From assembly GCA_046290465.1 (NCBI GenBank), contig JBKAGP010000001.1, positions 6,400,001 through 6,464,000 of the forward strand: 64,000 bases of DNA, given 5' to 3'. The position numbers and the translations under genes were made by a program. Origin of the DNA: Planctomycetota bacterium. Its GTDB lineage: Bacteria; Planctomycetota; UBA1135; UBA2386. Under the pieces are notes generated by a model, which worked only from the letters and a program-made list of their open reading frames with translations, was not told the DNA's origin and made no database searches. Below, piece by piece: positions 1-64,000 of this stretch (the first letter of the stretch is position 1; each line of letters starts with the position of its first letter).

Positions 1-380
1 CCGCGCGTCAGTTCGGCGAGCGCATCGACGAACGAACCGGGATCGAGCCGCTGCAGCACCCGCCGGCAGTTGCCGGCCAGGTTGCGCGCGGTGTCGGTGT
101 TCTGGGCCGGCTGCAGCTTCTCGAGCAGCAGCGGCACCACGCTGTCGCCGAGCTGCGCGGCCTCGGCGATGCGGCCGTCGAGGAACTCGCGGTTGTTGCC
201 GTAGTCGAGCGACAGGTCCGCCCAGAACGGCTCCAGCGCCGCGACCTGCTTGGGCCGCAGCCGTTCGGCGCGCGCGCGCGCCACTTCGGGCAGATCGCGG
301 AGCGAGACCTGGGCCGAGGCGGCGGCGAACGGGATCAGGATCAGGACGGTGGCGAGCAGAGGGGTCGGGCGCACGCGCAT
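1..380 (-). CDS. 5' part of an exported helical (HEAT-like) protein, runs off the window edge
   Basis: Manual translation from ATG at 380: MRVRPTPLLATVLILIPFAAASAQ (signal peptide) ...LGDSVVPLLLEKL..., open to position 1; TACACT -10 box 6 nt upstream. Confidence 0.6.
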   Translation of the reverse strand, partial: MRVRPTPLLATVLILIPFAAASAQVSLRDLPEVARARAERLRPKQVAALEPFWADLSLDYGNNREFLDGRIAEAAQLGDSVVPLLLEKLQPAQNTDTARNLAGNCRRVLQRLDPGSFVDALAELTR

Positions 381-591
381 CGCTGCAGTGTAGGCCTTGG
401 TGGGGGGCGTTGGCCAGCGGGCGCCTTCAGTCGCCGCGCGGAGCGTCCGATGAGAAGGGCATGTGGAACTACGTGCTGCGACACCGCATCCTGCTGCGCG
501 CCATCTACGCGCGCTCCGAGGCCCTCGAGGCGGCCTGAGCGATCGGCGCGCCGGCCTTGCGGATCTGCCCGTCTGGCTTAGCGTCAGGTGC

Positions 592-1068
592 ATGGAGCGG
601 GCTTTCGACATCAGCGGGCGCTGGCGCGGGCACTACGAACAGGACGGCGGCAAGCACGGCATCAGCATGGAGGTCGCCCAGAGCGGTGGCAGCTTCGTCG
701 GGCGCATGCGCGACGAGGACACCATGATGAGCGGCACGACGCGCATGCCGGTCGTCGACGAGCAGGGCGCCGAGGCCGGCGTGCTCGACCTCGAGACGAT
801 GGGGGAGCTGCCCGAGTTCTCGATCGTCGAGGGCGACGTCGAGGGCGACCAGTTCGGCTTCGACAAGCGCTACGAGGGCACGCATACCGTGACCGCCTGG
901 AACGAGGACGTCGTCGAGGCGCAGTTCGAGATCCAGGAGCATCGGGTCCGCTACGAGGGCCAGATCGCCGCCGACGGCTCGTGCCTGCGCGGCGAGTGGC
1001 GGATCCCGTGCGGTGACGAGGACGGTAACGGCGACGCGGTCGGCAGCTTCGAGCTGTTCCGGCAGTGA
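592..1068 (+). CDS. hypothetical beta-rich protein
   Basis: ORF 463..1068; ATG 592 chosen (MERAFDISGRWRGHYEQ) because TAGCGT lies 7 nt upstream; codon usage typical. Confidence 0.65.
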   Translation: MERAFDISGRWRGHYEQDGGKHGISMEVAQSGGSFVGRMRDEDTMMSGTTRMPVVDEQGAEAGVLDLETMGELPEFSIVEGDVEGDQFGFDKRYEGTHTVTAWNEDVVEAQFEIQEHRVRYEGQIAADGSCLRGEWRIPCGDEDGNGDAVGSFELFRQ

Positions 1069-2912
1069 CCCGGAACGGTCCTTCGGGTATGCACGGCGCG
1101 GTGACCCGCGATTTCGACGTGATCGTCGTCGGCGGTGGCCACGCCGGAGTCGAAGCCGCGACCGCAGCCGCCCGCACGGGCGCGCGCACGGCGATGATCG
1201 TGCTGGATCCGGCCGCCATCGGCCGCATGTCCTGCAACCCGGCCATCGGCGGCCTGGCCAAGGGGCAACTGGTGCGCGAGGTCGACGCGCTCGGCGGCGA
1301 GATGGGGGTGGTGACCGACGCGACCGGCATCCAGTTCCGCATGCTCAACACGAGCAAGGGGCCGGCGGTGCGCTCGCCGCGCGCGCAGTGCGACCGCGAC
1401 GCCTACAACCACGTGATGGCGAAGCGGGTGCTCGGCTACCCGAACGTCACCGTGCTCGGCGCCGAGGCGGTCGGCTTCGCGACCACGCGGGGCGGCACCG
1501 CGGTCGCCGGCGTCGAACTGCACGACGGCAGCGTGCTGGCGGCGCCGGCGGTGGTGCTGACGACCGGCACGTTCCTCGGCGGCAAGCTGTTCGCCGGCAG
1601 CATCGAAAGGGCCGGCGGCCGCCACGGCGAGCCGGCCGCGTCGCGCATCAGCGAGGCCCTGCGGCAGTTCGGCATCCGCCTCGGTCGGCACAAGACCGGC
1701 ACACCGCCGCGGCTGCGCAAGTCGACGATCGACTTCGAGGGCATGGAGATCCAGCCCGGCGACGACCCGCCGGTGCCGTTCTCGTTCCGCACCGAGCAGC
1801 TCGACGTCGAGCAGCTGCACTGCTGGACCACGCGCACCAACGCCCGGACGCACGAGATCATCCGCGCGCACGCGCACGAGTCGCCGATGTTCCGCGGCGC
1901 GATCGTCGGCACCGGCCCGCGGTACTGCCCGAGCGTCGAGGACAAGGTGGTGCGCTTCGCCGACCAGGACAGCCACCCGGTGTTCCTCGAGCCGGAGGGG
2001 CGCGATTCGGACGAGATCTACCCCAACGGCATCAGCACCAGCCTGCCGCCGAACGTGCAGATGGAGTTCCTGCGCACGATCCCCGGCCTCGAGAACGTCG
2101 AGCTGCTGCGGCCGGGCTACGCGGTCGAGTACGACTACATCCTGACCGAGCAGCTGCGCGGCGACTTGCACGTGGCGACGCTGCGAGGGCTGTTCGCGGC
2201 CGGCCAGATCAATGGCACCAGCGGCTACGAGGAGGCTGCCGGCCAGGGGCTGGTCGCCGGCCTCAACGCCGCGCGCTACAGCCGCGGGGAGGACCCGGTC
2301 GTGATCGACCGCGCCACCGGCTACCTCGGCGTGATGATCGACGACCTGTGCCGCGTCAACCCGGACGAGCCGTATCGGATGTTCACCAGCCGCGCCGAGT
2401 TCCGGCTGCTGCTGCGCAGCGACAACGCCGACCGTCGGCTGACGCCGCTCGGCGAGCAGTGGGGGATCGTCTCGTCGGACCTCGCCGACCGGGCGCGCCA
2501 GAAGGAGGCCAACATCCGTGCGGCGAAGAAGTGGCTCGACCAGACGCGGCGCGACGACGGCAAGACGTTGACCGAGTGGCTGCGGCGACCGGAGATCGGC
2601 GTCCCCGACGTGCTGGCGTGCGACGAGACGTTCGCCGGCATGCAGCTGACGCCGGCCGAGCTGGCCGAGGTCGAGGCCGAGGTCAAGTACGAGGGCTACA
2701 TCAAGCGCCAGGCGATGGAGGTCGAGCGGCTGCAGCGGCTCGAGTCCCGGCGGATCCCCGAGCGCTTCGACTACGACCGGGTCACCGGGCTGAGCGCCGA
2801 GGCGCGCGCCCGCCTCGAGCAGCGGCGGCCGTTGACGCTCGGCGAGGCCTCGCGCGTCGCCGGGGTCCGCCAGGCGGACGTGCAGCTGCTGCTGGTCGTT
2901 TTGAGTCGCTGA
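1065..2912 (+). CDS. mnmG: tRNA uridine-5-carboxymethylaminomethyl(34) synthesis enzyme MnmG/GidA
   Basis: GGGHAGVEAA, MSCNPAIGGLAKGQLVREVDALGG, GPRYCPSVEDK, GQINGTSGYEEAAGQG, EPYRMFTSRAEFRL; true start may be 1089 or 1101. Confidence 0.97.
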   Translation: MTRNGPSGMHGAVTRDFDVIVVGGGHAGVEAATAAARTGARTAMIVLDPAAIGRMSCNPAIGGLAKGQLVREVDALGGEMGVVTDATGIQFRMLNTSKGPAVRSPRAQCDRDAYNHVMAKRVLGYPNVTVLGAEAVGFATTRGGTAVAGVELHDGSVLAAPAVVLTTGTFLGGKLFAGSIERAGGRHGEPAASRISEALRQFGIRLGRHKTGTPPRLRKSTIDFEGMEIQPGDDPPVPFSFRTEQLDVEQLHCWTTRTNARTHEIIRAHAHESPMFRGAIVGTGPRYCPSVEDKVVRFADQDSHPVFLEPEGRDSDEIYPNGISTSLPPNVQMEFLRTIPGLENVELLRPGYAVEYDYILTEQLRGDLHVATLRGLFAAGQINGTSGYEEAAGQGLVAGLNAARYSRGEDPVVIDRATGYLGVMIDDLCRVNPDEPYRMFTSRAEFRLLLRSDNADRRLTPLGEQWGIVSSDLADRARQKEANIRAAKKWLDQTRRDDGKTLTEWLRRPEIGVPDVLACDETFAGMQLTPAELAEVEAEVKYEGYIKRQAMEVERLQRLESRRIPERFDYDRVTGLSAEARARLEQRRPLTLGEASRVAGVRQADVQLLLVVLSR

Positions 2913-2999
2913 GTTACGGCCGTGGGGGCGGTCGCGGTGCCCGTCGGTGCCCGGGCGACGTTCCGCCAGCAGCGCAACGGGTGGCGACGTAGCAAGCCC

Positions 3000-4001
3000 A
3001 TGCGAAGGATCCTGCTCGTCCCGTTCTGCGCGCTGGCCCTGGTGGCCGCCGCGTTCGCCCAGAAGACCACCGATGCTGCCGCCGAGGCGCGCAGCGCCGC
3101 CGCTGCCGCCTGGAGCGCGCAGAAGTGGCAGGCCGCGTCGGCCAACTACCGCAAGGTCGTCGAGCACGATCCGAAGGACGGCCAGGCCTGGCATCGGCTC
3201 GGCTACGCGCTGCACGCCCAGGGGCGCCTCGACGAGGCGCTGCAGGCGCACGAACGCACGCTGGCCTTTCCGGCGTTCGCCCCGACCGGCGCTTACAACG
3301 CCGCGTGCGTCTACGCCCTCAAGGGCGACAAGGACAAGGCGTTCGAGTGGCTCGAGAAGTCGGTGCAGCGCGGCATGAACAACCCGCAGCAGTTCGCCGG
3401 TGACCGCGACCTCGACAGCCTGCGCGACGACCCGCGCTACGCCGCGGTGATCGCCAAGGTCAAGGAGAACGCCAGCAAGGAGCAGCTGCAGGTGTTCGCG
3501 CAGACGACCGAACGCAAGCGCAACCGCCTGGTCTGGTTCGCCAACAACCGTTCGCCGGGGCAGCTGTCGGTCGAGTACGGCGCCGTCCCGTGGCAGGCGA
3601 AGTTCGCGGCGATGGTCGACGACGAGAGCACGTTGGGCAGGAAGTGGCGCCTCGGCGCCGACTTCTGGACCTCGCTCGACACGTCGCTGCCGATGACCGT
3701 CGGCGGCACCGAGATCGCGCCGGGCTACTACTACCTGACGCTCGAGCGACGTGAGGGCGGCGCGTTCGTGCTGGCGCTGCACGACGCGGCCAAGGTCAAG
3801 CAGCGGAAGCTCGACGCGTTCGTCGCGCACCTGCTGAAGGGCGGCATCGAGGTGCCGATGCAGCACGAGGCCGGCGCCGACGTCGCCGAGCGCCTGTCGA
3901 TCGAGTTCGTGCTCGACGAGGGCCAGGACCGGGGCCACCTGCGCATCGCGTTCGGTCCGCACCGCCTCGCGGCCAAGGCGAAGGTCGAGCTCGGCCAGTA
4001 G
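3000..4001 (+). CDS. exported TPR protein with C-terminal DUF2911-like domain
   Basis: Signal peptide; TPRs (AWHRLGYAL, AYNAACVYALKGDKDKAFEWL, DRDLDSLRDDPRY); C-terminal VEYG..W..WRLGAD..T..GGTEIAPGYY. Confidence 0.7.
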   Translation: MRRILLVPFCALALVAAAFAQKTTDAAAEARSAAAAAWSAQKWQAASANYRKVVEHDPKDGQAWHRLGYALHAQGRLDEALQAHERTLAFPAFAPTGAYNAACVYALKGDKDKAFEWLEKSVQRGMNNPQQFAGDRDLDSLRDDPRYAAVIAKVKENASKEQLQVFAQTTERKRNRLVWFANNRSPGQLSVEYGAVPWQAKFAAMVDDESTLGRKWRLGADFWTSLDTSLPMTVGGTEIAPGYYYLTLERREGGAFVLALHDAAKVKQRKLDAFVAHLLKGGIEVPMQHEAGADVAERLSIEFVLDEGQDRGHLRIAFGPHRLAAKAKVELGQ

Positions 4002-4028
4002 CGCATCGGCCAGTAGCGCATCGGCCAG
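3991..4028. repeat. 15-bp tandem repeat (tcggccagtagcgca x2.5) spanning the stop codon
   Basis: Read directly. Confidence 0.85.
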
Positions 4029-4049
4029 GGGCGACGGGCTGCGGCCCGA

Positions 4050-4652
4050 TCAGGCCAGCAGGTCGACGCGCGGGTCGCCGGCCTGCTGCTGCCGCCGCGC
4101 GGCGGCCGCATATTGCGCGGCCTTGGCCGCGACCGCGCGGTCCGGCCCCGACGGCGACGACGGTGCGTTGGCGGCGCGCTGCGCGCGCTCCATGTTGCGC
4201 ACGGTCTGCTCGGGCGTGTCGCCGCTCTGCAGGCGGATGTCGACCGAGCCACCGATGGCGTAGCGCTTGCCGTCGGGGCCGGTCTGGTAGGTGTAGGCGA
4301 CGCCGCCGACGGCGAGGTCTCCGGCTGCGGCCTGGTGGGCCTGTTCGTGGGCACGCACCTCGCGGTCGCGCGCCTCGAGTTCGCGCAGCATCTGCCGCTC
4401 GCCGTCGTCCAGGTCCCGCTCGTCGGCCGGCACCGCGAAGTCCTCGTCGCGTTGCTGCTGCGCGCGCTCCCGGCCGCGCAGGTTGCGGGCCGCCTCGCTG
4501 ATCGTCGCCACGTCGACGTCCGCCAGCGTCTTCGGCGTCGGCCCCGTCGCCGTCCGCGGTTCCCGGACCTGCGGCTGCAGCGCCGCCACGTCGGCTCGCC
4601 GATCGACGACCCGCAGGCCGAACACACCAGCCTGCAGCGTCGAGGCATTCAC
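4050..4652 (-). CDS. SprA-related family protein (putative metalloprotease)
   Basis: DREVRAHEQAH, YQTGPDGKRYAIGGSVDI, AANAPSSPSGPDRAVAA; start uncertain (GTG 4652 or 4733). Confidence 0.8.
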   Translation of the reverse strand: MNASTLQAGVFGLRVVDRRADVAALQPQVREPRTATGPTPKTLADVDVATISEAARNLRGRERAQQQRDEDFAVPADERDLDDGERQMLRELEARDREVRAHEQAHQAAAGDLAVGGVAYTYQTGPDGKRYAIGGSVDIRLQSGDTPEQTVRNMERAQRAANAPSSPSGPDRAVAAKAAQYAAAARRQQQAGDPRVDLLA

Positions 4653-4736
4653 CCCCGCGCTATCGGAACCCGACCTGACCGACCTCCCGTATGCCCACCA
4701 ACCCCCGCTGCCACCGACCGTTCCCGTCACCACATA

Positions 4737-4787
4737 CGCAAGTCCGGTTCCGCAACGTCAGTTTTGCGAGCAGACCCTACGGACCGG
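4737..4787. repeat. intergenic palindromic repeat, family B copy
   Basis: gcaagtccggttccg...gcgagcagaccctacggaccg resembles copies at 10512, 36287 and 57270. Confidence 0.55.
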
Positions 4788-4851
4788 CCCGGGGGGGGGC
4801 GGTGGTCGGGGCTGGTCCGACCGAACGGGGGGCGCCGTCGAGCGCCGGTCC

Positions 4852-5451
4852 CTACATCTGCAGCACGGCCTTGACGATCGCCTCGGTGTCGGCGTCGGGG
4901 CCTTGCTTCTTGCGGGCCTTGTCGACCTTGGTGCGCGCGTCGTTCTCCTTGAAGCCCAGCGTCACCAGCGCGGCGATCGCGTCGTCGTCGTCGCTCGTGG
5001 CGGTCGGCACCGGATCGGCCGCGTCGCCAGCGACCGGCGCGCCGAGGTCGAGCTTGGTGACGACCTCGCGCAGTTCGAGGCAGATGCGTTCGGCGGTCTT
5101 CTGGCCGACGCCCTTGACCGCCTTCAGCGCCGCGGCGTCGTCGGCCGCGATGCGCGCGGCGAGGTCGCGCGGCGTGTAGACGCTCAGCAGCGCCAGCGCG
5201 ATCGCCGGGCCGACGTTGGTCACCGCCAGCAGGCGCCGGGCGAGTTCGCGTTCGGCCTGCGTCGAGAAGCCGAGCAGCGACGGCGTGCCGTCGACGACGT
5301 TGAGGATCGTGAACAGCTTCTGCGTCTGCCCGACGGCCAGGTCACTGGCCGAGTTCAGGCTGACGCGAACGTCGTAGCCGACCCCCGCGCAGCGAACGAC
5401 CGCGCGCGAGGCGTGCTTCTCGACGATCTCTCCGAGGAGGTGGTCGTACAC
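4852..5451 (-). CDS. ruvA: Holliday junction branch migration protein RuvA
   Basis: GVGYDV, VTNVGPAIAL, VKGVGQKTAERICLEL, DAIAALVTLGF. Confidence 0.95.
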   Translation of the reverse strand: MYDHLLGEIVEKHASRAVVRCAGVGYDVRVSLNSASDLAVGQTQKLFTILNVVDGTPSLLGFSTQAERELARRLLAVTNVGPAIALALLSVYTPRDLAARIAADDAAALKAVKGVGQKTAERICLELREVVTKLDLGAPVAGDAADPVPTATSDDDDAIAALVTLGFKENDARTKVDKARKKQGPDADTEAIVKAVLQM

Positions 5452-5466
5452 CTGGTGCGCCGTGCG

Positions 5467-6780
5467 TCAGCCGCGCAGCGACAGGCCGAACTCGTCGAGC
5501 TTCGTCTTGATCTCGTTGAGCGAGGTCTGGCCGAAGTTCGGGCACGCCAGCAGCTCGGCTTCCGTCTTGCCGGCGAGGTCGCCGATCGTGCGGATCTTGA
5601 GCAGGTCGACGATGCGGCGCGAACGCACCGACAGGTCGAGCTCGCTGATCGGGCGGCGCGCCGGGTCCGGGCTGTTCGGGTCGGCGACCTCTTCGGGCGC
5701 GGCCGGCGCGGCTTCGGCTTCGCCGAGGTCGCGGTGCATCAGCTCGTCGTTGGTCATGCCGAGGCGCAGACCCTTGTTCTTGAGGATCTCCTTGATCTCG
5801 GTCAGCGACGTCTCGCCGAAGTTCTTGTAGCTCAGCAGCTCGGCCTCGGTCTTCTTGACCAGGTCGCCGAGCGTGCGGATGTTCATCTTCGCGAGGCAGT
5901 TGCGCGACCGCACCGACAGCTCGAAGTCGTTGATCGGGGTGCGCAGGAGCTTGTTGCGCTTGTCGTCGCGGCGCTCCTGGTCCTCGTCGTAGTACATGTT
6001 CAGCGCGGCGGCTGCATCACGACGGTAGAGGCGCGCGCGCGCGTTGTCCGGGTGGGCCTGCAGCGCGAGGTCGAAGCACTGCATCGCGCGTCGGTAGTTG
6101 CCCATGTCCTCGTAGAGGATGCCGAGGTTGAGCACGCAGGCGATGTTGACCGGCGGCGACATCAGCGAACGCTCGTAGAGTTCGCGCGCCTCCTCGTCCT
6201 CACCGCGAAGGTCGACGTTGAGCGCCAGGCGAAACAGCGCCTGCTTGTGGTCCTCTTCCTGCGAGAGCACCTCGTCGTAGCATGCGATCGCGCCCTCGAC
6301 GTCGCGCTCCATCTCGGCGACGCGACCCCGGAAGTAGGTCTGCTCCATCGCCGGCAGCACGCCGCCGATCTTGGCGAACTGCTCGATCAGGTCGGTCGAG
6401 TTGTTCGCGTCGAGCGCGCGCAGCCAGACGATCGCCTGCTGGGCGTCGGTCTCGCGGTTCGTCAGCGTGGCCTGCACCTTGTCGAGCTGGCCGAGCGACG
6501 CGTAGCAGTCGGCGAGGCAGAGCCTGGCGACCTCGCTCTTCTCGTCGGCGAGCAGCGTGACGGCGTCTTCGTGACGGCCGAGGGCCCACATGGCGATACC
6601 GCGCGCCGCGCCCTGCGCGAGCGGGTGCGACAGCCAGTCACGCAGCTGCTCGAACGAATCCACCGTCCGGAACGCCGCCTTCCGGAAGGCCTCGAGCTTC
6701 TCGGGCGTCAGCTCGCCGGCGAGCATCGCGGTGGGGTCCAGCGTGGGCTGGGGTTCCGGGACCAGATCCGTTTCCGTCAT
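5467..6780 (-). CDS. TPR protein with two tandem RNA polymerase alpha C-terminal domains
   Basis: TPRs (NLGILYEDMGNYRRAMQCF) followed by ELSVRSRNCL...KNFGETSLTEIK and DLSVRSRRIV...PNFGQTSLNEIK; no alpha N-terminal domain, so not rpoA. Confidence 0.88.
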   Translation of the reverse strand: MTETDLVPEPQPTLDPTAMLAGELTPEKLEAFRKAAFRTVDSFEQLRDWLSHPLAQGAARGIAMWALGRHEDAVTLLADEKSEVARLCLADCYASLGQLDKVQATLTNRETDAQQAIVWLRALDANNSTDLIEQFAKIGGVLPAMEQTYFRGRVAEMERDVEGAIACYDEVLSQEEDHKQALFRLALNVDLRGEDEEARELYERSLMSPPVNIACVLNLGILYEDMGNYRRAMQCFDLALQAHPDNARARLYRRDAAAALNMYYDEDQERRDDKRNKLLRTPINDFELSVRSRNCLAKMNIRTLGDLVKKTEAELLSYKNFGETSLTEIKEILKNKGLRLGMTNDELMHRDLGEAEAAPAAPEEVADPNSPDPARRPISELDLSVRSRRIVDLLKIRTIGDLAGKTEAELLACPNFGQTSLNEIKTKLDEFGLSLRG

Positions 6781-6885
6781 CGTCGTGTTGCCACAGGGGT
6801 CGGCTCGACTGCCGTCATCATGCCGGCAGACCGAACGCGCTTCGGGGGGTCGGAGGAGTTCCCCGACCTCGAGAAAAGGCCGCAT

Positions 6886-6915
6886 AGCCTAGTGGGCGGC
6901 CCCCCGAATGGTCAA
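6886..6915 (-). promoter_or_regulatory. putative sigma70 promoter TTGACC-18-TAGGCT for the TPR-alphaCTD/ruvA unit
   Basis: Read on the minus strand; the -35 region is duplicated (atggtcaagaaat at 6908 and 6924). Confidence 0.55.
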
Positions 6916-6927
6916 GAAATCGTATGG

Positions 6928-8208
6928 TCAAGAAATTGCAGGGCCGTTGGCCACGTCGGCGTAGACCCCGGCGAGTTCTTCGGCCATCGCGGCGAAGCCG
7001 CGGGCACGGCCGCGGCAGCCGGCGATGTACTTGCGGAGCAGCGAGCGATCCTCGGCCAGTTCGCGGATCGCCGCCGCCCAGGCCGGGGCGTCGCCGGGCG
7101 GCAGAACCCGGCCCTGGACCCGGTCCTCGACGGCGTCCTGCAGGCCGCCGACCCGGCTGACCAGCACCGGCCGCGCCGCCGCCAGCGCCTCGCGAACGGT
7201 CAGGCCGAACGCCTCGTGCCAGCGCGCCGGCGCCGCCAGCACGTCGATCGTCGCGATCCGGCCCGGCATCTCCGCGAGCGAGTAGGGACCGTGGTAGGTG
7301 ACGTTGGAGCCGGGCTGCAGCTTCATGAAGCACTTCGTCAGGAAGCTCTCGTCGCCGTGGTAGGGCACCGAGTTGCCGTGCACGTGCAGTTCGACCATGC
7401 CCGGCGGCAGCTGCAGCACGGCGTCGAGCAGCACGTCGAGGCCCTTGGACGGCATCAGCGTGCCGAAGTAGCCGAGCCGCAGCGGGCCGGGGCCGCCGGT
7501 GGGGGCCGGCAGCTGTTCTAGGTTGTCGGTGTCGACGCCGTTCTCGACCACCGTGAACCGCGACGCGGGCACGCCCAGCGCCGCGAACGGCGGGATCACG
7601 CGCGCGCTCGGCACGACCAGCCGCTGCGGGATGGCCAGGAACCCGCGCGCCCGCTCCTGCAGGTCCATGACCTGCCGGTGCGGTTCGTCCTGCAGCCACC
7701 ACGGGAACGTCTGCTTCAGGCACGGCCGGCAGCGCTCGACGTCGGCGGTCTCGCAGACCGAGCCGTCGTGGTGGAACATCTGGCCGCGCGGGCAGAACGT
7801 CCAGTAGTCGTGCAGCGTCAGCACGGTCGGGATCCCGGCGTCGCGCAGGGCGGCCAGCGAGTCGACCGACATGCCGGTCAGGTGGTGCACGTGGGCGACG
7901 TCGAACGCGACGCCGGCGTCCGTTCGCGCCTTTACGAACGCGGCGGTCGCGGCGGCCATCGGTTGGCACCGGTACATCGCCGCGAGCGAGTCGACGCCCT
8001 CCCAGCGGTAGGCGACCCGCCAGACGGTCGGATTGCCGTCCTGCTGCCGCTCGAACGTGCCCTGCGGCTTGCCCGGCAGATGCGCGCGGGCGAAGATCTC
8101 GACCTCGTGGCCCTGGGCGACCAGCGCCGCTGCCAGCCCGCTGACGTGCTGCTCGACCCCGCCGACGCTGTCGGGCGGCAAACCGTGGCTCAGCAGCAGG
8201 ATGCGCAT
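6928..8208 (-). CDS. glycosyltransferase family 4 (GT-B)
   Basis: GGVEQH, LTLHDYWTFCPRG, KGLDVL, HEAFGLTVREALAAARPV. Confidence 0.9.
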   Translation of the reverse strand: MRILLLSHGLPPDSVGGVEQHVSGLAAALVAQGHEVEIFARAHLPGKPQGTFERQQDGNPTVWRVAYRWEGVDSLAAMYRCQPMAAATAAFVKARTDAGVAFDVAHVHHLTGMSVDSLAALRDAGIPTVLTLHDYWTFCPRGQMFHHDGSVCETADVERCRPCLKQTFPWWLQDEPHRQVMDLQERARGFLAIPQRLVVPSARVIPPFAALGVPASRFTVVENGVDTDNLEQLPAPTGGPGPLRLGYFGTLMPSKGLDVLLDAVLQLPPGMVELHVHGNSVPYHGDESFLTKCFMKLQPGSNVTYHGPYSLAEMPGRIATIDVLAAPARWHEAFGLTVREALAAARPVLVSRVGGLQDAVEDRVQGRVLPPGDAPAWAAAIRELAEDRSLLRKYIAGCRGRARGFAAMAEELAGVYADVANGPAIS

Positions 8209-8293
8209 GCCAAGACGATGCCCCGCGGCGGCGGCGATTCAACGGCTCGGCGAGGGCGGTTGCAGGTGGGGCGGGGCGGATCCCGATCTACGG

Positions 8294-8322
8294 TTGACGG
8301 GGGTTGTCGGGATCGCTAGCCT
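8294..8322 (+). promoter_or_regulatory. sigma70 promoter TTGACG-17-TAGCCT upstream of rpmH
   Basis: Near-consensus hexamers with a 17-nt spacer, about 30 nt before ATG 8352. Confidence 0.65.
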
Positions 8323-8351
8323 GCTTCGCCCTCCGAACCCGGACTACCGCC

Positions 8352-8486
8352 ATGAAGCTCAAGGTCACCAACTCCAAGACGAAGCGCGCCAAGAAGGTCG
8401 GCTTCCGCACGCGCAGCAAGACCGCCGGCGGCCGCAAGATCATCAAGCGCAAGATCAAGCGCAGCGGCAAGTTCCGCGTCGGATAG
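8352..8486 (+). CDS. rpmH: 50S ribosomal protein bL34 (divergent)
   Basis: 44 aa, basic: SKTKRAKKVGFRTRSKTAGGRKII matches the L34 pattern KR...GFRxR..T..GR.. Confidence 0.8.
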   Translation: MKLKVTNSKTKRAKKVGFRTRSKTAGGRKIIKRKIKRSGKFRVG

Positions 8487-8819
8487 TCGGGAGGGCCGGC
8501 GGCGCTGGCTGCCCGGCCGCAGGTCTGTCCTGTCGTGCCCTACTCTGTCCTCGGCCACCGCTCGTCGGTCGGCCCCCCGACGGCTCCGTTGCCCACGTCG
8601 AGCCGCGCGGATCACGAAGATCCGCGCCACCATTCCGTCTTCGCCGAGGCTGCACCGCGCCGCACCGCGCCGCAGGCAGGACGTGCACGTTCGTCGGCGA
8701 GCCACGTCGGTTCGGCACACGCTGCGACCGATGGGCCTCCCGGCAGCGACCGTCTGGCCGAGGCGCGCGTCGCCCCGGTCGCTCCGGCTGCCGCTATGCT
8801 CGCGCGCGGAGGAATCCCG

Positions 8820-10430
8820 ATGCGTCGAGTCCGAACCCACCTCGCCATGGTCGCCGCGCTGGCGGCTGCGTCCCTCGCCCGGCCGGCCCCTGCGCAGGGC
8901 GTCACCCCGACCGAGTTGTTCCAGGGATCGTTCACCTGGACGCGCGACTACTTCCAGGTCGGCGACACCGTGCATGCCCTGCAGCGCAGCTTCGAAGTGC
9001 GCTATGCGCGTTCGCCCGACGGCGGTCGCACCTGGCCGACCACCGATCTGCTGCTCAACCCGCAGCCGAGCGTCGCGCGCGTCGAGAGCGTCGCCGTCGA
9101 CGGCGACGTGCTGGTGCTCGCCGGGCAGTCGACGCCGATCGCCCAGCAGGGTGGCCCACTGGTCGTGACGTCGGTCGACGGGGGGCTGACGTGGTCCCAG
9201 CCGCAGCAGGTCAATCCGTGGACTTCGCCGTCCGCCACACTGACGACCCCGGCGGTCGGCGTGCACGTCGACGGGCTCGACGTCGTGCTCGTCTGGCTCG
9301 AGACCTGGAGCGGCGAACTGTGGACGCGGCGCTCGACCGATGGCGGCCAGACCTGGCCGTCGGCGCCGATACGCATCGACCAGGGACCGGCCGGGATCGG
9401 CGCCGGCCAGCTGACCGTCTTCGGCAGCGGCGACCTGGTGCTGGCGTTCCGCCGGATGAACGCGCCGCCGCACCGTCTGCAGGTGTCGGCCGATGGTGGG
9501 CAGACCTGGCTCGCGACCGCCACCGCGATCGCCTCGCCGGCCAGCGGTGGCCTCAGCACGCCCCGCACGTTCGTCATCGGGGACGCGAGCAACCTGATCG
9601 CGTCGTTCGACAGCCAGGCGCTGGTGCGCTCGACGGACGGCGGCCTGACGTGGTCGCCGACCTCGCCGCTGACCGGCCACACGATCCGGGCGCTCGCCGG
9701 CGACGGACCGCGGTTGCTGGCGGCCGGTACTCCGGGCGTGTTCGGTGGCCAGACGGTCGAGCTGACGGCGTCGACCGACGGCGGCGCGACCTGGACGCCG
9801 ATCGCGCCGATCGCGATCACCGGTGACGTCGCCGTCGACGTCGGCATCGCCGGCGACGACCTCTACGCGCAGTTCCGCAGCCTGCCCTATGCGGCGCAGA
9901 ACCTGTTGGCGATCTCCGAGGACGACGGCCTGACGTGGGGCGTGCACATGGCCGGCGTGCACGACCTCGCGGTCGACGACCGGCGCGCGATCTCGGTGCG
10001 CTTCGACTACGTGTCGGGCGTGACGTGGTCGTGCAAGGCGTTCGTCGCGCACGGGTGGACGCCGCTGGGCAGCGGCACGCCGGGAACGTCCGGTGCGACG
10101 CCACGGCTGGCGATGGTCGGAGCCCCGCTGGCCGGCCGCAGCGTCGACCTGACGCTGGCCGACGCGCGCGCCAACTCGCTCGCGGCGGTCGGAGTGTCGT
10201 GGCAGGCGCCCGCGGCGATCCCGCTGGCCGGCGGCACGTTGCGGGTCGACGCGCCGCTGCTGCCGCTCGCGGTGGCGCTCGACGCGAACGGCGACGGTGC
10301 GGTGCCGTTGTCGATCCCCAACACCCCGGCCGTCGCCGATCTGCGGCTGGTCGCGCAGGCCGTCGTGCTCGATCCTGCGGCGCAGTCGGGACTGGCGCTG
10401 ACCCGCGCGCTCGAGATCTGGCTGCGCTGA
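8820..10430 (+). CDS. secreted BNR/Asp-box (sialidase-like) repeat protein with C-terminal candidate sorting domain
   Basis: Signal peptide; about 7 S-x-D-G/D-G-x-T-W boxes; C-terminus IPNTPAVADLRLVAQAVVLDP...LALTRAL. Confidence 0.8.
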   Translation: MRRVRTHLAMVAALAAASLARPAPAQGVTPTELFQGSFTWTRDYFQVGDTVHALQRSFEVRYARSPDGGRTWPTTDLLLNPQPSVARVESVAVDGDVLVLAGQSTPIAQQGGPLVVTSVDGGLTWSQPQQVNPWTSPSATLTTPAVGVHVDGLDVVLVWLETWSGELWTRRSTDGGQTWPSAPIRIDQGPAGIGAGQLTVFGSGDLVLAFRRMNAPPHRLQVSADGGQTWLATATAIASPASGGLSTPRTFVIGDASNLIASFDSQALVRSTDGGLTWSPTSPLTGHTIRALAGDGPRLLAAGTPGVFGGQTVELTASTDGGATWTPIAPIAITGDVAVDVGIAGDDLYAQFRSLPYAAQNLLAISEDDGLTWGVHMAGVHDLAVDDRRAISVRFDYVSGVTWSCKAFVAHGWTPLGSGTPGTSGATPRLAMVGAPLAGRSVDLTLADARANSLAAVGVSWQAPAAIPLAGGTLRVDAPLLPLAVALDANGDGAVPLSIPNTPAVADLRLVAQAVVLDPAAQSGLALTRALEIWLR

Positions 10431-10511
10431 ACGGGGCGCGCGAACGCGCGTCCCATCCGGTGGTCATCGGTCGGCCATCCGTTGGCGGTCCGTTGACCCG
10501 GTCGGAACGTT

Positions 10512-10540
10512 CGGTTCCGGGAGCAGACCTTGCGGACCGC
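10512..10540. repeat. intergenic repeat family B partial copy between convergent genes
   Basis: cggttccgggagcagaccttgcggaccgc is close to the reverse complement of 36286-36313. Confidence 0.65.
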
Positions 10541-10545
10541 GCGCG

Positions 10546-11310
10546 CTACTTGCCGGGCAGCTGCGTCTTCAGGAACGCCATGTCGTTGGCGAACTGGCTC
10601 AGGGCCTCGCGGTCGGCGTCGTTGATCTTCTTGTACTTGGCGGTGATGCGCACGGTGTCGTCGTCGCCCGCCGGCTCGACGCCGCCGGCCTCGGCGACGA
10701 ACTCGAAGAAGCTCTTCTTGATCATCTTGACCTGGAACTTCAGGTGCATCTCGCCGCCGTCGAAGAACAGCGCCTTGGCCTGATCGGCGTTGAAGCCGGC
10801 CTTCGAGCCGTTCCACAAGAACTGCATCTTGTTGCCGTCGACGTTGGCGATCTTGCCGACGAGCACCTTCTTCTTGCTGCCGAGCATCTGGTTGCGGGTG
10901 TCGTCCGAGAACGTCACCAGCACCTTCTCCTGATCGACCGGCGCCTCGCCGGCGAGCTCCTTCTTGTTGAGGTGCTTGATGATCGCCTTGGTGGCAGCAC
11001 CCTCGTCCTCGTGCAGCTCGATCAGCTTGTCGATGCCGACCTTCGTCATCACGTCGCGCACGAACGGCGACGGCTGGGCGACGACCAGCTCCCCGTCCTC
11101 GGCGCGGCAGCGCTTGTGCGCCTTGATGACGGCGCCGAGCGCGGTCGAGTTGATGAACTTGACCAGACGCATGTCCAGGATCAGGTGGTTGACGCCGCGC
11201 TCGAGCAGGTCCTCGACCTCTTCCATCAGGGCGGGGCAGTAGAACGTGTCGAACTCGCCCTTGAGGGTGAGCACCGCGTAGTCGTCGTGCTGGGACTTGT
11301 CGATCTTCAT
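10546..11310 (-). CDS. STAS anti-sigma factor antagonist with C-terminal PilZ-like extension
   Basis: LKGEFD, LILDMRLVKFINSTALG (phospho-Ser site); about 130 extra aa ending KINDADREALSQF. Confidence 0.8.
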   Translation of the reverse strand: MKIDKSQHDDYAVLTLKGEFDTFYCPALMEEVEDLLERGVNHLILDMRLVKFINSTALGAVIKAHKRCRAEDGELVVAQPSPFVRDVMTKVGIDKLIELHEDEGAATKAIIKHLNKKELAGEAPVDQEKVLVTFSDDTRNQMLGSKKKVLVGKIANVDGNKMQFLWNGSKAGFNADQAKALFFDGGEMHLKFQVKMIKKSFFEFVAEAGGVEPAGDDDTVRITAKYKKINDADREALSQFANDMAFLKTQLPGK

Positions 11311-11504
11311 GGCTTCGCGAGGACCGTCGGGAGAAATCCGGTCCGGGTAGGGGACGCAGGATTCTGGCCCCTCGGCGCGCCGGGCGCAACGTGGACCGCG
11401 CGCATTCCGCCCGATGGGGGCGGGACTTCCGACCTCGCGCGGCAGGATTTCACGGGGCGTTCCGGTGGCCCGGACGTCCCCAGCCGCTAGAGTGCGCGCG
11501 GCAG

Positions 11505-12854
11505 ATGAAGTGGCCCTGGTCCAAGAAGCGTGAAGGCGATCTCCCCGGCGGTGGGCGGCCGGCGGATGACGATGCGATGTCGGCCTCGACGATCCTCACC
11601 GGGGACGCCGAGCAGGACTCGCGGTCGCTCGAGATCCTGCTCGACACGATCGCGGCGGTGACCGCCAACATCGACCTCGACAGCGTGCTGCGCGACATCG
11701 TCTACCGCTCGCTGCAGGTGACCAGCGCCGAGCGCGCGCTGCTGCTGCTCGGCGAGAATCCGGACCAGCTGACGGTCCGCGTCGCGCAGGACAAGGAGGG
11801 CAAGTCGCTCTCCGGCGAACTGCAGTGGAGCCGCAGCCTGGTGCGCCGTTGCCTCGAAGAAGGCGTCGCCGTGCGTTCGGTGGTGCAGTCCGACCAGGAG
11901 GCGCTCGAGATCGGCCGTTCGGTCTACGACCTCAAGCTGCGCGCGGTGATGTGCGCGCCGATGCGGGCGCAGGATCGCACCGTCGGCGTCATCTACGTCG
12001 ACAGCCGCGCGATGCGCCGCGAGTTCTCGGCGCGCGACCTGGCGTTGTTCGGCGCGATCTCCGCGCAGCTGGCGATCGGGGTCGAGAACGCGCGCCTGCA
12101 CGCCGACTCCCTCGAGAAGGCCAAGCTGCAGAAGGACGTCGAGATCGCCCGCAGGATCCAGCAGCACCTGCTGCCGCCGGTGCCCAAGGACTGGCGCGGA
12201 CTCGACATCGGGCTGCGCTACGAGGCGGCCGAGCGGGCCTCCGGCGACACCTACGACTTCGTGCCGATGGCCGGCGGTCGCTACGCGATCATGATCGGCG
12301 ACGTCACCGGCCACGGCGTCGGCGCGGCGCTGCTGACGCACGCGGTGCAGGCGGCGTTGCGCAGCTACCTCGAACTGATCGACGACGCCGCCACCGTCAT
12401 CACCAAGGTCAACCAGCGGCTGGTCGAAGGGGTCGAGACCGGCAACTTCATGTCGCTGCTGCTGCTGATCATCGACCCGGCGAAGCGCACGCTCGAGTAC
12501 GTCAACGCCGGCCACCCGGGCCTGGTCGTGTGCCACCAGGACGGCACCCAGGTGCTCGAGAAGACCGGCATGGTGCTCGGGGTCGTCGGCGACCAGCAGT
12601 ACGAGGCGAGCCCGCTGATCCAGCTGCAGCCGGGCGACCTGCTGTTCACGCATACGGACGGCGTCGACGAGTCGATGTCGCCCGAACGGGAGGTCTTCGG
12701 CGTCGAACGGCTGCACCAGCTCGTCGGCATGTTGCGGCGCGAGGGCTTCACGGCCGATCGTGCGCTGGCCGAGGTCGAGCGGCAGATCCGCGACCACGTC
12801 GGCAGCGATGCGCGCGAGGACGACTTCACGATGATCGCCGTCAAACTGACGTGA
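11505..12854 (+). CDS. GAF + SpoIIE/PP2C phosphatase (RsbU-like)
   Basis: GAF (MCAPM, GVIYVDSR, ENARLH); ARRIQQHLLP, SGDTYDF, GDVTGHG, NAGHP, TDGVDE, DDFT. Confidence 0.92.
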   Translation: MKWPWSKKREGDLPGGGRPADDDAMSASTILTGDAEQDSRSLEILLDTIAAVTANIDLDSVLRDIVYRSLQVTSAERALLLLGENPDQLTVRVAQDKEGKSLSGELQWSRSLVRRCLEEGVAVRSVVQSDQEALEIGRSVYDLKLRAVMCAPMRAQDRTVGVIYVDSRAMRREFSARDLALFGAISAQLAIGVENARLHADSLEKAKLQKDVEIARRIQQHLLPPVPKDWRGLDIGLRYEAAERASGDTYDFVPMAGGRYAIMIGDVTGHGVGAALLTHAVQAALRSYLELIDDAATVITKVNQRLVEGVETGNFMSLLLLIIDPAKRTLEYVNAGHPGLVVCHQDGTQVLEKTGMVLGVVGDQQYEASPLIQLQPGDLLFTHTDGVDESMSPEREVFGVERLHQLVGMLRREGFTADRALAEVERQIRDHVGSDAREDDFTMIAVKLT

Positions 12855-13843
12855 GCAAACCCAACCCCAGAGGCAAGCCGGCCGCGCCCGGCAAGCGTTC
12901 TCCGTTCGCCGACCGCCGCCTGCTGCTGCCGATCGGCTTCATCCTGCTGGTGGCGGGCTGGTACGGCTTCCAGTGGTGGCGCGAGAACGCGGGGCGCGCG
13001 GAGCTGCGCCAGCAGCTGCTGCTCGACACCGAGGCGGAGCTGCAGAAGGAGAAGCCCGACAAGGACGTGCTCGGCGACCTGATGGCGCGCTTGACGCGGC
13101 TGCCCGATGCGGCGACCGCGCCCGAACTGCTCGCCGCACAGGCCGAGATCGAGCTGCTGCGCGGCCGGCCGGATCGCGCCGACCGCATGTTCGGTGCGAT
13201 CGCCGCGAGCCCGGGGGCGACGCCGCGCGACCAGCAGCTCGGCGCCCGCATCCTGATCGAGAAGCAGCGCGGCTTCGCCGGCGACGCGGCGACGTCGCAA
13301 GGCATGCTGCAGCAGATCGTGACGTTCTCGGAGAACGCCTACGCCGACAGCGGCAAGGCTGGCGACCTGTTCCGCGCCTGGCAGGCGTGCAAGCGGCTGT
13401 GGGACCACGCGCGCGCCAAGGGGTTCGCCGAGCAGCTGGCGAGCAACCACGCGGACTCCAAGGAGCAGCGCCTGGTGGCGCTGTCGAGCGGGTTCGCTCC
13501 GGCGCGCGACGGGGTCGCGGTCGACGACCTGGCGATCGACTTCGGCGACGACCAGCCCGCGGAGCTCGCGGCGATGCAGACCGCGGTGCTGCTGCAGTCC
13601 GGCAAGCTGCCCGAGGCGCTGGCCAGCGCCGAGCGGGACCTCAACCGGTTCGCCGGTGTCGGCGGCGTGCGCTACGTGCTCGCGATCGTGCTGCACGCCT
13701 GCGCGATGGGCAGCAAGCCGGGGTCGCTCGACCGCGCGACGTTCGTCAAGCGGCGCGACGAGCAGCTGGACTGGCTCGAGGCGCGCGCGCCGGCGGGCGA
13801 AGCGCTGCGCACCAAGTGGCAGCAGATGCGCGCGATCCGGTAG
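12851..13843 (+). CDS. membrane-anchored helical/TPR-like hypothetical protein
   Basis: GTG 12851 overlaps the PP2C stop; N-terminal TM LLLPIGFILLVAGWYGFQWW. Confidence 0.7.
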   Translation: MSKPNPRGKPAAPGKRSPFADRRLLLPIGFILLVAGWYGFQWWRENAGRAELRQQLLLDTEAELQKEKPDKDVLGDLMARLTRLPDAATAPELLAAQAEIELLRGRPDRADRMFGAIAASPGATPRDQQLGARILIEKQRGFAGDAATSQGMLQQIVTFSENAYADSGKAGDLFRAWQACKRLWDHARAKGFAEQLASNHADSKEQRLVALSSGFAPARDGVAVDDLAIDFGDDQPAELAAMQTAVLLQSGKLPEALASAERDLNRFAGVGGVRYVLAIVLHACAMGSKPGSLDRATFVKRRDEQLDWLEARAPAGEALRTKWQQMRAIR

Positions 13844-13907
13844 GGGCAGGCCGGCTGGTTGCCTGGCAGACCGGTTCGGCTCGCCGGCGGCGCGCCGCAC
13901 GCGGCCG

Positions 13908-14777
13908 TCAGATCGCGAGCGCGATTGCCCCGACGCCGGCGGCCAGCGCGACGAACAGCGGCGCGACCGCGGTCCGGTGCAGGCCGGCGTTCTGCACGAT
14001 GTGGGTCAGGTGGCGGCGGTCGCCGACCCACGGCGGCACGCCGATCACCAGCCGCGCGACCACCACCTGGGTGAAGTCGCAGAGCGGCACGGCGACCGCG
14101 AGCAGCCAGTCGGGGTCGAGCAGCAGCGCCTGCGCCGCCGCGTAGCTGGTGCACAGGCCGAGCGCGTAGGCGCCGCCGTCGCCGAGGAACAGCCGCGGCT
14201 TCGGCCAGTTGAACGGCAGGAAGCCGCACGCCGCGAAGCCGGCCGCGAGCGTGATCGTGCGGGTAGAGCCGTCGGGCAGCGCGGCGAAGCCGAGCAACAG
14301 CAGCATCGCCGCGCTCAGTCCGGCCGCGACGCCGTCGGTGTTGTCGAGGAAGTTGACGGCGTTGGTCAGCACGAACGTGCCCCCGAACACCAGCAGCCAG
14401 CTGCCCGGCTGCTGCAGCGGGTCGACGGTCGCGGTCGCGACCAGCCCGGCCGCGACGAACAGCCCCGCCGCCTTGATGCGCCAGTCGAGGCCGCCGTCGT
14501 CGAGCGGGCCGGCGTGCTCCTTGCGCCGGTCGTCGTCGAAGCCGACCGCGGCGCTGACCAGCACGGCCGCGAGCAGCAGCCAGGCGCCGAACACGCCGCA
14601 CCAGGTCGCGATCGCCGGCACCAGCAGCACGCCCGCCAGCGGGATCGGCCGGCCGTGCGACTTGCGGCCGGGGCGCGGCGGGTCGTCCGGCAACCAGCCG
14701 ACGACGCGGCGGTTGACCTGGTCCCCGATCGCGACCGACGCGGCCGCGATCGCCGCTGCCCACCACGGGTCGATCAT
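13908..14777 (-). CDS. WecA/TagO/MraY-family polyprenyl-phosphate sugar-phosphate transferase
   Basis: GRKSH..P.P..G, GFDDD, NAVNFLDNTDG, PFNWPKPRLFLGDGG, DRRHLTH; ATGA overlap with nadD. Confidence 0.85.
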   Translation of the reverse strand: MIDPWWAAAIAAASVAIGDQVNRRVVGWLPDDPPRPGRKSHGRPIPLAGVLLVPAIATWCGVFGAWLLLAAVLVSAAVGFDDDRRKEHAGPLDDGGLDWRIKAAGLFVAAGLVATATVDPLQQPGSWLLVFGGTFVLTNAVNFLDNTDGVAAGLSAAMLLLLGFAALPDGSTRTITLAAGFAACGFLPFNWPKPRLFLGDGGAYALGLCTSYAAAQALLLDPDWLLAVAVPLCDFTQVVVARLVIGVPPWVGDRRHLTHIVQNAGLHRTAVAPLFVALAAGVGAIALAI

Positions 14778-15439
14778 CGGTAGAGGCCGTTCCTCTGCAC
14801 GTAGTCGGCGACGGCTGCAGGCAGCATCGGTGGGCGGGGTTCGCCCCGGCGCAGCCGTTGGCGCAGGTCGCTGGCGGCGACGTCGTCGGCGGGCAGGTCG
14901 AGCACGTGGGCCAGCAGCGCCTGGCGCTCCTCGCTGCTCAGGTCGAGGGCGCGCAGTCGGGCCTCGTCGATCGGGTAGCCGCGGCGCGGCCAGGTGACGA
15001 CGGTCGCCAGTTCGAGCAGCTGGTGGTGGCCGTACCAGGTCGGCAGCAGCGGCAGGTTGTCGCTGCCGATCAGGAAGAACAACCGGGTGCCGGGCAGCTG
15101 CCGCTGCAGTTCGCGCAGCGTGTCGACCGTGTAGGACGGGCCGTCGCGGTGCAGTTCGCGGTCGTCGACCTCGACGCCGGCGATGCCGTCGAAGGCCAGC
15201 CGGGCCATCGCCAGCCGGTGCTGCGCGGGCGCCATGTCGCGGCCCTGCTTGTGCGGGTGGTCGCCGGACGGGATCGCCAGAAGTCGTTGCACGGGAAGCT
15301 GATCCAGCGCCTGCGCGGCGATCCGTCGGTGGCTCTCGTGGGGCGGGTTGAACGATCCGCCGAGCACCGCCACGCCGGGCTGTGCCGAGGGAGCATGATA
15401 CGGGGTGCCCGATCCAGCGGAGGCCATCTCGCGGTGCAC
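14774..15439 (-). CDS. nadD: nicotinate-nucleotide adenylyltransferase
   Basis: GGSFNPPHESH, HPHK, SYTVDTL, FLIGSDN, W; start approximate. Confidence 0.92.
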   Translation of the reverse strand: MHREMASAGSGTPYHAPSAQPGVAVLGGSFNPPHESHRRIAAQALDQLPVQRLLAIPSGDHPHKQGRDMAPAQHRLAMARLAFDGIAGVEVDDRELHRDGPSYTVDTLRELQRQLPGTRLFFLIGSDNLPLLPTWYGHHQLLELATVVTWPRRGYPIDEARLRALDLSSEERQALLAHVLDLPADDVAASDLRQRLRRGEPRPPMLPAAVADYVQRNGLYR

Positions 15440-15619
15440 AGTAGAGGGTCGTGCGCGGCGGCAAAAGGGTTTGACCCGCTCGGAGCCGGTCGCCGAAATG
15501 ACGGTTGCGCCGGCTTTTGGGCCTCGCTAGCTTTTGCCCCTCGCGCTTTCTCCCGGCGCGACTGAGACCCCAAACCACCCCTCACCGCGGGCGCCCCTCG
15601 CCCGCACGAGCAACCAACA

Positions 15620-15994
15620 ATGCGTAAGTTCGCTCTCGTCCTTGCTCTGCTCCCCATGGCCGCCTGCTCGACCTTTGGCTGGGAAGGCCAAGGCGCCGGC
15701 CTCACGAAGGAACAGCAGGAGCGTGGCATCAAGGATGTCACCGCCCTCGCCAACGAATACGAAACGCAGTCGTTCTTCCGGAGCGTGCGTCGCCGTAGCG
15801 ACGGCCGCAACAACGCGTTCGGTCGTGACCTGATGAGCATCACGAACTTCTTCGATCGCCACTTCTGGAACTACGACGAGAACGACCCCTACATCAACTT
15901 CCCGAGCCGCACGACCAAGCTCGAGCACCTCGGCCGCTTCGGCCTGAACACGGTGTCCAGCCTGCCGTTGGTCGACGAGATCACCACGCGGTGA
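15620..15994 (+). CDS. hypothetical lipoprotein
   Basis: MRKFALVLALLPMAAC lipobox; 124 aa. Confidence 0.75.
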   Translation: MRKFALVLALLPMAACSTFGWEGQGAGLTKEQQERGIKDVTALANEYETQSFFRSVRRRSDGRNNAFGRDLMSITNFFDRHFWNYDENDPYINFPSRTTKLEHLGRFGLNTVSSLPLVDEITTR

Positions 15995-16010
15995 TCGCGT
16001 AGCGATCACC
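15990..16010 (+). terminator. hairpin at the lipoprotein stop (ggtgatcgc-gta-gcgatcacc)
   Basis: 9-bp perfect stem; no U-tract. Confidence 0.4.
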
Positions 16011-16039
16011 GCGAGGTGATCCCGGCGACCAAGCCTCTT

Positions 16040-16229
16040 CTTCGCGGCTGCGGAAGCAACATCCGCGAGGCCCTGCACCGCGGCCCGCTACGCCGCGAAG
16101 CTGCACGCGCTCCGCGCGTGCAGATTGGCGCGCTTCGCGCGCCTGCGCGCTGGGCGCGCGGGCGGACGATGAGGGTGACGCCCCGGCGCGCTACGCGCGC
16201 CACCAAGAACGCCGTGCCGCGGATGTTGC
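16040..16229. other. multi-hairpin intergenic element (structured RNA or REP cluster)
   Basis: 12-bp closing stem 16056-16067/16218-16229 encloses four tri-loop hairpins. Confidence 0.5.
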
Positions 16230-16329
16230 GGTACGGTACGCGGTTCATCCTCCAACTTTCGCGTGTGCCGGGGGTGCGGGGGGTCGGAGGGAGAGTTGCC
16301 GTACGGTACGCGGTTCGTCCTCCAACTTT
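16226..16329. repeat. two direct copies of the family A repeat arm (ttgcsgtacggtacgcggttcrtcctccaacttt)
   Basis: Copies at about 16226-16259 and 16296-16329; match the left arm of the 24103 palindrome. Confidence 0.8.
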
Positions 16330-16391
16330 GGTGCGCGTTGGTGGATGGAGGGGCGGAGTTGTGGGGCCCGGTGGGAGGGCTGCTCCGGGGG

Positions 16392-17048
16392 CTACTTCCT
16401 GGTCCAGGTGGCCAGGTGGCGGGTGCGGGGGGCTGGCTCGGGCAGGTCGTAGGTGGCCGTCTTGTGGTGTTGGAAGCGGCCGAGCTTCTGGGGGATCTCG
16501 GCGTCGGCCTCGAGCCAGAGGGTGAGGCTGCCGCCTGGGCGGACCAGCGGTTCGGCGAGGTTGGCGACGACTTCGGGGCGGGCGACGGCGCGGGCGGTGC
16601 AGAGGTCGAAGCCGTGGCGGAAGTCCTTGCGCAGCGCGGGCGCCTGGCTGGCGTCCATCTGGATCGTCTCGATGCGGTCGAGGCCGCAGGTCAGCAGGCA
16701 GGTGCCGATGGCGCGGACCTTCTTGCCGGTCTTGTCCATCAGCGTGACGGTCGCGTGCGGCGCCAGGGCCGCGACGCCGACGCCGGGGAAGCCGTTGCCG
16801 GTGCCGAGGTCGAGCACGTGCTGCGGCCGCAACCCGGTCAGCTGGAACGCCAGGCTGTCCAGCGCGTGCAGCACGACCGCGGCCTCGCGATCGCGCACCG
16901 CGGTCAGGTTGATGTGCTGGTTGGTGGCCAGCATCGCGTCGAGGTAGGCGAGCACCTCTTCGGCGGCAGCCTCGTCGACGTCGAGGCCGAGGGCCTTGGC
17001 CTTCGCGATCAGGGATTGCGGGTCGGTGTCGTCGTGCGAACAGCTCAC
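16392..17048 (-). CDS. rsmG: 16S rRNA m7G527 methyltransferase RsmG/GidB
   Basis: NQHINLTAVRD, HALDSL, LDLGTGNGFPG, TARAVA. Confidence 0.92.
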   Translation of the reverse strand: MSCSHDDTDPQSLIAKAKALGLDVDEAAAEEVLAYLDAMLATNQHINLTAVRDREAAVVLHALDSLAFQLTGLRPQHVLDLGTGNGFPGVGVAALAPHATVTLMDKTGKKVRAIGTCLLTCGLDRIETIQMDASQAPALRKDFRHGFDLCTARAVARPEVVANLAEPLVRPGGSLTLWLEADAEIPQKLGRFQHHKTATYDLPEPAPRTRHLATWTRK

Positions 17049-17086
17049 GCGGGCGATCTTTGGCGGCGCGCGTCCGCGAAGCAAGC

Positions 17087-18589
17087 TCAGGCGCTCGGTT
17101 CGTCGACGACCGCCTCGGCGGTGGGGGCGGCGGGCGGTTGCGGATCGCCGGAGCTGCGGCGACGCAGCAGGCGCAGCGCCAGCAGGCCGAGCACCGGGCC
17201 GCCGACGACCGCCGAGGTAACCAGACGCCAGACCAACTCGGGCGCGAACAGCAGGTCGACGCCGAGCAGCACCAGCAGCAGCGCGGCCCCGATCAGCAGG
17301 CCGTCTCGCAACTCGTTCAGGAACGCGCGCAGCGGCAGCGACAGGTGCTGCAGCGCGCCGTAGGCCGAGATCGACAGCGCCAGGAAGATCGCGATGCAGG
17401 TCGCGCCGGCAAAGCCGGTGACGCCGAGGAAGTGGGCGGCGGGGATGCCGAGCGCATACATCGCCACGCAGCGGAAGAACTGCGCGCGGCGATCGAGCTG
17501 TGGCTTGCCGACGGCCCACAGCATCGGGCCGATCACGCCGGTCAGGCCGGCGAGGCCGCCGTGCAGCATCAGCAGCGTGAACAAGCCGTCGACGGCGTCG
17601 TAGTTGTCGCCGAACACGACCTTCGGCAGGTCGTCGCCGCACCACGCCATCACCACCGTCATCGGCGTGCCGAGCATCACGTAGGTGTGCACCGCGCGGA
17701 GCCAGGCGCGGCCGAGGCGTTGGTGGTCGTTCTGCAGGTGCGCGTAGGCGGGGAACGCGACCGGGCCGAGCACCTTCAAGAACACCTGCTCGGGGTACTT
17801 GGCGATCCGGCCGGCACCGTCGAACACCGCGACCGCCCCCTTGCCGATTGCCTTCGCCAGCACGAACGCCGGCGCGGTGAAGATCATCAGCAGCAAGAAC
17901 GGCTGGCCCGCGGCGCCCCGGCCGTAGTGGAACAGTTCGCGGAACACCTCGCGATCGATTGCGAAGTTCGGTCGATACGGCGCGATGACGTAGCTGATCA
18001 GCGCCTTGGCCGCGGTCAGGCTCAGGTGGCCGACGACCATCGCCCAGACGTCCTGCCACAAGAACGCCAGCGTCACCGTCAGGGTCTGGCTCAGCAGCAC
18101 GGCGCAGAACTCGCCCGCTGCGACCTGACGGAACGCCAGGCCCTTCATCTTGAGCGCGCGCGCCGGGCTCGTGAGTCCTTCGACCAGGCCGTTGGCGGCG
18201 AGCGCCAGGAACAGGCCCGGCAGCCAGTACCGCGCGTTGGTCTGCTCGTCGCCGAAGAACGACGACAGCGGCCACGCCATCGCGCACAGGACGCCGGTGA
18301 TCAACAGCCCGCGCAGCAAGTGCACGGTGAACACGGTGTCGAGGTAGCGGCGCTCGGCGCCGCGTTGCGACCAGATGGTCGTCTCCTCGCCCATGAACTT
18401 GGTCAGCGCCTCGATCGCGCCGGTGCCCGCGAGCACCACGCCGAACAGGCCGATGTCCTCCTTCTCGAGCTGGCGCCAGACCTGGGTCAGCGCGAACAGC
18501 TGCACCAGCTGCTGCCCCCCGACGCCCAGGAACTGCCAGCCAAGGCTCGTCAGCGTGCGCCTGCGCAGGTCGTGGTCGCTCGGGCTCAT
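17087..18589 (-). CDS. polysaccharide/oligosaccharide flippase (Wzx/PST family)
   Basis: Multi-TM protein from MSPSDHDLRRRTLTSLGWQ; WAMVVG, FRELFHYG, VAFPAYA; ATGA overlap with asnB. Confidence 0.85.
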   Translation of the reverse strand: MSPSDHDLRRRTLTSLGWQFLGVGGQQLVQLFALTQVWRQLEKEDIGLFGVVLAGTGAIEALTKFMGEETTIWSQRGAERRYLDTVFTVHLLRGLLITGVLCAMAWPLSSFFGDEQTNARYWLPGLFLALAANGLVEGLTSPARALKMKGLAFRQVAAGEFCAVLLSQTLTVTLAFLWQDVWAMVVGHLSLTAAKALISYVIAPYRPNFAIDREVFRELFHYGRGAAGQPFLLLMIFTAPAFVLAKAIGKGAVAVFDGAGRIAKYPEQVFLKVLGPVAFPAYAHLQNDHQRLGRAWLRAVHTYVMLGTPMTVVMAWCGDDLPKVVFGDNYDAVDGLFTLLMLHGGLAGLTGVIGPMLWAVGKPQLDRRAQFFRCVAMYALGIPAAHFLGVTGFAGATCIAIFLALSISAYGALQHLSLPLRAFLNELRDGLLIGAALLLVLLGVDLLFAPELVWRLVTSAVVGGPVLGLLALRLLRRRSSGDPQPPAAPTAEAVVDEPSA

Positions 18590-20490
18590 CCGTGCGCCGC
18601 GACGGTGGTGGAGGCGGGCGTCTGCTGCTGCACGAACACGCGGTGCCACGACGACAGCACCAGCAGCGAGTGCAGCGTCAGCGCGTTGTGCGCGACGGTC
18701 TCGGGCGTCGCCATCAGCCCGTCGAGCCACGCGTGCGGGAACGTCTCGGCGACGAACGTGCCTTGGTCGCGCAGCATCGCGCGCACGGTCGGCATCGCGT
18801 CCGGCGACAGCCACCTGGTGACCGCGTTGGGGAAGCCGTGCTTCTTGCGCGTCGACACGTCGCCCGGCAGGTGGCGCTGCGCCAGCCGCCGCAGCAGCAG
18901 CTTGTTCTCGAACTTGTTGCCGAACTTGTGGTCGCCGTGGATCGACAGCGCGAACTCGGCGACGCGGTGGTCGAGGAACGGCACGCGGCCCTCGATCGAC
19001 ACGCCCATCGTGGTGCGGTCGAGCAGGCTCAACAGCTGGTGCGGCAGGTAGGTCTCGGTGTCGACGCACAGCTGCTGGTTGCGCGCGTCGAGGTCGCTCG
19101 CGGTCGCGAAGCACTCGGCGAGTTCCTGCAGGTGGTCGCGATGCACGAGGCCCTGCAGCGCGTCGCGGTCGGCGTCGCTGAGGTGCGTCATGGCGCGGCC
19201 GTGGTAGGGCAGGCGGTCGCGCCCGAACGCGCGGATCGCGGCGCGTTCCTTCGCCGGGCGGTGCATGCCGACGGCCCTGGCCGCCAGCCCGTCGCCGAGC
19301 ACGTGCGCCAGCAGCCGGTAGGCGGTGCAGCGCCCGGTCAGCCGGTAGTGCCCGTAACCGGCGAACAGCTCGTCGGCGCCGCTGCCGGCCAGCAGCACCT
19401 TGACGTGCTTCGCCGCGGCACGGCAGACCAGCAGCGACGAGAACACCGCGGGGTCGGCGACCGGCTCGTCGTTGAAGAACGTGGTCGCGTCGAGCTCGGC
19501 GAGGAAGTCGCCGGCCTCGGCGGTGATCTCGACCTGCTCGATGCCGAGCTTGCTGCTGACCTGCCGCGCGCAGTCGAGCTCGCCCGGATCGGTGTCCGGG
19601 AATGCGATCGTGAACGCCCGCACGTCGGCGGCGGCGCCGTTCTCGGTCAGCGCCTGGTGCGCGTAGTGCGCGATCAGGCTCGAGTCGAGGCCGCCCGACA
19701 GGCTGATGCCGACCGGCACGTCGGCGATCAGCTGCAGCCGCGTCGCGTCGGCGAGCAGCGCGTCGATCTCGTCGAGGCAGTCGCCGGTGCGCGGCGTGAC
19801 CTGCGGCGCCAGCCGCCACCAGCGCTCGCGGCGCGGCGGCCGGCCCTGCTGCAGCACCATGCGCTCGCCGGGCAGCAGCTTCTCGACGCCCCTGCAGATG
19901 GTCTGCGCGCCCGGCACGTAGAACAGCTCCAAGAACGGCACCACCTGCGCCGGGTCGATCTCGGCGTCGACGTAGCCACTCGCGAACAGCGTCTTCAGCT
20001 CGCTGCCGAACACCAGCTTGCCGTCGCGTTCGGCGAAGTAGAGCGGCTTGATGCCGAGCCGGTCGCGATACAGCCGGCAGCTGCGATCGCGGCCGTCGAG
20101 CACGCAGATCGCGAACATGCCGTTGAGCAGCTCGACGAAGTCCTCGCCGTAGTGCTCGTACAGGTGCGGCAGCACCGCGGCGTCCGAGCCCTTGTCGATC
20201 GCCACGCCGTGCTCGCGCCGCAGCTTGTCGCGCAGCTCGAGGTGGTTGTAGATCTCGCCGTTGAAGAACACCTGGATGCGCTCGTCACCGGCCTTGACCG
20301 GCTGGTCACCGGTGACCAGGTCGATGATCGCGAGGCGGCGGAAGCCGGCGCCGGCGAACGGCTCGACGACGATGTTCTGGGCATCGGGGCCGCGGTGCGC
20401 GATCGCCTGCGCCATCCCGGCGATGCGGGCGGCGAGGTCGTCGGGACGGGCCTCGGGATCGAGCAGGAAGATGCCGGCGAAGCCGCACAT
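18586..20490 (-). CDS. asnB: asparagine synthase-family glutamine amidotransferase (glycan-associated)
   Basis: MCGFAG, HRGPD, RRLAIIDL, FNGEIYNH, SLSGGLDSS, GADELFAGY, EGRVPFLDH. Confidence 0.93.
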   Translation of the reverse strand: MCGFAGIFLLDPEARPDDLAARIAGMAQAIAHRGPDAQNIVVEPFAGAGFRRLAIIDLVTGDQPVKAGDERIQVFFNGEIYNHLELRDKLRREHGVAIDKGSDAAVLPHLYEHYGEDFVELLNGMFAICVLDGRDRSCRLYRDRLGIKPLYFAERDGKLVFGSELKTLFASGYVDAEIDPAQVVPFLELFYVPGAQTICRGVEKLLPGERMVLQQGRPPRRERWWRLAPQVTPRTGDCLDEIDALLADATRLQLIADVPVGISLSGGLDSSLIAHYAHQALTENGAAADVRAFTIAFPDTDPGELDCARQVSSKLGIEQVEITAEAGDFLAELDATTFFNDEPVADPAVFSSLLVCRAAAKHVKVLLAGSGADELFAGYGHYRLTGRCTAYRLLAHVLGDGLAARAVGMHRPAKERAAIRAFGRDRLPYHGRAMTHLSDADRDALQGLVHRDHLQELAECFATASDLDARNQQLCVDTETYLPHQLLSLLDRTTMGVSIEGRVPFLDHRVAEFALSIHGDHKFGNKFENKLLLRRLAQRHLPGDVSTRKKHGFPNAVTRWLSPDAMPTVRAMLRDQGTFVAETFPHAWLDGLMATPETVAHNALTLHSLLVLSSWHRVFVQQQTPASTTVAAHG

Positions 20491-20550
20491 GTGGAGTCGT
20501 TCTGACGGGGGCGAGCGCTGCGGCGGGGGCGGCCCGCCATCGGATCCAGA

Positions 20551-21507
20551 CTATCGGGATCGCGGGTCCGATACTGGAGTTTCGAAGCGGGCCAACAGCC
20601 CGTCCACACCGAGTTCCGGCTTCATCGTGAGGATCTCGGGAAGGCGCCGCAGCCAGGTCGTCTGGCGACGGATCAGCTTGTGCGTGTTGCGGCGGATGCG
20701 GTTGCGCAGTTCGGTGCGGTCCTTCCAGCGGCCGCGCAGATGGTCGAGGCACTCGGCGTAGCCGATCGCCGCACCGGCGGTCCGGGAAAACCCACAGTCG
20801 TCGCGGATCGCGCGGGTCTCGTCGACCAGGCCTTCGTCGAGCATCCGTTCGGTGCGCGCCCTGACGCGTTGGTGCAGCTCGTCGCGGCCGCGCGTGATCC
20901 AGACGACGCGGCAGTCGCGCTGCCAGCCCTGCCGTTCGAACTGCTCCTGCTGGCTCGAGATCGTCCTGCCGGTCAGCTCGAGGACCTCGAGCGCGCGCAC
21001 CAGCCGGCGCAGGTCCTTGCGGTGGATGCGCGACGCCGCCTCCGGATCCCGCGTGCTCAGCTCCTCGTGCAGCACGCCGGGCTGGTCCGCTTCGCGCTGC
21101 TCGAGCCGCTGGCGGATCTCGGGGTCGGCCTGCGGGCCCTCCATCATGCCCTTGAAGAACGCCATCAGGTACAGCGGCGTGCCGCCGACGAACAGCGCCT
21201 TGCGGCCCGAGGCCAGCAGCTCCTGCAGCTTGTCGTCGGCCAGCCGGCACCAGCGCGCGGTGTCGAAGGTCTCGTCGGGATCGACCAGGTCGACCAGGTG
21301 GTGCGGCACCCGGGCGCGCTCGTCGGCCGTCGGTTTCGCCGTGCCGATGTCCATGCGGCGGTAGACCGCCATCGAGTCCATCGACAGGATCTCGCGGCCG
21401 GTGCGCTCGGCCAGCGCGACCGCCAGGGCCGTCTTGCCCGATGCGGTCGGGCCGGTGACGACCCACAGTGGGGGCGATCCAAGGGCTGCGTTCTGCGGTT
21501 CGCTCAA
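20551..21507 (-). CDS. miaA: tRNA dimethylallyltransferase
   Basis: GPTASGKT, DSMAVYRRMDIGTAKP, GGTPLYL, RLVRALEV, IGYAE, RRQTTW; start approximate (TTG 21507). Confidence 0.95.
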   Translation of the reverse strand: MSEPQNAALGSPPLWVVTGPTASGKTALAVALAERTGREILSMDSMAVYRRMDIGTAKPTADERARVPHHLVDLVDPDETFDTARWCRLADDKLQELLASGRKALFVGGTPLYLMAFFKGMMEGPQADPEIRQRLEQREADQPGVLHEELSTRDPEAASRIHRKDLRRLVRALEVLELTGRTISSQQEQFERQGWQRDCRVVWITRGRDELHQRVRARTERMLDEGLVDETRAIRDDCGFSRTAGAAIGYAECLDHLRGRWKDRTELRNRIRRNTHKLIRRQTTWLRRLPEILTMKPELGVDGLLARFETPVSDPRSR

Positions 21508-21582
21508 CGGTGGGGCGAAGTTAGCGGGTCGACCCTTCCGCGTCGCGCCCCAGCTCGGTACCTTCCTTCGCTTCCATAGCCG

Positions 21583-22347
21583 ATGATTGCGTTCCTCTCC
21601 GACATCCACAGCAACATCGAGGCGCTGACCAACTGCCTCGCCGAAGTCGACCAGCTCGGCGCCGACCGTCTGGTCTGCCTCGGCGATGTCATCGGCTACG
21701 GCCCTCAGCCTCGCGAGGCGCTGCGCACGATCATGGATCGCTGCGAGTTCTCGCTGCTCGGCAACCACGAGCACGGCGCGATGTTCTACGCCTCCGACTT
21801 CAACCCGCGCGCGCGCCAGGCAATCGACTGGACGCGGGACCAGCTCAACCGCCGCGACTGCCCGCGCGAGGAGAACATGCAGTTCTGGAACTACCTGGAC
21901 GGCATGAAGAAGGAGCACCGCGAGGCGTCGATGCTGTTCGTGCACGGTTCGCCGCGCGATCCGGTGCGCGAGTACATGGTGCCGCGCGACGTGCAGGACC
22001 AGCAGAAGATGGACGAGTGCTTCGCCAAGATGGGCGACGCCAGTCTCTGCTTCATCGGCCACAGCCACGTGCCCGGCGTCTACACCCGGTCGGGCAAGTT
22101 CTTGATGCCGTCGGAGATCGGCATGGAGTGGCAGGTCGACGAGCCCGCGATCGTCAACGTCGGTTCGGTCGGCCAGCCGCGCGACGGCGACGTGCGTTCG
22201 TCGTTCGTCACCTACGACGGCGACGGCACCGACGGCACCGTGCGCTTCTACCGAACCGAGTACGACGTCGAGACCACGATGGGGAAGATCCGCGGCATCG
22301 AAGAGCTGCCCGACTACCTCGCCGACCGCCTCGCGCAGGGGCGCTAG
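21583..22347 (+). CDS. metallophosphoesterase (calcineurin-like)
   Basis: SDIHSN, LGDVIGYG, GNHE, HGSP, GHSH, NVGSVGQPRDG. Confidence 0.92.
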   Translation: MIAFLSDIHSNIEALTNCLAEVDQLGADRLVCLGDVIGYGPQPREALRTIMDRCEFSLLGNHEHGAMFYASDFNPRARQAIDWTRDQLNRRDCPREENMQFWNYLDGMKKEHREASMLFVHGSPRDPVREYMVPRDVQDQQKMDECFAKMGDASLCFIGHSHVPGVYTRSGKFLMPSEIGMEWQVDEPAIVNVGSVGQPRDGDVRSSFVTYDGDGTDGTVRFYRTEYDVETTMGKIRGIEELPDYLADRLAQGR

Positions 22348-22437
22348 CCGCGGGCCCGCCCGCCGGCGGGATCGCCCCGATTGTCCGCACTGTTTGTCCG
22401 AATGTTCCGCGCGGTGACGCGGACCCCCGACCCCCTC

Positions 22438-24099
22438 ATGTCGACTGCACTCCGCTTCGTATTCCTGCTGCTGTGTGTGCCCGCGCTGTTGTTGGCGCAG
22501 GCCGAGACCGGCAAGACCGTCGAGTTCGGCGCGCCCGGTGAGATCGGCAGCTTCCGCGCCCGCTTCAGCAGGCAGACCGGCGGCATCGTCTGGCTGCAGG
22601 CGACCGACCACTACGTGTCGCTCGCCAAGGCGCGCAACGCCGAGCACGACCGCGGCGACTACCTGCTGCTGGTCGACAACACGGACCACTCGCTGCGCAT
22701 GTTCCAGGGCAACGGCGGGGTGTTCGCGAAGAACCCGGCCGATGCCGAGTGGCAGATCGACGAGATCGACGGCGGCGTCAGGCTGACGCTCGACGACGGC
22801 CAGGGCCTGGTGCTCGAGAAGGTGCTGCGCCACGACCCGGCCCAGCGCGGCTTCGTGATGGAGCTGACGCTGCGCAACGTCAGCTCGGACAAGTCCGGCA
22901 CGCAGGCGTTCTCGCTGCTCGGACCGGCGCTGGTCGTGCCGCAGCAGTCCGGCCTGTTCGGCGAGGTCGCGGTGTCGATCGCCGCGCCGATCGAAGGCGA
23001 CGCGCAGGATGTCGCGCCGTCGAAGGAAGGCAAGGTGCAGCAGCTGGCGGTGGCGCCGAGCATGCTGTCGTTCGCGGGCAGCACCAACCGCTTCTTCGGC
23101 GCGTTCGTCTACCCGCTCGACGAGACGAGCCGCACGACGTTGACGCAGTTCGAGGTGCTGACGGTGCCGCCGCGGCGGGACGTCGATCCGCCCGACAACA
23201 TGACGACGCGGATCCGCTACGGCCTGAACTTCACGATCCCGTCGAAGGGGCAGGCGAGCACCGCGAAGTACGGCCTCTACATCGGCCCGAAGTCCTACCG
23301 CGTGTTCGACACGCTCGACGATCCCGAGCGCTTCGCGCCGATCCTCGACGTCGACCTCGATCCGCCGTGCTGCGGCATCAGCATCCCGGGCGGCCGCTTC
23401 ATGGCGCAGACGCTGATCGTGTTGCTCGGCTGGTTCTATGACTTCCTGCACAACTGGGGCTTCGCGATCATCCTGCTGACGATCCTGGTGCGCGGCAGCA
23501 TGTTCCCGCTGAACTTCCGCATGCAGAAGTCGATGCGCGCCTACGGCAGCAAGATGGCCAAGCTGAAGCCGCAGCTCGAGAAGCTGAAGACGCAGTACGC
23601 CGACGACCAGAAGGGCTACCAGCAGGCGATGATCCAGTTCCAGCGCGAGCACAAGATCATGCCGCCGATCGGTGGTTGCCTGCCGATCTTCCTGACCATG
23701 CCGATCTACCTCGGCCTGTTCACCGCGCTGCGCACCGCCTACGACCTGCGCCAGCAGCCGTGGCTGTTCTGGATCGAGGACCTCAGCGTCAGCGACGCGC
23801 TGGTCCCGCTCGACTTCTGGCCGGGTGCGTTCAACCTGCTGCCGCTGCTCTGGATGGGCCTGTTCATCTTCATGACGCTGCGCCAGCCGCTGCCGACCGA
23901 TCCGCAGCAGCGCCAGATGCAGATGATGATGCGCTTCATGCCGATCCTGTTCGGCGTGATGCTCTACAACTACGCCTCGGCGCTGCTCCTCTACATGGTC
24001 ACGTCGATGCTCTGGTCCCTCGTCGAGAGCACAATCGTCAAGAAGATCCTCGGCCCGATGGACCCCAACGCCAGCGCCATGGCGCCAACCCCCATCTAA
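22438..24099 (+). CDS. yidC: membrane protein insertase YidC
   Basis: Periplasmic domain with YIGPK; NWGFAIILLTILVR, GGCLPIFL, WIEDLS, LLLY. Confidence 0.95.
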   Translation: MSTALRFVFLLLCVPALLLAQAETGKTVEFGAPGEIGSFRARFSRQTGGIVWLQATDHYVSLAKARNAEHDRGDYLLLVDNTDHSLRMFQGNGGVFAKNPADAEWQIDEIDGGVRLTLDDGQGLVLEKVLRHDPAQRGFVMELTLRNVSSDKSGTQAFSLLGPALVVPQQSGLFGEVAVSIAAPIEGDAQDVAPSKEGKVQQLAVAPSMLSFAGSTNRFFGAFVYPLDETSRTTLTQFEVLTVPPRRDVDPPDNMTTRIRYGLNFTIPSKGQASTAKYGLYIGPKSYRVFDTLDDPERFAPILDVDLDPPCCGISIPGGRFMAQTLIVLLGWFYDFLHNWGFAIILLTILVRGSMFPLNFRMQKSMRAYGSKMAKLKPQLEKLKTQYADDQKGYQQAMIQFQREHKIMPPIGGCLPIFLTMPIYLGLFTALRTAYDLRQQPWLFWIEDLSVSDALVPLDFWPGAFNLLPLLWMGLFIFMTLRQPLPTDPQQRQMQMMMRFMPILFGVMLYNYASALLLYMVTSMLWSLVESTIVKKILGPMDPNASAMAPTPI

Positions 24100-24102
24100 G
24101 TA

Positions 24103-24184
24103 GCCGTACGGTACCTGGTTCGTCCTCCAACTTCCGCGAGCGCGAGCGCTCGCGGAAGTTGGAGGACGACCAGGACTGTACGGC
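24103..24184. repeat. ~40-bp-arm near-perfect palindrome (family A; REP/MITE-like, possible bidirectional terminator)
   Basis: gccgtacggtacctggttcgtcctccaacttccgcgagcgc-ga-gcgctcgcggaagttggaggacgaccaggactgtacggc between convergent genes. Confidence 0.85.
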
Positions 24185-24189
24185 AAGGT

Positions 24190-25224
24190 TCAGGTGGGGA
24201 GGAGGAAGTCGAGCTGGAGGGCGCCGTCCTGCAGGCGGCGGACGGTGGCCTGGCCGCGGTGGCCGAGCACGACGGTCTGCGCCAGGAACAGGCCGAGGCC
24301 GTGGCTCTGGCCGCGGATCAAGCGCTGCGGGTAGAACGGCTCGAACGTGTTCGGCAGCTGCCAGGTCGACAGGCCCTGGCCGCGCGCGACCAGGCGGATG
24401 CGGCGCGCGTTGTCGGTGGCCTCGAGCTGCAGGTGGCTGTGGGGCACGACCGCGGCGAGTTCGTCGGCGAACTGCACGATCGCGGTCATCGCGAGGCCGA
24501 GCTGTTCGCGGTCGCCCTCGACGACCTGTTCGCCGGCCGGCATCTGCACGGTGGCCGTCGGCGTGCCCGGTGCGCGCTCGGCGATCGCCGCCGCGATCAG
24601 CGCTGCGACGTCGACCTCGGTGCGCGTGCCCGGTCCGTCGGCCGCCTGCGACAGCAGCCGCAGGCGGTCGACGGCCGCTTGGATGCGCTGCAGTCCGGCC
24701 AGCGCCGCGTCGACCTGGTCGCGCCGCGCCTGCTCGTCGCGCGGGTCGAACTGCGCGCGCAGCAGCTGCAGGTGGCCCGACACGAACAGCAGCGGGTTGT
24801 TGATCTCGTCGGCGAGGCCGTGCGCGAGGTCGACGAACAGCTCCGGCCGCGGGCGATCGCCGCCGTGCAGCATCTGTTCGAGCACGGCGGCCAGCTGACC
24901 CGGCGTGTCCGGGTAGATGATCAGCCGCGCCGAGAGCCGCGCCGCGATCGGGCCCATGGTCACCTCGCCGTGCGAATCGGTCACCACCGCGACCGCCAGC
25001 GCCGGCCACAGCCGCTGCAGCAGCTTGATCGCGCCGATGTCCTCACCCGGATGCTCGCCGAACCGGACCAGCAGCATGTCCGGCTGGAACCGCATCAGCA
25101 CTTCGGTGTCGCCGACCACCGACACCATCGGACGGACCTCCGGCTGCAGGGGCAGCTGGCGGAGGTCGCCGAGGAGGCGGTCGTCGACCTGGCCGACGAC
25201 GGCGATGCGAACGGGCCGATCCAT
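24190..25224 (-). CDS. degenerate receiver + HisKA/HATPase-like protein (probable pseudokinase)
   Basis: LADEINNPL (H-box His replaced by Asp), FEPFY, HGLGLFLA...HRG. Confidence 0.8.
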   Translation of the reverse strand: MDRPVRIAVVGQVDDRLLGDLRQLPLQPEVRPMVSVVGDTEVLMRFQPDMLLVRFGEHPGEDIGAIKLLQRLWPALAVAVVTDSHGEVTMGPIAARLSARLIIYPDTPGQLAAVLEQMLHGGDRPRPELFVDLAHGLADEINNPLLFVSGHLQLLRAQFDPRDEQARRDQVDAALAGLQRIQAAVDRLRLLSQAADGPGTRTEVDVAALIAAAIAERAPGTPTATVQMPAGEQVVEGDREQLGLAMTAIVQFADELAAVVPHSHLQLEATDNARRIRLVARGQGLSTWQLPNTFEPFYPQRLIRGQSHGLGLFLAQTVVLGHRGQATVRRLQDGALQLDFLLPT

Positions 25225-25378
25225 GAATGCGAATGCCTACGCAAGTCCTCTGCGGAACTTGCCGTAGGTGGGCGAGTACAGGCTAGAGCACCGGGGCTCC
25301 GGTGTCATCATACATGCTCGAAGAGCAGGGCGAGTGCGGGCTATCGGGCGAGCCTGCGCCAGGACGATACAGCGGAAC

Positions 25379-25768
25379 GTGACGGGGGAGCAGGACGATC
25401 CGCAGCAGCCGGGCGAGGCCGGGACCGAGACCCGGGCTCGCCTTCGTGTCGTGCAAGGTCCGATGCCATCGGATGGCGGCGACGAGGCTCCGCCGCCGGT
25501 GCGCCTGCGCCGCGAGTTCAAGGGGCTGACCGTCGCCGACCTGCATCGCGAAGAGGTTGCCGGCCGCCTGCCCGGCCAGGTCCGGTCGGCGCTGCAGCAT
25601 CTCGAGAACGGCGACGTCGCCGCGGCCGAGCACGCGATGCCGGGCGAGTTCGGTCGCGTGCTCGCCGGACCGGGCCACCGACGCCGCACGCGCTACGGTT
25701 GGTTGTTGCTGGTCGGGATCGTGGCGATCGCGACCGGGGTCGTCGTCGCCAACTGCTTGTTGTCCTGA
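25379..25768 (+). CDS. hypothetical protein with C-terminal TM helix
   Basis: ORF 25268..25768; start uncertain; C-terminal WLLLVGIVAIATGVVVANCLL. Confidence 0.55.
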   Translation: MTGEQDDPQQPGEAGTETRARLRVVQGPMPSDGGDEAPPPVRLRREFKGLTVADLHREEVAGRLPGQVRSALQHLENGDVAAAEHAMPGEFGRVLAGPGHRRRTRYGWLLLVGIVAIATGVVVANCLLS

Positions 25769-25842
25769 CCGAGGCACCGAGACCCAGGCAATTGCCGCTC
25801 GCACAACCGCCGTCGCCGACGCACTATGCGCACCCTGCAGCC

Positions 25843-26865
25843 GTGACCGAGACCGTTCGTCCGAACCCCGCCGAGAGCACCCCGATGGCCGCCGTGGCCG
25901 CGGAGGGCGACGTCGTGCCCGGCCTCAGCGTCGTCGTGCCGATCTACAACGAACGCGAGAACGTCGAGCCGCTGCACGAGTCGCTGTCCTACGCGCTGCA
26001 GGCGCTCGGCCGCAGCTACGAGATCGTGTTCATCGACGACGGCAGCTCGGACGGTTCGCGCGACGTGATGCGGCGGCTCGCCGCCAACGACCCACACCTG
26101 CGGCTGGTGTTCTTCCGGCGCAACTACGGGCAGACGGCCGCGATGGCTGCCGGCTTCCGCGCCTGCCGCGGCCGCACGGTCGTGTCGATGGACGGCGACC
26201 TGCAGAACGACCCGGCCGACATCGGCCGCCTGGTCGAGAAGCTCGAGGAGGGCTACGACGTCGTCTGCGGCTGGCGGCGCAACCGCCAGGACCGGGTCGC
26301 GACGCGCCTGCTGCCGTCGCGCATCGCCAACTTCCTGATCGCGCGCGTCACCGGCGCGCGCATCCACGACACCGGCTGCTCGCTCAAGGTCTACCGCAGC
26401 TGGGTGGTGCGTTCGCTGCACCTCTACTCCGACATGCACCGCTTCCTGGCCGCGCTCGGCGTCGGCCTCGGCGCGCGCATCACCGAACTGCCGGTGCGCC
26501 ACCACGCGCGCCGCGCGGGCGTCTCGAAATACGGGCTCGGCCGCGTCTTTCGGGTGCTGGCCGACCTCGTCGGCATCAAGATGCTGATCCAGTTCGCCGC
26601 CCACCCGATCCGCTGGTTCTCGCTGCTGGCGCTGCCGATGTTCGTGCTGTCCTGCCTGCTGTTCCTGCTCGGATTCGTCAAGTACACGCGCGAAGGCCTC
26701 GAGCTGTTCGGCGACTACGACATGGCGGCGGTGGCCGCCGGCTCGGTCGCGCTGCTGGTCACGATGAACGTGTTCCTGCTCGGGTTCCTCGCCGAGCTGC
26801 AGGTCAAGGTGTCGAAGTTCTTTCGCCAGCGCATCTCGGTCACCGCCAAGGAGGCCGCGCGATGA
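25843..26865 (+). CDS. glycosyltransferase family 2 (ArnC/GtrB-like)
   Basis: SVVVPIYNE, FIDDGSSD, RRNYGQTAA, MDGDLQNDP, HDTGCSLKVYR, SKYG, two C-terminal TMs. Confidence 0.92.
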   Translation: MTETVRPNPAESTPMAAVAAEGDVVPGLSVVVPIYNERENVEPLHESLSYALQALGRSYEIVFIDDGSSDGSRDVMRRLAANDPHLRLVFFRRNYGQTAAMAAGFRACRGRTVVSMDGDLQNDPADIGRLVEKLEEGYDVVCGWRRNRQDRVATRLLPSRIANFLIARVTGARIHDTGCSLKVYRSWVVRSLHLYSDMHRFLAALGVGLGARITELPVRHHARRAGVSKYGLGRVFRVLADLVGIKMLIQFAAHPIRWFSLLALPMFVLSCLLFLLGFVKYTREGLELFGDYDMAAVAAGSVALLVTMNVFLLGFLAELQVKVSKFFRQRISVTAKEAAR

Positions 26866-29105
26866 GCGAGGTCGCGGCGAGCGAACGGGTCGCGACGGCG
26901 ACGCCGCCCCCGACGACGGGCCCGCTGGTCTCGGTGGTGATCGCGATCAGCGACGCCGAGGCCCGTCCGCGCAACGTCATCGAGGGCTTCGGCAAGGCGC
27001 TGCACCAGGCCGGCTACACCAGCGAGTTCGTGCTGGTGCTCGACGGCCCGGTCGGCCGCTTCGAGGACGAACTGCGCGAGCTGAGCCAGCACTGGAACGT
27101 GCACGTGGTCGCGCTCGAGGGCGGCGGGCTCGGCGAGTCGATCGCGCTGTCGGCCGGCGTCGCCAAGGCCAACGGGGACCTGGTCGTCAACGCGCCGCCC
27201 TACCTGCAGATCGAGCCCGAGGACATCGTCGACGTCGTCAAGGCGCTCGAGGCCGGCGCCGACTGCGTCGCGACGTGGCGCGACCGCCGCGTCGACCCGT
27301 GGCTCAACCAGCTGCAGTCGCGCCTGTTCAACCGCGTGCTGCGGGTGATCATGAAGGCGCCGTTCCACGACCTGAACTCCGGCACGCGCGGCTTCCGCCG
27401 CCAGGTGCTCGAGGAGGTCGCGGTCTACGGCGAGCTCTACCGCTTCCTGCCGGTGCTGGCCGCGCGCCAGGGCTTCCGCGTCGTCGAGGTGCGGGTCCGC
27501 CACCGCGAAGAACAGGGCCGCGCCGGCTTCTACGGCGTCGGCGTCTACCTGCGCCGGCTGCTCGACATCGTCGCGATCTCGTTCCTGACGCGCTTCACCC
27601 AGCGGCCGCTGCGGTTCTTCGGCTACCTGGGCTTCGCCGCGATCGTGCTCGGCGCGCCGATCGCGGGCTACTTCCTCTATCAGCGCCTGTTCACCGAGGG
27701 CTACTCGCTCGCCGACAAGCCCGCGTTCGTGATGAGCGCGATCCTCGCCGCGTTCGGCGTGCAACTGATCGGCTTCGGCCTGATCGGCGAGATCATCATC
27801 TTCACGCAGGCGCCCAACCTGCGTGACTACAAGATCGAGGAGGAGATCGGCGGGGAGTCGATCGCCGAGCCGAAGCCCGACCTCGAGGAGGCGCCGCAGG
27901 AGCTGGCCGCGGCCCCCGCGGTCGACCACGCGCCGGCGCCCGACGGGCAGCGCGACGACGTTCGCGACGGCGACGACGGCGCCAACGAGGCGGCCACCGT
28001 CGAGGTCGTGGCGGCGATGCCCCAGACCGAGGACCTGCCGATCCGCGTGCGCGAGATCGTGCCCGGCGAGGACGCCCGCTGGGACGCGTTCGTCGCCAGG
28101 CATCCGCAGGGCACGTTCTTCCACCGCACCGGCTGGTCGCGCGCGGTGCAGGAGATGTTCCGGCACCAGCCGCACCACCTGGTGGTCGAGCAGGGCCGCA
28201 AGTGGCTCGGCGTGCTGCCGCTGTTCCTGACCAAGAGCCCGTTCCTCGGCAAGAACCTCGTCAGCGTGCCGTACTCGGTGTACGGCGGCATCCTGGCCGC
28301 CGACGAACGGGCCGGCGCGGCCCTGGTGCAGCACGCCGGCGAGCTGGGCAAGGAGCTCGGCGTCGGCTTCGTCGAGCTGCGCCACCTCGAAGAACGGTCC
28401 GTCGACCTGCCGCGCTCCGACCTCTACGTGACGTTCCGCTGCGAGCTGCCCGACGATCCGGCCGACGTGATGGCGCGCATCCCGAAGAAGCGCCGCGCCG
28501 AGGTGCGCGCGGCGCGCGAGCCGCAGGCCGCTGCGACCGCCAAGAAGCGCGAGTCGTTCGGCATCACGGTGAGCGACGACGGCAGCGTCGAGGAGCTGTT
28601 CCGGCTGTTCGCCGAGAACAAGCGGCGGCTCGGCTCGCCGAGCCTGCCGCAGCGTTGGTTCCAGGCGCTGCGCGACGAGTTCGGCAAGGCGGCGGTGATC
28701 CACCGCGCGGTCGATCCGTCGGGCCGCACGATCGCCGCGGTGATGTCGTTCACGTTCAAGGACACCGTCTACGCCTACTACTCGGGCTCGCGCAACGACG
28801 TCAACCACACCGGCGTCAACAACTACATCTACTGCGCGATCATGGAGTGGGCGGTCGAGAACGGCTACCGCCGGTTCGACTTCGGCCGCAGCCGCGTCGG
28901 CTCGGGGCCGGCGAAGTTCAAGGTCAACATGGGCTTCGAGCCCGAGCCGCTGCACTACGACTACCTGCTGGTCGCCGACGGCGCGAAGCTGCCCGAGTTC
29001 CACCCGAGCAACCCGAAGCTGGCGTTGCCGCGCCGCATGTGGTCGCGCCTGCCGATGATGCTGTGCAACCCGCTCGGCGCGCGGCTGTCGCGCTACCTGC
29101 CGTAG
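26862..29105 (+). CDS. fusion: degenerate GT2 (ArnC-like) + acidic linker + FemAB/GNAT-family domain
   Basis: GT2 part (HDLNSGTRGFRR, YGELYRFLPVLA, 2 TMs); FemAB part WDAFV..HP..TFFH..GW, SVPYSVYGG, FDFGRS, FKVNMGFEP. Confidence 0.85.
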   Translation: MSEVAASERVATATPPPTTGPLVSVVIAISDAEARPRNVIEGFGKALHQAGYTSEFVLVLDGPVGRFEDELRELSQHWNVHVVALEGGGLGESIALSAGVAKANGDLVVNAPPYLQIEPEDIVDVVKALEAGADCVATWRDRRVDPWLNQLQSRLFNRVLRVIMKAPFHDLNSGTRGFRRQVLEEVAVYGELYRFLPVLAARQGFRVVEVRVRHREEQGRAGFYGVGVYLRRLLDIVAISFLTRFTQRPLRFFGYLGFAAIVLGAPIAGYFLYQRLFTEGYSLADKPAFVMSAILAAFGVQLIGFGLIGEIIIFTQAPNLRDYKIEEEIGGESIAEPKPDLEEAPQELAAAPAVDHAPAPDGQRDDVRDGDDGANEAATVEVVAAMPQTEDLPIRVREIVPGEDARWDAFVARHPQGTFFHRTGWSRAVQEMFRHQPHHLVVEQGRKWLGVLPLFLTKSPFLGKNLVSVPYSVYGGILAADERAGAALVQHAGELGKELGVGFVELRHLEERSVDLPRSDLYVTFRCELPDDPADVMARIPKKRRAEVRAAREPQAAATAKKRESFGITVSDDGSVEELFRLFAENKRRLGSPSLPQRWFQALRDEFGKAAVIHRAVDPSGRTIAAVMSFTFKDTVYAYYSGSRNDVNHTGVNNYIYCAIMEWAVENGYRRFDFGRSRVGSGPAKFKVNMGFEPEPLHYDYLLVADGAKLPEFHPSNPKLALPRRMWSRLPMMLCNPLGARLSRYLP

Positions 29106-29173
29106 CCGGGGAGGGCGGCTCCGCGCCGAAAGAACGGTGATCGCGCGCGACTGCCGCCGTACCGTGGCCGGCG

Positions 29174-31054
29174 ATGGCGATCGTCGCGATGTTGGACGGG
29201 GGCGCTCCGGTGCCGCTGCAGGTGTCGTGGGCCGCGTGGTTCGCGCGCGCCTCCGGGCAGGCACTGGTGGTGTTGCTGGCCGACGGCGAGGGCACCGAGC
29301 GCGCCGTGCTGCAGGCGCGCATGCAGCTGGTCGAGGACGAGGCGTTCGACTGCACCGACTCGGACGTCGACGACGCGCCCGCGCCCGACCCCGAGCAAAG
29401 CTCCGAACGCCTCGGCGCGCGGGTCGTCGCGGTGCCGGCGGCAGACTGCGACGCGGTGGTCGCCGAGCTGCAGCGGGCGGCGGCCGAGGCGTTCGTGGTG
29501 CTGCTGGCGCAGGTCGACAGCAAGGAACCGCGGGTGGTGGCGCTCGGCCGCGACCTGCTGCCGCGCGTGTCGTGTTCGGTCGCGGTCGTCGACCTCGGCG
29601 ACCAACGCTGGCCGCTGCGCCACCTGATGGTCGCCGCCAGCCGCGGCGCGCACCCGCGGTTGGCGCTGCGGTTGGCGCGCGATCTGTGCCAGGCCTCGGC
29701 AGGCGTTTCCGGCAGCGGCGACGAGCCGGTCGAGCCGTCGCGGCTGACCGCCGCCTACGTCGAACCCGACATCGGCAGCGACGCGCAGTCGGTCGGTGGC
29801 CACGTGCTCGGCCGGGTGCTGAAGCGCGCCTTCGACGGCGGCGAGCAGCTCGAGGTCGCGCGTCGGGTCGTGGTCGCGTCGAACGTCGACAGCGGTCTGG
29901 TCAAGGCCGCCGAGGTGGTCGAGCCGGACGCGATCGTGATGGGCATGCCGCGGCCCGGGCTGCTGTCGTCGCGGTTCTTCGGCGGGGTGCCGGCGCGCGT
30001 CTGTCGCCGCGTCGAGGTCCCGGTGGTGATGCTGCGGCCGGGCCTGCCGCTCGGCAACCGCGTGCGCCGCGGCCTCGAGCAGCTGCTGCAGCAGGTCGTG
30101 CCGCAGGTCGAACGCGACACCCGCGTCGAGCTGGCGGCGCGGGTGCAGTCGAGTTCGGCGTGGAACTTCGACTTCGTCGCGCTGATCAGCCTGTCGACGG
30201 TGATCGCCGCGCTCGGGCTGCTGCAGAACTCGGCCGCGGTGATCATCGGCGCGATGCTGATCGCCCCGCTGATGACGCCGATCCTCGGCGTCGGTCTGGC
30301 GCTGGCGCAGGGCAACGTGATGTTGATGAAGCTCGCGTTCAAGACGATCGCGTACGGCGTGTCGACGTCGCTGCTGCTGGCGGCCGGCGTCGGCTGGATC
30401 GATCGCGCCGCGGCCGGCGAACTGGCCGCGTCGCCGGAGATGCTCGGGCGCGGCTGGCCGGGGCTGATCGACCTGTTCGTCGCGTTCGTCTCGGGGCTCG
30501 CCGCCGCCTACGCGAACTCGCGGCCGAGCCTGGTCGCCGCGCTGCCGGGCGTCGCGATCGCCGCGGCGCTGGTGCCGCCGATCGCGACCAGCGGGCTGGC
30601 GCTGTCGGCGGGGGACCTGCGGCTCGCCTACGGTTCGTTCCTGCTGTTCTTCACCAACATGGTCGCGATCGTGTTGGCCGCCGGCGTCAGCCTGTGGGCG
30701 GTCGGCGTGCGCAAGCAGACCGAACGCGCCTGGCTGCGACACGTCGGCAACGCGTTCTTGCTGCTGGTGGTGGTGCTGGCCGTGCACCTGACGCAGCGGA
30801 CCCGCGTCGAGGTCGCCGACCGTGCCCGCGCCGCCGCCCGCGAGGTCTTGCCCGAGGGGTTGCGCATCGTCGAGGTCCGGGTGCGCGAAGCCAGCGACGG
30901 CTACACCGTGCGGCTGGAACTCGGCGGCACCGAGCCGCCCGGCGCGGCGGTCGGCCGGGCGCTGCGCGAACGGGTGCGGCGGGCGCTCGCGGCGCCGGTG
31001 GAGCTGCACCTCGCCTACGTCTGGCAGGACGTGCTGCCGGCCGACGGACGGTGA
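29174..31054 (+). CDS. USP-like N-terminus + DUF389 membrane domain
   Basis: DAIVMG..GGVPARV..PVVM (USP); IAALGLLQNSAAVIIGAMLIAPLMTPI, LPGVAIAAALVPP. Confidence 0.85.
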   Translation: MAIVAMLDGGAPVPLQVSWAAWFARASGQALVVLLADGEGTERAVLQARMQLVEDEAFDCTDSDVDDAPAPDPEQSSERLGARVVAVPAADCDAVVAELQRAAAEAFVVLLAQVDSKEPRVVALGRDLLPRVSCSVAVVDLGDQRWPLRHLMVAASRGAHPRLALRLARDLCQASAGVSGSGDEPVEPSRLTAAYVEPDIGSDAQSVGGHVLGRVLKRAFDGGEQLEVARRVVVASNVDSGLVKAAEVVEPDAIVMGMPRPGLLSSRFFGGVPARVCRRVEVPVVMLRPGLPLGNRVRRGLEQLLQQVVPQVERDTRVELAARVQSSSAWNFDFVALISLSTVIAALGLLQNSAAVIIGAMLIAPLMTPILGVGLALAQGNVMLMKLAFKTIAYGVSTSLLLAAGVGWIDRAAAGELAASPEMLGRGWPGLIDLFVAFVSGLAAAYANSRPSLVAALPGVAIAAALVPPIATSGLALSAGDLRLAYGSFLLFFTNMVAIVLAAGVSLWAVGVRKQTERAWLRHVGNAFLLLVVVLAVHLTQRTRVEVADRARAAAREVLPEGLRIVEVRVREASDGYTVRLELGGTEPPGAAVGRALRERVRRALAAPVELHLAYVWQDVLPADGR

Positions 31055-31086
31055 AATTGGCGGCGGCCGCGCCGATTGGTAGCTTC

Positions 31087-31323
31087 ATGGCCGCGATGTC
31101 GCAGACCCCGGATCCCAACACCGAGCACACCCGCTGGTCCCCCGGCCTGATCGGCTTCTACCTCAGCTGTGCCGGCGTCGCCCTCGGCGCCACGATCGCC
31201 GGCGGCAGCCACTTCTTCTTCGAGTCGCTCGGCGGCACCATCTTCGGCTCGGTGATGTCCGGCATCAGCTGCATCACCTGCTACTTCTCCCTCCGAGCCG
31301 CCCGCCGCCCACCCGAGAACTGA
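31087..31323 (+). CDS. small two-TM membrane protein
   Basis: M(AAM)SQTPDP...GLIGFYLSCAGVALG...; typical codon usage; start 31087 or 31096. Confidence 0.6.
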   Translation: MAAMSQTPDPNTEHTRWSPGLIGFYLSCAGVALGATIAGGSHFFFESLGGTIFGSVMSGISCITCYFSLRAARRPPEN

Positions 31324-31324
31324 G

Positions 31325-31340
31325 GTACCGTACGGCAAGT
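31325..31340. repeat. family A repeat terminal remnant
   Basis: ggtaccgtacggcaag, reverse complement cttgccgtacggtacc; between convergent genes. Confidence 0.6.
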
Positions 31341-31341
31341 C

Positions 31342-31935
31342 TCAGCGGAGCAGCCAGTCGACGGCGGTGGCGAGGTCGGCGGCTTCGTGGTCGGGGGGGC
31401 AGGCGGCGGCGCGCAGGTGTTGGCGTTGGGGTTCGATCGGCTTGCCGCTGCGGACCAGGATCTTGGTGATCGGCAGGCCCCGGGCCATCAGCACGTCGCG
31501 GGCGCTGTCGCCGATGACCACCGCACCTTCGAACGACACACCGAACGGTCCCAGCAGCGCCTTCGCCTCGTGCAGCATGCCGGCGGCGGGCTTGCGGCAG
31601 GCGCACGCGCGGCGGTAGCCGTTGGTGGGCGCGTCACCACCCTCGCGGCCACCACCGTCGAGGCCCGGATGGTGGGGGCAGTGCAGGTAGGCGAGCGGCA
31701 CCCGGTCGAGCATCGTGTGCATCGCCTCGTGCACGCGCGCCAGGTCGCGCTCGCTGTAGTAGCCGCGCGCGATGCCGCTCTGGTTGGTCGTGATCACGAC
31801 CCGGAAGCCGGCCTGCGCGAGCCGTCGCACCGCGTCCCTGGCGCCCGGCAGCAGTTCGAGTCTCTCCGGCGATCCGAGGAAGTCGACGTCCCGGTTGATG
31901 GTGCCGTCGCGGTCGAGGAACGCCGTGCGCGTCAC
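31342..31935 (-). CDS. gmhB: D-glycero-D-manno-heptose 1,7-bisphosphate phosphatase family HAD
   Basis: FLDRDGTIN, TNQSGIARG, CPHH...CACRKP, IGDS..D. Confidence 0.85.
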   Translation of the reverse strand: MTRTAFLDRDGTINRDVDFLGSPERLELLPGARDAVRRLAQAGFRVVITTNQSGIARGYYSERDLARVHEAMHTMLDRVPLAYLHCPHHPGLDGGGREGGDAPTNGYRRACACRKPAAGMLHEAKALLGPFGVSFEGAVVIGDSARDVLMARGLPITKILVRSGKPIEPQRQHLRAAACPPDHEAADLATAVDWLLR

Positions 31936-32402
31936 CGTTGCGGGTCCTGTTCCTCACGCCGCGCGGCCAGCAGGTCGAAGCCGAGCAGCGGCTCGTCGGT
32001 GCGCTGCAGCTGCACGTGCAGTTCGGCCGGCAGCAGCGCGCCGCGGATCCCGAACGGCAGCAGGAAGTCGCCGGTCGTCCAGAAGAACGGCAGCGGGAAC
32101 AGCACCACGTCGTAGGCGCCGTCGATCCACTTCGAGGTGTAGCCCTCCGTGTGCTGGTAGAGGGTGCGCCGGGCCGGCCGGAAGCCGGGCTTCTCCAGCC
32201 GCACGACGTGGTCGGTGCCGAAGTTGCCGCCGATCGCGAGCCGGTGCGGCGTGGTGTGGCCGGTGTGCTCGCCGTCGACGTAGATGTGCGCGCCCATCGG
32301 GTCGCTCGAGATCAGCACGTTCTGTCGCTCGCGCCACGCCGTGCAGGACTGCAGGCAGGCGAACGTCAGGGCGAGCACGGGCAGCAGGCGGCGCCGGAAC
32401 AT
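31932..32402 (-). CDS. PEGA-domain exported/lipoprotein
   Basis: Signal peptide with Cys; ISSDPMGAHIYVDG..G.TTP; LEKPGF. Confidence 0.78.
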   Translation of the reverse strand: MFRRRLLPVLALTFACLQSCTAWRERQNVLISSDPMGAHIYVDGEHTGHTTPHRLAIGGNFGTDHVVRLEKPGFRPARRTLYQHTEGYTSKWIDGAYDVVLFPLPFFWTTGDFLLPFGIRGALLPAELHVQLQRTDEPLLGFDLLAARREEQDPQR

Positions 32403-32565
32403 GTTCTGGATCCTATCGGTTGCGGCCGCCGCGGAAACCCACGCCGTGCCGAGGTTCCCGGGCTTCGTTCTGCGCCGATCATCCGGTAGCATCGTGGCCT
32501 CGCCGCGTTTGGTCACGCGGTGTGTCGCTGGAAATCCGGTCAACTTCCGAGGTCAGGTCAACCAA

Positions 32566-33771
32566 ATGGTCACCCGTCGATTCGCGGGCGCAGCCGCGCC
32601 CACGTTCCGTTCGTCGCTGGTCGCGGCGCTGCTGCTGAGCGGCGTCGTCTTCGCTCAGGATCCCGATCCGCAGCAGGCGGACCCGCAGTCCAACCAGGTG
32701 CCGTCCAGCGGGCGGCCGTCCAGCGGGCAGGCACCGGGCAAGCCGCAGGACGCCACGCCCGTCTACGGCAAGATCGTCGCCGAGCAGGCCCGCCTGCGCT
32801 GCTGGCCGAGCGAGGTCGCGACGCCGCCGGTGTTCGAGGACGTGCTGAACAAGGACCTGATCGTGCGCCTCGGCGAACAGGACAACGGCTTCCGCGCCGT
32901 GATCCTGCCGCTCGGCCCGATCGGCTACGTCAGCAAGCGCTTCACCGAGCAGGCCGACGACGGCAGCGTCACCACGACCGGCTCGAAGGTCGCGTTCCGC
33001 TACCGCCCGCGCACCAGTGAGGCGCCGGTCGCGCAGCTGCCCAAGGGCACCGAGGTCTACGTCATCGGCGAAGAGGACGGTTGGTACCGCGCCCGCGCCG
33101 TCGGCGTGCACGCCTGGATCGCCAACGCCGACGTGCAGGAGGTCCCAAGCGACCCCGAGAACGTCAAGGCCTACCAGACGTTCGCCGCAAAGACCAAGGC
33201 CGCGCCACAGCAGCGACTCGACGAGATCGCGGCGGCGCAGAAGCAGCAGGAGCTCGACCGCATCGACCTCGAAGCGGTGCGCGTTGTCGAGGACGCCTTC
33301 CAGAAGGAGCTTAAGAAGCCGATGGAACAGCAGAGCTACGCCGGCCTGCAGGGCGCGCTGGCCAAGGTCGTCGAGGGCCTGCAGAAGGACGGCACCGCGC
33401 AGACCGCGGCCGCGTCGCTGCAGAAGCGCATCGAGACCCAGAAGTGGATCGTCGAGGCCTACGACGTCACCCAGAGCGAACCGCCGAAGGCCGACGACGA
33501 GCCGGTGCCCGAGCAGCCGAAGGACCGCCTCGAGCGCTTCGAGGCGATCGGCTGGCTGCGCTACGAGAGCCGCATCGCGGAGCCGGGCATCTACTACCTC
33601 GAGAAGGGCGGTCGCCGGCAGCACCTGCTGTCGTGCAACACCGGCCGCTTCGACCTGGCGCTGTTCGTCGGCCGCGAGGTCGGCGTCATCGGTCCGCGCC
33701 GCAGCCCGCTCGGCGCGACCCTGAGCACGCTGGACGTCGAGCGCCTCGAAGTGCTCGGCACCAGCCGCTAG
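32566..33771 (+). CDS. exported protein with tandem bacterial SH3-like domains
   Basis: Signal peptide; GYVSKRF and FRYRP..VAQLPKGTEV.VIGEEDGWYR..AWI. Confidence 0.7.
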   Translation: MVTRRFAGAAAPTFRSSLVAALLLSGVVFAQDPDPQQADPQSNQVPSSGRPSSGQAPGKPQDATPVYGKIVAEQARLRCWPSEVATPPVFEDVLNKDLIVRLGEQDNGFRAVILPLGPIGYVSKRFTEQADDGSVTTTGSKVAFRYRPRTSEAPVAQLPKGTEVYVIGEEDGWYRARAVGVHAWIANADVQEVPSDPENVKAYQTFAAKTKAAPQQRLDEIAAAQKQQELDRIDLEAVRVVEDAFQKELKKPMEQQSYAGLQGALAKVVEGLQKDGTAQTAAASLQKRIETQKWIVEAYDVTQSEPPKADDEPVPEQPKDRLERFEAIGWLRYESRIAEPGIYYLEKGGRRQHLLSCNTGRFDLALFVGREVGVIGPRRSPLGATLSTLDVERLEVLGTSR

Positions 33772-33820
33772 CCCTAGCCGGCGCCGCCCGGCACCGGCGG
33801 TCGCGCCGCCACCGCGCGGC

Positions 33821-33856
33821 ATCCAAAGGCAGCTCCCTATCCAAAGGCAGCTCCCT
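33821..33856. repeat. 18-bp perfect tandem duplication (atccaaaggcagctccct x2)
   Basis: Read directly; intergenic. Confidence 0.85.
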
Positions 33857-33988
33857 GCGCAGCACGCCCGGCCGGACGGGCGTGCAAGCGGCCCATGGCA
33901 GCGGGGCGTGCGCGGCGCGTTCTCAGTGTTGACCTCGTCGGCACAGCGAGGCGGCGTCGGTTGCCGAAGAAGGGAGGGAAGCCTCCCG

Positions 33989-35542
33989 ATGCCGCCGACC
34001 CGTCGAATTCCCGCGCTGCTGCTCGCCTGTCTGTGCCTGGCCGACGGCGCGACGGCGCAGCATCCGGCGCCGGTGGTCGAGACCGTGGACCTGGCCCGGC
34101 CGCCGGCCTGGCTCGAGCGCGGCACCGGGCTGCTCGAGGTCGAGGACCCGATGGCGGCGTGGCGGGTGTTCCAGGACGCGCGCGCCGACGGTGCGCAGCA
34201 CCTGGAGCGCGACCTCGGCCTCGGCCGCGCGCACCTGATGCTCGGCCGCGCCGACTACGCGACCGCCTACGGCGAAGCTGCGGTCGCCGCGGCGCCCGGC
34301 CGCCAGGACGCGATGGCCCTGAGCGTGCGGGCGTTGATCCGGGCGCGCCGGTTCGACGAGGCGGTGCGCCGCTCGCGTGCCTACCTCGCCCGCAGCGAAC
34401 GGCCGACCGTCGACCTGCTCGCGGCGCGTGGCTCGGCGCTGTTCCGGGTGCAGCGGCCCGGCGACGCGGCCGCGGCCTATCGCCGGGTCGTCGGCCTCGA
34501 CCTCGGCCACGCCGAGGCGCACCTGCGGCTCGGTTCGGGCCTGCTCGATCCGGTGGTCGTGCAGATCCCGCGCAAGCTGCGCCTGGCCGTCGGCGCGATC
34601 GCCGCCGGCGAACGGGCGCGCGCGATCGAACTGCTGCAGCGGCTGCTGCTCGAGCATCCGGGCCACCCGATCGTGCATCGGCTGCTCGGGGAAGCGCTCT
34701 ACGCCGAGCGCACCGCGCGCAGCATGGCGATGCAGGACGAGGCGTTCCGGCGCCTCGCCGCGACGATGCCGAAGCCGGACGTGCGCGAACTGCGCATCGC
34801 CGAGTTCGTGCCGGCCTACCGCGGGCTCGCGCGTGCGCGGCGCGAGGTGATCGAGCGCACCGCCGCGCTGTTCCGCAGCCGGCTCGACAAGCTGATCCGG
34901 GTCGGCGGCCGCCACGACCTGCTGGCCGAGCTCGAACGAACCACCGACGCCGACGCGCGCAAGAACCTGCGCGGCAGCCGCACGTTCGACGGGCGGGTCT
35001 GGGACGACGTGCGCGGCATCGGCGGCCTGCGCGCCGCGACCGGCATCGAGGCGCTCGACGAGGCGGCGACGTTCGGCTTCGACACGTTCGCGCACGAGGT
35101 CGCGCACCAGGTGCACTTCTTCACGTTCAACCCGCTCGAACGCGCGCGCATCCGTTCGCTCTACAAGCAGGCGATGGCCGAGCGCCGCTGCCTCGACTAC
35201 TACGCGGCCAGCAACGAGGCCGAGTACTTCGGCCAGGGCGTCGAGGCGTTCGTCAGCCTGGCCAAGCGGCCCGGCAGCGAGACGACGCACGGCCACACGC
35301 GCTGGGAGCTGCTGCGCGTCGATCCCAAGCTGTATGCGTTCCTCGTGTCGCTGGTCGACTTCGACCCGCTGCTCGACGGAGCCGCGCGCCAGCGGCTGCT
35401 GGCCGCGTCGGTCGAGGTGGCGCTGCGCTGCGGCCGGCCCGAGGACGCCGCCGTCGCGGCCGAGATGATGAACCCGGGCGAGCAACGAACGCGCTGGCTG
35501 GCGGGGGCCGCGCGGGTGCAGAAGGAGATGCGCTCGCACTGA
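33989..35542 (+). CDS. exported TPR + zincin metallopeptidase-like protein
   Basis: Signal peptide, TPR-like helices, HEVAH, YAASNEAEYF. Confidence 0.75.
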   Translation: MPPTRRIPALLLACLCLADGATAQHPAPVVETVDLARPPAWLERGTGLLEVEDPMAAWRVFQDARADGAQHLERDLGLGRAHLMLGRADYATAYGEAAVAAAPGRQDAMALSVRALIRARRFDEAVRRSRAYLARSERPTVDLLAARGSALFRVQRPGDAAAAYRRVVGLDLGHAEAHLRLGSGLLDPVVVQIPRKLRLAVGAIAAGERARAIELLQRLLLEHPGHPIVHRLLGEALYAERTARSMAMQDEAFRRLAATMPKPDVRELRIAEFVPAYRGLARARREVIERTAALFRSRLDKLIRVGGRHDLLAELERTTDADARKNLRGSRTFDGRVWDDVRGIGGLRAATGIEALDEAATFGFDTFAHEVAHQVHFFTFNPLERARIRSLYKQAMAERRCLDYYAASNEAEYFGQGVEAFVSLAKRPGSETTHGHTRWELLRVDPKLYAFLVSLVDFDPLLDGAARQRLLAASVEVALRCGRPEDAAVAAEMMNPGEQRTRWLAGAARVQKEMRSH

Positions 35543-35575
35543 TTTTGGTGCCACCGCCGGCGCGTCCGGGCCCCA

Positions 35576-36265
35576 ATGCAGGTGATGGGATCGAGCGGAA
35601 CGGTGCCGCGGCCGCAGGGCCCGCGCGAGCGGGTGCAGCAGCTCGGCGAGCAGCGGTTGAGCGATGCCGAATGCCTGGCGCTGGTGCTGCGCACCGGCGT
35701 GCGCGGGCTGCCCGCCGAGCAGCTGGCGCAGCGGCTGCTGCGCGAGTTCGGCGGGTTGTCGGTGATGTCGGCGTCGGGGGTGCGCGAGCTGGCGCAGGCG
35801 GGCGTCGGGCCGGTGCGCGCGGCGGCGCTGGTCGGAGCGTTCGGGCTGGCGCGCCGACTCAGCGAGGAGGCGTTCCGTCCGGGCCGCCAGCTGCGCCACG
35901 GCGGTGACGTCGCGCAGGTCGTGCGGGACACGGCGCGCGGGGCGCGTCGCGAGAGCTTCTTCGTCGTGCTGCTCGACGTGCGCAGCTGCGTGCTCGGCCT
36001 GCGGGTCGTGTCGACCGGCGTGGTGGATTCGGCGCCGGTGCACCCGCGCGAGGTGTTCGGGCCGGCGGTGCGCGAGGCGGCCTCGTCGATCGTCATCGCG
36101 CACAACCACCCGTCGGGCGACCCGACGCCGAGCGCCCAGGACCGCGCGGTCACCGAGCGGCTGCGCTCGGCCGGCGCGCTGCTCGGCATCGACGTGCTCG
36201 ACCACGTCGTGGTCGGCGCCGAGCGCTACTACAGCTTCGCCGAGGAGTCGTTCTTCGGCTTCTGA
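35576..36265 (+). CDS. radC: RadC (JAB domain) protein
   Basis: PRERV..LSDAECLALVLRTG, VHPREVF, HNHPSGDPTPSAQD, LDHVVVG. Confidence 0.93.
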   Translation: MQVMGSSGTVPRPQGPRERVQQLGEQRLSDAECLALVLRTGVRGLPAEQLAQRLLREFGGLSVMSASGVRELAQAGVGPVRAAALVGAFGLARRLSEEAFRPGRQLRHGGDVAQVVRDTARGARRESFFVVLLDVRSCVLGLRVVSTGVVDSAPVHPREVFGPAVREAASSIVIAHNHPSGDPTPSAQDRAVTERLRSAGALLGIDVLDHVVVGAERYYSFAEESFFGF

Positions 36266-36286
36266 GGTCCTTCGCGGTTTCACCGG

Positions 36287-36341
36287 CGGTCCGCAAAGTC
36301 TGCTCGCGGAACCAGACTCCCGGAACCAGGCTTGCGGACCG
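36287..36341. repeat. family B imperfect palindrome between convergent genes
   Basis: cggtccgcaaagtctg...caggcttgcggaccg with internal ggaaccag x2. Confidence 0.7.
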
Positions 36342-36342
36342 G

Positions 36343-37323
36343 TCAGCGGTTGCCGACGGCGTTGGCTTGGATCAGGGCGACCAGGAAGTTGCCGTCGAGG
36401 CGTTGGGCGGCGAGGGCGACCACGGAGCCGGGAGTGACCTCGGCGACGTTGGCCAGGCGCACGCCGCTGGTGCGCGGGATCTGGATCGTGACCGGCAGCG
36501 CGCCCTCGAGCACGTTGACCTTGACCTCGGGGATCGGGCGCTGCAGCTCCTGAAAGCGCAGGTCGCAGCTCAGGCCGATGCGGCCGTGCGGCAGGAACGT
36601 CGCGCAGACCTCGGCGCGGTGGCCGCTCCACACCACGTCGACGACCGGATCGGCGACCACCTCGTTGGCGTCCGATCGCTGCACGGTGAAGTCCTTGACG
36701 TAGGACGTCTGGTTGACGACCGACACCTCGGCCTGCTGCAGAGGCAGCACGCTGACCAGCGGCGCGGCCAGCTTGCCGGCCCCGTCGATCTTGTCGCACG
36801 TGGCCAGGAACAGCTTGGCCGCCTCCTTGCCGAACACCGACTGGAACGTGCTCGCGCCGTCGCCCTTCGCTTCGACCTTGGTCAGGTGCTCCCTCAGGTA
36901 CTTGCGGAACTTGCCGGCCGGCACGTCGAGCAGCTGCACCTCGATCGTCAGCAGGTCCTTCTGGTGCTTCTTGGCGGCGGTCAGGATCCGCTCGACGCTG
37001 GCGATGCGCTCGGCATCGGCGAACACCGCGATGCGATGCTCGCCGATCGCCGTCAGGTCGTCGCCCTTGCGCAGCGGCGGGTCGACGAACTGCCGCAGCA
37101 TGCGCGCGGCGCGTTCGCTGGCGGTGGCGTCGAACGGCGAGCGGTCGCCCTTCAGCATCAGCTCGACGCCGGGGCTGCCGTCGCGGATCAGGTCGCGCAG
37201 GTCGAACAGCTGCAGCTGCTGGTCGGTATCGGGCACCAGCACCCGCTGGGCGGACAGCGACGGCGGCAGCATGACCGTGGCGGTCAGCAGCGCAGGAAGG
37301 AGACGAAGGCAGCGAGGGGTCAT
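36343..37323 (-). CDS. minimal secretin-like protein (N3-like domain + secretin core)
   Basis: Signal peptide; FDLRDL; IAVFAD...LTIEVQLLDV; AAPLVSVLPLQQAEVSVVNQTSY...G; IQIP...VAEVTPGSVVAL. Confidence 0.6.
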   Translation of the reverse strand: MTPRCLRLLPALLTATVMLPPSLSAQRVLVPDTDQQLQLFDLRDLIRDGSPGVELMLKGDRSPFDATASERAARMLRQFVDPPLRKGDDLTAIGEHRIAVFADAERIASVERILTAAKKHQKDLLTIEVQLLDVPAGKFRKYLREHLTKVEAKGDGASTFQSVFGKEAAKLFLATCDKIDGAGKLAAPLVSVLPLQQAEVSVVNQTSYVKDFTVQRSDANEVVADPVVDVVWSGHRAEVCATFLPHGRIGLSCDLRFQELQRPIPEVKVNVLEGALPVTIQIPRTSGVRLANVAEVTPGSVVALAAQRLDGNFLVALIQANAVGNR

Positions 37324-37817
37324 CGGGTCAGGCTCCGGCGTTCGTAGGTCTCGAGCACGATGCGCTCGGTACGCATCAGGGGTTCGTGCACGGTGACGGT
37401 GGTGGAAGCGTTCAGGCGCGGCGCGATCTCGACGAGATCGGCCGACAGGATGCGCGGCGGACGCGGTGCCGGCTCGGGCGCCGGCGTCGTCAGCAGCGCC
37501 CACGCGCACAGCCCGGCGGCGACGCCGGCGACCGCGCCGATCGCAGCCGCGCGGCGCCAGCGCCCGGGGCGCCCGGCAGCAGGCCCGGCAGCAGGCCCGG
37601 CATGGCCAGCGGCAGCATCGGCAGCAGGGCCGGTCGACCGGTCGCCCGCGGCCGCAGGGGTCACCAGCAGGCGCAGGTCCTCGCGGGTGCGCGCAAACCG
37701 GTCGAGCAGCTCCGGGTGTCGTTCGAGCAGCTCGCGCAGCGCGGGGTCGTCGAGCGGGTCGATGCGCGCGTCGAGGCAGCGGTCGAGGTGGTCGCGATAG
37801 GCGTCGTTCGGATTCAC
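37320..37817 (-). CDS. putative membrane anti-sigma factor
   Basis: Overlaps the sigma stop; one TM; AAGP-rich linker. Confidence 0.6.
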   Translation of the reverse strand: MNPNDAYRDHLDRCLDARIDPLDDPALRELLERHPELLDRFARTREDLRLLVTPAAAGDRSTGPAADAAAGHAGPAAGPAAGRPGRWRRAAAIGAVAGVAAGLCAWALLTTPAPEPAPRPPRILSADLVEIAPRLNASTTVTVHEPLMRTERIVLETYERRSLTR

Positions 37818-38326
37818 GGGTTGCCTCCTTGGTCGCTGGCGCCGTCGGCGAGGCGTCGGCGGGCGCGGTGCAGGTGGGACTTGACGGTGTTGACCGGCAG
37901 TTGGTGGCGGTCGGCGAGCTGCTTCAGGCTGAGTTCGTCGCGGTGGAAGCCGAGCAGCAGCAGGCGCTCGACGTCGGGCAGCGCCGCCAGCCGGTGCCGC
38001 AACTCGTCGCGCAGCTCGGTCGGGCACGGCACGCTCGGCGCCGGCGCGGCCTGCAGCGCGTCGCTGGTCGGCGGCTGCCGTCGGCCCCGGGCCCGGTGGT
38101 CACAGAACACCCGGAACGCGGCGCGCTGCAGCCAGGCGCGGCCGTTCTGCCGCGGGTCGAACGACGCGCGCAGCTTCCAGACCTTGGCCAGCGCCTCCTG
38201 CAGCACGTCGTCGGCGTCCGCCTCGTGGCCGCACAGCCGCCGCACGAACGCGCGCAGCGTGGCGGTCTCACGGTGCAGGAACGCGCTGAACTGCTGGTCG
38301 TCGATGGCTGCGGCGGCGCCGGACAT
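37814..38326 (-). CDS. ECF RNA polymerase sigma factor
   Basis: ADDVLQEAL.KVW..FDP...AWL; LSLKQLA...PVNTVKSHLHRARRRL. Confidence 0.92.
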   Translation of the reverse strand: MSGAAAAIDDQQFSAFLHRETATLRAFVRRLCGHEADADDVLQEALAKVWKLRASFDPRQNGRAWLQRAAFRVFCDHRARGRRQPPTSDALQAAPAPSVPCPTELRDELRHRLAALPDVERLLLLGFHRDELSLKQLADRHQLPVNTVKSHLHRARRRLADGASDQGGNP

Positions 38327-38338
38327 GGCGTTCGTCCC

Positions 38339-38366
38339 TACCGCAGCGGTGCCGCGGGAAGTTGCA
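38339..38366 (-). promoter_or_regulatory. candidate ECF autoregulatory promoter TGCAAC-16-GCGGTA
   Basis: AAC-containing -35 just upstream of the sigma start; ECF genes are commonly autoregulated. Confidence 0.4.
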
Positions 38367-38439
38367 CGCGGCCGCGATGTTTTCGGTTCGCTCACCTGGT
38401 CGCACAGCGACCCGGGGCCGCCGCCGTCGATGCTACGCG

Positions 38440-40257
38440 TCAGTAGTCGGTCGCGGCGACGTCCGTCGGGATCAGCGGGAAGAACGTGCTGTCCATCAGC
38501 GCCGACTGCGAGAACAGCTGCGCGCCGAGCAGCGCGGCGGGGATCGCCGGCAGCGTGACCACCGAGGCGCGCGTGATCGGGTCCTGCACCGCGACGTCGA
38601 GGATCGCGTAGTCGCTGAACTGCGCGCCGATGCCGAGGCTGACCAGACCCGGCGCGAAGCTCGGCTGGTTGCTGAAGCTCAGGATCACGAAGCAGAACGC
38701 GAAGCCCTGCACGTTCCCCTGGTGGCTGACCCAGTGCTGCGACTCGCCGGTCAGCCGGTCGTTCTCGGTGCGCAGCGTCGGCGTCAGCGGCTCGACCAGG
38801 TCGACCGACAGCGGGTTGCTGATGCGGGTCGGGTTCAGCAGCGTCAGCGGGTAGGTGCCGGGAGCGAGGCCCTGCGGGATCGAGACCTCGACGGTCTGGT
38901 GGTCGATGACGCGCACGAAGCCGTCGAACCACAGCCGTTGGTCGGCGCCGAGCACGAACGGTCCGAGCGCCGCCTGCTCGACGAAGCCGAGGTCGTTGCC
39001 GGTGAACACCAGCGTGTCGCCGGTCACCGTGTCGATGCTCTGCAGGTTGCCGGAGGTGACGTCGGGCGACGGCAGGATGCACTCGGTCGCCAGGTTGGCG
39101 CGCAGCGAGCCGGTGCCGGTCGGCGCCAGCGTCGCGCCGTTCGGCTGCGTCGTCACGGCGACGGTCAGGTCGACCGCCAGGCCGAAGAACGTGTTGTTCT
39201 GGCCGGCGCCGACGCCGACGTGGGCGGCGATGCTCTGCTGCACCGACAGCTCGCCGCCGTCGTTGTCTTCGACGCCGTGCAGCGCGCCGGCGACCGACGT
39301 GTAGTAGCGCCAGCCGTCGGGATCGACCGGGCCGCCGTTGGCCGCGTACGACGTCGCGAGCAGGTCCTGGATCGGCACCGCGACCGGCGGGTGGCCGGCG
39401 TCACCGGGGTCGACCCGGTTCGAGAACGTCACGTCGAGCGTCCACGCGTCGGCGCGGTCGGTCTGGCTGCGCACCGTGCCGGTCAGCTGCGCCTGGCCCT
39501 GGTCGTCCTCGACGAACCGAACGTCCGGCATCAGCAGGTAGTCGTCGGCCAGCCCGCCGATCGCCAGCGTGCGTCGGCTGCCGTTGGCGACGTGCGCCGG
39601 ATCGGGATCGGTGTGCGAGGCGCAACGGTCGGCCTGCGGCACGAAGTCGGCGCGCAGCTCTGCCGGGCCGGTCGGCGCGAACGGCTCCGAGATCGACGGC
39701 TGCGTGATCGTGACCTGCAGGTCGACCGCGAGGCCGTCGCCGACGTTCTTGTTGTTGGCGCCGGCGCCGAACTGGGCGTTGCTGGTCGCCTGCAGGTCGC
39801 AGCGCAGCCCGGCGAACGCGCGCAGGCCGGTGATCGTGCCGGTGACGCTGGTGTAGTAGACGAACGTGCTCGGGTCGACCGGGCCGGCCGGCGCGTAGGC
39901 CGAGGCCTGCAGCGTGGTGATCGGCGAGCCGGCCGGTGGGTGGGCGGGCTGTCCCGGCAGGACCTCGCCGTCGAACTGCAGTTCGACGTAGAGGTCGCGA
40001 TCGAGCGCGCCGCGGCGCTGGGCGAACACCCCGAGCCGCGCCTGGCCGTTCTGGTCGCGCGACCACTGGCCGTCCGCGAACACGACGAAGTCGTCGGCGA
40101 CGCCGGGGATCGACAGCACGAACTCGCCGGTCTCGACGGCCGACGCATCGGGCGCGGCGACCGTGGCGGTCGCGCGGGGTGGGGCTTGCGCCGGCAGGGC
40201 CGCCGCGCAGGCAGCCAGCGTCGACGCGGTCCATAGGCGAAGACGACGGACTCTCAT
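38440..40257 (-). CDS. secreted protein: duplicated ~150-aa beta domain + IPT/TIG-like domain + C-terminal domain (paralog 1)
   Basis: Signal peptide; GPVDP..YYT..G..G motif x2; LVFTGNDL; strong similarity to the neighbouring gene. Confidence 0.8.
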   Translation of the reverse strand: MRVRRLRLWTASTLAACAAALPAQAPPRATATVAAPDASAVETGEFVLSIPGVADDFVVFADGQWSRDQNGQARLGVFAQRRGALDRDLYVELQFDGEVLPGQPAHPPAGSPITTLQASAYAPAGPVDPSTFVYYTSVTGTITGLRAFAGLRCDLQATSNAQFGAGANNKNVGDGLAVDLQVTITQPSISEPFAPTGPAELRADFVPQADRCASHTDPDPAHVANGSRRTLAIGGLADDYLLMPDVRFVEDDQGQAQLTGTVRSQTDRADAWTLDVTFSNRVDPGDAGHPPVAVPIQDLLATSYAANGGPVDPDGWRYYTSVAGALHGVEDNDGGELSVQQSIAAHVGVGAGQNNTFFGLAVDLTVAVTTQPNGATLAPTGTGSLRANLATECILPSPDVTSGNLQSIDTVTGDTLVFTGNDLGFVEQAALGPFVLGADQRLWFDGFVRVIDHQTVEVSIPQGLAPGTYPLTLLNPTRISNPLSVDLVEPLTPTLRTENDRLTGESQHWVSHQGNVQGFAFCFVILSFSNQPSFAPGLVSLGIGAQFSDYAILDVAVQDPITRASVVTLPAIPAALLGAQLFSQSALMDSTFFPLIPTDVAATDY

Positions 40258-40370
40258 GCGCCGATAGCATACCCCGCCGGTGGTGGGGCGGCAGCGTCCC
40301 CGGACGAGACGACCTGCGGTGCTCCGGAACGGGACGGCCGATGGCGGCCGCCCCTGCGGCGCTGCCGCGG

Positions 40371-42200
40371 TCAGTAGATCGTCGTCGTGACGTTGCTCGA
40401 GACCAGCGGGAACAGCGTCGGTCCGGCGAGCGCCGCCTGCGAGAACAGCGTCGTGCCCTGCAGCAGCGCCGGCAGCGTCGGGTTGGTGACGACGGCGAGG
40501 TTTTGGATCGGGTCGACCAGCGTGTCGGCCAGCACGAACAGTTCGATCAGGTTGTTGCCGATCTGCAGGTCGACGAAGCCCGGCAGGACGCTCGGCTGGT
40601 TGGAGAAGCTGATGCAGACGAACGCCAGCAGCGCGTTGCCGCCCGCACCGCGGTGCACGATCCAGCGCTGCGCCTCGGTCGCGAGCCGGTCGGGTGCGGT
40701 CTGCAGCGTCGGCACCAGCGGTTCGACGACGTCGAGCGTCAGCGCGTTGCTGACCCGGTTGGGGTTGAGCAGCGCCAGCGGATACTGCGCCGGCGGCAGG
40801 CCCTGCGGGATCGACAGCTCGACGGTGTCGTGGTCGAGCACGCGCACGAAGCCGTCGAACCAGCGGCGGTCGTCGTCGCCGACGATGTTCTGGCCGATCG
40901 CCGCCTGCTGCACGAAGCCGAGGTCGTTGCCGGTGAACGTCAGCGTCGTGCCGGTGACGTTCTCGATCGTCTGGCCGTCGCCGGTCAGCACCTCGGGCGC
41001 CGGCAGGATGCAGCTGGTCGCGAGGTTGGCGCGCAGCTCGGCGTCGCCGGTCGGCTGCAGCGCCCCGACGTTGGGCTGCTGCGACACCGTGATCGCAAAT
41101 GAGCCCGACAGCCCGAAGAAGCCGTTGCCCTGGTCGGCGCCGAGGCCGACCTGCAGCGGGCCGGTCGCGGCCAGCTGCAGCGACGCGCCGTCGTTGGCGC
41201 CGAGTCCGGTCAGGATCGCCGACGCCTGCTGGTAGTAGCGCCAGCCGGCGGGATCGATCGGGCCACCCTGGGCGACGTAGGCGCCCGGCAGCAGCAGCGT
41301 GGTCGGCGCGCCCTGCGGCGGGTGGTTGGCGTCGCCCGGATCGACGCGCTGGTCGAACAGGAACTGCGCGCCGAAGCGGTCGGCGTAGTCCGACTGGCGC
41401 ACGAACGTGCCGGCCAGCGTCGCGGTGCCGGTGGCGTTCTCGACGAATGCGCCGGCCGGCAGGAACAGGTAGTCGTCGGCGATCCCCGGCAGCTGCAGCG
41501 CGATGCGATCGGTCTGGCCGCTGAGCGCGGCGTCGCCGTCGACGTGGGTCGCGCACAGTTCGATCTGCGGCTCGAAGTTGGCGCGCAGCTCGGCCGGGCC
41601 GGTCGGCGCGAACGCCGCGCTGCTCGGCGGCTGCACGACGGTCAGGTCGAGGTCGGCGGCGAAGCCGTGCAGCACGTTCTTGTTGCTGGCACCGATGCCG
41701 ACCTGGGCGACGCCGCTGGTGACGACGTCGACGCGCAGCCCGGCGAACGCGCGCAGGCCGGTCATCGTGCCGCTGACCTGCGTGAAGTACGTCCACGTGC
41801 TCGGATCGACCGGACCGATCGGCGCGTAGGCCGACGGGTCGAGCGTCGCGATCGGGCTGCCGGCCGGCGGATGGTTGGCTGCGCCGGGCGCGACCTCGCC
41901 ATCGAACGTCAGTTCGACGAACAGGTCGCGGTCGACGGCGCCGAGCCGCTGGGCGTAGCCGGACCAGTGGGCCGTGCCGTTGCCCGACGCGCGCCACTGG
42001 CCGTCGGCGAACAGCACGAAGTCGTCGTCGACGCCGGGGATCGCGAGCAGGAAGCCGCCGGTCTCGGTGGCGGCGGCGTCGGCCTCCGCTGGCACGGTGG
42101 CGGCACGGGTCGGGACCTGGGCGAGGGCTTCGGGTGAGGACAGGCAGGCGGCCGCGGCGACGACGAAGGCGGCGCGGGCAGGGGCGAGGCGCGGGTTCAT
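40371..42200 (-). CDS. secreted protein, paralog 2 of the tandem pair
   Basis: Same architecture; shared strings such as GLRAFAGLR, FAPTGPAELRA, WFDGFVRV. Confidence 0.8.
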   Translation of the reverse strand: MNPRLAPARAAFVVAAAACLSSPEALAQVPTRAATVPAEADAAATETGGFLLAIPGVDDDFVLFADGQWRASGNGTAHWSGYAQRLGAVDRDLFVELTFDGEVAPGAANHPPAGSPIATLDPSAYAPIGPVDPSTWTYFTQVSGTMTGLRAFAGLRVDVVTSGVAQVGIGASNKNVLHGFAADLDLTVVQPPSSAAFAPTGPAELRANFEPQIELCATHVDGDAALSGQTDRIALQLPGIADDYLFLPAGAFVENATGTATLAGTFVRQSDYADRFGAQFLFDQRVDPGDANHPPQGAPTTLLLPGAYVAQGGPIDPAGWRYYQQASAILTGLGANDGASLQLAATGPLQVGLGADQGNGFFGLSGSFAITVSQQPNVGALQPTGDAELRANLATSCILPAPEVLTGDGQTIENVTGTTLTFTGNDLGFVQQAAIGQNIVGDDDRRWFDGFVRVLDHDTVELSIPQGLPPAQYPLALLNPNRVSNALTLDVVEPLVPTLQTAPDRLATEAQRWIVHRGAGGNALLAFVCISFSNQPSVLPGFVDLQIGNNLIELFVLADTLVDPIQNLAVVTNPTLPALLQGTTLFSQAALAGPTLFPLVSSNVTTTIY

Positions 42201-42332
42201 TGCCGCACAGGATAGCCAAAACGCCCATGCCATCGGGCCGAGGATCGGCGGCCTGGCGGGCTCGGTTTCGGCTCGCGCGCAGTTGGCGTTTGGCTCCACC
42301 GCGCGCGCCGCATACGGTTCGCGAGGTCTGCC

Positions 42333-43889
42333 ATGTCCCGCGGTTCCGCTTCCCACTCCATCGTCGTGCCGCCGTTCGGTCGTCGCCATTGGCTGTGGAT
42401 CGGGATCGCGCTGCTAGTCGGCGCGGCGCTGCGGCTGTGGGGACTCGGCGAGTGGTCGTTCTGGGTCGACGAAGGCCACACCTGGCGCGACGCGACCATG
42501 CCGCTGACCGGCGAGCGCGGCTTCCTGTCGACGGACCGGGTCCGCTACGGCATCCCGTTCCTGCTGCTGCGGCTGCTGCTCGGCCTCGGGGTCACCGGCT
42601 ATGACGAGGCGTCGGTGCGGCTGCCGTTCGCGCTGGTCGGCATCGCGACGGTGCCGGCGATGGCGATCTGCGGCCGGCGGCTGGTAGGCGCCTGGCCGGC
42701 GGTGGTGTCGGCGATGCTGCTGGCGCTCAACCCGTGGCACGTCTACTGGAGCCAGAACGCGCGCGGCTACGGCCTGGCGCTGCTGCTGTGCCTGCTGGCG
42801 CTGCACCGCGCGCACCTGTGGCACGGAACGCGCAGCCTGCGCGACCTGCTGCTGACGCTGCTGCTGGTCGCGCTGTCGGCGGCGAGCCACCCGACCATGG
42901 GCATGCTGGCGGCGGCGTTCGCTGGCTACCTGTTCGTGCGGCGCGGCTTCCGATCGATGCTCGGGGCGCGGGTCACGTCCGCGGTCGCCGCGCTGGTGGC
43001 GCTGGTCGTGCTGCCGGTCCTGATCCGGGTGCTGCACGGCTACGACCTGCTGCCGTTCGGCGGCTTCATGAACGCCAAGGCCGACCCGTCGCTGCGCCAC
43101 TTCGTCGAGACCAGCCTCTACTACTTCCGTCCGGCGACGCTGCTGGCCGGCCTGCTCGGCATGCTGGTCGCGCCGCGCGTGCTCGGCCGCGACCGCGCGC
43201 TGTTCCTGATCTGCATGGTGCTGGTGCCGATGCTGGTGCTGACCGGGGTCAGCGCCAGCCTCGTCAAGGTCACCGCGCGCTACGGCATCTGCGCGCTGCC
43301 GGTGTTGACCTGGCTGGTGGCGCTGCTGCTGGTCGTGGTGGCGCGGCGCGTGCGCGCGACGTCGCTGCCGCTGGCGCTGCTGCTGCCGGGGCTGCTGGCG
43401 GCCGACTCGCTGCGCCTCGACGTCGCCTACTACACCTCGCAGCACGGCCAGCGGGCGCGCTGGCGCGAGGCGGCGCAGTTCGTGCGCGCCGAGGCGGCGC
43501 GCCGCGGCCTGGCCGGTGTCTACGCGGTCTCGACCAACGAACCGGCGATGCTGTACTACCTGCGCCGCAAGCACTGGTTCTTGATGGCGAACGACCCGCA
43601 CCCCGGCTACGCGGTGCAGGTGCTGCTGCGCGAGACGATCGAGGGCGGCCTCGACCGCGACAGCAACCGGCTGCACCCTCCGGGCGTCGAGGCGCACGTG
43701 CAGTGGCTGCGCGACCAGTGCGGCGGCGGCCGGCTGCTGGCGGTGATGGTCACGCTGCCCGAACTGCGCGAACAGGATCCTGCTGGCGCCTTCGAGGCGC
43801 TGCTGCACCAGGAGTTCGAACTCGCCCTGCACCTGCCGTGCTGGGTCGGTCCGAAGGACCAGAGCGTCTACGTTTATCTGCCGAAGTGA
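42333..43889 (+). CDS. GT-C (PMT/ArnT-like) membrane glycosyltransferase
   Basis: LRLWGLGEWSFWVDE, RLPFALVG, PWHVYWSQNARGY; multi-TM. Confidence 0.82.
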   Translation: MSRGSASHSIVVPPFGRRHWLWIGIALLVGAALRLWGLGEWSFWVDEGHTWRDATMPLTGERGFLSTDRVRYGIPFLLLRLLLGLGVTGYDEASVRLPFALVGIATVPAMAICGRRLVGAWPAVVSAMLLALNPWHVYWSQNARGYGLALLLCLLALHRAHLWHGTRSLRDLLLTLLLVALSAASHPTMGMLAAAFAGYLFVRRGFRSMLGARVTSAVAALVALVVLPVLIRVLHGYDLLPFGGFMNAKADPSLRHFVETSLYYFRPATLLAGLLGMLVAPRVLGRDRALFLICMVLVPMLVLTGVSASLVKVTARYGICALPVLTWLVALLLVVVARRVRATSLPLALLLPGLLAADSLRLDVAYYTSQHGQRARWREAAQFVRAEAARRGLAGVYAVSTNEPAMLYYLRRKHWFLMANDPHPGYAVQVLLRETIEGGLDRDSNRLHPPGVEAHVQWLRDQCGGGRLLAVMVTLPELREQDPAGAFEALLHQEFELALHLPCWVGPKDQSVYVYLPK

Positions 43890-43897
43890 GAAGTGCG

Positions 43898-45565
43898 ATG
43901 TCGTCGAAGGGTCGAGCCAGCTTGCTGCTGTGGTTGTTCTCGTTGGTGCTGCTGCCGTCGTGCGCGTCGGCGCCCGCCGGCACCCGCGAACGGCGCGCCG
44001 ACGTCTGCGTCTACGGCGCCACCTCTGCCGGCATCATCGCGGCGCTCCGCGCCACCCGGCTCGGCCTCGAGGTCGTGCTGCTCGACGCCGACGGCTGGGT
44101 CGGCGGCCTGACCACGTCGGGCCTCGGCGCGACCGATGTCGGCAACCAGGACGCGATCGGCGGGCTTTCGCGTTCGTTCTACCAGCGGCTGCGGGACCAC
44201 TACGATCGGCCCGAGGCCTGGACCTGGCAGACGCGCGAGCAGTTCGGCGGCCGCGGCCATCGCCCCGGTGAGGATGCGGCGTGGACGTTCGAACCGAGCG
44301 TCGCGCAGGCGACGTTCGCCGCGATGCTGGCCGAGCACGGCGTCGTGCCGGTGCGCACCCGTCTGCGGCGCGACGGCCACGGGGTCGACAAGCGCGGGAC
44401 CCGCGTCGAGGCGATCCACTGCGAGGACGGCACCACGGTGCGCGCGCGCGTATTCCTCGACTGCAGCTACGAGGGCGACCTGTTCGCCGCAGCCGGCTGC
44501 GCCTGGTTCGTCGGCCGCGAGGCCGGCGACGTCTACGGCGAGACGCTCAACGGCGTGCAGATCGAGCGCGCCGTCAAGCACCAGTTCGACCGGCCGGTCG
44601 ACCCGTTCGTGGTGCCGGGCGACCAGGGCAGCGGCCTGCTCGCGCACGTGCACGCCGGCGACCCCGGTGAGCAGGGCGACGGCGACCGCAGGGTGCAGGC
44701 CTACTGCCTGCGCATGTGCGCCACCGACCACCCGGACAACCGCGTGCCGTGGCCCAAGCCCGCCGACTACGACGAACGCGAGTACGAACTGCTGCTGCGC
44801 TACTTCGAGGCCGGCAGCACGCACCGGCCGTGGCATCCGGTGCGCATGCCCAACCGCAAGACCGACAGCAACAACAACGGCGCGTTCTCGACCGACTACC
44901 TCGGCGGCAGCGACCGCTGGCCCGAGGCCAGCTACGCCGAACGGGAGGCGATCTACCGAGAGCACCTGCGCTACCAGCAGGGCCTGATGTGGACGCTCGC
45001 CAACCACGAGCGGGTGCCGGCGGACGTGCGCGCGCACTTCGCGTCGTACGGCCTCGCCCGCGACGAGTTCGTCGAGCACGGGCACTGGCCGCCGATGCTC
45101 TACATCCGCGAGGGCCGTCGCCTGCTCGGCGAAGCGGTCGTGCTCGAACAGCACTGCATGGGCCAGCTGGTGTTCTCCGACCCGGTCGGCATGGGCGCCT
45201 ACGCGATGGACAGCCACAACACGCAGCGCTACGTCGCCGCCGACGGCAGCGCCCGCAACGAGGGCGACGTGCAGGTGCGGGTGCCGCAGCCGTACGGCAT
45301 CTCCTACCGGGCGCTGACGCCGCGCTACCGGGACGCCGACAACCTGCTGGTGCCGGTCGGGCTGAGCGCGTCGCACATCGCGTTTGGTTCGGTGCGCATG
45401 GAGCCGGTGTTCATGCTGCTGGCCGACTCGGCCGCGTTCGCCGCGGCGCTCGCGATCGAGCGCGACTGCGCGGTGCAGGACGTGCCGTATCCGGAGCTGC
45501 GCGAGCGGTTGCTGGCGGCGGGCCAGGTGCTGTCGTGGCCGGCTTCCGGGGGCGAAGCGCGCTGA
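43898..45565 (+). CDS. exported FAD-dependent oxidoreductase
   Basis: Lipobox-like LLPSC; VYGATSAG, GGLTTSGLG, DCSYEGDL, YIREGRR, SASHIAFGSVRMEP. Confidence 0.88.
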   Translation: MSSKGRASLLLWLFSLVLLPSCASAPAGTRERRADVCVYGATSAGIIAALRATRLGLEVVLLDADGWVGGLTTSGLGATDVGNQDAIGGLSRSFYQRLRDHYDRPEAWTWQTREQFGGRGHRPGEDAAWTFEPSVAQATFAAMLAEHGVVPVRTRLRRDGHGVDKRGTRVEAIHCEDGTTVRARVFLDCSYEGDLFAAAGCAWFVGREAGDVYGETLNGVQIERAVKHQFDRPVDPFVVPGDQGSGLLAHVHAGDPGEQGDGDRRVQAYCLRMCATDHPDNRVPWPKPADYDEREYELLLRYFEAGSTHRPWHPVRMPNRKTDSNNNGAFSTDYLGGSDRWPEASYAEREAIYREHLRYQQGLMWTLANHERVPADVRAHFASYGLARDEFVEHGHWPPMLYIREGRRLLGEAVVLEQHCMGQLVFSDPVGMGAYAMDSHNTQRYVAADGSARNEGDVQVRVPQPYGISYRALTPRYRDADNLLVPVGLSASHIAFGSVRMEPVFMLLADSAAFAAALAIERDCAVQDVPYPELRERLLAAGQVLSWPASGGEAR

Positions 45566-45650
45566 CCCGGAGCTCGGGGGATTTCCCCGATGGCATGGCC
45601 GCCGCGCGCATTTGCTTGCAGCGTGTTCGCGGGAGGTCGATCATGCCTCG

Positions 45651-46877
45651 ATGCGCGCTCATCCGCTGGCGATCCTCCCGCTGCTGACCCTGCTGTCGCT
45701 GCCTGCGTGCAGCCAGGAACCCCGATCGAAGCAGGAGCCCTCGAAGCAGGAGCCCACGAAGCAGGAACCATCCGATGGCCAGACCACCGTGCCGAGCGAC
45801 TTCGCGCGGTTCGTCAAGGTCGGCGACGGCGGCCACTTCGACACCGCCATCACGACCTACGAGAAGGACGGCGTCGAGGTGCTGTTCTACGGCGCCGTGC
45901 ACATCGCCGACAAGGCGTGCTACACGGAGCTCAACAAGCGCTTTGGGACCTGTGACGTGCTGCTCTACGAACTGGTCGGCCCCGAGGACTACCGGCCGAC
46001 CAAGGACCGCGAGGAGCAGGGCTTCAACCCGATCGGCATGCTGCAGCAGGGCCTGAAGAACGGCCTGCAGCTCAGCTTCCAGCTCGACGAGATCGACTAC
46101 CAGGCGAAGAACTTCGTGCACGCCGACATGACGCCGCAGGAGTTCCAGTCGAGCATGGCCGAGCGCGGTGAGAGCCTGCTGTCGATCATGTTCGACATGA
46201 TGGTCAACGGCGCCGAGATGCAGCGCGAACAGGCCGAGAAGGGCGCGATGCCGGCCGACGTCGACCTGGTCAAGGCGTTCCGGACCGGTGAGGGCCGGCA
46301 CATGATGCGCGTGACGTTCGCCCAGCAGCTGGAGGCGATGGAGCTGATGGCGGCCGGCGGCGAGGGCTCGACGCTGCTCGAGGGGCGCAACGAGAAGTGC
46401 CTGAAGGTGCTGCGGCGCGAACTGGGCAACGGCCACCGGAAGATCGGCATCTACTACGGCGCCGCACACCTGCCGCACATGGAGATGCGGCTGGTCGAGG
46501 ACATGGGCTTCAAGAAGGTCCGGCACGAGTGGCTGCAGGCGTGGGACTGCACCCGCCGCGCCGACGCCGAGGTCGCGATCGACGAGGTCGCCAACCGCCG
46601 CACCTGCAAGATCCAGCTGCTGAAGCTGGCCAAGGTCGGCAAGCACTGGCGCAAGCAGCGCGGCGACGACGCGGCGCCGCCGACCGATCCGCGCGCGGTC
46701 GCCGAGCTGATGGACGGCGGCAAGAAGGTCTACGAAGGACCGTTCGCCGATCCGTGGGGCACCGCCTACCGGATCGAGAACCGCGAGGGCAAGCAGCGCT
46801 GGGTCGCGCGCAGCGCCGGGCCGGACAAGAAGTTCGGCACCAAGGACGACCTGCGCATGAACGAGCCGAGCTGGTAG
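45651..46877 (+). CDS. lipoprotein with uncharacterised core and C-terminal GspG-like motif
   Basis: Lipobox LPAC; KQEP x3; GAVHIAD..Y, VLLYELV, RNEKC, YYGAAHLP; DPWGTAY...SAGPDKKFGTKDDL. Confidence 0.7.
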   Translation: MRAHPLAILPLLTLLSLPACSQEPRSKQEPSKQEPTKQEPSDGQTTVPSDFARFVKVGDGGHFDTAITTYEKDGVEVLFYGAVHIADKACYTELNKRFGTCDVLLYELVGPEDYRPTKDREEQGFNPIGMLQQGLKNGLQLSFQLDEIDYQAKNFVHADMTPQEFQSSMAERGESLLSIMFDMMVNGAEMQREQAEKGAMPADVDLVKAFRTGEGRHMMRVTFAQQLEAMELMAAGGEGSTLLEGRNEKCLKVLRRELGNGHRKIGIYYGAAHLPHMEMRLVEDMGFKKVRHEWLQAWDCTRRADAEVAIDEVANRRTCKIQLLKLAKVGKHWRKQRGDDAAPPTDPRAVAELMDGGKKVYEGPFADPWGTAYRIENREGKQRWVARSAGPDKKFGTKDDLRMNEPSW

Positions 46878-47010
46878 TGGGCCTTCGCTGCGGCAGGGCG
46901 GAGCACCTGTCCGGTCCGGGCGTCGCGCGCTAGCATCGTCGCTCTGGGACCGCGTCCGCCCAGCCGGTGGCTCGTCGCCATCGGTCCGGTCGCGCCAGGA
47001 GGAGATCCCC

Positions 47011-47991
47011 ATGCGCGCGCGCTGCAACCTGGTCTGGGCCGGCATCACGCTGGCCGTTTCGCTGCTGTCCGTCGACGCTTCGGCGCAGCAGTTCGTCAAC
47101 GGCGACTTCGAACAGAACACGTTCGCCGGCTGCTCGTACAACGAGACCAACGTGACGTTCTCGGCGGGCATGGTCGGCGCGGACGGCTACGGCACCGGCG
47201 GGGTGACCTCGATGCTCGGCGAGATCGACGTGATGGACGGCAGCTGCACGCAGTACGGGCCGGTCGGCCCGATCGGCACGACGCGAATCGGCCTGGCCGC
47301 CAATAGCGTGACCCAGGGGTTCGACGCGCTGACGCTCGAACTGACCGGGCCTTTGGTCGTCGGGACGTCGTACACGGTGTCGTTCTGGGGGCACTCGGTG
47401 CTCAGCAGCTTCTCCAGCGGCGCGGGCCAGATCCGCATCGGCACGTCGTCGCAGTCGGGCGTCGTCGGCAATGCGGTCGGCGTCGGTGCGCTGATGGACA
47501 CGAGCACCTACGGCCTGTGCTCGGTGACGTTCACCGCTACGGCGCCCGACACCTACATCTCGGTCGAGCCGGTGATGCAGACCTACCGGACCTGGAACTG
47601 GGTCGACGGCTTCGAGATCCATCCGGCGCAGACCGCGTGGTGTTCGGCCGCCAACGGCAACGGCGTCAACCCGTCGATCTGCACCTGCCTGGTGCCGCCG
47701 GTGCTCGGCACCGCGTGGGTGCTCGACGTCGCGCCCGGCCCGAACACGCTGTTCACGGTGATGTACGTCTCGCTCGAGCACGCCTCGCCGCTGTCGCTGC
47801 CGTTCGGCGAACTGCTGATCGACCCGCCGGTGGCCTCGGTCCCGGGCAACCTGACCCACGTCGCGCCGTTGCCGGCTTCGACCGTGCTGCTCGGCGAACC
47901 GCTGTGGGCGCAGGGGCTGCTGGTGGAGAACCTGCCGAGCGGCCTCGACCTGGTGCTGAGCAACGCCCAGGTCGGCGTGATCGGCTACTGA
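47011..47991 (+). CDS. secreted beta-sandwich protein with C-terminal candidate sorting domain
   Basis: SD aggag upstream; signal peptide; VNGDFE; C-terminal LLGEPLWAQGL...LSNA. Confidence 0.75.
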   Translation: MRARCNLVWAGITLAVSLLSVDASAQQFVNGDFEQNTFAGCSYNETNVTFSAGMVGADGYGTGGVTSMLGEIDVMDGSCTQYGPVGPIGTTRIGLAANSVTQGFDALTLELTGPLVVGTSYTVSFWGHSVLSSFSSGAGQIRIGTSSQSGVVGNAVGVGALMDTSTYGLCSVTFTATAPDTYISVEPVMQTYRTWNWVDGFEIHPAQTAWCSAANGNGVNPSICTCLVPPVLGTAWVLDVAPGPNTLFTVMYVSLEHASPLSLPFGELLIDPPVASVPGNLTHVAPLPASTVLLGEPLWAQGLLVENLPSGLDLVLSNAQVGVIGY

Positions 47992-48070
47992 TCGACGCGG
48001 CCGGTCGTCTCGCAACTACCAGCCGTTCTGCCGCCACCAGTCGACCTGTTGCCAAGCAGTCGACCTGGCG

Positions 48071-49573
48071 CTACCAGTCGTCCTGCCGGCCGAGCTCCTC
48101 GACCGCGCCGCTGGCGTCGGCGGTCTGCCAGACGGTCCAATAGGCCAGCCGCGTGATCGCCTCCATCGCGGCGTAGTCGAGCTTGTCGGCCTCGTCGCTG
48201 ACCTGGTGGTAGTCCGGGTGCTCGCCGTCGCAGAAGAACACCACCGGGATGCCCTTCCTGGCGAAGTTGTAGTGGTCGCTGCGGCGGTAGTAGGTGTCGC
48301 CGCTCGTGAACGCGATGTCGAACCTCGCGCCGAGCTGCACGGCGTCCCGCACGATCGTCGAGTACTTCTCGTGCCGGTTGCTCGGCGTGATCTGCATGCG
48401 GATCGTGTCACCGTCGCGGCCGGCGCGTCCGATCATGTCGATGTTGACGTTGGCGGTGATGCGGTCCTTCGGCCAGGTCGGGTGCTCGGCGTACCAGGCC
48501 GAGCCCCACAGCCCGAGTTCTTCTCCGCTGACCGACAGGAACACGATCGAACGCGCCGGCCGCTGCTCGGCGGTGGCGAACGCCTCGGCCAGTTCGAGCA
48601 GGCCGGCAGTGCCCGACGCGTTGTCGTCGGCGCCGTTGAAGCGGTCGCCGTCGAGGCGCGTGCCGACGTGGTCGTGATGTGCCGAGATCACGATCGCCTG
48701 CGCCTTCTTGCTGGTGCCCTCGAGCACCGCACAGACGTTGCTGCCGGTGGCCTTCTTCTCGCTCTGCACCTGGATCTTCAGCCGGCCGCCGGCCTTCTCG
48801 TCCTGCATGTGCGCGAGCAGCTGTTCGCTCGGTTGGCGCGCCAGCACGAACAGCGGCACCTGCACCGGTGGCCTGGCCTGCCGGTCGAAGCTCATCACGC
48901 CGTGGTCGGGCAGCAGCGCGCGGTAGTTGAGGGTGTTGGCGAGCGACGACGCGTCGTCCATCAGGCAGACGACGGCGGCCTTGACGCCCTTGTCGGCGAG
49001 CTTCTTCGACAGCTGCACGTAGCGCTGCACTGCCTGCAGGTCGCCGCCGACGCCGCCGCGGGTCGCACCGCTGTCGAACACGACCACCGGGATGCGCCCC
49101 TTCAGGCCGCCGGGCAGCGACGCGCCGTTGCCGCAGTGCACGAAGCGGCCCTTGATGCTGACCTTGTCCTTGTCGCTGCTGTGCAGCACGGCGAAGCCCT
49201 GCTCGTGCACCTTGGTCTTGCCGAACGCAAGCGCGGTCGCCCGGTGCAGCACCAGCCGTTCGATCGGGAACGCCTGCAGATACTTGCGCCGGTCGCCGAG
49301 CGGCTTCAGCCCCAGCTTCTCGAAGTGCGCGGCGACGTAGGCGGCGGTGTCGCGCTGGCCCTGGCTGGCGGTGTGGCGGCCGCCGCGCTCGTCGCTGGCC
49401 AGCCAGTAGGCGTGGTCGCGCAGGCCCTCGCGATCGATCGTGGCGATGCCCGGCGGCGCGCCGTCGGGGACCGGTGCCGGCGGGCCGAGGTCCTTGCGCT
49501 TGCCTCCGTTCTGTTGGCTCGTGGCGAGCGCGGCCAGCAGGGTCACGGCAACGGTCAGGTGGAGGCGACGCAT
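48071..49573 (-). CDS. M28 family aminopeptidase
   Basis: SAHHDHVG, NGADDNASG, GEELGLWGS, NIDMIGR, RSDH, DYHQ..D. Confidence 0.92.
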   Translation of the reverse strand: MRRLHLTVAVTLLAALATSQQNGGKRKDLGPPAPVPDGAPPGIATIDREGLRDHAYWLASDERGGRHTASQGQRDTAAYVAAHFEKLGLKPLGDRRKYLQAFPIERLVLHRATALAFGKTKVHEQGFAVLHSSDKDKVSIKGRFVHCGNGASLPGGLKGRIPVVVFDSGATRGGVGGDLQAVQRYVQLSKKLADKGVKAAVVCLMDDASSLANTLNYRALLPDHGVMSFDRQARPPVQVPLFVLARQPSEQLLAHMQDEKAGGRLKIQVQSEKKATGSNVCAVLEGTSKKAQAIVISAHHDHVGTRLDGDRFNGADDNASGTAGLLELAEAFATAEQRPARSIVFLSVSGEELGLWGSAWYAEHPTWPKDRITANVNIDMIGRAGRDGDTIRMQITPSNRHEKYSTIVRDAVQLGARFDIAFTSGDTYYRRSDHYNFARKGIPVVFFCDGEHPDYHQVSDEADKLDYAAMEAITRLAYWTVWQTADASGAVEELGRQDDW

Positions 49574-49613
49574 CGCAGGATCGTAGCGCTCCTCGCCGGC
49601 ACCGGCAGCTGGA

Positions 49614-51137
49614 TCAGTCCGCTTCGCCGGCCGAGTCGAGCAGGCGCCGCAGCCGCTCGTCGTCCTCGAGCACGGTGACCGTCTTGGTCTGCGACGGCAC
49701 CACGGCACCGGCCGGCAGCCCCTTCGGCTTGCGCACGTTCTTGCGGAACGTGTAGATCACGTCGATGCGCGGCTCGCCGCGCGCCTTGCTGAAGTGCACC
49801 GCCAGCGTCGCGGCGTCGAGCAGGGTCTCGAGGCTGGCGGTCTTGTTCTTCGGCAGCCGCACCACGACGTGCGAACCGGGTCGGCCGCCGCCGACGTGCA
49901 GCCACAGGTCGTTGCCATTGGCGAACCGCATCGTCAGCTCGTCGTTCTGGTTGTTGTTGCGGCCGACGAAGATCGGGTAGCCCTCGGCGGACGCGAACCG
50001 GCGGTAGGGGGCCGCGGCCTCCTTCTTCTTCTGCCCGCTCGGCTTGGTCTGCCTGGTCTGCCTGGTCTGGGGCTTCGGCAGCAGGCCGAGTCCGACCAGC
50101 ACCGCGCGGGCCGCTTCGAGGTCGTCGTCGGACGGCTGCTCGAGCCGCGCCAGCACGTCGTCGAGGCGCTGCAGCTCCGCTTGCCCGTCCTGCAGCCGTT
50201 GCTCGGCCACGGCGCGGCCGTCGCCGAGCCGGCGCGCCTTGTCGTAGAGCTGGTTGGCCTGCTGGGTAACGGGCTTCTTCGGATCAAGCGGGATCGTCAC
50301 CGTGCCGTCACCGTCGAGCGCGGGCACCTCCATGCTGCCGGCGCCGCGCGGCACCTGGTAGGCATCCGCCAGCATCAGGTCGGCGCGCTGCCGCAGTTCG
50401 TCGGCGCGGCCGACGTCGTCGAGCTGGCGCCGCAGTCCCTGCACCTTGTTGCGCACCTTCTTGCGCGCCCGCTGGGCCGCGAGCCGCAGCGTGGTCTCGC
50501 TCTGGGCCTGCTCCTTGTCGAGATCGAGTGCGGTGAAGTGCGCGTCGATCGCGTCGAGCACCGGCGGCGCGAACCGCGGCTCACCGACCTTGCGGTCGCC
50601 GCCACCTGGGGACGGCGGCGGCGGCACGTAGACGTCGCCGCGGCGCAGCGTGCGCACGGCGGTCTCGACGGCCCGCGACATCGTCAGGCAGACGCCGCCC
50701 TGGTCGCACAGCGCCCACAGGCCCCGGGCGCCGAACAGTTCGACGTGGAGCCGCCGCTCGCCGGCAGCCGCGTCGAACACGAACGCGCAGCTACGCTCGT
50801 CGTCGCCAGCGTGGGTCACGTCGCGCAGCACCGCGTTCTGCAGCTCGCGCTGCAACAGGTCCGGGCCAGGCCCACGTGCGCGCGCTTCGCGCCCGAACCG
50901 TCGCTGCGTCGAGCAGATCCGCGCGCGGGTGCCGCCGAGCGCGACGTGCACGAAGACCTTGCGCGCGTCCGGGTCGGTGGGCTGCAGCACCAGCAGCACG
51001 TCCTCGTGCTCGTCGGTGCCGATCAGCGCGACCGCGTCCAGCACGGTCGCAGAGCGCAGCGCAGAGAGCTCGGCCACGGCGTGGCCGAGTTCTCTTGCAG
51101 TCAGCCCGCGCGCGGCGGGGCCAGCAGGCGCGGGCAT
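49614..51137 (-). CDS. NFACT family protein (RqcH/Rqc2/FbpA-like)
   Basis: ELFG, VGRNNNQNDELT, DLWLH...PGSHVV, DAATLAVHFS, YT..KNVRKPKG. Confidence 0.88.
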   Translation of the reverse strand: MPAPAGPAARGLTARELGHAVAELSALRSATVLDAVALIGTDEHEDVLLVLQPTDPDARKVFVHVALGGTRARICSTQRRFGREARARGPGPDLLQRELQNAVLRDVTHAGDDERSCAFVFDAAAGERRLHVELFGARGLWALCDQGGVCLTMSRAVETAVRTLRRGDVYVPPPPSPGGGDRKVGEPRFAPPVLDAIDAHFTALDLDKEQAQSETTLRLAAQRARKKVRNKVQGLRRQLDDVGRADELRQRADLMLADAYQVPRGAGSMEVPALDGDGTVTIPLDPKKPVTQQANQLYDKARRLGDGRAVAEQRLQDGQAELQRLDDVLARLEQPSDDDLEAARAVLVGLGLLPKPQTRQTRQTKPSGQKKKEAAAPYRRFASAEGYPIFVGRNNNQNDELTMRFANGNDLWLHVGGGRPGSHVVVRLPKNKTASLETLLDAATLAVHFSKARGEPRIDVIYTFRKNVRKPKGLPAGAVVPSQTKTVTVLEDDERLRRLLDSAGEAD

Positions 51138-51146
51138 GGGCAGGGC

Positions 51147-51614
51147 TTACTTCTTGAGCTCTTCGACCGGATCGTAGATCCAGTTGTACGCCGCGTAGTC
51201 GTACTCGACGATGCCCTCCGGGAAGAACAGCTCGAGCTCACGCGCGGCGGCCTCGGGCGAGTCGCTGCCGTGCACCAGGTTGTAGCTGCGGCTGACGCCG
51301 TAGTCGCCGCGGATCGTGCCGGCCTCGGCGTCCGAGCCGAACGTCGCGCCCATGATCTTGCGGCAGACGGCGATCGCGCCGATGCCCTCGAGCGCCAGCG
51401 CGACGACCGGCGAGCTGGTCATGAACTTGACCAGGCCGGGGTAGAACGGACGCTCCTTGTGCGCTTCGTAGTGCTTCGCGGCCAGCTCGGGCGTGATCTG
51501 CATGAGCTTCATCGCGGCGATCTTGAGGCCCTTCTTCTCGAAGCGGCTGAGGACTTCGCCGACGAGGCCACGCTGGACGGCGTCGGGCTTGAGCAGGATG
51601 AGGGTGCGTTCCAT
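51147..51614 (-). CDS. ndk: nucleoside diphosphate kinase
   Basis: [33 protein letters not shown]. Confidence 0.97.
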
Positions 51615-51664
51615 GTCTTGGGTTCGTATTCGGACGGGCCGTTTGTGCTTGAATGAGGGCGAAG

Positions 51665-52348
51665 ATGATAGCGAGCCACGACCCGCGACGACCAGATCTT
51701 TCACGCCGGACCGGCAGCCGGGTGCTGCTGCTCGGGTTGCTGCTGCTCGGGGTGCCTGCGCTGTGCGGCTGCGCGCAGGGCCGCGAGACGACCCTGCTGC
51801 GGTCGCGTCGCGCCCGCGAGATCGGGACGCTGCGCGCCGAGCGCGAGGCGCAGGAGCGCGAACTGGCGGTCTGGGAGGCGACCCGCGAGCAGGCCGTTCG
51901 GCAGACCGACGAGGCCCGGCGCGGTTCGATCCGCACCAGTTCGCTGCTGCGTTCGGCGCGCGCCGAGCTGCTCGACGAGCTCGAGAAGCTGCAGCAGAGC
52001 GAGCGGGACCTGCTGGCGGCCAGGCAGCGCGGCGTCGAGATCGAGAAGGAGCTGCAGCCGCTGCGCAAGCTCGAGCAGACCCTGAAGGAGCAGGACCAGA
52101 AGATCGCCGCGGCGCACGACCGCATCAAGCAGCTGTCCGCCGAGCTCGCCAAGGCGACCGAGCTGGCGGCCAAGCAGGAGGCCCAGCTGGGGCCGAAGCT
52201 GGCCGCGCTGCAGCAGAAGCTCGGCGAGCTGAAGGCGGCCGGGGCGTCGATCGCCGAGGCCGAGGCGCTGGTGGCGGCCGCCGCCAAGGTGCTGGCGCCG
52301 CAGCAGCCGGCGACGAAGCCGGCCAAGAAGCCGGCCAAGAAGGACTGA
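51665..52348 (+). CDS. coiled-coil lipoprotein
   Basis: Hydrophobic stretch + LCGC lipobox; long heptad helix; KPAKKPAKK tail. Confidence 0.7.
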
Positions 52349-52354
52349 CGACCG

Positions 52355-53767
52355 CTACTGCCAGTCGTGGTGGAACCACTCGCCGGCCGGCTTGTCGGTG
52401 CGCTCGAACGTGTGCGCGCCGAACAGGTCGCGCTGCGCCTGCGTCAGGTTCTGCGGCAGCGACGCGCGCCGGTAGCTGTCGAAGTAGCTGAGGCTCGCGG
52501 CCATCGCCAGCACCGGGATACCGCGCTCGGCGGCCAGCGCGACGACCTTGCGCCAGGCGCCCTGGTGCTCCTGCAGGAAACCGCCGAGGCCGTCGTCGAG
52601 CAGCAGGTTGGGCAGCTTGCCCTCCTTTGCGTAGGCCTCCTGGATGCTCTTCAGGAAGCGTGCGCGGATGATGCAGCCGCCCTTCCAGATGCGCGCGACC
52701 TCGCCGAGGTTGACGCCCCAGTCCTTGTCGGCGTTGGCGGTCGCGATCAGATCCAGGCCCTGCGCGTAGCTGCAGATCTTGCTGCAGTAGAGGGCATCGC
52801 GGATCGCGTCGAGCATGTCGCCGTCGACGTCGCCGGATGCGTCCGGACCGCGCAGCTTGCTGCTGGCGTGCACGCGCTGCGCCTTCATCGCGCTGAGGTA
52901 GCGAGCCTCGACCGCGGCCTGCATCGTCGGCACCGGGATGCCGTAGCGCAGCGCGATCTCGCTGGTCCACTTGCCGGTGCCCTTCTGGCCGGCCTGGTCG
53001 AGGATCACCTCGACCATCGGCTGGTTGGTCTCCGGGTCCTCGGCGCGCAGGATGCGCTCGGTGATCTCGATCAGGAACGACTCGAGGAAGCCGCGGTTCC
53101 ACTCGGCGAACGTGTCGGCCATCTGCGCGTGGCTCATGCCCAGCACGTTCTTCATCAGGTCGAAGCACTCGGCGATCAGCTGCATGTCGCCGTACTCGAT
53201 GCCGTTGTGCACCATCTTGACGAAGTGCCCGGCCGAGCCCTTGCCGACGTGCGTGACGCAGGCGCCGTCGTCGACCTGGGCGGCGCACTTCTGCAGGATC
53301 GGCGCCAGCTCGTCGTAGGCGCTCTGCTCGCCGCCCGGCATCATGCTCGGGCCGTTGAGCGCGCCCTCCTCGCCGCCGGACACGCCCATGCCGACGAAGC
53401 GGAACCCCTTGGCGGCGAGTTCGACCGAGCGCCGTTCGGTGTCGTCGGGGTGGCTGTTGCCGGCGTCGATGATCATGTCGCCCGACTGCAGGTGCGGCAG
53501 GAACTGCTCGATCGTCGCGTCGACCGGGGCGCCGGCCTTGACCAGCAGCAGCACCTTGCGCGGGCGCACCAGCGAGGCGCAGGCTTCTTCGGGCGTCTTG
53601 GCGCCGAACATCTGGTAGCCGTCCTCGCAGCGGGCGAGGGTCGACTCGACGCGATCCTGGGTGCGGTTCCAGACCGTGACCGGAAAGCCGTTACGGGCGA
53701 TGTTGAGGGCGAGGTTCTGGCCCATCACGGCCAGCCCGACGACACAGATCTGGGAGTTGCTTTGCAT
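52355..53767 (-). CDS. gnd: 6-phosphogluconate dehydrogenase (NADP+, decarboxylating)
   Basis: GLAVMGQNLALN, GVSGGEEGAL, KMVHNGIEYGDMQ, QAQRDLFGAHT. Confidence 0.97.
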   Translation of the reverse strand: MQSNSQICVVGLAVMGQNLALNIARNGFPVTVWNRTQDRVESTLARCEDGYQMFGAKTPEEACASLVRPRKVLLLVKAGAPVDATIEQFLPHLQSGDMIIDAGNSHPDDTERRSVELAAKGFRFVGMGVSGGEEGALNGPSMMPGGEQSAYDELAPILQKCAAQVDDGACVTHVGKGSAGHFVKMVHNGIEYGDMQLIAECFDLMKNVLGMSHAQMADTFAEWNRGFLESFLIEITERILRAEDPETNQPMVEVILDQAGQKGTGKWTSEIALRYGIPVPTMQAAVEARYLSAMKAQRVHASSKLRGPDASGDVDGDMLDAIRDALYCSKICSYAQGLDLIATANADKDWGVNLGEVARIWKGGCIIRARFLKSIQEAYAKEGKLPNLLLDDGLGGFLQEHQGAWRKVVALAAERGIPVLAMAASLSYFDSYRRASLPQNLTQAQRDLFGAHTFERTDKPAGEWFHHDWQ

Positions 53768-53829
53768 GTGCTCTCGTGCGACGCGCGCATGGTAGCGCGG
53801 CCGTGCACGCAATCACACGAGAGCTGCGG

Positions 53830-54831
53830 CTACTTGCGGTCGGCGACGAAGCGCGCCCACCGGGTGTGGTCGCGGCCCGGGTCCTCGCCGACCAGCTTGC
53901 GCAGCGCGCGGCGGTAGGCCTTCCGCACGAAGCGCACCTGCTGCACGTTGACGGTGGTGGCGTCGAGCACGGCGCCGTCCTGGATCACGTCGACCTTCGG
54001 ATCGGCGATGAACGCGGCCGAGGCGACCTCGACGTCCATGTCGGGCACGTAGCTGGTCTGGCGCAGCAGCGCGACGTGGCCGCGGGTGTTCTGGATCGGC
54101 GGGGCGGCGAGGCCGGTCGCGGCCTTCGGCGCGGCTGCGACCAGCAGCTCGACGGCGGCCGGATGGCCGAGTTCGCCGAACAGCTCGGCGGTGCGCGCGC
54201 GCACCACGTGCGAACGGCTGCGCAGGCCCTGGCCGAGGTAGCGCATGTCGGGGCCGCGGATGCCGGACCGCACGACGTCGGTGACGCGGCTGCGCACCAG
54301 GCGGCTGCGGTCGTGCAGCAGCGCGCGCAGCACCAGCGTGCGGTCGCCAGGCTCGCCGCGCCGCAGCAGCGCCTGCAGCGCCAGCATCCGGCGGGCGATG
54401 TTGGCGTTGGTGCGGGCTTCGCCGCGCAGCACGTGGGTCGCGTCCGGCTCGCGCGCCAGCAGTTCGACCAGCGCCGCGTGCCTGCCCATCGACAGGTGCG
54501 TGCGCGCGTGCCGCAGCAGCGCCGTGACGCGTTGCCCGGTGGCGGCCTGGTGGAGGTCGTCCTTCAGGAAGAACGGCTCGAGCCTGGCCAGGAAGTCGCC
54601 GACCGCGCGGATCTGCTGCGGCACGCCTTCGCGGTGCGGCTGGCGCCGGATCGCGGCCTCCAGGTGCTTCCACATCGCCGTCGAACGCCGCTGCGTGAAC
54701 GCCTGCCTGGCCTTCTCCAGGTGGTAGGTGGGGCGCGACAGTCGATCGCGCGAGGGTGCGCAGTCGTCGTGCTGGGCGAGTGCTGCCGGGGCGGCAGCGA
54801 GGACGAACGTCAGGAGCCGTCGGAGTCGCAT
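53830..54831 (-). CDS. exported HEAT-like protein with secretin-like hairpin insert
   Basis: Signal peptide; VRARTAELFGELGHPAAVELL; RGHVALLRQTSYVPDMDVEVASAAFIADPKVDVIQDGAVLDA. Confidence 0.75.
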   Translation of the reverse strand: MRLRRLLTFVLAAAPAALAQHDDCAPSRDRLSRPTYHLEKARQAFTQRRSTAMWKHLEAAIRRQPHREGVPQQIRAVGDFLARLEPFFLKDDLHQAATGQRVTALLRHARTHLSMGRHAALVELLAREPDATHVLRGEARTNANIARRMLALQALLRRGEPGDRTLVLRALLHDRSRLVRSRVTDVVRSGIRGPDMRYLGQGLRSRSHVVRARTAELFGELGHPAAVELLVAAAPKAATGLAAPPIQNTRGHVALLRQTSYVPDMDVEVASAAFIADPKVDVIQDGAVLDATTVNVQQVRFVRKAYRRALRKLVGEDPGRDHTRWARFVADRK

Positions 54832-55027
54832 CGTGCTCGGGGTCGGGACACAACGGTGGCGCGACGCGCCGGGGGTGCGCGCGGCCGGAAGCAGGGGGTG
54901 GCCGGAAGGTGGGGCGAGCCCGCAGGCAGCGCCCCCCGGCGCTCCTAGGAGCGCGTCCATGTAGTGGACGCGCTGCCGACCGTGATCGCGGAAGCGGCGT
55001 GTACGCGTGCGGACGGGGCTTTGCCCC

Positions 55028-56248
55028 CTAGCGCTTGCCGGTCGTGACCGGCTTCGACGGGTCGGGCAGGCTCTCGGCCCACGACGACCAGCGGCGCGGG
55101 TCGACGCCCGGGTCGCGGCCGCTCAGCAGCTTGAGCGCATCGCGGTAGGCGTAGACGATGCGGCGGATCTCGGTGACGCCGACGACGGTCGCGTCGAGCA
55201 CGGCGCCGCTCTGCAGCACGTCGACCTTCGGGTCGGCGATGAACGACGCCTGCGCGACCTCGACGTCGAAGTCGCGGATGTAGGCCTGCTGCTTGAGGAA
55301 GGCGATGTGGCCGCGGCTGGCGCCGGTGTCGTTGGCGGCGCGGCGCAGGCCGGTGGCGGCGTGCGGGCCGGCCTTGACCAGCAGATCGATCGCCGCCGCG
55401 TGGCCGAGCTGGCCCATCGCCTCGGCGGTGCGCACGCGCACCTTGGCGTTGGAGTGGCCGAGGCCGCCGGCCATGTAGGTGACGGCGTCGGCGGTGATCG
55501 CCGGCTTGCCGATCTCGGCGGCGGCAGCGCGCACCTTCTTGTTGCGGTCGAGCACCGTCGTGCGCAGCACGAACAGGTCGTTGCCGTTGGTCTTGCGGCG
55601 CTGCAGCGCCGACAGCGCCGCGATCCGCTGGCGGAAGTTGCCGTTGCGGCGCGCGTGCGTGCGCAGCAGCTGGTCGGCGTTGGGTTCGCGCACCATCAGC
55701 TCCTCGATCGCGGCGAGCTTGCCGGGCTTGGTGGCGGCGTGGCACATGTTCAGCATCGACTTGATGCGCTTCGAAGCCGGCGCCTGGCGCACCGAGCGCG
55801 GCAGCAGTTCGGGTTCGAGCTGGGCCAGGAAGTCGCGCAGGCGGCGTTCGACCGCGGTCGGCTGGCAGGTCTTCTCGTTGGCGGGCAGCGCCGCGATCGC
55901 CTTGTCGAGATGCCGCCACATCTCCGGCTCGAGGCCGTAGTCGCGCGCGATCTGCGCGAGGTTGAGGTGGGCGAAGGCGCTGTCGCCGCTGGCCTTGGCC
56001 TTCTCCTTGAGGGCGGTCTGCAGGTCCCGCTGGTCGCGCAGGCGTTCGACGTCCTTCTCGGCGACGGTGACGGTGCCGTCGTGCGTCTCGACCTGCCAGG
56101 TCTCGCCGCGCAGCCGCGCCTCGCCGACCAGCACGCGTCCGTCCTTCAGCCGCAGCTCCTTGATCCCCTGGGCCGCGGTAGGGACCGCCAGCGCCAGTGC
56201 GGCGCCGAGCGTCAGCAGGCGAACGGAAACGGAAAGGCGTGGTGCCAT
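55028..56248 (-). CDS. exported HEAT-like protein with secretin-like hairpin insert (paralog)
   Basis: Signal peptide; LKDGRVLVG small beta domain; VRVRTAEAMGQLGH; RGHIAFLKQQAYIRDFDVEVAQASFIADPKVDVLQSGAVLDA. Confidence 0.78.
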   Translation of the reverse strand: MAPRLSVSVRLLTLGAALALAVPTAAQGIKELRLKDGRVLVGEARLRGETWQVETHDGTVTVAEKDVERLRDQRDLQTALKEKAKASGDSAFAHLNLAQIARDYGLEPEMWRHLDKAIAALPANEKTCQPTAVERRLRDFLAQLEPELLPRSVRQAPASKRIKSMLNMCHAATKPGKLAAIEELMVREPNADQLLRTHARRNGNFRQRIAALSALQRRKTNGNDLFVLRTTVLDRNKKVRAAAAEIGKPAITADAVTYMAGGLGHSNAKVRVRTAEAMGQLGHAAAIDLLVKAGPHAATGLRRAANDTGASRGHIAFLKQQAYIRDFDVEVAQASFIADPKVDVLQSGAVLDATVVGVTEIRRIVYAYRDALKLLSGRDPGVDPRRWSSWAESLPDPSKPVTTGKR

Positions 56249-56321
56249 GGGTCGAGCTCTCGTGGTCGCGGACGTTCGATGTGGGGGCGAGGGGCGGCTC
56301 CCGGTATGCTGGCGTTCGAGC

Positions 56322-57266
56322 ATGAACCGTACCACCGCGAGTGTCCTGTTGTGCCTCACGTCCCTGATCGGGACCGCGGCCGCGCAGCAGCCGGCGCCGT
56401 CGTCCGCCAAGAAGTCGCAAGACACTCCTGTGTCGCGACTTGTGGCGTCCATGGCGAAGGCCGAGCGGGTCCTGACGAGCCTCTCGATGACGATGAGGAC
56501 GAGCGGCAGGCTGCCGGGTGGACCGCCGGTGACCACGCGCGGCGAACTGCGTGTCCTGCGTGGGACACAGCCGAACGAACCGGTGCGGCGCTTCAGCCGC
56601 GTCGAGTATGCGTTCGGCGAAGGGCTGCGCGGACGGCTCGAGTCGGCCGAGACTGCCGAGGGCATCCTGCTGTTCGAGGAGGATCCGGCGTTCGGCGCGG
56701 TGTTCCTGCGCATCGAGCCGGCGATCGTCAAGGACCTGGAATGGGCCGGCACGGTGCTCGATCGCAGCGACCTGCCGGGCATGCTCGACGCGCGGGCGCG
56801 GGCGCCGCTCGGCAGTGGCTTGCTCGCGGACATGACCCGCACGTTCGACCTGAAGGTCGACGAGCGCACCCGGAACGGCGAGCACGAGGGCACCTGGGTC
56901 GTCGGCACCCGCAAGGCCGGCCTCGACGACCAGGACCCGGACCTGCCGCTCTTCGACGCCGTCGAGGTGTTCGTGCGCGGCAAGGATCAGGCGCTGCTGC
57001 TGGCGCGCTACAAGGTCGGCGACGAGGTCGTGCAGCAGATCGAGGTCGAACGGCTCGAGGTCGGCGTTCGGCTCGACGCCGACGCGTTCGTCGTCGACGG
57101 CCACGGCGTTCGCATCCGCAACGTGCAGGACTACGCCCCGATGTGGGAGCAGATCGAACAGGCGGTCCAGCGCGCCGAGGAGAAGGGCGCCGAACAGGGC
57201 ATCCTGCGCCCGAGCCGCCGCGACCAGCCCAAGAAGAACGACCAGAAACCAGGCGACGGCAAGTAA
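56322..57266 (+). CDS. exported LolA-fold-like protein (tentative)
   Basis: Signal peptide; beta-rich, ending QIEVERLEVGVRLDADAF, like the LolA-family C-terminus. Confidence 0.5.
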   Translation: MNRTTASVLLCLTSLIGTAAAQQPAPSSAKKSQDTPVSRLVASMAKAERVLTSLSMTMRTSGRLPGGPPVTTRGELRVLRGTQPNEPVRRFSRVEYAFGEGLRGRLESAETAEGILLFEEDPAFGAVFLRIEPAIVKDLEWAGTVLDRSDLPGMLDARARAPLGSGLLADMTRTFDLKVDERTRNGEHEGTWVVGTRKAGLDDQDPDLPLFDAVEVFVRGKDQALLLARYKVGDEVVQQIEVERLEVGVRLDADAFVVDGHGVRIRNVQDYAPMWEQIEQAVQRAEEKGAEQGILRPSRRDQPKKNDQKPGDGK

Positions 57267-57269
57267 CCG

Positions 57270-57322
57270 CCGGTTCGCAAGTCTGGTTCCGTTCGCGAGT
57301 CTGGTTCCGTTCGCAAGTCTGG
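57270..57322. repeat. 18-bp tandem repeat (gttcgcragtctggttcc x~2.8), related to family B
   Basis: Read directly; between convergent genes. Confidence 0.8.
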
Positions 57323-57323
57323 G

Positions 57324-58913
57324 TCAGTCGCCGAGGTCTTCTTCGCTGGGTGGGGTCTCGAGGAGTTCGAGGCCCTGGTAGCGCGACCTGGCGTAGTCGA
57401 TCTCGAAGTCGGAGTTGAACAGGGCGACGAAGCGGTCGGCCTCGTCCTTGACGACCATCGGCAGGATTTCGAGCACCTCGTCGGTGACGTCCTTGACCCA
57501 GCGGGCGCGGGTCCAGCCCTTGCGGTCCAGCCGCAGCGATACGCCGTATTCGACCTCCAGACGGGTCTGGAACACCTCCAGCTGCAGCTCGCCGACCGCG
57601 CCGAGTACCGGCTCGCGCGCGCCGAAGCGCGGCCAGAAGATCTGCACGACGCCCTCTTCGCCCAGCTGCGTCAGGCCCTTGGTGAAGCCCTTGGCCATCG
57701 ACGGTTCGCGCGGTGCGACCTGCGCGAAGATCTCCGGCGCGAACCGCGGGAAGTTGCGCACCTCGAACGTGCGGCCGCTGCTGAGCGCGTCGCCGACACG
57801 GAACATGCCGGGGTTGATCAAGCCGATCACGTCGCCGGGGTAGGCCTCGTCGATGGAAACGCGCTCCTGACCGAAGAACCGGTGCGGGTGCGACAGCCGC
57901 ACCTCGCGGCCCATGCGCAGATGCTTGGCCGACATGCCGCGTTCGAAACGGCCCGACGTCACCCGCAGGAACGCGATGCGGTCGCGGTGCATCTTGTCCA
58001 TGTTGGCCGCGACCTTGTAGACGAAGCCCGAGAAGAAGTTCTCGTTCGGCTGGATCACGCCGTCGAGCGTCGGCAGCGGGCCCGGCTGCGGCGCCATGTC
58101 GATGAAGTGCTTGAGGATCGTCTCGACGCCGAAGTTGACCAGCGCCGAGCAGAAGAACATCGGCGAGATCCGCTGCTGCAAGAACGCCTCGAGCTCGAAC
58201 GGCTCGACGCACTCCTCGACCATCATCAGGTCCTCGACCAGCTGGTCGTGGGCGCGGTCCCCGAGCTCGTCACGCAGCTTCTGGTCGTCCGGGCCGGTGG
58301 TCTGCACGGCCGCGCGCGTGGCGTTGTGCGCGGTCTTCTCGAACAGCAGCACCTCCTTGTCGCGCAGCGAGTAGACGCCGCGGAAGCTGTCGCCCGAGCC
58401 GATCGGCCACGACGCGGGCGTGATCGTGATGCCGAGCGTCTTCTCGACCTCGTCCATCAGGTCGAGCGGCGCGCGTGCCGGCCGGTCCATCTTGTTGACG
58501 ACCGTCACGATCGGGATGCCGCGGTCCTTGCAGACCTTGAACAGCTTGATCGTCTGCGGCTCGACGCCCTTGGCGCCGTCGATCAGCATCAGCGCCGCGT
58601 CTGCGGCCACCAGCGTGCGGTAGGTGTCCTCGGAGAAGTCCTGGTGGCCCGGCGTGTCGAGCAGGTTGACGCAGAAGCCCTCGTACTCGAACTGCAGCGC
58701 CGACGACGAGATCGAGATGCCGCGCTTCTTCTCGATGTCCATCCAGTCCGACGTCGCGGCCTGGCCGCCGCGCCGCGCCTTGACGGAGCCTGCCTCGCGG
58801 ATCGCGCCGCCGTACAGCAGCAGCTTCTCGGTCAGCGTGGTCTTGCCGGCGTCCGGGTGCGAGATGATCGCGAACGTGCGGCGGCGCTGGATTTCGTGGT
58901 CGAGGTCGGGCAT
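57324..58913 (-). CDS. prfC: peptide chain release factor 3
   Basis: RRTFAIISHPDAGKTTLTEKLLL, DTPGHQDFSEDTYR, HRDRIAF, GAVGELQ. Confidence 0.97.
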   Translation of the reverse strand: MPDLDHEIQRRRTFAIISHPDAGKTTLTEKLLLYGGAIREAGSVKARRGGQAATSDWMDIEKKRGISISSSALQFEYEGFCVNLLDTPGHQDFSEDTYRTLVAADAALMLIDGAKGVEPQTIKLFKVCKDRGIPIVTVVNKMDRPARAPLDLMDEVEKTLGITITPASWPIGSGDSFRGVYSLRDKEVLLFEKTAHNATRAAVQTTGPDDQKLRDELGDRAHDQLVEDLMMVEECVEPFELEAFLQQRISPMFFCSALVNFGVETILKHFIDMAPQPGPLPTLDGVIQPNENFFSGFVYKVAANMDKMHRDRIAFLRVTSGRFERGMSAKHLRMGREVRLSHPHRFFGQERVSIDEAYPGDVIGLINPGMFRVGDALSSGRTFEVRNFPRFAPEIFAQVAPREPSMAKGFTKGLTQLGEEGVVQIFWPRFGAREPVLGAVGELQLEVFQTRLEVEYGVSLRLDRKGWTRARWVKDVTDEVLEILPMVVKDEADRFVALFNSDFEIDYARSRYQGLELLETPPSEEDLGD

Positions 58914-58985
58914 TCGGGGCGAAGATCGTAGCGATCCCGCCCCGCGCGTGCACCCGGGACGTTCGCCGAACCTCGCGAACGGCCG

Positions 58986-61022
58986 CTACCGGCCGCGGTG
59001 CCGCGCCGCGACCGGCCGGATGTGGCGGGTCCACACCGCGTAGCCGGCGGCGTTGAGGTGCAGCATGTCGTCCTGGAAGAAGCGCGGGTCGGGGCTGCCG
59101 TCGGCCCGCAGCAGGTCCTGGGTCGGGTCGACGAACTCGAGCAGCGGATCGGCCTCGCAGGTCGCGCGCACCAGGGCGTTGGCCGCGTCGACGAGCGCGC
59201 GGTGCTCGCTGCGCGACGGCGTCGGCGTGATCGCGAGGAAGCAGATCGGCACCTGCGGGTGCAGCCGACGGATCCGCTGCACCAGCAGTTCGAACAGCTC
59301 GTGCACCCGGTCGGCGCGCTTCGGCCGGTCGCCGGCGAGGTCGTTGGTGCCCGAGAACACGAACACCGCGCTCGGCGCCGGGTGCGGCGCGAGCAGCTGC
59401 TGGCACCAGTAGCAGGCGTCGAACAGCCGCGAGCCGCCGAAGCCCCGCTGCACCACCGGCACCGGCGCCAGGTCGTCGGCGAGCGTGTGCCACAGCCGGA
59501 TGCTGGAGCTGCCGACGAACACCGCCGCGCCGCTCGGCGCGGTCCGCGCGGCGTCGGTCCGCGCGAACGCGTCCATGTCCTTGCGCCAGCGCTGCGGGTT
59601 CTCGCCGGCCGGAACGTCGAGCGCCGGCAGCGGGGTGCGCCGCGAAAGCCAGCCGGCCTCGTCGTTGCCGCAGACGTGCAGCAGCCTCCGTTCGCAGGCG
59701 AGCACCATGCCGGCGATCGCGTTGGCGACGTGGGGCTCGCCGAGGTAGTGGTCGCCGCCGTTGTTGCGCTTGCCGCCGACGTAGCCGGCGGAGCCGTCGG
59801 GCTGGCACATCAGCGCGCCGTACCAGCGCCAGTTCTGCAGGTGGCGGCGGCACGCGTCGCGGTCGATCCGGCAGAGCGCCGCGGTGCCGAAGATCATGCC
59901 GATCGAACCGGTCGCATGGGCCTCGCGCATGCGGTTGCTGTGGGTCTCGAGGTAGCCCGCCATGCGTCGGTAGAGCGGCTCCCGCTCGCCGCGCAGCGCC
60001 AACGCCAGCGCCATCTGGCCGGTGCGCGCCGAGGCGTCCCAGTAGCCGGTCTGCAGCGTCCAGTAGCGCACGCCGCCGTTGTCGCCGGTCGACTTCTCGA
60101 TCTCCGCGAGCGAACGCTGCCACGCGGTCTCGTCGAGCCGGCACCCGGCGCGCTCGGCCAGCGCCCACAGCAGATGGGCGTGGGTGTTGACGATGTTCAG
60201 GCCCTTGCCGCCGTAGCCGACCTTGATGCCGTGGCCGTAGCGGCCCTCTCCGGTCTGGCGCGCGGCCAGGCAGTCGCACAGCAGCTGGATCGTCGGCAGC
60301 CATTGCTCGTCGCCGGTCGCGAGCACGTACTCGGCCAGGTAGATCCCCGACATCGTCAGGTGCCAGTTGGACAGGCCGGCCGGTTCGAGCAGGGTGTCGC
60401 CGATGGTGGCGCGGCGCGCGGGTCCGGCCAGGTACGCCGCGATCTCGGCCAGCGCTTCGCGGTGGGCGGGATCGCCTTGGCCGAGCAGCGCCAGGCCGCA
60501 CAGGGCGGTGGTGTAGCGCGACGCGTCCTCGCCGGTGCGCGCCTGCCACGAGCCGTTGTCGCGACGGGTGCGCAGCAGGTCCTGCACGACGCCGTCCGTG
60601 AACGCCGGCATGGTCCCGACCTGGACCTGCAGCTGCACGGTCTCTTCGCCGCGGCGCACCGTCAGCCGCAGCGGCTCGCCGTCCTCGTGCCTCAGGATCG
60701 CGTTGCCGAGGCTCTTCATCGGGCCGTCGAGCACGTTGATGTCGCGGCTGTGCGCGGGCGGTGCCGCGTCGTCGATCGCGACGATCACGTCGCCCTTCTG
60801 CAGGCCGGCGCGGTCGGCGGGCGCGCCCCGCTGCACTCCGAGCACCTCGATCGTCGTGCGGTCGGCCACGACCTCGCCGCTGCCACCGAGCGGTCCGAGC
60901 GGGAAGCGCGCGAAGTCGCCCTTCTTGGCGTCGCGGCGGGGTGGCTCGGGCTGTTGGGCGCGCGCCAGCGGTGCGGCGCAGGCGGCGGCGAGCAGCAGCA
61001 GGCTGAGGCTTGGCGGATGCAT
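58986..61022 (-). CDS. exported PDZ + DUF6288-like helical domain + SGNH/GDSL hydrolase fusion
   Basis: PADRAGLQKGDVIVAID; YLAEYVLATGD, GRYGH; VGSSSI, RGFGGS, GTNDL, DMLH. Confidence 0.78.
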   Translation of the reverse strand: MHPPSLSLLLLAAACAAPLARAQQPEPPRRDAKKGDFARFPLGPLGGSGEVVADRTTIEVLGVQRGAPADRAGLQKGDVIVAIDDAAPPAHSRDINVLDGPMKSLGNAILRHEDGEPLRLTVRRGEETVQLQVQVGTMPAFTDGVVQDLLRTRRDNGSWQARTGEDASRYTTALCGLALLGQGDPAHREALAEIAAYLAGPARRATIGDTLLEPAGLSNWHLTMSGIYLAEYVLATGDEQWLPTIQLLCDCLAARQTGEGRYGHGIKVGYGGKGLNIVNTHAHLLWALAERAGCRLDETAWQRSLAEIEKSTGDNGGVRYWTLQTGYWDASARTGQMALALALRGEREPLYRRMAGYLETHSNRMREAHATGSIGMIFGTAALCRIDRDACRRHLQNWRWYGALMCQPDGSAGYVGGKRNNGGDHYLGEPHVANAIAGMVLACERRLLHVCGNDEAGWLSRRTPLPALDVPAGENPQRWRKDMDAFARTDAARTAPSGAAVFVGSSSIRLWHTLADDLAPVPVVQRGFGGSRLFDACYWCQQLLAPHPAPSAVFVFSGTNDLAGDRPKRADRVHELFELLVQRIRRLHPQVPICFLAITPTPSRSEHRALVDAANALVRATCEADPLLEFVDPTQDLLRADGSPDPRFFQDDMLHLNAAGYAVWTRHIRPVAARHRGR

Positions 61023-61066
61023 GCGCGGACTCTAGCACGGCAGTCGGCCGCGGCGCGGCGGCCGAC

Positions 61067-61909
61067 TCAGCGCTCGTCGTCCTGGCGCGCGGCCTGCCGC
61101 CGCAGCCAGGCGCGCTGCTGCTCGGGGCCCCTGCCGGCCAGCCCCTCGAGCCAGGCACCGCGATCGTGGTGGTCGGGGCGGTGCTCGATGAGCCACGCCA
61201 GCATCACGTCGCGGTGGAAGCGCCAGACCTTCTCGTCGGCCCCTTCGGGCTTGGGGTGCGCGACGCGGCGCGCGAAGTGGTTCTCGACCGGCGCCATCGG
61301 CTTGGACGGTGACATCTCCGGCACCTCGGGGATCAGCTTCTGCAGCACGTTCGGGTCGCACCAGCTGAGCTTGACCTGCACGGTGCCCATGCGATCGAGC
61401 ACGATCGCCGAGTGCGGCAGGTCGCCGAACAGCGCGCGGCTCTGGTCGCCCTCGTCGTCGATCCATACGTCGACGTCGAGGTTCATCTCCTGCAGCGCCT
61501 TCTTGGCCAGCGCGGCGCGCTCGGCGAAATCCTTCGGCTGCCGAACGTCACGGAACGCCATCTGGCGGGCGTGCGGTTCGCGTTGGTAGACGATCACGAA
61601 GCGAACGTCGTTCGGGTGCTTCTCGTAGGCCTTGATGAGGTTCCGCAGACCTGCGGCGTTGCGACGGAACGGCGGTCAAGTGTAGGAGCCGGCGATCAGC
61701 ACGAGCTTGCGGCCGCGCTCGAGGTGCAGGCTGCGCGGCCGGCCGTCGAGATCCCACAGGCGCAGGTCCGGCGCCGCGGTGCCGACGCGCGGCTGGCTCT
61801 GCGCGTAGATCGTGCCGGAGTATTGGTCGATCCAGCGCTTGCCCATCTGGGCGGGGAGGCAGCTCGCGAGCAGTGCGGCCGTCGTTGCGAACGTGGCGAT
61901 CGGGTTCAT
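61067..61909 (-). CDS. exported deiodinase-like thioredoxin-fold selenoprotein (Sec at TGA 61678-61676)
   Basis: ORFs 61676..61930 and 61067..61597 are in one frame; readthrough gives IAGSYT-U-PPFR...VIVYQREPHA. Confidence 0.88.
61639..61675 (-). promoter_or_regulatory. bacterial SECIS element
   Basis: mRNA UGA-ccgccguuccgucgcaacg-CCGCAGGUCUGCGG-aac; core GCAGGUCUGC matches the E. coli fdhF SECIS apex. Confidence 0.8.
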
Positions 61910-61938
61910 GTCGGACGGACTCCGGGTCACGCCCGAGC

Positions 61939-62988
61939 TTACCGCAATTCCGGCGACGCCTCGCGCAGCACGCGGAAGCCGACGTCGTCGGCGCGCACGG
62001 TCGGCCGCAGGCGCATGCGCATCGCGTTGCGGCAGAAGATGCCGTCCAGCACGTACGAGCCGCCGCGCAGCACGCGGAACTCCGCCTCACCGGCGGGGGC
62101 ACGTTCGCCGGCGTAGGCGCCGCGAACGTAGGCGTCGGCGCACCACTCGAACGCGTTGGCGGTCATGTCGTGCAGGCCGAAGCCGTTGGCCTGGTAACGG
62201 CCGACCTCCCGCAGCCGGCCGCTCTCCTGGTTGGCGGCTTCGGTGTCGCAGGTGTCGCCGTAGGCGTAGACGCGCTGGCCCGGCCCGCGCGCGGCCTTCT
62301 CCCACTCGGTCTCGGTCGGCAGGCGGTGGCGCGTGCCCGCAGTCGCGGTCCGCCATCGGCAATCGGCCACGGCGCCGGCCCAGCTCACCGTGACGACCGG
62401 CAGGTCGGGCGCGTCGGTCGCGAACGGCTGGTCCGGGCCGTTGCGTTGGATGCGGCACTTGGCGCCGTCGAGGTCGAGCCAGGTCGGGTCGACCTCCGCT
62501 GTGTCGTTGAGGAAGCGCACGAACTGCGCGTTGCTGGTCTCGTACGTCGCCAGCCAGAAGCCGTCCGTCGCGGGCGTCGACAGCGGCCGTTCGTCCTCCT
62601 GGCCGACGCCGAGTGCGTCGCCGCGCACGGCCGGGCCCGGCGGGATCCAGCAGAAGCCGGGTTCTGCCGTGGGGGCGGCTGAGACCGTCACCTCGGTGAT
62701 GCCGGCCGGCTCGAAGCCGAGCTCGCGCCGCGGCAGCGGCACGGCGAACCGCGGCGGCTCGTCGTCGACCGACAGCGCGTAGCGGCCGGGCGGCAGCCGC
62801 AGCGAGAGTTCGCGGCCCGAACCGAGCGTGCGCGGCGCCGCGAAGCCGTCGCGCACGACCGAGTAGAGCTGCACCGCCCTGCCGGTCGGGTTGTGCACGA
62901 CGACGCGGCGTAGCTCGCGCGGCGGCAGGTCGGTCGCGCAGGCCGCCGCGAGCAGCGGCAGCAGCAGCAGGGGGCGGCGTCGGATCAT
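61939..62988 (-). CDS. FGE-sulfatase/SUMF1-domain lipoprotein
   Basis: LLAAAC lipobox; RLPTETEWEKAARG, NGFGLHDMTANAFEWC, RVLRGGS, GFRV. Confidence 0.88.
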   Translation of the reverse strand: MIRRRPLLLLPLLAAACATDLPPRELRRVVVHNPTGRAVQLYSVVRDGFAAPRTLGSGRELSLRLPPGRYALSVDDEPPRFAVPLPRRELGFEPAGITEVTVSAAPTAEPGFCWIPPGPAVRGDALGVGQEDERPLSTPATDGFWLATYETSNAQFVRFLNDTAEVDPTWLDLDGAKCRIQRNGPDQPFATDAPDLPVVTVSWAGAVADCRWRTATAGTRHRLPTETEWEKAARGPGQRVYAYGDTCDTEAANQESGRLREVGRYQANGFGLHDMTANAFEWCADAYVRGAYAGERAPAGEAEFRVLRGGSYVLDGIFCRNAMRMRLRPTVRADDVGFRVLREASPELR

Positions 62989-63017
62989 GACGGGCGGACG
63001 CAGCAGGTGCCCGGACC

Positions 63018-63899
63018 TTACATCTTGTCCGGATCCTGCCCGCGCAGCACCGAGTTGCCCTCGAAGGTCTCGCGCAGGTTGGCCGACGCCGGCTTCGCCA
63101 GCATCGTCTCGTTCAGTCGGCCGCTCTGGCCGAAGAACGTGATCGGGTTCTTCCAGACCAGCTGTTCGACCTGCTCGCGCGGCACGCCGGCCTGCTCGAG
63201 CTTGACGACCGTGCGCGGCACCATCAGCGGGTCGCTGATGCCCCAGTCGGCCGCGCTGTTGATGATGAACCGCTCGATGCCGTACTCGAGCACGATCGAG
63301 ACCATGCGCGTCGGGTCCATCTTGGTGTTCGGGTAGATCGAGAAGCCCGAGTAGCAGCCGAGGTCGCGGGTGATCTTGATCGTCTCCTCGTTGCCGTGGT
63401 CGAGCAGCACGCGCTCCCACGGGAAGTCCTGCTCCTTGACGATGGCGATGCAGCGCTCGAAGCCCTTCTTCTTGTCGCGATGCGGCGTGTGCACCAGCAC
63501 CGGCAGGTCGTGCTTCTTGGCGAGCTCGATCTGCGCCGACATGAACTTCTCCTCGGTCTTGGTCTGGTCGTCGAGACCGATCTCGCCGATGCCGACACAG
63601 GAGTCCTTCTCGCAGTAGCGCGGCAGGATGTCGAGCACGTCCTGGTTGACGCGGTCGTCGTTGGCCTCGCGCGGGTTGAGCCCCATCGTGCAGAAGTGGT
63701 GGATGCCGAACTGCTGCGCGCGGTGCCGTTCCCAGCCGATCAGCGTCTCGAAGTAGTCGATGAACGAACCGACCGACGTGCGGTTCTGGCCGAGCCAGAA
63801 CGCCGGCTCCAGCACGGCGCGCACGCCGGCGAAGCTCAGCTTCTCGTAGTCGTCGGTGATCCGACTGAACATGTGGATGTGCGGCTCGAAGATCAGCAT
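63018..63899 (-). CDS. TatD-family hydrolase of the EboB type
   Basis: PHIHM.SR.TDDY, EPAFWLGQ.RTSVGSF, GEIGLD, VHTPHRDK, NSAADWGISDPL. Confidence 0.85.
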   Translation of the reverse strand: MLIFEPHIHMFSRITDDYEKLSFAGVRAVLEPAFWLGQNRTSVGSFIDYFETLIGWERHRAQQFGIHHFCTMGLNPREANDDRVNQDVLDILPRYCEKDSCVGIGEIGLDDQTKTEEKFMSAQIELAKKHDLPVLVHTPHRDKKKGFERCIAIVKEQDFPWERVLLDHGNEETIKITRDLGCYSGFSIYPNTKMDPTRMVSIVLEYGIERFIINSAADWGISDPLMVPRTVVKLEQAGVPREQVEQLVWKNPITFFGQSGRLNETMLAKPASANLRETFEGNSVLRGQDPDKM

Positions 63900-63941
63900 C
63901 GCGGTCTGGGTTGGGCGGGCTCGGACGGGAGGGGTTTCGGA

Positions 63942-64000
63942 TCAGGAGGACAGCTGCTTCAGCAGCTCCTGGATCGCCGGGCGCGGTTCGCGCGGCAGGC
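63942..64000 (-). CDS. 3' end of an upstream gene (unidentified)
   Basis: ...LPREPRPAIQELLKQLSS* with stop at 63942-63944. Confidence 0.45.
   Translation of the reverse strand, partial: LPREPRPAIQELLKQLSS

Follow-up and report, generated by a model that had tools for sequence, protein, structure and literature searches.

Tandem HEAT-like paralogues and their surroundings

The window analysed here is a stretch of 64,000 nucleotides from the genome of an uncultured member of the Planctomycetota, in which two neighbouring genes encode the paralogous proteins A and B. The following features were assigned to the locus and its immediate surroundings.

53830-54831, minus strand: paralogue A, 333 aa, an exported HEAT-like solenoid with a copy of a secretin Gate 1 and without the N-terminal beta domain of B
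53953-54084, minus strand: secretin-like hairpin of A (residues 250-293), consisting of barrel strand, Gate 1 and barrel strand
54945-55032, strand not assigned: REP-like, hairpin-forming intergenic repeat between B and A
55028-56248, minus strand: paralogue B, 406 aa, a conserved family member with signal peptide, small beta domain, helical solenoid, Gate-1 copy and two closing helices
55184-55315, minus strand: secretin-like hairpin of B (residues 312-355), with Gate 1 proper at about 55205-55294
56036-56164, minus strand: five-stranded N-terminal beta domain predicted in the model of B (residues 29-71), for which a Pfam search gave no family name
56322-57266, plus strand: divergent, exported LolA-fold-like protein, 314 aa, a conserved neighbour in the family of the source genome with a putative role in the system

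Proteins A and B are 44% identical over 297 aa. Both start, as judged by eye, with a signal-peptide-like stretch, and in neither is this followed by the lipobox cysteine that would mark a pilotin. A Pfam search detected no PF00263 in A or B, so that by domain content they are not secretins. Exported HEAT-like proteins had been predicted at this locus; the signal-like starts and a solenoid fold agree with that description, while the HEAT_2 (PF13646) scores of A (24.6 bits) and B (27.4 bits) lie just under the curated cut-off of 27.7. Many homologues of B do carry PF13646, and the family profile also matches alphaRep structures. The model of B (pLDDT 86.7) consists of stacked helices, as in an alpha-solenoid, and its top matches in a structure comparison were solenoids (Z 8-9.7, rmsd 4-7.5), none of them outstanding. 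An N0-like fold was absent among the structural matches listed, in which the N-terminal beta domain was barely probed. Foldseek with B gave nothing below E 0.001, and none of the solved structures matched the insert described below.

Relatives of B bear the name Planctomycetota protein or hypothetical protein. Named genomes contributed 79 loci, all of them from metagenome assemblies and nearly all labelled Planctomycetota or one of its subgroups. A search of 1.84 billion representatives with a wide HEAT alignment returned so many long generic HEAT proteins that it was uninformative. Short tandem paralogues resembling A are also present in genomes G030, G031 and G032. In A, the first gate strand carries a proline where B and the secretin Sec1 (see below) have arginine. 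Four of the eight strain differences listed for A alter a residue, and the hairpin has none; constraint on A may be looser. Only short pieces (share 0.07) were present in one metatranscriptome, which carries no weight on expression. The REP-like repeat, with 156 copies of at least 60 bp in the genome, probably lies outside the system.

The insert is a near-copy of Gate 1 of a lipoprotein secretin

In both paralogues, the helical repeats are interrupted by an insert of 44 residues. The original prediction that this motif resembles a secretin gate hairpin was confirmed in both proteins, and its source could be traced to one secretin of the same genome.

G000:C1:1702697-1705420: Sec1, a lipoprotein secretin, the model for the copied hairpin, 4.7 Mb from A and B

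The insert corresponds to Gate 1 of Sec1 together with both flanking strands of the inner barrel. Identity to Sec1 was 76% over 41 residues for the hairpin of B and 67% over 49 aa for that of A (0.88 over the 26-residue gate core), whereas the motif matched Sec2, the neighbour of Sec1, at 34% over 65. A profile-profile comparison with Sec1 aligned 49 columns at E 1.7e-20. When a profile of the two motif sequences was run against the 51,421 open reading frames of the genome, Sec1 was found at E 1e-23 and Sec2 at 2e-8, in line with the expectation that such a profile would find secretins as well as HEAT proteins. The planctomycete secretin string named in the prediction is present in the source genome. 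Seven PF00263 secretins are encoded there (Sec1 with 84 and Sec2 with 85.5 bits), and none of the other five was among the significant matches of the motif profile in these reading frames. Conversely, a profile built from 39 Sec1 proteins with no HEAT sequences recovered A and B at about 1e-14. Residues 310-356 of B, compared with 186 candidate proteins of 712-2030 aa, gave 176 matches, and all 120 among the matches listed carry PF00263.

The model of Sec1 (pLDDT 68.8) has a secretin-like fold, in which the motif forms exactly one long hairpin with strands 250-269 and 272-294. Gate 1 of the f1 phage secretin pIV is bounded by Gly267 and Gly297, and its main chain bonds with Gate 2 of the next subunit (PMC8563730). 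By alignment and the published pIV numbering, the motif maps to this Gate 1, from one hinge position to the other. Every sequence in the HEAT, Sec1 and Sec2 alignments keeps the second hinge glycine; the first is replaced in this lineage, mostly by asparagine in the secretins. The insert is thus a hairpin that lies between the first two inner-barrel strands and ends at the hinge glycine, as Gate 1 does in secretins. It is homologous to Gate 1 of secretins with PF00263, such as f1 pIV, GspD and PilQ, including the stem strands and the invariant second hinge glycine, and differs from them in being set in a helical solenoid with no other part of a secretin. We conclude that the HEAT-like paralogues carry a true near-copy of a secretin Gate 1, far above chance.

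A second protein in the window had originally been taken as the counterpart of the motif.

36343-37320, minus strand: exported mini-secretin of 325 aa without the membrane lip, whose Gate 1, at about 36610-36735, has diverged

This protein is related and was rejected as the model of the copy: it has no PF00263 and no membrane-lip segments, and the motif profile matched it at only 1e-4. At 36343-38500 of the window, it directly follows genes for an ECF sigma factor and a probable anti-sigma factor. The genome has at least six such mini-secretins, five further ones being at C1 1161629, 4692033, 5177670, 5764720 and 5788285; several have diverged Gate-1 segments, and some are internally duplicated.

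In the model the insert is exposed, and no part of the protein is better conserved

Column conservation among 120 close relatives was 0.86 in the insert, 0.70 in the solenoid and 0.64 in the N-terminal part. In the model of B, residues 300-355 or so form the sole long low-confidence part of the mature protein, with a pLDDT of about 48-55 in the hairpin. The insert has base strands at 313-318 and 348-353 and is flanked by helices at 223-297 and 356-392. The insert is therefore predicted to be exposed, poorly ordered alone and outside the helical core, as had been anticipated, and it probably folds on a partner.

Sec2 and Sec1 bracket an ExbB-ExbD motor

The genes for Sec1 and Sec2 lie in one operon, together with two TPR-like, one ExbB/TolQ and two ExbD/TolR genes that they bracket.

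G000:C1:1692630-1705420 (loci L001, L002): operon of Sec2, TPR, TPR, ExbB, ExbD, ExbD, Sec1 and HAD hydrolase, kept in most of 30 fetched loci

Across these 30 loci, an ExbB-like cluster was present in 28, and ExbD-like clusters in 28 and 27. Sec1 and Sec2 each begin, as judged by eye, with a lipobox-like stretch. The HEAT genes lie outside this operon.

The gene divergent from the pair had been described as LolA-like. It has no Pfam or NCBIfam match, and its look-alikes in a feature comparison were DUF2092, MucB/RseB and 'LolA family protein' (0.92-0.93), which leaves the assignment as a supported lead. The HEAT gene has such a divergent LolA-fold-like neighbour in the family of the source genome and in two others; this neighbour is specific to some families.

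In 18 of 38 loci of other genomes (L031-L049, L106, L114, L167, L168), the HEAT gene is preceded by comEC in the same orientation, often accompanied by divergent coaD and ridA genes. A single-protein search had suggested that comEC was missing from the source genome; a family search located it, 122 kb from the HEAT genes. Since the two are that far apart there, we regard the linkage as a lead only, possibly reflecting either a tie to DNA uptake or old synteny.

The gate copy tracks the secretin of its own genome

We compared copy and secretins in 32 genomes from which all three genes were fetched, with one paralogue taken per genome. These triads came from the source genome and from 31 of 40 picked genomes; two of the others had no HEAT match, one had a single secretin and six were not fetched. 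The HEAT residue was the same as that of either secretin at a frequency of 0.68 for the secretins of its own genome, 0.63 for those of other genomes of the family and 0.60 for those of other families. In a within-family permutation test, HEAT proteins were associated with their own secretins at p 5e-5, a value that overstates significance since kin are not independent; applied to Sec1 against Sec2, the test returned p 0.42.

The set was then widened with ten genomes from other classes, to 44 carriers from 42 genomes. Here, identity over Gate 1 was 0.70 to the own secretin versus 0.52 to those of other families, and the excess was found in both strands, on both faces and at the tip. The stem strands had no excess (0.32 vs 0.30 and 0.55 vs 0.55). 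Tracking is therefore confined to the gate, the excess of similarity ending at the hinge positions, and the flat stem strands serve as an internal control that argues against an excess driven by composition. The nearest gate was that of an own-lineage secretin for 30 of 45 carriers and another for the remaining 15.

The length of the gate was matched as well. In all of 16 carriers, which were hand-picked to span the length classes and are illustrations rather than a sample, the gate (22, 26 or 30 residues) had the same length as in the own secretin that it matched best, and an own secretin ranked first or tied for first. The copy of G143 has the tip AQFQAV in common with its Sec1 and is identical to it at 0.96 over the gate core, and in G488, G493, G311, G271 and G395 a tip that is four residues longer is common to the copy and its own Sec1. 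The gates of G300 are four residues shorter, and of its two tandem HEAT paralogues one is nearest each secretin (0.77, 0.82); G299 and G371 likewise have one paralogue per secretin (0.85-0.88). In the source genome, A and B both match Sec1. After a single split in a common ancestor, the copy would be expected at the same distance from every present-day secretin, which was not observed.

The scaffolds of distant carriers matched a hairpin-free HEAT profile at E 5e-17 to 0.65, matches which generic HEAT repeats could also give and which do not prove a single origin of the carriers. Tandem arrays of two or three HEAT paralogues were seen in G299, G371, G469 and G384 (L158, L160, L161, L162). In three of these four genomes one copy has a stop right at the tip of the hairpin, for which either read-through or decay is conceivable.

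Selection acts on the protein

Where copy and secretin have the same residue, the codons were identical between the copy and Sec1 in 746 of 1206 cases, with 684 expected from codon use (z 4.0), and between the copy and Sec2 in 599 of 1060, with 595 expected. In G493, 8 of 33 identical residues had identical codons (11.3 expected). Silent sites are thus at or near the codon-usage background, and selection acts on the protein. Recent or ongoing gene conversion as the main cause of the resemblance was rejected on these counts. Rare old conversion may have supplied the shared indels, and the small silent excess with Sec1 leaves room for some conversion.

Distribution of the carriers and a second type of mimic

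All 221 genomes searched in the class matched the profile of B, where a match may be a secretin. Of 40 genomes picked across families, each gave one or more secretin matches, and 38 gave a HEAT-type match as well. Fifteen genomes from other lineages were more varied: HEAT carriers occurred in five, a small non-HEAT carrier in one, nothing beyond mini-secretin-like matches in one and nothing beyond the secretin in eight, with three weak matches set aside. Several of the secretin-only genomes are 99-100% complete, which indicates that the HEAT partner can be dispensable. In G259 (L246), a small exported protein of less than 190 aa that is not HEAT-like has a copy of Gate 1 which matches the short-gated secretin of that genome.

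In families f13, f75 and f85, a search with one protein query found no HEAT-type carrier in any of five genomes, and a search of 12 genomes of f13, f75 or f85 type with their own gate profile found none either; neither result implies absence. In 10 of 12 genomes of f13, f75, f85, f87 and f88, families which from their motifs we take to be Planctomycetia-like, we found instead a different protein that carries a different two-strand piece of the gate.

L226:1381-2703 and L269-L278: second mimic family, open frames of about 500 aa in f13 and about 1350 aa in f75 and f85

This protein has no Pfam match. Its C-terminal end corresponds to the second Gate-1 strand, two barrel strands and the first Gate-2 strand. 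The overlap between the two types of mimic is limited to the second gate strand, the hinge glycine and the barrel strand that follows. It tracked its secretin more weakly (0.56 own vs 0.51 other in nine genomes), and the own secretin was top or tied in only four of the nine.

Discussion

Co-evolution of the gate copy with the secretin of the same genome speaks for a physical setting common to both. Since strands, faces, tip and length are matched and the stems are free, the hairpin would be flanked in the same manner as native Gate 1. We tentatively propose, with not quite even confidence, that the HEAT-like proteins are periplasmic spare staves for the gate of the machine built from twin lipoprotein secretins and ExbB-ExbD, where they would act as a removable plug or lock; it is binding to the gate that we infer. 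The hairpin would fold only on taking up a Gate-1 position in the gate sheet, which it could enter either by swapping with a native Gate 1 or by adding itself as one more stave between the Gate-1 tips. In either case the solenoid would hang in the periplasmic vestibule, where the ends of the stem emerge, and lock a resting or newly built pore until it is displaced once the proton-driven motor engages. With two secretins whose gates have diverged, each may have its own paralogue. Dedicated plugs are already known for a secretin (PMC13392014), and another lineage has a second scaffold with a different two-strand piece of this sheet; both speak for this reading. Against it stand the 15 carriers whose nearest gate is not that of an own-lineage secretin, the eight genomes of other lineages in which the motif was seen in the secretin alone, the small silent excess with Sec1 and the location of the HEAT genes outside the operon. 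Tracking would also look alike if a third protein read the whole hairpin. It also leaves unexplained the route by which a solenoid of 40 kDa would reach the lumen of a closed ring.

It is possible, if rather unlikely, that a third component, such as a periplasmic domain of ExbD, one of the two TPR proteins of the operon or a chaperone, reads Gate 1 as a 'box' by which it pulls or holds, and that the HEAT proteins are decoys, adaptors or cargo. Colicins copy the TonB box in this manner, and here the secretins bracket an ExbB-ExbD-ExbD motor in nearly all loci fetched. Side chains on both strands are tracked, as they would be if the whole hairpin were read, and the second gate strand, hinge glycine and next barrel strand that both mimics have in common could be a shared signal. 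A surface reader, however, usually constrains one face or strand, whereas in our data both faces and the exact length are matched, and the strand common to both mimics tracks no better than the first strand.

We consider it improbable that the proteins are assembly chaperones that act by donor-strand capping, the copy pairing in the periplasm with the Gate-2 edge that is still unpaired in secretin monomers and open arcs, and blocking premature oligomerisation until the true neighbour replaces it. Gate 1 does normally pair with Gate 2 of the neighbour, as described for pIV (PMC8563730). The insert alone is disordered in the model of B, the two secretins start with lipobox-like stretches, and in three families the HEAT gene has a divergent LolA-fold-like neighbour, as might suit such a role. 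A cap needs a single matched edge, however, and we observed tracking in both strands and the tip and none in the stem strand that would extend the capped edge; secretins of the same type also occur in complete genomes in which no carrier was detected.

Repeated gene conversion from secretin genes, which would maintain the resemblance with no shared interface, is very improbable. The shared four-residue indels arise most easily by occasional copying, and there is the small silent excess with Sec1. Sec2 has no such excess, however, codon identity in G493 is below expectation, the similarity stops at the hinge positions, and conservation within the family is highest in the insert. We give least credence of all to the earlier suggestion of a self-assembling barrel, in which the HEAT proteins form a ring of their own and the hairpins build a beta-barrel independent of the secretin: the hairpin is long, alternates between polar and non-polar residues as read from its sequence and is unfolded in the monomer model, but the tracking of the own secretin and the presence of one paralogue per secretin would be left unexplained.

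Returning to spare gate staves, known systems close to them include SlkA and SlkB, periplasmic plugs at the gate of the Pseudomonas aeruginosa secretin PilQ. According to their authors' proposal they give way once the inner-membrane complex docks, and unrelated plugs are anticipated in other systems (PMC13392014). A and B resemble them as tandem periplasmic paralogues with a proposed place at a secretin gate and may work alike. Slk homologues are mainly gamma-proteobacterial, and the main text of that report contains neither 'hairpin' nor 'mimic' (PMC13392014). A and B differ in carrying a co-evolving copy of the gate, a distinction that is drawn from the description of the Slk proteins. BfpG is a non-lipidated periplasmic partner that has an N0-like fold, pairs by a strand with the lipoprotein secretin BfpB and promotes its assembly (PMC12531336). 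A and B would be alike, under the proposal above, as non-lipidated periplasmic proteins that pair by strands with a lipoprotein secretin and resemble part of it; BfpG, however, is described there as binding outside the N3 ring at 17:17, is encoded in the pilus system and has no gate copy (PMC12531336). Pilotins and TsaP are dedicated secretin accessories as well, and pilotins are lipoproteins that grip the C-terminal S domain from outside, whereas A and B lack a lipobox cysteine and carry a piece of the lumen (PMC12531336).

The alpha-solenoid predicted for B has a counterpart among accessory proteins, and parallels to strand donation exist in other machines. Some dedicated secretin accessories are helical-repeat proteins. 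In donor-strand complementation by PapD and FimC, the chaperone supplies a strand to its client, and these chaperones and the TonB-box mimicry of colicins are alike in that a partner supplies or imitates a strand of a client or machine. They belong to other machines, and neither is a chromosomal self-copy that tracks its model paralogue by paralogue. In the titles and abstracts found, no description of a gate-copying secretin partner or of this HEAT family was met, subscription papers and supplements being mostly outside this scope; the available parts of PMC3422733 and PMC5287468 contain nothing on the HEAT family.

Secretins have been treated as homo-oligomers whose partners bind outside the barrel or, in the case of Slk, plug the lumen with an unrelated protein. 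A broader view, which we find possible but somewhat unlikely, is that Planctomycetota have a motor-coupled secretin with interchangeable two-strand staves that attach a plug, a regulator or a handle for cargo: separate periplasmic proteins, each with a self-copy of part of the gate sheet, would slot into the ring of a chosen secretin paralogue, and the machine could be the uptake route at crateriform structures. The route of macromolecule uptake in planctomycetes is described as uncharacterised in two reports (PMC5394234, PMC11131199), and the secretin-ExbBD machine is a candidate for it, the link to crateriform structures being speculation.

The matched copy would also mark Gate 1 of this secretin family as a recognition surface, and the swap or deletion of 30 residues would be a precise handle on the secretin-ExbBD machine. 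The gate copy points to an undescribed way of plugging or building secretin channels. A chromosomal copy of the gate that is matched in sequence and length, paralogue by paralogue and across a phylum, would represent a new principle of channel control.
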